A stretch of 64,000 nucleotides of DNA from Phaeosaccion multiseriatum. Taxonomy: Eukaryota; Protista; Ochrophyta, other classes. Positions 1-64,000 of the stretch are shown here, in pieces; position 1 is the first letter of the stretch; every line of letters starts with the position of its first letter. The stretch lies in NCBI GenBank assembly GCA_965112735.1, contig OZ218952.1, positions 2,480,001-2,544,000 of the forward strand. The letters are read 5' to 3'. A program made the translations under genes and the position numbers. The notes under the pieces were generated by a model, which worked only from the letters and a program-made list of their open reading frames with translations, searched no databases and had not been told where the DNA came from.

Positions 1-236
1 CACTCACTCACTCACTCACTCCCCTACTCACCCACTCACCCACGCGCTCACCCACCCCCTCACTCACTCATTCACTCATTTCCACTCTCTCACCGCAGCG
101 AATATGCCTATCAGCACCCCAGAATGTCACTGTCTCTTCCTAAGAACAATGTACTCTCCTCGCCTTTGTGCCCTTCAATACCGCACGTGATGCTTGTCGC
201 TTGGCTACTTGTCCTGCCTCGTCTATTCCCGTATAG

Positions 237-875
237 GTGGGAGCAGAGGTGCTGCTGCACAAGACCATCAAGGCCAAGCGAGTCACCAAGGGGGCGCGAG
301 GCGTCGTGGTCAGGTAAGCAGTTGGTGGTACAGCACGGACTACAAGATTGGCCATCGGGCAGGAATATGGGTGGTGTTCCATTTGGTCTGTTGTTCGAGC
401 GCATCCATCTCACACCTCCTCCGCCTCTCCCTTGCACACACGCATGACCCCACATCTGCTGTGCACGCTCACGCTGCACTGCATTAGATTCACGGGTGGT
501 ACGGCTGGGTCTAGGCTGCCTGTGGTGCGCTTCAAGAAAGGGGTGGAGGTGGTGATCGAAAAGATGGCGTTTCCCCTCTACGCCAGTGGAGGCTCTGTCG
601 TGAGCGCTCGTCGGCGGCAACTGCCTTTGCAGCTGGCCTGGGGTATCAGCATCCACCGAAGTCAGGGCATGTCCCTCGATAAAGTGGCTGTGTCACTGCA
701 GAGGGTGTTCGAGGCAGGCCAGGCCTACGTGGCCCTCAGCCGGGCAAGGAGTCTCAAGGGGCTGAGAGTGGTGGGGAAGATCAACCCGCGAGCCATTCGG
801 GCACACCCCAAGGTTGTGGATTTCTATACCAAGCTTGGCTGCAAGCCTCCCTCGCCCGTCTCATCGTGGGCGTGA
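237..875 (+). CDS. PIF1: PIF1-family 5'-3' DNA helicase, 3' exons (gene starts upstream of the window)
   Basis: Exons 237-313 ([25 protein letters not shown]) and 488-875 join in frame across a GT-AG intron (314-487). They contain the PIF1 motifs [23 protein letters not shown] and [19 protein letters not shown], then AHPKVVDFY and a TGA at 873-875. Confidence 0.92.
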
Positions 876-1207
876 AACGCACACTGTGGCAATCGTTGGC
901 TGCTTGCTTGCCTTGCCTTGGCCAAAATATAAAAAAAAAAAAAAAAAAAATCAACCCGCTACTAAGCACTTTCTCACCGTAACAATTGACATATGTTTTT
1001 CCAATTCAAACATCAAACATCGAGTCGGCGTGTTGAAAGAGTGGCAATAGGCAGCGGCAGCAGCAAGCAGTGCTGGACGTGAGATAAAGCCAAGGCAAGA
1101 CGCCGAAAGGGAAGTACAGAGAATGAGACGGTAGAAGGGGGACGACGGGCCTTTCTCCTGGAAAACTGGGCAGCTCTTTTGAAATTGCAAACTTGTCAAC
1201 TGCAAAC

Positions 1208-10267
<9,060 letters not shown>

Positions 10268-10348
10268 GTGGAAGAGGCTGAGAAAGCCTTCTTGGAGGAT
10301 TTATTAGAGGAGAGCGGCAGAGGTGACTCCGGGGGAAGGCGACGCTAC

Positions 10349-10391
10349 TGCTTGACAGGTGCTTGACAGGTGCTTGACAGCACTTGACAGG
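10349..10391 (+). repeat. 11-bp tandem repeat (TGCTTGACAGG) x4 in the 3' UTR region
   Basis: tgcttgacagg tgcttgacagg tgcttgacagc acttgacagg. Confidence 0.9.
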
Positions 10392-10681
10392 GGGCTTGTT
10401 GGACGGCTGTCCGGGGCTCGTGCATGCTTACCGATATACCTGCCCCACTAATTAAGAATGCATCTTGTCAACAAAATGTTGTTGTTGTTGTTGTTGTTTA
10501 TGCGGCCGCTGCTCAAGGCCTCCTTTTGAGAGACTTTTTCCTCGACGACTACTTGCTTCACCCTTCACTCTAGAGGCCTTTTACCACTGAGGTGTAGCGC
10601 CTGCGATCATGGAGCATGATCCGAGCAGTCTTGGGGCCCCACGCGAATCCAGCAAAGTACGACTACTCACTTCCTACGATG

Positions 10682-10774
10682 GGACGAACTTGATGGGGTC
10701 ACACGGTAATGTATTGAGGGCTTCTCAGAAGGCGGCAAACCTCCTCCCTCCCTCGGACCCCATCAACTTCGTCC
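10682..10774. repeat. Inverted repeat / hairpin A (19-bp arms)
   Basis: GGACGAACTTGATGGGGTC (10682-10700) pairs with GACCCCATCAACTTCGTCC (10756-10774), 18/19. Confidence 0.85.
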
Positions 10775-10793
10775 GCATTTTTGTTTTTTTAAG

Positions 10794-10919
10794 GGGCTTT
10801 GCCGTTCCTTGTCGCCTTCTTGGTCTGACACCTCCTACCACAGTTCTGCTTGCTCATCTCCCAGCAGAACTGTGTTAGGCGGAGTCAGATCAAGAAGGCG
10901 ACAAGGAACGGCAAAGCCC
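10794..10919. repeat. Inverted repeat / hairpin B (57-bp arms, 12-nt loop)
   Basis: 10794-10850 versus the reverse complement of 10863-10919: 53/57 identical, outer 29 bp perfect. Confidence 0.95.
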
Positions 10920-11014
10920 TGAGAAGGGAGATAGGTCGTCCATGAAGGTCTTGTCGAACATCACTCCCGGACAGACGGGCAAGCTCTCAAGGTTGACGAA
11001 GAGGACCCTTTCGG

Positions 11015-11240
11015 CGCCGCGTGCGAGCTACTCCATTGGGAGAGCCGGCCGGTGATGTCTCATGCCCGTACTCACAGCAAGCGAAAGTTGTGGAGTACTT
11101 GGTGAATGAGGTTCTTTGTTGGCCCTCATTGACCTTTATAGGCCCTCATTCACCTTGTAGTCGACCACGTTGGCTTGCTGCGAGCACGGGCATGAGACAT
11201 CACCGGCTCTCCCAATGCATGGAGTAGCTCGCCCGCGGCG
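11015..11240. repeat. Inverted repeat / hairpin C (~97-bp arms, ~32-nt loop)
   Basis: 11015-11111 versus the reverse complement of 11144-11240: about 10 substitutions plus one 4-nt duplication in each arm (CCGG left, ATGC right). Confidence 0.95.
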
Positions 11241-12557
11241 GCTCGTCACGCCACTGCCGTTTCGCGTTGGTCTCCGTCCTCCGAGCTGGGCATTGGCCGT
11301 CTCTCCACACGACCACTCGGTTCTTATTCGCTATGGCCTTCGTCATGGCCTCCATAAACACCTGCTTGAACGGGCACTCAACGTTTCCGAGATCCCCCTC
11401 CCCGAAAGCCCGGAACATCCCCTCGACGCTCAGGAGATGTTGAGTCTTCCCGATATCTTGTAGCGTGTTGATCATCCGCATGGCCCGTTGCTTGCCGTTC
11501 GGGAGGGTCGTCACATCAACGTTGTCCTTGCCGAGAAGGAAGGCTGGTGCTTGCGCGGATTGCCTCAATCCCTCCTCGCGAAGGGCGTGTTACTTCTTCT
11601 CGGTCTTGTCCCCAGGATCACAGGATGGCCCTGCACCCTTACGCCCCCCCCTGCCGTCTCGTTTCGCACACCACCGCTGGCACCTCCATGCTTTCTGTCG
11701 GGAGGGCGCGAGAGAGAGAGGAGAGGACAGGCCCGAGAGAGAGATCAGAGTCAGTTGCTACTCACGGACGCTGGTCCTCTTGGCTCCTTCTCCCCCCTCT
11801 CTGCATCTCATGGAGGGCGCGTAGCTACCTCACAGGGAGAGACAATTGTGTCTTCCCTTACCTTCGGCGCAGCTCCCTTCTTCGCGTGGGCTGTTCCTTC
11901 CGACTTCCCACCTCCCTGTGACGTGGAACGGCGGACGACCGAGTGAGGAGCAAAGTCAGCGAGGCAGGGAGAGAGGGGGGGCGGGCACAAAGCCAAACAC
12001 CACCGAGTTTAAAGGGTACCCGAGGGGCGGTTGCGGGCCGGCCGAGAGACAGGACGGGGACTGACCACAAGCATCTCGAGCTGTACCCCCACTTACCTCT
12101 GGGGACAAGTGTAAAGAGTCACGTTGCTCTCCACCTAGGATAGGAGTAGACGCATGGACAAGGTAATAGCAACTCCAAAGCAAGCCCGGCAGCCAGCCTT
12201 GTCTCTATTAGCTTTATCCCCGAGCCATTCTAAACGACCAACCTGCTGGGAGGTGAGTGAGAAACGGGAGGTGAGTGAGAAAAAGGGCACCGTTTTCACC
12301 GTATTTGCTTGGGCCTGGGCCATTGACATATCCCCCCTTTGAATTTCCTATAACTTCGCCCCACTTGACATCGTCACACCAGTCGATCCATTTTTTTCGT
12401 TGAGGGGCGGAGGGGGCAACGCGCACAGTCTTCATCTCGTACGAGTCGCTCGAGTTGAATCTGTCGGCTGCTCCCCCGGCCAGGCGGCCCCAGCTATTGT
12501 TGATTCGTCGTCCGCGGCGTGAAGCAACAAGTAACAAAATAAGGGGAAGAGGAGGGG

Positions 12558-13282
12558 GGAGACTTGTTGTGAGGCAGCGGTCAGGAGGGGTGGAGGGAGT
12601 GACCGAGCGGCGGGCGGAGCGAAGCCGGAGGGAGCGACATGAAGCAAGTTAGGTAGCGGCGCCACTTGGGGAGGTGTTTGTTGCTTGTTGTTGCCTTCAG
12701 CGACCTGCTGAAGGCCAAACAATGTTCTCGTGCGAGCCGCGGAGGGGTCTCTCGGCAGCATCCTGTGGCAGGTGGGACACGTCCACTGCTTCTTCCCCCC
12801 CGCACTGGGATTGTAGGCGCCACACGCACAAGGGGGGAAGGCCTCACTTGGCTCGCACAGTGTGAGGGAGCACGACGGAGAAGACATGGCCTCGACTACT
12901 GTAGCTACTTAGTCGAGACCATGTCTTCTCCGCCGTGCTCTCTCACACTGTGCGAGCCGAGTGAGGCCTGCCCCCGCGCCACTGGTGCGTGTGGCGCCTA
13001 CAATCCCAGTGCGGGGGGCAAGAAGCAGTGGACGTGCCCCACCTGCCACAGGATGCTGCCCCGAGACCCCTCCGCGGCTCGCACCATCACATTGTTTGAC
13101 CTTCAACAGTTCGCTCAAGGCACCAAACACCTCCCCAGTTAGTGGCGCCCCTACCTTACTTGCTTCATCTCGCTCCCTCACAGCCAGCGGCCATCGGCTT
13201 GGCCCGCTTGCTTCCTCCGCCCGCCGCTCGGTCACTCGCTCGACCCCCCTCCGCCCTGACTACTGCCGAACGACAAGTCTCC
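12558..13282. repeat. Large fold-back / hairpin D (arms ~341 and ~373 bp, 11-nt loop at 12899-12909)
   Basis: Centre is CTCGACTA-ctgtagctact-TAGTCGAG; outer ends GGAGACTTGT / ACAAGTCTCC. Both strands encode near-identical peptides (MSSP.CSLTLCEPSEA...GAYNPSAGGKKQWTCPTCHRMLPRDPSAART) from ATGs at 12887(-) and 12921(+). Confidence 0.97.
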
Positions 13283-13580
13283 AACACAGCCCTGCTCAGG
13301 CCTCGGTGGCTCACGCAGAAGCGAAATCACCAAGGGTCAGAGGTATTGAGGGTTTGCGCTTGAGAATGATCATCCGCGCGGGGGGTGTCGCTCTCACTAC
13401 TGAATTCCCAAACCCTGTAGTAAAGCTCAATAGTAGTGCTCAATGGGTCTGATAGTGTTATATATTATGGCCTCACCATGCAGCATGTGCACGGGTGCCC
13501 CCTGTACGATGCGTGCGTGGGTGTGTGGGTGTGTGGGTGTGTTGGTGCGAGCGTGGGTGTGTGCGTGCATCCTCTCGTTC

Positions 13581-13718
13581 CTCCCTCCCTCCCTCCCTCC
13601 CTCCCTCCCTCCCTCCCTCCCTCCCTCCCTCCCTCCCTCCCTCCCTCCCTCCCTCCCTCCCTCCCTCCCTCCCTCCCTCCCTCCCTCCCTCCCTCCCTCC
13701 CTCCCTCGCTCCCTCCCT
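13581..13718 (+). repeat. (CCCT)n tetranucleotide microsatellite just downstream of the CFAP57 stop
   Basis: Direct reading. Similar (CCCT/AGGG)n tracts occur at about 15270-15415, 25230-25400 and 60600-61025. Confidence 0.95.
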
Positions 13719-13758
13719 CCCCCCCTGCCCACATCTGTCCACACGTGTCCACACAAGC

Positions 13759-30088
<16,330 letters not shown>

Positions 30089-30643
30089 GAAGACTCAAAG
30101 GAACTGTCTGTTCCCTCAGAAGTGCGCAACGTCCGGCTTGTTGGAGACGTAAGGAGTCGCTTTGGTCTCGTCCTCCTCGGAAGCTAGTCTCGCCCTCTAC
30201 TCGTAATTGGCTCCGTCCTTCTCTCTCCTCGCTCCCCCTTCGATGAGAACAGAGCCCGTCGCAGCAATCTCACGCGCTTTGCGTTCGCCATGCCTCTCCC
30301 CACGCCATCAATAGGCAAGCGCTGAGGTGATTTATCCCCCTCTCCCTTTGCTTCCTTCTTTTTTTTGTTGTTGTAATGTGTGTAGAGAGAAAAAAAATGG
30401 CATTGCAGAACTACAGTTACACCTAGTAAGGCAGTAAAAGAATATTGGAAACACACACCCTTCTTCCCACAATTTTTTTCTCCCTCTCCACCAGGACTTG
30501 GTGCCTGTATTATCTAGCAGCCCGTACAAGCTTCGTAGGGGGGAGTCTCGGGTCTCAGATGATGAGGGTAAATAAAAACACACACAAAAAAGAAGAAGAA
30601 AAAGGGGTCCGTCCAGAACAAGGCGGTCCCGTCCAGACAGACC

Positions 30644-30721
30644 GGGCAGACTCAGAGGATGGATATCAACGGCTGAGCTTAAGGGCAGACTCAGAGGATG
30701 GATATCAGCGGCTGAGCTTAA
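30644..30721 (+). repeat. 39-bp tandem duplication between the hydrolase stop and the CFAP57 start
   Basis: GGGCAGACTCAGAGGATGGATATCA(A/G)CGGCTGAGCTTAA x2 with one mismatch. Confidence 0.9.
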
Positions 30722-30758
30722 GTCCCTGCTTTACTTTGTTGCCAATAATCAGCAACAA

Positions 30759-32258
30759 TCACGGTCCTGCCTCCGCCATCTGTTGTTGATCGACGTGGTG
30801 TGCGAATCTAGCCAGTTCGTAGGCAAGGAAGCCCACGTCATTCTCCTCCTTCTGCTCCTGCTCCTGCTCCTCCTTCTGTCCCCGCCCCACAGAGGGCATC
30901 ATGTGCTCGGGTCTCGACTCTCCAAGGACAAAGCCGCAGTGACCCCCGTACTCATGCATCACCACCCGGACGGGGGCGTCGGCCACGCGAGGCACACCAG
31001 AGTCTACGAAGGGGTCGTCCTTGGCTTGGATGGCAAGCAGTGGGACTCGAATGTTCTTCAGGAATTGTCCACTCTGTTTTCATACGCATAGTAGGAGGAT
31101 TGAGGATTGGACAGGAGGGGAAAGGGGAAGAGGGCGGGTGGAGGTTGGCATGGAGCAGCAGGGCGGTAGAGGAAATGGTGAGGGCTGCAAAGAGTGAAAG
31201 ATGCTTCTCAAAGGGAACCAATGCATATCTCCGTCAAGTCCAGCCCGGCTAAGGGAAGCCTGAAGCTTGGCAGCGAGTACCACTCTCTATGGCCCCCCCC
31301 CCCCCCCCCCTTCGTGGGTTGTGGGTATGTTTATGTGTACGGCGTATGCTTCCATATACCCCCCTCCTTCTTCACTGTTTGAATGCTGCTTGACTGCTGC
31401 TCGATTGCCCCACCCCTGACTCTTACCCCGCTCTTTTGGTAGTAGTCCAAGGCGCTGCTGAAGCCGTAGAGGGGCGCAATGACGCTATCGTCAAAGTCCC
31501 AGAGTGTCTTTGCGTTGGACACACGCTCCATGTCAACAATGGTGGAGAATTCGGGCAGGGCCTCCGCCTTACGCTGCAGCAGCAGACACGCACGCACATG
31601 CACACGGACACATGTACATGTATACATGCACAGAGAAAGAGGGAGAAGGGGGGGGGGGGGAGGAAAGAGAGGAGAAGACAAGAGCGGGGGACAGGGAGGA
31701 GGGGAGGGAAGGAGAGCATGAGTGGAGTCACCCCAGCGCATCCCCGAGGCTACTGATGATGAAGGGTGATACTGTTTCTGTAACGCCCTGTTCCAACAGC
31801 AAGCCAGAGCGTGCGTGCGTGTGTGGGTGTGGGAGGCTCTGCTCTACTCCGCTCCCGCCTCCGCTCTCGCCCCCAGGCAAAGTGGTCAATGAGGGTGGTG
31901 TGTCTATGGGGCTTAGCAAGGAGAGTTTCAGGAACACTCAGTGATGAATGGTAGATGATATCATGCATCTATCTCCTCCTCCTGACCTGCATCTTGGGAA
32001 TGAGGCTCTGAAGAAAGTTGTTGGAGTACACGGCTCGGTTGAAGCCCCTGTCCAGCAGCTTGGAGCATCTGCAGAGCGATGAGGGAGGCAGAGGAAGGCA
32101 GAGCGAAGCACCATCCCATGCATGCAGGGCAGGAGGAGGCGGGAGGAGGCGGGAGGAGGCGGGAAGGTGTATGTATGTGTAAAGAGGTGGTGGTATTCAA
32201 AAGGCAGCGGGCATGTCTATTGCTGGAAAGAGAGACGAGACAGACACACACGCACGCA

Positions 32259-32316
<58 letters not shown>

Positions 32317-33149
32317 AGAGAGACCCTAATCCCCCACAACCAGAAGCAAGGCAGGTAGGATGGAAGCAAGACCAGGCAAGGCAGGGCAAGGGAGTGGAGC
32401 TCACTCACTTTGGGGCATCGAAGGGTACGCACGCGATGGCGCCTCCCGCTATGCGCATGTCCCTCGCCTTGTCACCCAACTCGCCTAGGAATTTGGCGAT
32501 GACATTCCCTCCCAGGCTGTGGGTGCGTGCGTGGGTGGGTGGGTGGTGGGGGGGGGTGAGTTAGTGAGTGAGTGAGGGAGTGAGGGAGGGGGCGCAAGAG
32601 CACAACACGGCACAAATATACCAAAGGGGAAAAAACGCGCAGGCACAGGCACAGCGTAGCCAACGAACGGTACGATACAGCGGATACAGGAGGGGGGGGG
32701 GGGGGAGAATACAACATGAAGGCACACAGGAACACAACTGACGTACACGCTACTCACCTAAAGCCCGAGAGGAAGAAGGTGGCCTCTGAGTGTCTCTCGT
32801 TAAGAGTGCTCACGAGGAATTCGACATCGCTTGTGAAGCCGAGGTGGTAGCCCCCCAAGCCGAGATTGTCCTCGCCAGAGCATCCTCGAAAGCAAAGGAC
32901 TGCCACATCAAAGCCTCGATGGTAGAATGACAAAGCCATCCTGGGTGAGAGAGAGAGGGGAAGGGGGGGGGGGGGGGTGGGGGTGGAGAGAGATGTGGAG
33001 AGGGGGATGACGGCAAAGAAGAGGGAAATGCAAGAAGAGGTAAGAAGAGAGAGAAAAAATAGAAATAAAGAATGTAAAAGGAATGATAGAGAGAAGGCGA
33101 GGGTGATGCCAGGGTCGAGGCGCAGCGTCTTCTGCCTGCCTTCCTGCCT

Positions 33150-33180
<31 letters not shown>

Positions 33181-33202
33181 CGCCCGCCCGCCTGCCTGCC
33201 CG

Positions 33203-33250
<48 letters not shown>

Positions 33251-34314
33251 CCGTTGATTTGGCGCCTTACTTGCTCGTGAGAGGTGCATCGCTGCTCGAC
33301 TCGAGGCCGTGGAGGAGCACGGCGATCTTCCTCTTGGTCCCCTCTGACCCTGCCACACCAGCAGGAGCAGGCTGGTCGAGCCAGTCCACGTCTGTGATGA
33401 AGGTATGCCGGTCCAAATCATGCCGGCATGGGGAGAGAGTGAGTAAGTAAGTCAAAGGAAGGACGGGCGAGATGGGATGAACAGAATGTTTCACGTTCAC
33501 ACATACACACACACACCCATGAAACATGACGCATACACGTAATCTCTAAAAGAGAAAACAACGCACCGAGAAAGTCTCCGTCGGGGGTGTCGAGCCGCTC
33601 CCTACGGTAGACCAACTGCGGCCCGCTCCTGCCAAAGAGGCGCCGCCTCACCTCCCCACTGCGTGCAGGCAGAGGCGGGCAGGACCACACGAGAGTGCGG
33701 GGCGGCAAGCGCAGCACATGCAAAGCGGACGTACGGGTGACGTAAGGGTAATTGGTGAGACAAGCGGAGATGGATGGGGACGTGGTGATTGCGAGCAAAG
33801 ACACTTTTCTATTTCTTTCCCACCCCACGCCACTCCGCCCGCCACCCAACACAATGACTGAAGGCAAGAAGAAGGTAGGGATGAGGAGGCCCCCCTGATC
33901 GATTATATCTTACCTGCCGAGAATAGTGTGTAGGTGGTTGTTGCGTGCCCACAGCGGAGGCTGGTAGTCGGAGGGGGCGAAGGAGTCGGCCACGGCATTG
34001 GGAGTGGCGGCTCTCCCGCTCGCGCTCGAAGAGCTGCCCAGCGCAACACCAGCAAGAGGGGGGGAGGAGAGGAGAGGAAAGGGAAGGGGGGCGTCATGAA
34101 GGGAAAGGACAGAGAGGGGCAGTGGCATTGCTCGGTACTTCATCCACAGACTCAAAGCTCCTTACTTGGTGGACATATTTAGAGTTTCTCGTCTCCTTTG
34201 TCTCCTCGTTCGTAACGCGGCCCCTCCTGCTCCTCCCAATCCGATATACGCGTGTGCACCCCACTGCTCGCCTAGCAGCAGCAGGAGGAGAGAAGAGAAA
34301 ACAGGAGGGCGCAT
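30759..34314 (-). CDS. Alpha/beta hydrolase, YheT/ABHD1-3 type, probable bipartite plastid-targeting peptide
   Basis: YQPPLWARNNHLHTILG; YRRERLDTPDGDFLDVDW; VLLHGLESSS; FRGCSGEDN...YHLGFTSDV; nucleophile GFSLGGN; TLWDFDDSVIAPLYGFSSALDYY; IRVPLLAIQAKDDPFV; GGHCGF. N-terminus MRPPVFSSLLLLLLGEQWGAHA|YIG followed by an Arg-rich stretch. Confidence 0.9.
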
Positions 34315-34742
34315 GGATAGCTCTCTGGTCCTCTTCGGATCTTCTCACCGCTTCTAAGCACAAATCAAGCAGCAGTGAACCATTCCAGCCCAGACAAGAG
34401 AGCGGAAGCTGATGCAAGGTGAGAGGTGAGAGGCAGCTCCACGTGTGATTGTGGTGTCGGGATTTTTTTTTTGATGTGATGATGATGTGTTGCGAGGAAA
34501 GTGTTGTGCCCTGGATTGTTAAAACGTCCTCCCTGACTTACTACACTTGGCCGTTTCGGCTCGGCGCCCCCGAGTTTCTGCCCCTGCTTGCGTCCTCCCA
34601 TCCCGGCTTCCTTTCTCTCCTTGTAGCGGTGCTGTGCTCTCTTCTGGTGGATATTCTCTCCTCGTTCTCCATCACACTCTTTTGTTTAAGGGCCGCTAGC
34701 AGTAGTTTGAGAAGGGAAGGTAGCACGTGGAAGGTAGAGAAC

Positions 34743-37700
34743 ATGGTCGTAGGGCCAACATCATGGCGCCTCCGCGGCGCCGCTCTGGTGGCGGCCATGG
34801 CCGTGTCCACCACCGCATTCCACGCACCCATGCAGGGGACACCACGGGGCGTGGGCACGGCGAGCAAGGCGTTTGACTCCCGTCAAGGAGCCAGCCGGGT
34901 ACGGATTGTAAGATGGGGAATGGAATGCATTAGTAAAGTGGTTGGCCAAGACGTAGGGAACAACGCAGATTGATTCCTTCTGGGGGTGGTGGTGCAGTGG
35001 CTGCTGCTGCTCACTCGATGGACGCCTCCAGCGAGCACCTTTATCCTATCGACGCTTCAATTAGACAAAGCCCAGGCGACAAAGCCCTACCACGCTCCGC
35101 TCCAGGCACGCTCCTGCCTCGAGCTCTTCCCTTAACCCCGCCTGCTCTCATATCCACTCTGCTTAGGTGGTTAATACGGCCTTCAAGCCCTCTTCGTCAG
35201 CTCTGGGAGCTACCGCTTTGGGGCCTCGGGGCTCCAAGAACACTCCCCAATATCAAGAGGATGAGGCATCTGCGGGCACCATCGAGCAGGTAGGCTGCCG
35301 CCATTGAGCTGTGGACAAGCCGGGGGGTGAGGGGGGGGGGGGGGGGTCATTAGGAATGAAAGGGAAGGGATCGGGTTAGGGGCATGAGCTCGATTGAGGA
35401 TTGACAAATCATGCGCACTTCCGTTTCCGAGAGAAACAGAGGGCAAAGTTGAAGGAATCCTGCAAGAAATGAATGACCGGGTGGCATGGATTATGGATTA
35501 CGTAACCCTCTCATCCTCCCCCCTTCTCCCCCCTGCCCCACCACCTCTGCCACGCCCTTTGTACTCCACAGATGCAGCATAGAGTCAGCGAGACATCGGA
35601 CAAGATCCAGGAGAAGGCTGCGGAGGCTCGAGCAGCGGTCAAGAACCGCCTAGACAACATCAAGGTGGGAAGGCGAAAGAAGGTCGCTCGAAAAACGTTC
35701 ATCCCTGCAGTATTGGAGTGTGAAAAAACACTCCATCTCCCTTTAAATATACACACACGCACATCCACATGGCTTGTACATTGGCATGCATCTTTCCATC
35801 ACCTGGGCAGGGCCTCTCAGATGCGCAGCTCACGAGGAGTGGCCTGGCCTCACCCGGTCTACTTAAGTCAAGCGCCTTTGCTCATGTCTATCTCCTATCT
35901 CTTATTTGTGGTGTCTCTGTCTCTGTCCCTGTGTCTGTGTCTCTTTCCCCTCCCCCCCCCCCCCACCCATGTTACCTCCTCCATCCCTCCCTCCCCTCCC
36001 TCCTCCCTTGGCAGGACCGCATGGCATCCACCACCTCTTCCGTGCGAAGCGACTACGTCCAACCGGCGGTGCGGCTGGTTCAGAACCCCGTGTCCATCCA
36101 ATACGGCATCGTCATGGCCATTCGATTGAGCTACTTCATGGCTCAGAACGGCATCATCTCCACCACAGGTCCGTCAGAGGGAGGGAGGGAGGGAGGGCGA
36201 TAAAGTGCTTCTTCTGTTTCCTTTGCTTCGCTTCGGTGGCTGTACCTTTCACTTTTTCTTCCTTATTTCAGTGAGGCTTGCTGGTGCAACTGGCAATCAA
36301 TCCGTACTCCCTCTTTTCGGCCGTCTTCCTCCTTCTCTATTCTTCCTTCTTCCCCACCCACTCCTCTTTCGCCTCCTCAGTCGACCGTCGCTTGGCCATG
36401 AACGTTCCTGCCATTGTGCGTGCCGTGCTCGGTGCCATCGCCAACGGCCGCGAGGAAGACTTGCTCGAGACGCTGCGTATTCCCGATGAGCGCCTCACAA
36501 GCTCCGCGGCCTACGCCTGGTGGAGAGCCAACTTGCGCGGTATCATTACTCTGCTGCGGTGAGTGAGGGAGAGAGGGAGAGAGGGAGAGAGAGAGAGAGG
36601 GAGGGAGCGGAGGGAGAGAGTGCGACGTTTTCAAGTGCAGGCCCCTTCTCCCCTTCCTCCTCCTCCTCCTCCTCCCTCCCCACATCCTCCTCCTCCTTCT
36701 CCCCAGCCTTTCACAACGTCTCTGCTCCGGCTGCTGCTGTCCCACCAACGGCTTCTCTCTCACCACTCTAATCAACTCCTGTACCATCACCTCCCCTCCC
36801 TCCTCTCGAGCAGCAAGGAAGCCGAAGACATCGAGCAGGGAGTGTACAAGTTTCCCCTGGACATGGCCCCTCTCCGCGCCGAGGCCATCTCCCAGGCCAA
36901 CCCCGCCGCCCTCATCGCCTCCTTTGGTATCTATTGGAGGCAGCAGAGAGCCCTCAAGGTGTGTGGGTGCGTGCGTGGCAGAGAAGAGGGGGGGGGACGG
37001 GAAGGGAGGGCCTTCGTGTTGTCACATATGCTCGTTTTGCTTTGCCTGTCTCTTTGATCTCTGCCTGTCTCTCTCTCCTCTTGGCGTGTGGGGATGTGTA
37101 GGGGTGTATGTATGTTTGTCTGACCCCTTCTTGATCCCTCCCCCCCCCCCTCCTCCTCCTCCTCCTCCTCCTCCTCCTCCTCCTCCTCCTCCTCCTCCTC
37201 TTTCTCCCCCTCCTCCTCCTCTCCTCCTCCTCCTCCTCCTCCTCCTCTTCCCCTTTCAACAGAAGCAATCTCTCTCCGAGGCCTCCTCCAGCAGCACAAA
37301 AGACTCGAGCTTCATAGCCCCAGGCCGCTACCCCGAGTACTACCTGGAAGGGGAGCAGTACCTCACAGCTGGCAAAAGCGGCGTCATGGATTACGAGTCC
37401 GAGAGCCTGATGTGGGGAATGGCTGATGCCATGCGAAGGAGGGCTTTGGCCAAGATTGATCAGATCCTTATGGACAAGGTAAGGCGGTGTCAGGACAGAG
37501 GGAGGGTGGGTGGGTGTCAGTTCAGAGGGTGGGTGGGGTGTCAGGACAGAGGGCGGGTGGGGTGTCAGGACAGAGGGTGGGTGGGGTGTCAGGACAGAGG
37601 GTGGGTGGGTGTCAGGACAGAGGGTGGGTGGGTGTCAGGACAGAGGGTGGGTGGGTGTCAGGACAGAGGGTGGGTGGGGTGTCAGGACAGAGGGTGGATG

Positions 37701-38429
37701 GGTGTCAGGACAGAGGGTGGGTGGGGTGTCAGGACAGAGGGTGGGTGGGTGTCAGGACAGAGGGTGGGTGGATGGGGTGTCAGGACAGAGGAAGGTGGGC
37801 CGGTGCGGTGGTGTATCAACGACTGTTGTGGTGGAGATGGTGGTGTAGTGTGCCGCGGTGTGCTGGGGTGTGGTGCGGCTAACCCCAGCCCACTCAAACC
37901 CGATCTTATCTCAACCTACATACATGATAATGTGTATACATATACGCTAACTCCCAACCCGCTTATTCAGGACCCCGCCGAGACGGAATTGCTGGACGTG
38001 GGCAGCGGCACCGGACGTTTCCTCTCCTTCGTCAAGGACAACTTTAAGTCACTGAAGGTGACGGCGTTGGACTTGTCTCTATTCAACCTCATGAAGAGCC
38101 GCAGGTGAGAGAGTATGTATGACGTCTGCCATCCACCTATATCCGATGACTCATGGTACCATCCGCCTAAGTGTCTGACTAGTGCCCTCCAGACGTGCAA
38201 CGGAGTGACCTTCCTAGGGTGTTAGCTTAGCTTATCCTACCTTGTTTTATTCTTATTCTGGTCTCAATTCGTCTTACCTTGTCGTATGTCAATGACTTGA
38301 CCAGCTCGCTCAAGGCGTGCAGCGGAGTGACGTTCCTGGAGGCCAACTCGGAAGCCATGCCCCTCCCCACGGAGAGTCAGGATATCGTCACTTGCACCTT
38401 CGTGCTCTCCGAGATGCCCGTCGAGGCAC

Positions 38430-38506
<77 letters not shown>

Positions 38507-39278
38507 TGTGTGTACGTGTATGTGTTTGTTCTTTGTGTGTGCGCGTGTGTATGTGTGTGTACGTGTACGTGTCTGTTTTTGCGTGCGTGCGTGTTAATGT
38601 GTGCGTGTGTGTGGGGGGGAAGTAAGCCAATGGATGGGGGGATGGATGGATAGGCGGGTGGGTGGGTGGTTAGTGTGAGCGTGTGTGTGTGTATATCATC
38701 CCTCCTTACCTCCCTCTCCCCTCACTTGCTGCGACACTCCCTGTGACAGGTGTCTACCATCAACGAAATGGCCCGGACCTTGAAGCCAGGCGGGCGCATC
38801 ATCATCATCGATGGCACGCAGCCCGAGTTCGATGGCAACGTCTGTACCCTGGACGGCTTACCGCAGTTCATCCCCTCGGCCAATTATGACGCCTACCAAT
38901 GCACCGACCTCGAGTATTTACTCATCAAGGTGAGCACAGGGGACATAGCAGAGGTTTCCGAGAGGGGGTGGTGATGGTGATGGGCTGTCGAAGAGACAGA
39001 GGCCCCTCGAGCCGTTGGCGTGCCTTCGCACACGGGAAGAGGGTTGTTTGGTGCTAGCCCATCTTCTCCTTTAGTCTCCTTCTCTCTCACACTCTCTTCC
39101 TCTCTCTCTCTCCCTCATACACACACACGCGCGCGCGCGTGAACCCACCTTCCCTTTTTAGGCGGGTCTCTTTGTGCAGGACAAGGAGGTTTCTTGGGTA
39201 TCGAAAATGCTTGTGGCCCAAAAGCCCCCCCTTGTCGCCCCAGGGGTGACGGAGGACTCTATGGGAGTCGGATACTAA
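34743..39278 (+). CDS. Class I SAM-dependent methyltransferase (UbiE/Methyltransf_11-like, algal-cyanobacterial type), plastid-targeted
   Basis: Signal peptide ending STTA|FHAP (ASAFAP-like); DIEQGVYKFPLD; RYPEYYL; ESLMWGMADAMRR; motif I LLDVGSGTGRF; VTALDLS; FLEANSEAMPLPTESQDIVTCTF; EMARTLKPGGRIIIID; last exon AGL...SWVSKMLVAQKP; TAA at 39276-39278. Exons join in phase. Confidence 0.88.
37488..37792 (+). repeat. 23-24-bp G-rich intronic minisatellite (TGTCAGGACAGAGGGTGGGTGGG) x~13
   Basis: Direct reading; begins immediately after the donor at 37479. Confidence 0.93.
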
Positions 39279-39809
39279 AGAAAAAGGGAAACGAAGAAGA
39301 ACAAGTCGTCATCATCTACATCGTCATCGAAATCGAATATCGAGACTCTATACATAGCTCTATCGGGTATCGGCACAGCGAATCGACACTAAATCGGCTT
39401 GCTGCTGATGGTACCCCGTGTACGTAGGCGCGCTTTCTTTGTCTTCTTTGTCTTCGGTTGTCTCCATCCCTTTGTTCTGTGGTGGTGCTGATACAATACT
39501 TACATGTGTGTGTATGTGTGTATGTGTGTGTGCGTGTGTGTTTTGAGAGTAACCATCTGTAGATTTGGGGGAGGGGAAGGAAGCCACAAGTAGAAAACCA
39601 ACGTCCTTGCCCTTCATGTTGGATGCCTGCAGTCGCCCTCTTGTAAGAAAGATGATAAAAATATAGAGCAGCATAGTTGTTTTGCTCATTGTAGAGGACC
39701 TCTACTTGTTTTGTGGAGGACCTCCTCCCTCCTCCCTCGATTATCATCTCATCTCGCGACAATTGCGATGGTAATTTCAATAATAATTCATTATTAAGTT
39801 TCATCTCCA

Positions 39810-40406
39810 TCACTTCTCATTGAGGATGGCGTGTCTGTCATTGACGAGGCGCGTCATTGCTTGGACTCGGGCCGCTACCTCCCCTCCCCCCTTGCTCCCC
39901 CCTGCGCCCCCCCCCCCACCCATACCACCGCAGGCATCTGCATCCGTCTGATCGGAGTGCGAGTCGCAAGGCAGGAGGTGAAGCACGCAAGCGATCATCT
40001 GCAACAACTGCCTGTTGTGCTCCTTTGCCGGAACGAACAAGGTCGATTCACTCGATCCACTCGATCCACGTCTTATTCCTCTCGCTGCTGCCGCTTGTTG
40101 AGCAGTGCCGGTGCCTGCTTCCTCCCCGTCGCCCCCACTCTCCTCCGGCGTCTCCGCCTCCTCCTCCTCCTCTCCCCCGTCCTCCTCATGTTCGTTCTTG
40201 TCTTTGCCACTCTTGGAAGCCTTGGAGGAGACCCTCGACGAAGCTCGTCGCCACAGCTCCTCTCCTTCTTCTCCTCCTCCTCCTCCTCCTCCTTCTCTTC
40301 CTCCTCCCCCTCCTCCTCCTCCTCCTCCTCCTCCTCCTCCTCCTCCTCCTCCTCCTCCTCCTCCTCCTCCTCCTCCTCCTCCTCCTTCTCCTTCTCCTTC
40401 TCCTTC

Positions 40407-40438
<32 letters not shown>

Positions 40439-43400
40439 CTCCTCCTTCTCCTTCTTCTTCTCCTCCTCCTCCTCCTCTTACTCCTCTTTCTCCCCCTCCG
40501 TCCCTCCCTCCTCTTGGCCTTCTCCTCTTTCTGCTCCTCCTCCGTCCTCCTTTCCCGCCACCCGCAACCCCAACATCCCCTTCCTCCTTGAGGCCCGCGC
40601 TGACATCCAGATAGGCGCAGAAGGAATAGGTGTACTGTCCAGCCACAAAGAGCGGCTTATGACAGACCAGTAGGTGAGGGATGGTGGGCGTGCTGTGGTA
40701 CGTGAGGCCCACAAGGGTCACCTCGGCGAGGGTTTCTGTGCACACTTCGCCATCCTCAATACTGGAGTACAGGTTTCCGCCTGCCTCGTAGAAGCCTGGG
40801 TGAGTGTTGGTGGTGGTGGTGGTAGTGGTTGAGGTGGAGAAGGAGGAGGAGGAGGAGGAGGAGGAGGAGGAGGAGGAGGAGGAGGAGGAGGAGGAGGAGG
40901 AGGAGGAGGAGGAGGAGGAGGAGGAGGAGGAGGAGGAGGAGGAGGAGGAGGAGGAGGAGGAGGAGGAGGAGGAGGAGGAGGAGGAGGAGGAGGAGGAGGA
41001 GGAGGAGGAGGAGGAGGAGGAGGAGGAGGAGGAGGAGGAGGAGGAGGAGGAGGAGGAGGAGGAGGAGGAGGAGGAGGAGGAGGAGGAGGAGGAGGAGGAG
41101 GAGGAGGAGGAGGAGGAGGAGGAGGAGGAGGAGGAGGAGGAGGAGGAGGAGGAGGAGGAGGAGGAGGAGGAGGAGGAGGAGGAGGAGGAGGAGGAGGAGG
41201 AGGAGGAGGAGGAGGAGGAGGAGGAGGAGGAGGAGGAGGAGGAGGAGGAGGAGGAGGAGGAGGAGGAGGAGGAGGAGGAGGAGGAGGAGGAGGAGGAGGA
41301 GGAGGAGGAGGAGGAGGAGGAGGAGGAGGAGGAGGAGGAGGAGGAGGAGGAGGAGGAGGAGGAGGAGGAGGAGGAGGAGGAGGAGGAGGAGGAGGAGGAG
41401 GAGGAGGAGGAGGAGGAGGAGGAGGAGGAGGAGGAGGAGGAGGAGGAGGAGGAGGAGGAGGAGGAGGAGGAGGAGGAGGAGGAGGAGGAGGAGGAGGAGG
41501 AGGAGGAGGAGGAGGAGGAGGAGGAGGAGGAGGAGGAGGAGGAGGAGGAGGAGGAGGAGGAGGAGGAGGAGGAGGAGGAGGAGGAGGAGGAGGAGGAGGA
41601 GGAGGAGGAGGAGGAGGAGGAGGAGGAGGAGGAGGAGGAGGAGGAGGAGGAGGAGGAGGAGGAGGAGGAGGAGGAGGAGGAGGAGGAGGAGGAGGAGGAG
41701 GAGGAGGAGGAGGAGGAGGAGGAGGAGGAGGAGGAGGAGGAGGAGGAGGAGGAGGAGGAGGAGGAGGAGGAGGAGGAGGAGGAGGAGGAGGAGGAGGAGG
41801 AGGAGGAGGAGGAGGAGGAGGAGGAGGAGGAGGAGGAGGAGGAGGAGGAGGAGGAGGAGGAGGAGGAGGAGGAGGAGGAGGAGGAGGAGGAGGAGGAGGA
41901 GGAGGAGGAGGAGGAGGAGGAGGAGGAGGAGGAGGAGGAGGAGGAGGAGGAGGAGGAGGAGGAGGAGGAGGAGGAGGAGGAGGAGGAGGAGGAGGAGGAG
42001 GAGGAGGAGGAGGAGGAGGAGGAGGAGGAGGAGGAGGAGGAGGAGGAGGAGGAGGAGGAGGAGGAGGAGGAGGAGGAGGAGGAGGAGGAGGAGGAGGAGG
42101 AGGAGGAGGAGGAGGAGGAGGAGGAGGAGGAGGAGGAGGAGGAGGAGGAGGAGGAGGAGGAGGAGGAGGAGGAGGAGGAGGAGGAGGAGGAGGAGGAGGA
42201 GGAGGAGGAGGAGGAGGAGGAGGAGGAGGAGGAGGAGGAGGAGGAGGAGGAGGAGGAGGAGGAGGAGGAGGAGGAGGAGGAGGAGGAGGAGGAGGAGGAG
42301 GAGGAGGAGGAGGAGGAGGAGGAGGAGGAGGAGGAGGAGGAGGAGGAGGAGGAGGAGGAGGAGGAGGAGGAGGAGGAGGAGGAGGAGGAGGAGGAGGAGG
42401 AGGAGGAGGAGGAGGAGGAGGAGGAGGAGGAGGAGGAGGAGGAGGAGGAGGAGGAGGAGGAGGAGGAGGAGGAGGAGGAGGAGGAGGAGGAGGAGGAGGA
42501 GGAGGAGGAGGAGGAGGAGGAGGAGGAGGAGGAGGAGGAGGAGGGAGTCATTGTAAGGTGGAGGAGTAGAGCAGAGTGTGGACACGTCGCGGCAATGGGA
42601 GGTGAAGGAGAGGGAACCAGCAACAGCCACAACACAACCACCACCCACCCCAACGCCAACCCGAACTCGGAAATCACCCACGCTGTGCACCTGGCTTGTC
42701 GTCGTCGCATGCCTCGGCCACCGTGATGGCTGGGAGCCCCACCATCTCGCCCAGAGACATTCCCATCATCTCTCTGAAGTGCTCATTGGCCTTGACGATG
42801 GGGCCCTCAGTGCCGTCAAGGCCACTGCGGCTCATGTCGGCGACCGTGGCGGCGAAAGGGAGGTTGTCGATTAGTAGGGAGAGTAGCGTCCACCATCTGG
42901 GGGGAGAGGGGAGGGAGGGAGGGCGGGAGGAGATGTAGAGACATGAGGGGGAGGAAGACACGGGAAAGGAGAAGAAAAAAAAGCTTTGTCACACGCACAC
43001 GCGCATGCACGCACACAAACACATACATACATACATACATACATACACACATACATACATACATACATACATACATACATACATACATACATACATACAT
43101 ACATACATACATACATACATACATACATACATACATACATACATACATACATACATACATACATACATACATACATACATACATACATACATACATACAT
43201 ACATACATACATACATACATACATACATACATACATACATACATACATACATACATACATACATACATACATACATACATACATACATACATACATGCAC
43301 ACATACATACATATATACCCACACATACATATATACCCACACACGTACCCGGCTTGCCCTGTGCCCTTCCTCTCCATCTCGTCGAGATCCAACAGGCGGA

Positions 43401-44800
43401 ACACCTTGGGCAGCAAGGAGGCGGTCGCTTCCTCTTCAGAGTCCTCGTCGTTGTCGCCCCACACGTCTGTGAGATGCCCGGGATACAAACCGCTCGCCAC
43501 AAAGTCCGGTACCACGTCCTCGGCAACTGCACAGGCAATGTCCTCGACCTCTGCCTCTGCGATGCCCAACAGTCCCATCGAGATGACTTGTTCGTTGCGG
43601 GTTGCTTCGAGAGCGAGGTCGTTGGCAGGACGGAGGAGAGCAGACGAGGAGGACGAGGCGGAGGCAGTTCGAGAGGAGCTTCTTCTCTGCCTCTTGATCG
43701 CCGCCTTGCGACCGCCGCTGCGGCTGCTAATGCTGCTGCAACTACTAGTACTGCTACTGCTGCTGCTGCTGCGACTGCTGCTGCTGCTACTGCTGCTGCT
43801 GCTGCTGCTGCTGCTACTACTACTGCTCCCGCTGCTACTGCTGCTACTAGTACTACTAGTACTACTACGGCTACTACCACTACTAGTATTACTGACGCTG
43901 CTGTCGTCGTCGTCGTCGTCCATCCCACTCCCTATCAAGCTGTCGCTTCCGCTCGTGCTCCTCTGAATGAAGAAAGGCCGTTGACTCCCCTCCGCAATAG
44001 CCAAGGCCGTCGCCGCAGTGGCCCTGGCTGTGACCAGGGCGGACTCGGGCAGTAGCGACGGCCGCCACGAATGCACCACCTCGGCCACCACCGCTATACG
44101 CGCCGAGTAAGAGGGCTCGTCATCCCAGGCCCGCTTGACGCCCTGGATGAAGGCAAAGCCCTCACGATGAGGCGAACGTGCCTCCTCGAGACGGGCTTGG
44201 ATGGCATCTCTTACTTCTCGGAGAGGAATCATGCTTTGTAAGGATTCGCCACAGTTACAGATCCAGGCCACGCGGGCAAAGCGGTGGAAGGCTCGCGTGA
44301 GGTCCACCCCATCCGCGGCGGCGGCCGCAACAGCCGGGGGAGTAGTGCGGAAGGGGGGTGGCTGGTTCCGCGCTACCATGGGCTGAGTCCCTTTCCGATG
44401 ACCAACGCGTTTGATGAGAGAATCAAGCCCCCCGGGGGCGTCTTGAGTTGGGATGGGGAGTCCCGCGGAGGCAGCAGCAGCCGCAGCAGCAGATAAAGCT
44501 ACAGGTAAAGCCACCACCGGAGGCTCGGAGTGGAATGATGCTGCCAGCGACGGATCAGGGAGCCCCTTGTCCTGCTGTTGCTGCTCTTGCGCGAGTTGCG
44601 GTTGCTGCTGTTGCTGCTGTCGACGCTCGGATGACATCATCGCCTCGCGCTTCACTCGCTGTATTGTCAAGCTCGGAGTGACGTGCTGCACTAGCAGGCT
44701 CTGCTTCCTTCGCAGGTTGACTATCTGCGTGCAGTCCCCCTCCTCGGGAAGACCAAGCACCGTCTGCATTACAAGTGAAGGACGTCGCCCCTCTTGCCCC

Positions 44801-44839
<39 letters not shown>

Positions 44840-47800
44840 TGTTGCTGTATCTGTTGCGGTTGCTGCGACTGCTGTGGCACCTCAGCGCCACCGGGCTGCT
44901 CCGCGTGCTGCTCCGCATGACCGACACCAAGAGGGGCGGGCTTAGTCGCCGCAGCGGGGTCGATAAACGCATTTCGCTCATCACGCGATAGCCGCTTGAC
45001 GAACGACAGGACGGATGGCGGGGACTCTTCGTCTTGCCCTTGCCCCTGCAACTGCCCCTCTAGCTGTCGCTGATGCCGATGCGGTTGCTGCTGCGGTGTC
45101 TCTTGCACTGTACTGAGCGGAGGTACAACAGGCGATGCGGCGGTGGCTGCTGCTGCTGCTTCTGCAGTATGGCTGACTGCCGGTGCTGCTGCTGTTAGTG
45201 CGGTTGGTGCTGCTGGCGCTGCTGGGGATGGGATGGCAGTGGATGGGGAGTGCGATGTGGCAGCGCTAAACGAGGCCCGACTGAGCGTCCTGCGGCGGTC
45301 AAGCTGCCGAAGAAACACATCATAGGCATCCTCCCCCTGCAGGGCATCCTCCTTTGTCTTGGCCCCCCCACTGCGTCCTCCTTCTTCGCTCGTGCTCCGT
45401 CGCTGTCTATTAAGCTGTCGCAGAAACGCCTGGTATGCGCTCTCCTCGGCCTGCAGCAGCTGACTACAACTCATATCGTCCTCCTCCTCGTCCTCCTCGT
45501 CCTCCTCCTCGTCCTCACCCTCGATTTGCCCGTCCTTTGTCATTGTCTTCCTTCTCTCGGCACGAGAGGAGGACAAGGAGGAGGCCCTCCTTCTGTCTAG
45601 CTGAGCGAGGAAGCTCTGATGGGCAGAGAAAGTATCCTTCACCTCATTCCTCCACCCATTGTCTCCAGCATCGAGTTGAGCCAGGAAGCGTTGATGGGCA
45701 GTGTATGATGATGCCACATCCTGGCTCCTATTCACCTCGTCGACCCGCCCCCTGCCTCCACCATTTAGCTGAGCAAGGAAGTTCTGGTGGGCTGTGTGTG
45801 CATCCGTTGTCGTCTCCTTCTGCACATTCCTCTCACCATGGGAGGAGGTGGAGGAGGAGGATCTCTGTCTGTCCAGCTGAGCAAGGAAGCACTGATGAGC
45901 TGTGTGTGCATCCGTTGCCGTCTCCTTCTGCACATTCCTCTCACCATGGGAGGAGGAGGTGGAGGAGGAGGATCTCTGTCTGTCCAGCTGAGCAAGGAAG
46001 TTCTGGTGGGCTGTGTGTGCATCCGTTGCCGTCTCCTTCTCCATGTTCCTCTCACCATGGGAGGAGGAGGTGGAGGAGGAGGATCTCTGTCTGTCCAGCT
46101 GAGCAAGGAAGCGCTGATGAGCTGTGTGTGCATCCGTTGCCGTCTCCTTCTGCACATTCCTCTCACCATGGGAGGAGGTGGAGGAGGAGGATCTCTGTCT
46201 GTCCAGCTGAGCAAGGAAGCGCTGATGAGCTGTGTGTGCATCCGTTGCCGTCTCCTTCTGCACATTCCTCTCACCATGGGAGGAGGAGGTGGAGGAGGAG
46301 GATCTCTGTCTGTCCAGCTGAGCAAGGAAGTTCTGGTGGGCTGTGTGTGCATCCGTTGCCGTCTCCTTCTCCATGTTCCTCTCACCATGGGAGGAGGAGG
46401 ATCTCCGTCGGTCCAGCTGAGCAAGGAAGCGCCGATGAGCTGTGAATGTACCCTGTACCTCGTACACCCCCCCATTGTCTCCAGCAGGCGTCGCACCACT
46501 CTCCAGCTGGGAGACGAAATTGGCGTATTGCTGCGCCTTATGGGCGTGTTGGTCCTTCGTCTCCAACGGCACGCGTTGGGCCTGTGATTCGAGGCAAGCC
46601 AGATCGTAATGGGCAAGCGTGTGTGTGCGCGCGGGAGTGTGTGTGTAAGAGAGAGCAGCATCTCGTCGCATGTAAGCGGCTGTAAGCTTGCAAGCATATC
46701 GGCCGCGCATATTCGCTATTGCTGCAGCTGTTCTTGCTGCGGCTGTTCTTGCTGCCACTGAATCACCACGTGCTGTATCAACAACTGCCACGCCATCCCT
46801 TACCACTCACCTGCATCTTAGCCATCAGACTGCGCTGTCGCTCCACCGCATCCGAGAAGTCCTCAAAGCGCTTCTGTACACTCCGTTGGGCCTCTGCCTC
46901 GGCCTCTGCCAATCGCCTCTGCTGCTCTTGCAGAGAAGGCATCGCTATGCCTCCTCCTCGTTCTCCTTCATCTCCCCCTCCTCCTCCTCCCCCTCCTGCG
47001 GTTGCTGCAGCTACCATCGACGGTGCCTCGGCTCTCCCCAGCACCCCCTGCTTGTCCTTCTCCATCTCGTCCGGGTCCATTGAGCTAAGACTGCGCTCCC
47101 TTTCCACCTCCTCTAAGAAGCTCTGATACGCTTGATCCACCTCCTGCTCCGCCATCACCAGAGTCGCCAGGAGTTGTCGATTCATCTCGTCCATGCCTTG
47201 TTCATGCGCAGCCAGTTCGTCGCGACTCCCCCCTTCCACACCGTCCACTTTCTCCTCTTCCTCCTCCTCCCCTTCCTCCTCCTCATCATCGTTTGCGTCA
47301 TCATCATCCTCTCCTTCTCCTCCTCCTCCTCCTCCTCCTCCTCCTCCTCCTCCTCCTCCTCCTCCTTTCTTGCGCTGGGGGAGCGGCGACGAATTGCGTA
47401 CTGGCTGACTCGCAGTGCCACTTCTGTAGCTCCCGGTGCTGCCCACGCTGCTCTGTCTCACAAAGGATCTTCTGTCGTCGTCGGATGCCCGCCGTAGAGA
47501 TGCAAAGAAGGCTCCAAGCCCGTCCTTCGGAGTCGGCTGTCCCCCACCGCCGTCGCTGGCGGTGGTAGAGCCCATCCCAGGAGCATTAGCCGTTGGTGAC
47601 ACGACAGCAGTAGCAGCAGCAGTCGAAGCAGCCGTTGCAGTAGCAGCCGCAGTGTCGGCGCTGCTACCGCTGTCGTTGACAACGGCATCAACTCTTGAAG
47701 CAGCATCAGCAGCAGCATCAGCAGCAGCACCAGCCGCAGCACCAGCAGCAGCAGCAGTTCCAGTAGCTCCAGCGTTGGGCACGAAGGCAAAGCTCCGGCG

Positions 47801-50048
47801 GGCTCTCGTGGCCGCGAGGAGGGGGCTGCTGACAAAGGACCTCCTTGGCAACACCGCAGCCTCCCCGACTTGGCCATCACTCACCCCTGCATGGTCTCTC
47901 AGGGGGGTGGCTTCAAACCTGAAATCGTCCCTCGCCTCCTCCTCGTCGAATGACTTGGCCGGAGCGGAACGGATGGGAGTGTCATGGTCCTCGTTGTTGT
48001 TGTCGGTAGCAGGGTGCTGCTGCTCTCCTTGCTTCTGCTGTCCCTTCTTAGCCTCGCCCTTCCCTCCGCTGCTGCCGTCCTCCTCCTCTTGGCCCTCGTC
48101 CTCTTGCCGCGGCTTCTGCTGCTGCTGCCGAACCACCATCTTCTGATGCTGCTGCTGCCACAGCTGCTGCTGTCTCAGATACTTGGCAGTACCACCTCCT
48201 CTCCCTCCTCCTCCTTCTCCTCCTCCTCCCCCTCCTCCTCCTCCTCCCCCTCCTCCCCCTCCTCTACCTTGGCTATTGAGCCACTGCTGGCGCTGCCTCG
48301 CGGCATTCTCCTCGATAAAGTCCCTCCTCTCAGCCTCTGACACCCTCCGGATCTTCGAGAAGAACCCCATCAGTGCCTCCGACACTCTCTTGCTCTTCTT
48401 GTTGCTGCTGCTGTTGGTGCTACTATTGCCCATATGGCTACTACTACTACTGCTGCTGCTGCTCTTGCTCAGAGCCGCTTGGCTGTCGTCTCCTTCGCGG
48501 CTACTTACGCTCGAAACTGTCGCTGTCTTGCTCAACTTCTCTTCCTCCTCCTCCTCCTCCTTCTCCGACGAAAACAAGGTGGCCGGCAGATCGATCTCAA
48601 TTGCCTCTGGAGGAGGGAAAAGGGTAGTGGCAGTATTCGTGGTAGTAGGGTGGATGTTCAGCGGGCTCCCCTGCCCCTGCTGTATTACCAACTGCTGCTG
48701 CTGCTCCAGTTGCTTCAATCGCTCCTGCAGCTCTGCCTCCTTCAGACGTAGCTGCTCTTCGCGCTGCTGTACCACCAACTGCTGCCCCTTCTCCGCCTCT
48801 CGCAGCGTTTCCTCTCGCGCCATGACGGCATCCTCTCGCACCTTGGCCAGCCGTGCCCTCTCCTGAGCCTCCGCCGTCGCCGCCTCTTGCTGCCGTATCA
48901 CCAACTGCTGCCGCTCCCTCTCCTCACTTCCCTGGCGGACAGCAGCGGCCAGCCGTGCCTGCTCAGCGGCCTCCGCCTTCTTCGCCTCCCCCTCCCTTTT
49001 CTTCTCCTTCTCCTCCTCGACCTCCTCCTCCTCCTCCTCCTCCTCCTCCTCCTCCTCCTCCTCCTCCTCCTCCTCCTCCTCCTCCTCCTCCTCCTCCTCC
49101 TCCTCCTCCTCCTCTTTGTTTTCGTGTTTCTTGTAGAAGACGGGACCTGTCTTCTGCCTAATCGAAATCTTCTGTCGCGTTGTCTCCTTCACCTCCTTGT
49201 CCTCCTGTTTCCCCTCCCTCTGCTCCTCCTCCTCCTCCTCCTCCTCCTCCTCCTCCTCCTCCTCCTCCTCCTCCTCCTCCTCCTCCTCCTCCTCCTCCTC
49301 CTCCTCCTCCTCATCGTCGCTCTCGTCGTCATCGTCGTCGTTTACCGTCCTCCCTGGTCCGAAAACTGTCCCGAGTAAGCCTGGTCCGACCCCTGTCTTC
49401 TGCCTTATCGAAATCTTCTGTCGCGTTGTCTCCTTCACCTCCTTGTCCTCCTGTGTCCCCTCCCTCTGCTCCTCCTCCTCCTCCTCCTCCTCCTCCTCCT
49501 CATCGTCGCTATCGTCATCATCGTCGTCGTTTACCGTCCTCCCTGGTCCGAGTACTGTCCCGAGTAAGCCTGGTCCGACTCCTGTCTTCTGCCTCATCAA
49601 AATCTTCTGTCGCGTTGTCTCCTCCACCTCCTTGTCCTCCTGTGTCCCCTCCCTCTGCTCCTCCTCCTCCTCCTCCTCCTCCTCCTCCTCCTCATCGTCG
49701 CTCTCGTCGTCATCGTCGTCGTTTACCGTCCTCCCTGGTCCGAATACTGTCCCGAGTAAGCCTGGTCCGACCCCTGTCTTCTGCCTCATCGAAATCTTCT
49801 GTCGCGTTGTCTCATTCACCTCCTTGTCCTCCTGTTTCCCCTTCCTCTGCTCCTCCTCCTCCTCCTCCTCCTCATCGTCGCTCTCGTCGTCATCGTCGTC
49901 GTTTACCGTCCTCCCTGGTCCGAATACTGTCCCGAGTAAGCCTGGTCCGACTCCTGTCTTCTGCCTCATCGAAATCTTCTGTCGCGTTGTCCCCTGCACC
50001 TCCTCCTCCTCCTGTTTCCCCTCCCTCTGCTCCTCCTCCTCCTCCTCC

Positions 50049-50102
<54 letters not shown>

Positions 50103-50881
50103 CCGTTCTCGTCGTCATAATCGTCGTTCACCTTGCTCCCTGGTCCGAATGCTGTCCCGAGTAGGCCTGGCCCGACCCCTGTCTTCTGCCTCCTCGAAAT
50201 CTTCTGTCGCGTTGTCTCCTCCACCTCCTCTTCCTTCTCCTCCTCCTCCTCCTCCTCCTCCTCCTCCTCCTCCTCCTCCTCCTCCTCCTCCTCCTCCTCC
50301 TCCTCCTCCTCCACCTCCTCTTCCTCCTCCTCCTCCTCCTCCTCCTCGCTGTCGTCGTCACCCTCCTCCTCGTTGGAGAGCCTTTCCCGGGGGGTCGCTG
50401 CCCCGATGCCGGCCTTTTTCCTAGCTGCAATTCCCTGCTGAACTTTGCTTATCTCCCCTCTTTTCCCCGGTGTCATCAACCGATCGAGGAAGAGAGAGCC
50501 CGTGACAGACTGGCTGGGGGTCTTTTCGTCATAGAAGGATACGGTGCGATCTCTATCGTCGTCATATTCCTCTCTGTCCTTCTGCTGCTGCTGCTCCTGC
50601 GACGCTCCACTCTGTTCGCACGCGCGAAGAGGAGAGTGGGGGGGGTGAGGGTAGTAGGTAGGGTAGGGTAGGGTAGGGTAGGGTAGGGCAGGGTAGGGTA
50701 GTAGGTAGGGTAGGGTAGGGTAGGGTAGGGTAGGGTAGGGTAGGGTAGGGTAGGGTGGGGCGGGTCAAGTGCAGGACGGGTACAAAGGGAAGTGGACAAC
50801 GCCGCTAATCACGTGCGCGCCGGTGGTCGAGCGGGTGGGTACCCTCCGGCCATGCATGGGTTGCACCTCCATTCGTGCCAT
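39810..50881 (-). CDS. Giant (~2750 aa) repeat protein with C-terminal RGS-like domain and degenerate LOV/PAS domain (helmchrome/RGS-LOV-related)
   Basis: Exons 50881-50843 (tentative), 50611-46811, 46581-43349, 42896-42691 and 40795-39810 total 8265 nt with all phases compatible. RGS-like: ESLQSMIPLREVRDAIQARL...FAFIQGV...AEAEVEDIACAVAEDVVPDFVASGLY. PAS/LOV-like: AGWWTLLSLLIDNLPFAATVADMS...PIVKANEHFREMMGMSLGEMVG...HLLVCHKPLFVAGQYTYSFCAYLDV, then the helix QLLQMIACVLHLLP. Confidence 0.72.
40843..42543 (+). repeat. Uninterrupted (GAG)567 trinucleotide tract, 1.7 kb, in the intron that splits the LOV-like domain
   Basis: Direct reading; 567 consecutive Glu codons in the track ORF 40804-42726. 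Confidence 0.95.
43021..43295 (+). repeat. (TACA)n microsatellite, intronic
   Basis: Direct reading; (TGTA)n on the sense strand just after the donor at 43348. Confidence 0.95.
45768..46445 (-). repeat. Coding tandem repeat, ~117-120-bp units x~6 (HTAHQxFLAQLDRQRSSSSTSSSHGERNxxKETATDA)
   Basis: Near-identical DNA units within the exon 46581-43349. Confidence 0.85.
49145..50230 (-). repeat. Coding tandem repeat, ~180-240-bp units x6 (ETTRQKISxRQKTGVGPGLLGTVFGPGRTVN + poly-D/E)
   Basis: Seen in DNA and in the translation of ORF 46778-50479. Confidence 0.92.
50658..50756 (+). repeat. (TAGGG)n pentanucleotide microsatellite, intronic
   Basis: Direct reading. Confidence 0.9.
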
Positions 50882-51083
50882 TTGAGACTCGAGAGGAGCG
50901 AACCGGGATGGAACGTTCCCCACTGCACTCTCTCAAGCCCTCCTTCCCGTCTCTCTGTCTAGCTCTATCTTGACGTGCGGTACGAACGCGTAATTCCACA
51001 CCTCCTCTCAACGCTCTCAACCTCTCTTCTCTCCTCTCATTACGACAGCTCGCCTCCCCTCCTAGACCCTCTCTCTTTCCTCT

Positions 51084-52466
51084 CTATCCGCTTGTACCTC
51101 TCTTCCTCTTGAACCGTACCTTGCGGGCCGCCCGTAAGGCTCTGGATGATCGAAGGGGGGTCTTTCCACCTCTGCCACTGGAGGAGGAGGAGGACGAGGC
51201 TTTGTGTGCATTGAACGGTTTGTAGCCTTCTTCGCCAACGAGATCAATGCTTGCGTCTCGACACGTGTCGATGATATTGACGGAGTTTTGCATGCCCGCG
51301 AAGGATGGGGCCTGCCAATCAACCAGCTCCGTGCTGCCCCGCAAGGACAAACCCTTCAACTGAATAACCGTACGCCACGCACGCACACACGCCACGCACG
51401 CATACACACACACGCACGCACGTAGGGTGGAGGGGAGATAGCAGGCACGCAAAAAGAGGAGTAGAAAGGTTCTCAGCTGGCGGCTAGGTAGGCATGCGAG
51501 TCATCTTCTCCCTCCCTTCCTCCCTTCCTCCCTCTCTCCCTTCACTCACGTTGGCGCCCGAGATAACGTTCTTGCTGACGTTTTGGTTCTGGTTCCGCTC
51601 CAGCCTCCTCTTGGCGACATTCTCCTTCACGCGGTCGATCATCTCCTGGTACCTGTTACAAGCGTTACAAGCGTTACAAGCGTTGCAAACAAAGTAGAAC
51701 AGCGAATTAGAGAGTGTGTGAGAAGGAGGGATATAGAGAGAGCTACCCCCCCATCCCGAAACCTCAATGTCTCACAACATTATGGCGGTGCTCTGCAGCT
51801 GAAATTGAAACCTCCTCCACCAACAAGCGTACCTCTTGTTCTTCATGGCTCGCAGCGTGAGGCGCTTCACCTTGATACGCTCCGCATTCAGGGTCTTTCT
51901 CAGCGCCACAATGCGATCCTCGCTGGCCAGCTGGAATGATGCCATCCGCTGGTCCTGTTTCTCCCTCATGCGGCGCAGCTGTTGGTGGTGCCGCTGCATG
52001 AGGCTGTCTAGCTGGCTGCCCCCTGCACCCCAGTGGTTACGAATGAGCCCTCCTGCTACCTTGGCCTTCCATCGTTTGTCCTCCTCCGTGTTGATGCCCC
52101 CCGCCCTCCTCTCCATCTGCTTGGCGACCTGGAGATGAATGGGTGTACGTGGGTGTATGGGTGTATGGTGTGGGTATAGGGGTATGCGTGGAAGTGGGTC
52201 AAGAGAAAAGAGTTCGGTTTTCCTTTTCAGACAACAGACAACACCAGAACACCACAAAGCACCGCACACGCACACACACACACCTTGTGCCTGCCGTGCT
52301 CGTGCAACCTCTTGGCGCAGTACAGAATGTGCGTGACGTCCTTGTTGGGCACTCGGGTCGTGTACGTCTTGCGTTGATTGTGTGTGCACAAATACTCGTG
52401 TGTACAGTTGCATCTCGTGCCCTTCGTCGCCGCCCGGGCCGTGGCCATGTCCACCATCTCCAGCAC

Positions 52467-52511
<45 letters not shown>

Positions 52512-54455
52512 CGTGCGCGCGTGGATGGGTGTATGTGCGTATCAGTAAGGAGGACACCCTGGGGTGGGACGGACCCACCCGCTTTCTGCAAGTGTAGTAC
52601 ACGGTGGAGCCCATCACAACGAAGACAAAAACGCCCGCAGAGATTACACATCGCCACCCACCCGCTATCGCGACTTCCTCTGCAACCCACCCACTCACCC
52701 ACCCACCCACCCACCTCCTTCTCATGCTTGGACTTGAGGTTAGCTTCCTCCTCCGCGCACTCGTTCTGTAGCTCCTTGAGCATTCGAGCATTGGCCACCA
52801 CCGCCTCCTGCATGCGGCGCTCGTGTCCCACCGCCAACTGCATGAACTTCCTCTGCAGTAAGCGGTCCTCCTTCTCCTTAGTCTCCTCCTTGAGGTCCTT
52901 CTCGCACTGCTCGATCTGCTCATCCAGCTCCAGGACCTGTGCGCGTTGTGTGTGGGGGGGGAGTTGCATGTGTGTGTGTGTGTGTGCGTGCACGCGGAGC
53001 GAGGACGAGCGAAAGAACCATGCGAGGGAGTTAGTACATACATATGCCGAGGTTTAGACGGGAAGAAGAGAGGCCTTCTACCCACTGCCCACAAGGAGTG
53101 TGCTATTTCCCTGTGCCCCTACCGGCCCACCTGTCTGCCTGTCTGCCTGTCTGCATGTCTGCATGTCTGCCTGTCTGCCTGTCTGCATGTCTGCCTGTCT
53201 GCCTCTCTGCCTGTCCGCCTGTCTGCCTGTCTGCCTGTCTGCCTGTCTGCCTGTCTGCCTGTCTGCATGTGTGCCTGTCTGCCTGTGTGCCTGTCTGCCT
53301 GTGTGCCTGTCTGCCTGTGTGCCTGTCTGCCTGTGTGCCTGTCTGCCTGTGTGCCTGTGTGCCTGTCTGCCAGTCTGCCAGTCCGCCTGTCTGATTCCCC
53401 ACCACACCCACCGCCCCCGCCCCTCCCCCTACCTTCGCCCCAATCCCGAGCTTCTGAAAGATTGCCCTTTCCCTCTGGAGAGCGGCAAACTTGTCACTGA
53501 GGTCAGCATCGAAGCCCGTCGAGGAATCCGCCGTAGAGTCGTCTGGCTCATCATCCAGCTCGGGCTCGCCTCTGTTGTAGGATACGAACGGGGGGCAGAA
53601 AGGAGCCCGACAGGCACGACGAAAAGAGAACAGAACGCAGATTACACTTCACGGCATTGAAAGAAGGATAGAAACTCGCAAGTCCCCTCTCCTATCGCCC
53701 TCCTCTTCCTTTTCTTCTCCCTCTCCTTCACCCGCCCTCTTCTCTCCCTCTCCCTTTCCCTTCCCCTCTTCTCTCCTGCTGCCTGAAAGCCCTCTTTTCC
53801 ACTTTCGTGATCCACACACACACCTATACTTGGTCAGAGCGGTGATGCCCGTAGAGGGGGATACTGCTTCGGCTTTGTTCAGCACTGCTTTTCTCATGGC
53901 CAGCTTTAAATCCACAGGCACAATCGGCCTGTTCCCCTCTGTCTGCGCGAGCATCATCATAACACCCGCATTGTAGTCGTTGATGATTCGCTGGCATAGC
54001 TCCGGATCTTGCCGCACGGGAGAGAAGCTCGGCGCGGTCTCGTCCATCCCTCCAGCGGAGGTACCTGGGCCTCGTCCCCCGCTCTTAGAACTGTGCCCCC
54101 CCTTGTCAGGGCTGCGACTCTCCGAGCCTGCTGATACTCCTCTCTCCCCTACCCTCCGCTTCGGGCTCCTTCCCCTCGTGTGGGGAGAGTGCATTAGGGC
54201 AACATCATCCAGCACGAGGGCGGCTCTCGTCCGGTGTGGGAAGGGGTCCCCACCCGCCGTGTGCGGCCTTTGCCGGCCCTTTGTTGGCCGGGCGGGCGAG
54301 AAGCGGGAGAGGGCCTGTGGCTGCTTCGAGGGCTGCTTCGTGTAAGGGCTCAAAGCCAGACCGCCCTTGCTCCCTCTTCCTCCCCCTCCCCCTGCTGCTG
54401 CTGGTGGCGCTGTCGTGCCAGTGGCACTGTATGGTCTTGTCATTGTCATGGCCAT
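51084..54455 (-). CDS. Uncharacterised coiled-coil protein with a CxCx3YLCxHN motif (paralog A)
   Basis: Spliced exons (54455-53824, ~53572-53433, 52936-52715, 52466-52284, 52128-51832, ~51652-51550, ~51358-51084) are collinear and homologous with the + strand gene at 58270-62836, with shared intron positions. Confidence 0.85.
53130..53392 (+). repeat. (TGCCTGTC/TGCCTGTG)n compound microsatellite, intronic
   Basis: Direct reading. Confidence 0.9.
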
Positions 54456-55114
54456 GTCTGCAATGTACTACTTCAGGCTAAGAAGGCCCTGACCTCCCCA
54501 AGAAGGCATGGAGCAGCACGAGTTATCATGATATATACGTAAACATCAGCCCAGAGAGGCGTAGAAGAGGTTGAGCATGCTTGCACTCTTGCTGCTCCCT
54601 GGTACGTGTCCTGCACGATCCCTGCCCCGAACGTAACGCCTATTTATTTTACTCTTAGGCGGGGCGCGGAATCCACCCCCATCTCCCCCCCCCCCCAGTC
54701 TTTTTCTCCTCTTTCCCCCTACCCTCACAAAGATGAGCCACCTCTGCTCTTATTAGTCCCCATTCAAACGCCCCAGCAACCATATGTCGTCGCGCGGAAG
54801 TGGGGGGACGATATCCACTCCTCTCCTCCAGGGAGGAGGAGGGGTTGGCTGTGCCCAAGCCACCCTTGGGCAGCGGTGCCGTCTGATTACGAGCTATGTG
54901 GTTGAGGAGTTTCGAGGCGCCGGGGATAAGGTGCGCGTGGACACAGAGGAGGTCCTGCAGTGGCAGTGCCTCGCTCGATGAAAAGCATAGAAGGAGGGAG
55001 AAGAGGGGGAGAGGGAAAGAAGTTTCACAGCAAAGAGGGAGAAAAGGAGCTGTTCAGGCATTGTGCGAGACCCACGCTTGCCTTGTTCCTACTCCCCAGC
55101 CACCTCTTTGAATA

Positions 55115-57074
55115 ATGATGGAACTACTCCTTACAGACGACTCTGAATCCCACACATCAACTTCACAGGCAGACGAAACCGAAACACCTTCATCCGCCGA
55201 GTACGGGGGCAAGTACCTTCGCGCCACGGTGTGGTGCGTCCTTCTTCTTAGCGGCTGGGGGCTGACTCGCCTCACGTGCGCGTACGACCTCCCGAGCGAC
55301 TGCAACCTCGCCAACCACCCCTTGGAAGTCATGTCTGATGTCCAGGTCATGCTAACGTACGGAGTCATGCAGGCTTGGCTCTGTGAGGTACTTGTCCCCA
55401 AGAGGTTCTCCCATCTCATGAACAGGCGCAGGCTGTGGTATTTCTTGCTCTCTTTCTACGGCAGCGGCCTCATCTTTAGCGCCGTGAGCGACCTTCCGGG
55501 CTTGAGCACGAGCCTCAGCTCAGGCGAGAGCTACACGGTGGGGCAGCTGTCAGTGTTTATCCTCTTGGCTGCGGTCCTCGTAATGGAGGTGGTTTGGCAC
55601 TTCTGGTGAGTTGAGTGAGTGTATAAACTGATGAGTTGAGTGAGCGAGTTAGTGAGGGAGGAAGGGAGGGAGGGAGAGAGAGTGACTATTGATTGAATGA
55701 GGGAAGCAATGAGTGGATGAGAGTGGATGAGCGAAGGAGGGAGAGAAGGAGCAAAGGAGTGACGACTCACTGACCGAGAGGCGGACTGATTGAGTGGACG
55801 AGAGTGGGTGAGGACTGAATGAGTGATTGAGTGAGTGCGTGGGCGCATCGCTTGCCTGCCTGCACCCACTCACGCCAGCACCACCACCCTTCCCACTTCA
55901 GATGGGGGAGAGGGGGGAGGGTACTGGCAGGACGACAGCCCTGAAGCAGGGAGACTCGCTCAATCATCCAGTCACACCTAACACCACACCCATCTGCGTG
56001 GCGCCGTCCCGCGCATAACCAGGTATGCCTGGTACAGGTACCACACTGACGCACCTAAAAGGCTCCGCATGTACTTTCTAAGGTGAGGTACACAGCACGA
56101 GACTCGAAACGAGGCGTAAACGAGACATACACGGGACCATATGCGGGTAGCTGCAAGTTACACCTTCCTACTCCATCCGAGGGGGCACATTACTTGTGTG
56201 TGTATGTCTCAATGTACCGTCAGGCTGATGATATGTTCTTTCCTCCTCTCGTAAAGCTGTCCTTGCAAGCAAATGCTCACTCAACTTGGGGGGTGGCACA
56301 TCTAGAAAGATGTGAGGAGAGTAAGACAGGAGAGAGTGTGAGAGAGAGAGGGAGAGAGGGGGAGACAAGAAGCGAGAGAGTCCGACATCGGTTAACGAGC
56401 TTCTGCCACCCCGTTCTGTTTCTCCTAAACGAATTGATCTACACACGCATACATGCACACAAACACGTACACCCACGCACACACACACACACTCACACAC
56501 AGCCGAGGATCGATCTTCATATACTTCTTTGCCTACGTGGTGCTTGTGCTGGCCACGGCCTCCACTTATGAGTTCCATCACTATGCGGTGGCCTGGGCAG
56601 CCTCTCTCATTGCTCAGTTCGAGAGCGCTTTTAGCTCCGTCTGGCTCGGCTGCTGTGCGGGTATCTTCGTCCAAGGTGAGGGAGGGAGGGAAGGAGGGAG
56701 GGAGGGAGGAAGGGAGGGAGGGGAAGGAGGGAGGCAGGGAGGGAGGGGGGGGAGGGAAAGAGGGAGGGAGGAGAGGGCAGCAAGGAGGCGAGGGGGTGTA
56801 GACTCGCTCGTTAACCGTGTGTATTCTGCAGCACTGTGCCATTCACTGCCACCACTGTGCGTACACCATACACGCCGTCCTTCTTTACCCACGCACACAC
56901 TCGTCAAACCCATAAAAGGGCACGCTTTGACTGACTCTGTGACCACCTTGTGACCACCTTGTGACCACCTCCCCCCCCCCCCCTCCCCCTCCCCCTTTCC
57001 GGCATCTCTCTGCTGTGCGGCGAAAAGGCTGTGGCGCTTATCGAACGGCCTTTCTTTTCTATGAGCAGGACTGA
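55115..57074 (+). CDS. Uncharacterised multi-pass membrane protein with HHY...W...F....S....G...GIFVQG..AY motif
   Basis: Exons 55115-55605, 56023-56082, 56503-56676 and 57028-57074 join in phase and give about six hydrophobic segments, ending GCCAGIFVQGCGAYRTAFLFYEQD*. Confidence 0.75.
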
Positions 57075-57696
57075 TTCAGTTTTTTGTTTCAATGTATTAG
57101 ACGCTGTCAGATTCTATCCCAAATTGCTTGGCACGACGGATGGAGTGGAACGAATGAGGCGAGAGTCGCAATCGCGCTATGGGATGTCGTACGTCTTTGT
57201 AGGGAAGTAGCGAGTGAAGTCATATGTCAAGTCAAGTGAAAGCAAGCAGCGTGAGCATCGTCATCCTATGGAGGGCGAGTCTGGATGGATGGGTGGATGG
57301 ATGAAAGCCACCTCTGGCTATTAGCGGAGGGGCTGGAGGCGGGGGGGCTGAGCCGTCCCCAGTGACCCCGCAAGAGAGACAGACACAGAGACAGGGACGG
57401 AAAGACGGAAGGGAGGTGAGAACGACTCAAACGAAGGCGGGGCGGAGTCGCACGCGGGCAGGGGGGCTTGGAGCGGCTCTGAGACAGACCCACTTACACA
57501 TGTACGTCTTTCAGCCACCACCACCAGCAGCAGCAGCAGCAGCAGCAGTAGCAGCAGCCGCCGCAAGAGGAGCTTTTCCTTCCTCCCTGAGCCTCCGCAC
57601 TACACCAAAGCTGCGCGGCGCGTCATGTTCGTCCTACGCCCTGCTCAGCTCATGGGGGCGAAACGCGCGAAACGCTCGAAACAATGGCCTGACTGA

Positions 57697-57770
57697 CCTG
57701 ATTGGGCGCCACAGGGGTGCGGCTGATGACAGGCCTGGCTGAGTGCGAGTCACCCAATCGGTGACGTCAT
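57697..57770 (+). promoter_or_regulatory. Putative promoter elements upstream of paralog B: two CCAAT boxes in opposite orientation and a TGACGTCA palindrome
   Basis: ATTGG at 57701-57705, CCAAT at 57754-57758 and TGACGTCA at 57762-57769 in a unique CpG-rich intergenic stretch. Confidence 0.3.
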
Positions 57771-58269
57771 TGCTTAGTGCCCGATTCTGCGAGGGGGAGC
57801 GAGGAAGGCGAAAGGACATTAAACGGGTAGACAGCTGAAGGCTACGGTGGTGCCTATTGTCCACACAAGGGGGCTTAGAGCGATGAGACAGAGAGGGATA
57901 CATAAGGAGAGAGGGAGAGAGGACGGCCCGGACAAGGGAGGAGGTCCTGGGCTTTGTCTCGTAACCCCCCCTGCTCGGTTTCTTGTGCCGCGATGGGGGC
58001 ATGGAGACGGAGACGGGGAGGGGGACGGAGGCAAAGGCCATACGTGAGACAAGAGAACTAAGGCATTGAGCCGACTTATTACCCTTCTCAGTAAAAGTCC
58101 TCTCACTAAAAGCTAGCTAGGCGGTAAGGAAAGTGGAGCTCGATATTCCAGAAGTCGACACTATGAATCTCGATATCAGCCTTGTCAACGAACGTTACAG
58201 AAATCGACGTGAGCTCAGCCTGAGAAAGGGGGGCTCTGGCAAACGCGGAGGAGCCACGACACGAAGAGC

Positions 58270-61200
58270 ATGCGGAGAACGATTCGCCCCACTCCTCCTC
58301 GCAGCGGCCAGAGGAGGAGGCCCCAAACTGCGGGAGCAAATCTGTTTCCCCATCGCCTTGTGCAACATGAGATAGCTCATGCCCAGGCGGGAACAGCTCT
58401 TCGGTCCTCCCCACACACGCGAGGCCGCTCGGCGAAGAGAAGGCTGAGCACGGGTAAGCAGAGGAGCAGTGAGGAGAAGGCGTGTGCGCAGCCATCACTG
58501 AGGAGGGGAGAGAAGGGCGGCCGCGCCGACGGTGAAGGCGGTAGACCTCTCTCGACGGCAGGTACGCCTAAAGGGATTGTTGCCGACCCAGCTCTATGCA
58601 GCAACATCTTGGACAAGTATAACGCAGGGATAAGCGCTATGCTACAACAGAGCAGCGAGGTTGGGGGACTCAAGGTAGTGGTGCCGCCCGACCTCAGCCT
58701 ATCTGTCAAGAAGACCGTCATGAGCACTGCGCTCTCCGTGATAAAGAAGCCCACACAGAGGTGAGGAAGGGGGTTGGAGGGAAGAGTGGAAGTGGAGAGC
58801 ACAGGCGCAATAGAGCAGCTCCGACACACATACACACACACATACACACAATACGACCAGCAGCCAGTGGAGGCTCGTGATTGTCCCCCCTAGGGTCCTT
58901 GTCGTTTTCCTATGGCGTGCCTCAACCCCCTTCTCGCCTCGCCTCCCGTGGGTGGTATACGCACTCTACACTCAGATCCTTGGAGGAGGACGACGAGGGC
59001 AGCGAGTCAAGCGATGCATCCACAGCGGACTCCTCCACAGGCTTCACAGGAGACCTCCAGGACAAATTTGAGGGACTGCAGAGGGAGAGAGTCATCTACC
59101 AGAAGCTGGGCATCGGTGCAAAGGTGGGGATGAGGAAGGAGGAGTGCCTAGGCACGGGGTGGGGTGGGGTGGGAGGGCCTCCACTTCCTCCTGGGCATTG
59201 TCTACTCTTTGACGCCCCTTGACCTCCTCTCAGACCTGTGGTACAACCCCCACCACCACCACTACCACCACTACTACTACTATCACTATCATCGCCTCTA
59301 CCAAAAGTTCGGCAACCCTGCTTACCACACATTGGCCCTTCTTATATGTGTAGGTGCAAGAGCTGGATGAGCAGATCGAGCAGTGCGAGAAGGACCTCAA
59401 CGAAGACACTAAGCAGAGGGAGGACACCTTGCTGCAGAGGAAGTTCATGCAGCTGGCGGTGAGGCACGAGCGACGGATGGCAGAGGCCGTGGAGGCCAAC
59501 GCGAGGATGTTCAGGGAGCTGCAAAACGAGTGCGCGGAGGAGGAGGCTAACCTCAAGGCCAAGCACGCCAAGCAGGTACGATGGTGGCCTAAGGGATCCC
59601 ACACTACTGCAAAGTCAGCTGCTGAACCACCAACTGCCGCCCCTAAGTGGTACAGAACAGCCGTTCCCTCCCTCCCTCCCTCCCTCCCCCTCTCTCTCAC
59701 ACGGGTACTCATACCGCTTGCCTATCTAAGAAGTGCACCCCTCGGTCTCCCCTTTCACCCCCTTCCCCTCCCTCTCCCCCTCTCCCTTCCCCTTCCAGGT
59801 GCTGGACCTGCTGGACAGCGCCACGGCTAAGGCCGCAAGTAGCGAAGCAAGGTGCACATGCACCAAGGAGTACCTTTGCACCCACAACGCGAGCAGCGCG
59901 TTCCAGGCGCGAAGAGTCAACAAGGAGGTGGTCAAGGCTCTGTATCGTGCGAAGCGGCTCCACGAGCACGGCCGACACAAGGTATGTATTTTGTGTATGT
60001 GCGCGTAGGGTGTTGTGTTGTATGTGGCCCGTAACATATTAAGTCAGTCGGACTCCTACTTGACCTATGCCTGCTACATATATATAAGATTGTATTTCTT
60101 ATATATAAACTGTATATAGGTATATATAGTCAGTATTATAACATGCCTCCTTCCTTTCTCATTCTCTCCCCCCTTGCTCCTATCAGGTGGCGAAGGAGAT
60201 GGAGAGAAGGGCCGACGCCATTCGGCAGGAGGAGGGGGAGAAGTGGAAAGCCAGGGTGGCAGGGAGACTCGTGGGATCGCGCTGGGGGGGGGGCGGCAGT
60301 CAACTTAGCGGCCTCCTGCAGACACACCTACAACAGCTCGCCATCATGAGAGAGAGGCAGGACCGGAGGTAGGTGTGTGTGTGTGTGCGTGGGATGGGTG
60401 GGGTGGGTGCGAGTGTGTGCGTGCGTGAGTCTGCACGTCTATGCGTGCGTGGGGCCCTGCGTGGGGGCGTGTGTGGGCCTGTGCAGTGGGGTGTGTGCCT
60501 ACTTGAGAGGTCTGGGCTGGGGCTGAGGCTTTCGCTTTTGATTGTGCTCTTGCTTGTGCTTGGGCTGCTAGTGCCTGTGCATAACGGGCCGGCTAGGCCA
60601 GAGGGAGGGGGGGAGGGAGGGGAGGAGGGAGGGGGGGAGGGGGGGAGGGAGGGAGGGAGGGAGGGAGGGAGGGAGGGAGGGAGGGAGGGAGGGAGGGAGG
60701 GAGGGAGGGAGGGAGGGAGGGAGGGAGGGAGGGAGGGAGGGAGGGAGGGAGGGACCGGGGGAGGGACGGAGGGAGGGAGGGAGGGAGGGATGGGGGAAGG
60801 AAGGGAGGGAGGGAGGGAGGGAGGGAGGGAGGGAGGGAGGGAGGGAGGGAGGGAGGGAGGGAGGGAGGGAGGGAGGGAGGGAGGGAGGGAGGGAGGGAGG
60901 GAGGGAGGGAGGGAGGGAGGGAGGGAGGGAGGGAGGGAGGGAGGGAGGGAGGGAGGGAGGGAGGGAGGGAGGGAGGGAGGGAGGGAGGGAGGGAGGGAGG
61001 GAGGGAGGGAGGGAGGGAGGGAGGGAGAGAGGGATGGGGGAAGGAAGGGAGGGAGAGAGGGTGGGAGGGTGAGATCAGATCACTGCGACAGGGTCAGCCC
61101 TCTTCTCTGTCCCTCGGTCGGCCGATTGGTTCTTCGAAGGGAGCTTCTTCTTCCCCATCCACTCCCTCGCCTCTCCTCCTCCTCCTTGCTCATCACCCTC

Positions 61201-62704
61201 TCTCTCTAACGCCTCCCCTTCTCCTCGTCCTCCTCCTTCTCCTCCTTCTCCTCCTCGTCCTCCTCCTCCTCGTCCTTCCACGTCCACTCTCTCGCCCCCT
61301 CCTCCGCACGTACAAACGCATGCCAATGGTCTCTGGTGAGTAGGATGAAGACCCTCCTGACCACTGGTGAGGCCAAGATCACCGCCATGCGCAAGACGGA
61401 GATGGCAGAGAAGGTCAAGGTGAAGCAGTTAACCATCAAGGCCATGAAGAACAGGAGGTAAGCTTGCATGTGATTGTGTGGGCGCGCGCGTGTGTGTGTG
61501 CGTGTGCGCGCGCGTACGTGTTTGTGTGTGTGTACCTGGCTGGATTCGGGCGAGCGAGAGGTGGTGTCGTATTAGATTGAGTGCGTGCCGAAGGAGGGTG
61601 GCATGGAGCGGGTCCTGAAGGGCGCTGACTCTCTCTCTCACACACACACACATGCACGACAACTAACAACAACAAACACGACGACGACGACGACGACGAC
61701 GACGACAACAACAACAGGTACCAGCAGATGCTGCTGCGGATGAAGGACACCAAGGGCATGGAAAGGATTGAGGGACAAAAAGACAAGTTCAACATCAGCC
61801 GCAACTTCATTCCCGGCATGAGCAAGGTAAGGGATGAGATGGGATGTGATGGCGGTGGTTGGGGAGGGGTGGGATGGCAGTGGATGGGATGAGATGGGAT
61901 GGCAGTGGATGGGATGGGATGGGGTGGCAGTGGATGGGGTGAGATGGGACGGCGGGAGATGGGATGGGATGGGATGGCAGTGGACGGGATGAGATGGGAT
62001 AGGAGGATGCTCTCCCCGCCTAGAGACAAATCAACCCATCATTTAACCAACCAACCAATCAACCATCCAACCGACTGACCTACCAACCCTTCTTCCCTCC
62101 CTCCCTCCCTTCCACCCTCCCTTCCTCCCTCCCATCCAACCAACCTTCCCTCTCGAACGCAGAGCCCCAAGGCCGGTCGCGGTGGAGGTGGAGGAGACGG
62201 CGAAAGGGGCGAGAGGGAGTTCTCCGCAGCGGCTCTGGACTGGCAGCCACCCGAGAGACCTGGTGTGGACAACTCCGTCAACATCGTGGACACCATGCAT
62301 CAGCTCCGGGATGAAGGCTATGAGGTGCGTGTGTGTGTGCGCGCGCGTGCGTGGGTGGGTGCGTGGGTGGGTGCGTGGGTGCGTGAGTGCTCTTTCTCCC
62401 TCTTTTTTTATCTCTCGCTAGGTCCATCTCTTGCTCTCTCTCCCGGCCTCTCTCCCTCTCGCTCTTGCGTTCCCTCTCCCTCTCTCATCGCTTTCGCTCT
62501 CTCTGTACGCAACGTCAGGTACCCGAGGTGCTGACTAGTCTGAAGTACATTCGCACGGCCGGAGCCGACGACGTCAATACCGAGGTGAAGGAAGTGAAAG
62601 AGCAAGCTGCGGTGGAGTGGGAACATCGCATGCAGCGTTTCTCCTCGCAGCAGGAAGATGGCAGCGACGCCACGCCCAGACAGCAATTGCATCAGCAGTA
62701 CCAC

Positions 62705-62743
<39 letters not shown>

Positions 62744-62836
62744 AAACAGCAGACGCAGCAGCGGCAGAAGCCACCGCAGCAGCCGACGCAGGAGTCAGGC
62801 TCTCGCCTGTTCGACAGGATCGTCGCAGCAAGGTGA
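58270..62836 (+). CDS. Uncharacterised coiled-coil protein with a CxCx3YLCxHN motif (paralog B)
   Basis: Exons ~58270-58760, ~58976-59123, 59354-59575, 59799-59981, 60188-60368, 61344-61457, ~61718-61826, ~62164-62324 and 62519-62836. Shares with paralog A the motifs STADSSTGF..DL.DKF..LQRER.I.QKLGIGAK, ELDEQIEQCEKDL, AKRLHEHGRHK and DWQ.P...G..NSVNI.DT. Start tentative. Confidence 0.85.
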
Positions 62837-63095
62837 CGAAACGCGATGCTAAACTGCGGTGGGCAACTGAGCCGCGAAGCGATGATGCCGTCACTCACAG
62901 CTTGTGGCACGGTAGGCAGAGAGGCCGAGCCCCCGTGCGTGAGCATGCGCGTGCGCGTGAGTGTCCGCGAGAGCGAGCACAACTACAGATGATAGGTTTG
63001 GCCTCCCTTAGCTACTCCACCCCGGGGGGGGGGCGTTCTGACCCCCTCACCGCCCCGTGGAACTTAGCCCCCAAGGTCGTATCTCTCCGACTCGT

Positions 63096-63297
63096 TCGGC
63101 CCCTGACATGTTTCTGAGGCGGCCCTGGTTCCTGCTTCTGGCCGGCGTCAGCGGGCCAGGCAGGTTCCAGGTTCTGGGGGAAAGCCATGTAATAAGGCAA
63201 TGATGACGGCCAAGGCTGGTTCCTGCTTCTGGCCGGCGCCAGCCGGCCTGCTTCCTGCTTCTGGGCTGGCCTGTCTCAGAAGCGTGTCAGGGGCCGA
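63096..63297. mobile_element. 202-bp MITE-like non-autonomous DNA transposon with 23-bp TIRs and a 7-bp target-site duplication
   Basis: TIRs TCGGCCCCTGACATGTTTCTGAG (63096-63118) and CTCAGAAGCGTGTCAGGGGCCGA (63275-63297), 21/23 match. Flanked by GACTCGT at 63089-63095 and 63298-63304. Internal direct repeats of CTGGTTCCTGCTTCTGGCCGGCG. Confidence 0.8.
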
Positions 63298-64000
63298 GAC
63301 TCGTCAGTCCTCCCCATCGGAACAAAGTTGATACCAGCCAGCGTTCTGTGTCGAATCGACCGTTCGTGTCGGGCCCGCTGGAGCGCAACGGCCAATCGCC
63401 GCCGAATGACGCAAACAGCTCTCGCATAAGCCCCCATGTCCAGATGTTCGGGGGGGGGAGAGAATTAAAAGGAGAGGGAAGATCCGAGAGAGACAGGTGG
63501 GAAAAAAGAAAAAAGAAAAAAGAGAAAAGAGAAAAGAGAAAGAAAATTAAATACAGGCGTTGGTCGTATAAACTCACAGCTGGCTTCGCTCGAACCAACT
63601 TTCCTTTCAACTTCTTCCGAGAAGAGAGAGCCTGTTTTGTACCGCAGCATGTTGAGGATAGAGAAGGGAGACGCACTATCCCAAGGATCCGGGCGGGCTA
63701 TCGCTGAGGCTTCGTCACGGGTGGGATGGCGGCAGTAATACGCCCAAGAGGAGACGTTGCGGGTGGGATGGATGTTCCTTTCCCTACTAGAGAGGATGAA
63801 GGAGACTTCGAAGTGAGGGAGCTTCCGCCCCCTCCTCAAAAGGCTGAGCGACAGTCCTCAATACTGAATATCCTCAAGCGTGGGTCAAGCTCGAGAAACC
63901 GAAGCGGGATGGAGGGAAGACGGCGAGACATGAGTGAGGTGGACAGCGAACAGAGTCTCGACGAACAGAGTCTCGAGGGTACATTAGAGACGGAGAAGGA

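Follow-up and report, generated by a model that had tools for sequence, protein, structure and literature searches.

A divergent PAS-type domain without the LOV cysteine motif, predicted near the C-terminus of a giant low-complexity protein of Phaeosaccion multiseriatum

The Pfam family PAS_9 (PF13426) takes in the LOV domains, as found in phototropins, aureochromes and bacterial LOV kinases, together with many non-LOV sensor PAS domains, including those of PAS-containing chemoreceptors and BdlA. RGS-LOV proteins include the fungal BcLOV4 class and the helmchromes of brown-algal flagella. Helmchromes carry a pair of RGS and a pair of LOV domains (PMC8017926). In PtAUREO2, a class II aureochrome of an ochrophyte, the LOV-type domain is flavin-free and is regarded as non-sensory (PMC4937327), which provides a precedent in ochrophytes for a LOV-type PAS domain unable to bind flavin (PMC4937327).

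The locus described here lies in a 64 kb stretch of Phaeosaccion multiseriatum DNA (the window), where a first-pass annotation had seen a degenerate, helmchrome-like RGS-LOV module. The peptides that it quoted are all encoded on the minus strand, each where it had been placed. We propose a plainer interpretation, which we hold to be somewhat probable: the region would encode a divergent domain that bears a PAS N-half, lacks the cysteine motif and ends a giant low-complexity protein, and the helical stretch upstream of it would not be an RGS domain.

The features of the locus are collected in Table 1. The predicted minus-strand gene extends from at least 50479 to 39810, and putative GT-AG introns with matching phases link its long open frames. 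This interval would be the 3′ portion of a single, very large gene, the product of which would run to about 2700 residues, with low-complexity sequence making up between a third and a half. A single divergent PAS-fold domain, split over two exons by an intron with a 1.7 kb (GAG)n microsatellite, would sit close to the C-terminus. The upstream ORF, about 48% of which is low complexity and which matched no family in a Pfam search, ends at the donor CAG/GTGAGT (46811/46810); the in-phase acceptor of putative intron 0, which contains CA-rich simple sequence, is CACAG/GCCCAA at 46581. Short motifs of the form FF..(I/L)RR.S...RR.F are common to the upstream ORF and exon 1. The latter includes a 111-nt tandem repeat at 45767-46400, and its ORF matched no Pfam family at E<=10.

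Table 1. Features of the minus-strand gene, in the direction of transcription (positions in the window)
Feature	Coordinates	Strand	Remarks
Upstream ORF, same gene	46811..50479	-	Acidic tandem repeats, Gly runs, coiled-coil-like Gln/Glu/Arg stretch
Putative intron 0	46582..46810	-	GT..AG, phase 0; would join the frames of the upstream ORF and exon 1
Exon 1	43349..46581	-	Inside ORF 42871..46806; tandem units of 37 residues and Gln runs precede the claimed RGS region
Claimed RGS entry	43921..44340	-	Helical, non-repetitive, orphan sequence
Asp/Ser-rich low-complexity insert	43641..43920	-	In frame, no stop; AGC/ACT-type triplet repeats at 43717-43903
Claimed RGS C-terminal helices	43483..43560	-	26 residues, AEAEVEDI...DFVASGLY
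Putative intron 1	42897..43348	-	GTACGT ... polypyrimidine ... CAG; holds (ACAT)78
Exon 2	42691..42896	-	A'alpha-like helix and PAS N-half (A-beta, B-beta, C/D helices)
Putative intron 2	40796..42690	-	Near-perfect (GAG)571 microsatellite at 40831-42544
Start of exon 3	40593..40795	-	Highly divergent candidate for the PAS C-half (F-alpha, G/H/I-beta)
Rest of exon 3	39810..40592	-	Gly/Glu/Arg low-complexity tract, short non-repetitive tail, TGA stop

The case for a PAS domain is carried by exon 2. When the exons were searched separately with the profiles that the first-pass annotation had suggested, PAS_9 was recovered with exon 2 (18.5-19.2 bits, E=0.0015-0.0025) and RGS was not seen at E<=10. 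PAS_8 (E=0.013-0.023) and the NCBIfam model TIGR00229 (sensory_box; E=0.023, 14.8 bits) matched the same exon. At E=0.0015, the alignment is in register over profile positions 8-36 of 103, from A-beta to D-alpha, with the hairpin strands followed by (P/E)I(V/L).AN..F...(M/T)G.S..E..G, as in other PAS_9-type domains; a five-residue insertion in the A/B hairpin sets the present sequence apart from them. These scores fall under the curated cut-offs (19.2 versus 27 bits for PAS_9; 14.8 versus 22.9 bits for TIGR00229), which leaves PAS membership possible because each exon is scored as half a domain only. Among PDB sequences, the best match of exon 2 is 4r38, a LOV histidine kinase, at E=0.32. A tblastn search of plasmids gave seven weak matches, at least four of them in PAS-containing proteins; a fifth is unannotated, with the same kind of PAS sequence, and one of the matches is a genuine archaeal LOV domain. 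Folding of exon 2 alone (AF2, single-sequence) returned an all-helix model with a pLDDT of 59.9, which is meaningless.

Two profiles were built for comparison, one of prokaryotic LOV domains and one of prokaryotic chemoreceptor-type (MCP)/BdlA PAS domains, with algal LOV domains represented in neither. Their members were found with two sequences (L004 and L002) as queries, which were themselves left out of the final profiles; an earlier profile of five PAS sequences had been dropped as circular, its members having been picked for similarity to exon 2. Among about 1190 fragments taken from the window in all six frames, exon 2 ranks first on both profiles, with 10.9-19.9 bits, and the runner-up fragment reaches at most 3.5 bits on the full-length profiles and at most 5.6 bits on the N-half profiles. 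In a six-frame scan of the whole 64 kb, the LOV profile picks out exon 2 alone. The proposal that exon 2 encodes a significant PAS N-half is supported by these sequence comparisons.

Whether this PAS domain descends from a LOV domain is a separate matter. The first-pass annotation had stated that the flavin-adduct motif GRNCRFLQ is replaced, and the alignment agrees: GLPAITVAE stands where LOV domains have GRNCRFLQG, and the sequence after ...GEMVG reads LPAITVAEACDDD. The adduct position has no cysteine, the nearest one coming about seven residues later, where the context is unrelated, and the motif GXNCRFLQ is absent from exon 2, intron 2 and exon 3. The loss of flavin contacts, also part of that annotation, is borne out at the I-beta glutamine, which is a tyrosine here, in the only strand of the C-half to be confidently aligned; the columns of the conserved asparagines of G-beta and H-beta have no reliable place in the alignment. 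Since there is neither an adduct motif nor any identifiable flavin-contact residue, the predicted domain is incapable of blue-light sensing through LOV photochemistry. As for descent, exon 2 scores 14.1-19.9 bits on the MCP/BdlA-type profile versus 10.9-11.8 bits on the LOV profile, both profiles being prokaryotic, and it is therefore no nearer to LOV domains than to PAS domains of other kinds. PAS_9 is the best or near-best family for non-LOV PAS domains too and does not discriminate between the two kinds. Of the degenerate LOV domain that had been claimed, a PAS-fold domain split by a putative intron and devoid of the LOV adduct motif is retained, while a LOV ancestry is not established, exon 2 scoring higher on non-LOV PAS.

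The candidate C-half is far more elusive. The exon 3 half matched nothing in Pfam, NCBIfam, PDB sequences or the Protein Atlas, and from the E-alpha region onward the domain would have diverged, in contrast to typical PAS_9 members, beyond detection by public profiles. The LOV C-half profile puts the exon 3 half at rank 5-6 among about 1190 fragments, with 1.9-2.2 bits over 15 aligned residues. The aligned part is AGQYTYSFCAYLDVS only, which falls onto the consensus of I-beta and hence onto the proper end of the profile; the candidate final strand, Y.Y.F.....DV, aligns to I-beta. This match ranks fifth on the LOV C-half profile versus ninety-first on the MCP-type equivalent. Exons 2 and 3, when separately added to the LOV alignment, occupy complementary halves, and the domain length and exon mapping would suit one PAS fold. 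It may be that exon 3 completes the fold. Beyond the candidate half, a CTC-type repeat is present at 40257-40551, and 56% of exon 3 as a whole (40793-39813) is low complexity. Its non-repetitive C-terminal tail corresponds to the helix that had been called J-alpha-like; the tail lies about 190 residues past the PAS core, beyond the Gly/Glu-rich tract. The frame closes with a TGA at 39812-39810, followed by AT-rich sequence.

The RGS half of the earlier reading fared worse. Neither the N part, the C part nor the whole claimed region of 330 residues had a Pfam match at E<=10, no RGS protein was found with the parts among PDB sequences at the same threshold, and the N part had no match in NCBIfam and nothing usable in the Protein Atlas. 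An exhaustive phmmer search of 1.84 billion proteins brought no credible relative of the N part. Its lone match (P0001), a Cys-rich repeat protein, was judged spurious, consisting of eight short matching stretches. The AF2 single-sequence model of the 330 residues is helical and unreliable, with a mean pLDDT of 46.5 (50-63 in the stretch at 43921..44340), and a Foldseek search of the PDB with this low-confidence model retrieved no RGS domain and nothing at E<=0.001. The most convincing sign of an RGS domain is a motif, D..P.F..S..Y, which lies about 60 residues before the PAS domain, as in RGS-LOV proteins, and resembles what we take to be the end of the RGS consensus (PF00615). The 12-residue RGS-like motif would be rare, to judge by shuffled sequences, yet the real window holds a second copy: D..P.F[LIVM].S..Y recurs on the plus strand at 38747-38971, in an unrelated, methyltransferase-like exon nearby. 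We rejected it as evidence. The claim of an RGS domain is not upheld, having failed in the searches of Pfam, PDB sequences and 1.84 billion proteins (N part), with its motif recurring elsewhere in the window. As judged from its sequence, the helical stretch upstream of the PAS domain is orphan sequence with no demonstrable RGS domain.

It is in this light that the RGS-LOV alternative has to be weighed: that the locus encodes a degenerate helmchrome paralog which has lost the cysteine and the flavin contacts, has gained Ser- and Gly-rich inserts and acts as a light-blind scaffold or partner. In its favour, the PAS N-half aligns to LOV profiles beginning with the A-beta strand and has a LOV protein as its best PDB match, the I-beta match prefers the LOV C-half profile and, as a lead only, the helical region upstream carries the RGS-end-like motif. 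Against these stand the blank RGS searches, the repetition of the motif in an unrelated exon, the better scores of exon 2 on non-LOV PAS profiles and a single PAS domain in place of the tandem helmchrome arrangement (PMC8017926). We regard this alternative as rather unlikely. The locus shares with the helmchrome and BcLOV4 classes the order of a helical region before a PAS-type domain, and the short RGS-end-like motif, and nothing else; it differs from them in its single PAS domain, in the want of an RGS domain detectable in the profile and sequence searches and of a photoactive motif. The helmchrome-like label finds no support: the LOV profile detects one PAS domain in the whole 64 kb and the searches no RGS domain, versus two of each in helmchromes (PMC8017926). 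It is tempting to imagine a domain derived from a helmchrome-type RGS-LOV unit, taken up at the terminus of a giant disordered protein, that lost flavin binding and Galpha-directed activity and now acts independently of light, as a partner or decoy in the photoreceptor system of the flagellum; we consider such a history unlikely. As to PtAUREO2, that protein has a clear LOV sequence and a bZIP effector, whereas the present domain, by description, has diverged much further and lacks a known effector.

On sequence grounds, the best reading of the locus is an orphan low-complexity protein with a PAS domain of an ordinary kind, divergent and non-photoactive. Such a domain, ending a giant low-complexity protein that has no recognisable effector domain, in which it departs from PAS_9-type proteins generally, would most likely, as the terminal part of a long disordered scaffold, mediate dimerisation or protein interactions without a cofactor, or bind a different ligand. 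A role as a scaffold, or the status of a light-blind paralog, is something one may infer from these features, as the first-pass annotation had done. If expressed, the protein would add one more cofactor-less PAS domain to an ochrophyte-type genome, on an unusually large disordered protein, and it would be of modest value for catalogues of LOV and PAS diversity. It also warns against tallying LOV-like N-halves that lack the cysteine motif as photoreceptors or as helmchrome relatives. An RGS-LOV paralog would have been the remarkable part, and it is unsupported.

No relatives were found in any search, a result that is weaker for exons 2 and 3, for which it rests on a length-limited word search of exon 2 and a metagenome scan. 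Word-based protein searches were blank for the claimed RGS region with its poly-Ser, for the clean N part and for exon 2 (length-limited); the first of them was swamped by low-complexity words. The metagenome scan did yield one match to exon 2 (L001). This ORF is of phage type and resembles a prohead protease, not a PAS protein, and the octapeptide FAATVADM that it has in common with exon 2 is a chance identity.

This isolation, the extreme repeat load ((GAG)571, (ACAT)78, poly-Ser, poly-Gly/Glu and the 111-nt tandem units), the loss of every cofactor residue and a C-half that is nearly unrecognisable would all suit a decaying or never-functional locus, that is, a former PAS gene overrun by microsatellites and low-complexity expansions and no longer expressed as a functional protein. 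More than 2400 codons are nevertheless open across two long frames, canonical signals and compatible phases are kept in three putative introns, and the PAS exons have a raised GC3 and neither a frameshift nor an in-frame stop. We find decay distinctly unlikely.

The junctions that would assemble the divergent PAS domain deserve closer description. Junction 43349/42896 runs from CGG/GTACGT to CCCCCCAG, directly before exon 2, with phase 2 plus 1, and junction 42691/40795 from CAG/GTGCAC to the first AG after a (CTC)n tract, with phase 1 plus 2. Putative introns 1 and 2 are both canonical GT-AG introns with compatible phases and long polypyrimidine tracts before their acceptors. Exons 2 and 3 have a coding-like GC3 of 0.72-0.79 versus a GC2 of 0.43-0.44, and without splicing the exon 2 frame runs into a stop at 42676-42674. 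Exons 1, 2 and 3 are presumably joined in the RNA. The locus was found in no RNA run. The only four public runs, all from one study, gave unspliced, DNA-type contigs over both borders of exon 2, and the exon 2 DNA is identical in the contigs of the four.

A different gene model would read a 966-codon frame from 42710 to 39810 straight through intron 2, giving a protein whose N-terminus is hydrophobic and which contains about 571 serines, so that the supposed PAS C-half is separate from exon 2. This frame, which starts with an ATG at 42710, indeed crosses the entire repeat uninterrupted and reaches the same stop, and there is a hydrophobic stretch at its start. However, the ATG lies inside exon 2, another frame of which has the significant PAS match, and the 1.7 kb triplet array, 99% pure, bears no sign of coding constraint. 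The array, moreover, is an ideal polypyrimidine tract that ends at the first AG, in phase to continue exon 2. We hold the unspliced frame to be very improbable. The array comprises 571.3 copies with 99% matches and is (CUC)n on the transcribed strand, immediately 5′ of that first AG; the locus shows that a pure triplet array of 1.7 kb is possible in a putative intron right upstream of the 3′ splice site.

The peptides quoted in the first-pass annotation, which proposed a degenerate, helmchrome-like RGS-LOV module here, were located on the minus strand and are correct as text. The "RGS entry" peptide, from about 44290, and the "RGS C-terminal helices" peptide, at 43560-43483, lie within one 1311-codon frame, with an Asp/Ser-rich low-complexity insert between them. 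Judged by splice signals and phases, the proposed two-intron model is coherent. The phases of intron 1 are compatible (donor phase 2, acceptor offset 1), and the intron 2 acceptor, the first AG past the (CUC)n tract, is in the right phase for continuing the exon 2 frame; an alternative phase-compatible donor lies at 42682, nine bases 3′ of the first. Unspliced, exon 2 reaches a TGA at 42676-42674. The base composition of exons 2 and 3 is that of coding DNA (GC3 0.72-0.79, GC2 0.43-0.44), and AT-rich sequence follows the exon 3 stop.

Features of the locus and its surroundings
Feature	Positions	Strand	Remarks
Upstream frame	46781-50479	minus	1233 codons; ends at consensus donor CAG/GTGAGT (46811/46810)
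Exon 1 frame	42871-46806	minus	1311 codons, open reading frame
Intron 1 (putative)	43348-42897	minus	starts CGG/GTACGT; 3′ end is an 80-nt polypyrimidine tract and CAG
Exon 2	42896-42691	minus	reads WWTLLSLLIDNLPFAATVADMS...GPIVKANEHFREMMGMSLGEMVGLPAITVAEACDDDKP
Intron 2 (putative)	42690-40796	minus	starts CAG/GTGCAC; mostly (GAG)571 array
Exon 3	40795-39810	minus	begins FYEAGGNLYSSIEDGE...HLLVCHKPLFVAGQYTYSFCAYLDVS, then Gly/Glu/Arg tract, TGA 39812-39810
111-nt tandem repeat	45767-46400		5.8 copies, 93% matches
(ACAT)78 microsatellite	43021-43336		most of putative intron 1
(GAG)571 microsatellite	40831-42544		1714 bases, 99% matches; within putative intron 2
Alternative frame	39810-42710	minus	966 codons; ATG inside exon 2, C-terminus shared
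Convergent neighbour gene	36924-38974	plus	weak methyltransferase similarity (Methyltransf_12/25)
(GT)91 array	38432-38613		interrupts the neighbour gene

The long frame continues across (ACAT)78 as CMYV repeats, so that its length looks inflated. Read on the transcribed strand, (GAG)571 forms 1.7 kb of CUC polypyrimidine sequence, with its end 34 bases upstream of the first AG. The product of the 966-codon frame would open with a hydrophobic stretch and go on with about 571 serines; the repeat probably creates this frame incidentally, and the frame could mislead automatic annotation. A read-through poly-Ser gene model strikes us as a very improbable account of the locus.

The spliced model was searched exon by exon. 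Exon 2 matched Pfam PAS_9 (E=0.0015-0.0025, profile positions 8-36), PAS_8, and NCBIfam sensory_box (E=0.023), and its top match among PDB sequences was the LOV histidine kinase 4r38 (E=0.32, 44 residues). A tblastn search of plasmids gave seven weak matches, including four annotated as chemoreceptor proteins (one explicitly PAS-domain-containing), an unannotated ORF with a similar PAS-type sequence, and a genuine archaeal LOV domain. With the tblastn matches as leads, we built profiles from 14 further prokaryotic LOV domains and from 10 further chemoreceptor/BdlA-type PAS domains. Against a null set of about 1190 six-frame stop-to-stop fragments of the window, each of at least 30 residues, exon 2 ranked first on both profiles; the best other fragment reached at most 3.5 bits on full-length profiles and 5.6 bits on N-half profiles. 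Since a PAS domain had been predicted beforehand, chance is an unlikely explanation of the exon 2 match. At the level of sequence, the PAS N-half of exon 2 is real.

Exon 3 had no match in Pfam, NCBIfam, PDB or Atlas. On our LOV C-half profile it ranked fifth to sixth of about 1190 with roughly 2 bits, and only AGQYTYSFCAYLDVS aligned, to the I-beta consensus at the correct profile end. Added separately to the LOV alignment, exons 2 and 3 occupied complementary halves in the right order. Exon 3 is probably the second half of the PAS domain, its C-half signal being weak.

GLPAITVAE occupies the place of the LOV motif GRNCRFLQG, with no cysteine at the adduct position, and a Tyr stands in the I-beta Gln column of exon 3. 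Therefore, the claim that the photoactive cysteine is lacking is correct. The LOV label fares less evenly: a PAS domain without the LOV motif stands, but LOV ancestry is not demonstrable. Exon 2 scores 14.1-19.9 bits on the chemoreceptor-type profile versus 10.9-11.8 bits on the LOV profile, both profiles being prokaryotic and neither algal. Those non-LOV chemoreceptor-type domains also have PAS_9 as their best or near-best Pfam family, and the sole lean towards LOV is the weak I-beta match. By these comparisons, the domain is not demonstrably LOV. On our favoured reading it is incapable of LOV photochemistry, and its role is probably dimerisation, partner binding or the binding of another ligand. 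PtAUREO2, whose LOV-type domain is unable to bind flavin (PMC4937327), is a precedent from the same broad algal group.

At E<=10, Pfam returned no RGS match to the N part (43921-44340), to the C part (43351-43680) or to the full 330-residue region. PDB sequences, among which RGS proteins are numerous, likewise gave no RGS at E<=10. Word searches for the region were blank. With the N part as query, an exhaustive phmmer search of 1.84 billion representative proteins found a lone match, a spurious repeat protein. A single-sequence AlphaFold model of the region was helical and unreliable (pLDDT 46.5), and Foldseek found no RGS with it. The RGS C-terminus has the consensus DS(Y/F)PRF(L/V).S..Y, and the most RGS-like element here is DVVPDFVASGLY. 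The pattern D..P.F[LIVM].S..Y is absent from shuffles, yet occurs twice in the real window; its second copy, DGLPQFIPSANY, lies on the opposite strand in a methyltransferase-like exon, and the pattern is therefore not RGS-specific. The proposed RGS domain is accordingly unsupported. In helmchromes, RGS and LOV domains number two each (PMC8017926). This gene shows a single PAS, and RGS is not detectable in it. Kinship with helmchromes is not borne out; a helmchrome-derived RGS-LOV unit is unlikely. What survives of the original interpretation is the PAS without a LOV motif.

An in-phase acceptor at 46581 would connect the upstream frame with the exon 1 frame. The gene would thus be much larger than first modelled, with a predicted product of about 2700 residues. 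Both long frames are full of tandem repeats (acidic units, 37-residue units, Gln/Gly/Ser runs), with low-complexity sequence making up between a third and a half of the residues, and Pfam found no family in either. With some reserve, we take the locus to encode a real protein that is very large and mostly disordered and has a cofactor-poor PAS domain at its C-terminus; a locus in decay and swamped by repeats is a somewhat less probable reading than the helmchrome-derived one. The PAS domain is a divergent one of known type.

The 37-residue units, encoded by the 111-nt repeat, carry the motif AHQ(R/N)FLAQLDRQRSSSS and had no Pfam match; degenerate copies extend on both sides. Exon 1 holds ten basic-Ser sites, R[RK].[ST]. 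The upstream frame has six or so acidic units, TTRQKIS.RQKTGVGPGLLGTVFGPGRTVNDDDDD...EEEE, long Glu/Asp/Gly runs, a coiled-coil-like segment and two copies of FF..(I/L)RR.S...RR.F(I/V).

No relatives were found for any part: word searches with the proposed RGS region and with exon 2 were blank, and the 1.84-billion-protein search covered the N part. The lone metagenome candidate (L001, 4707-5501) was rejected as a phage-type prohead-protease-like ORF, a false relative sharing the octapeptide FAATVADM; it adjoins a capsid-like ORF. With short queries, pattern-based locus finding yields such false relatives. Four public runs, from one sample of one study and none of them RNA, contain the locus. 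Short-read contigs from all four stop at the (GAG)571 edge, and the array length is thus without independent support. Between 42546 and 42989 the contigs are unspliced, spanning both exon 2 borders and showing no differences; they are of genomic type, and the assembly may have been made from them.
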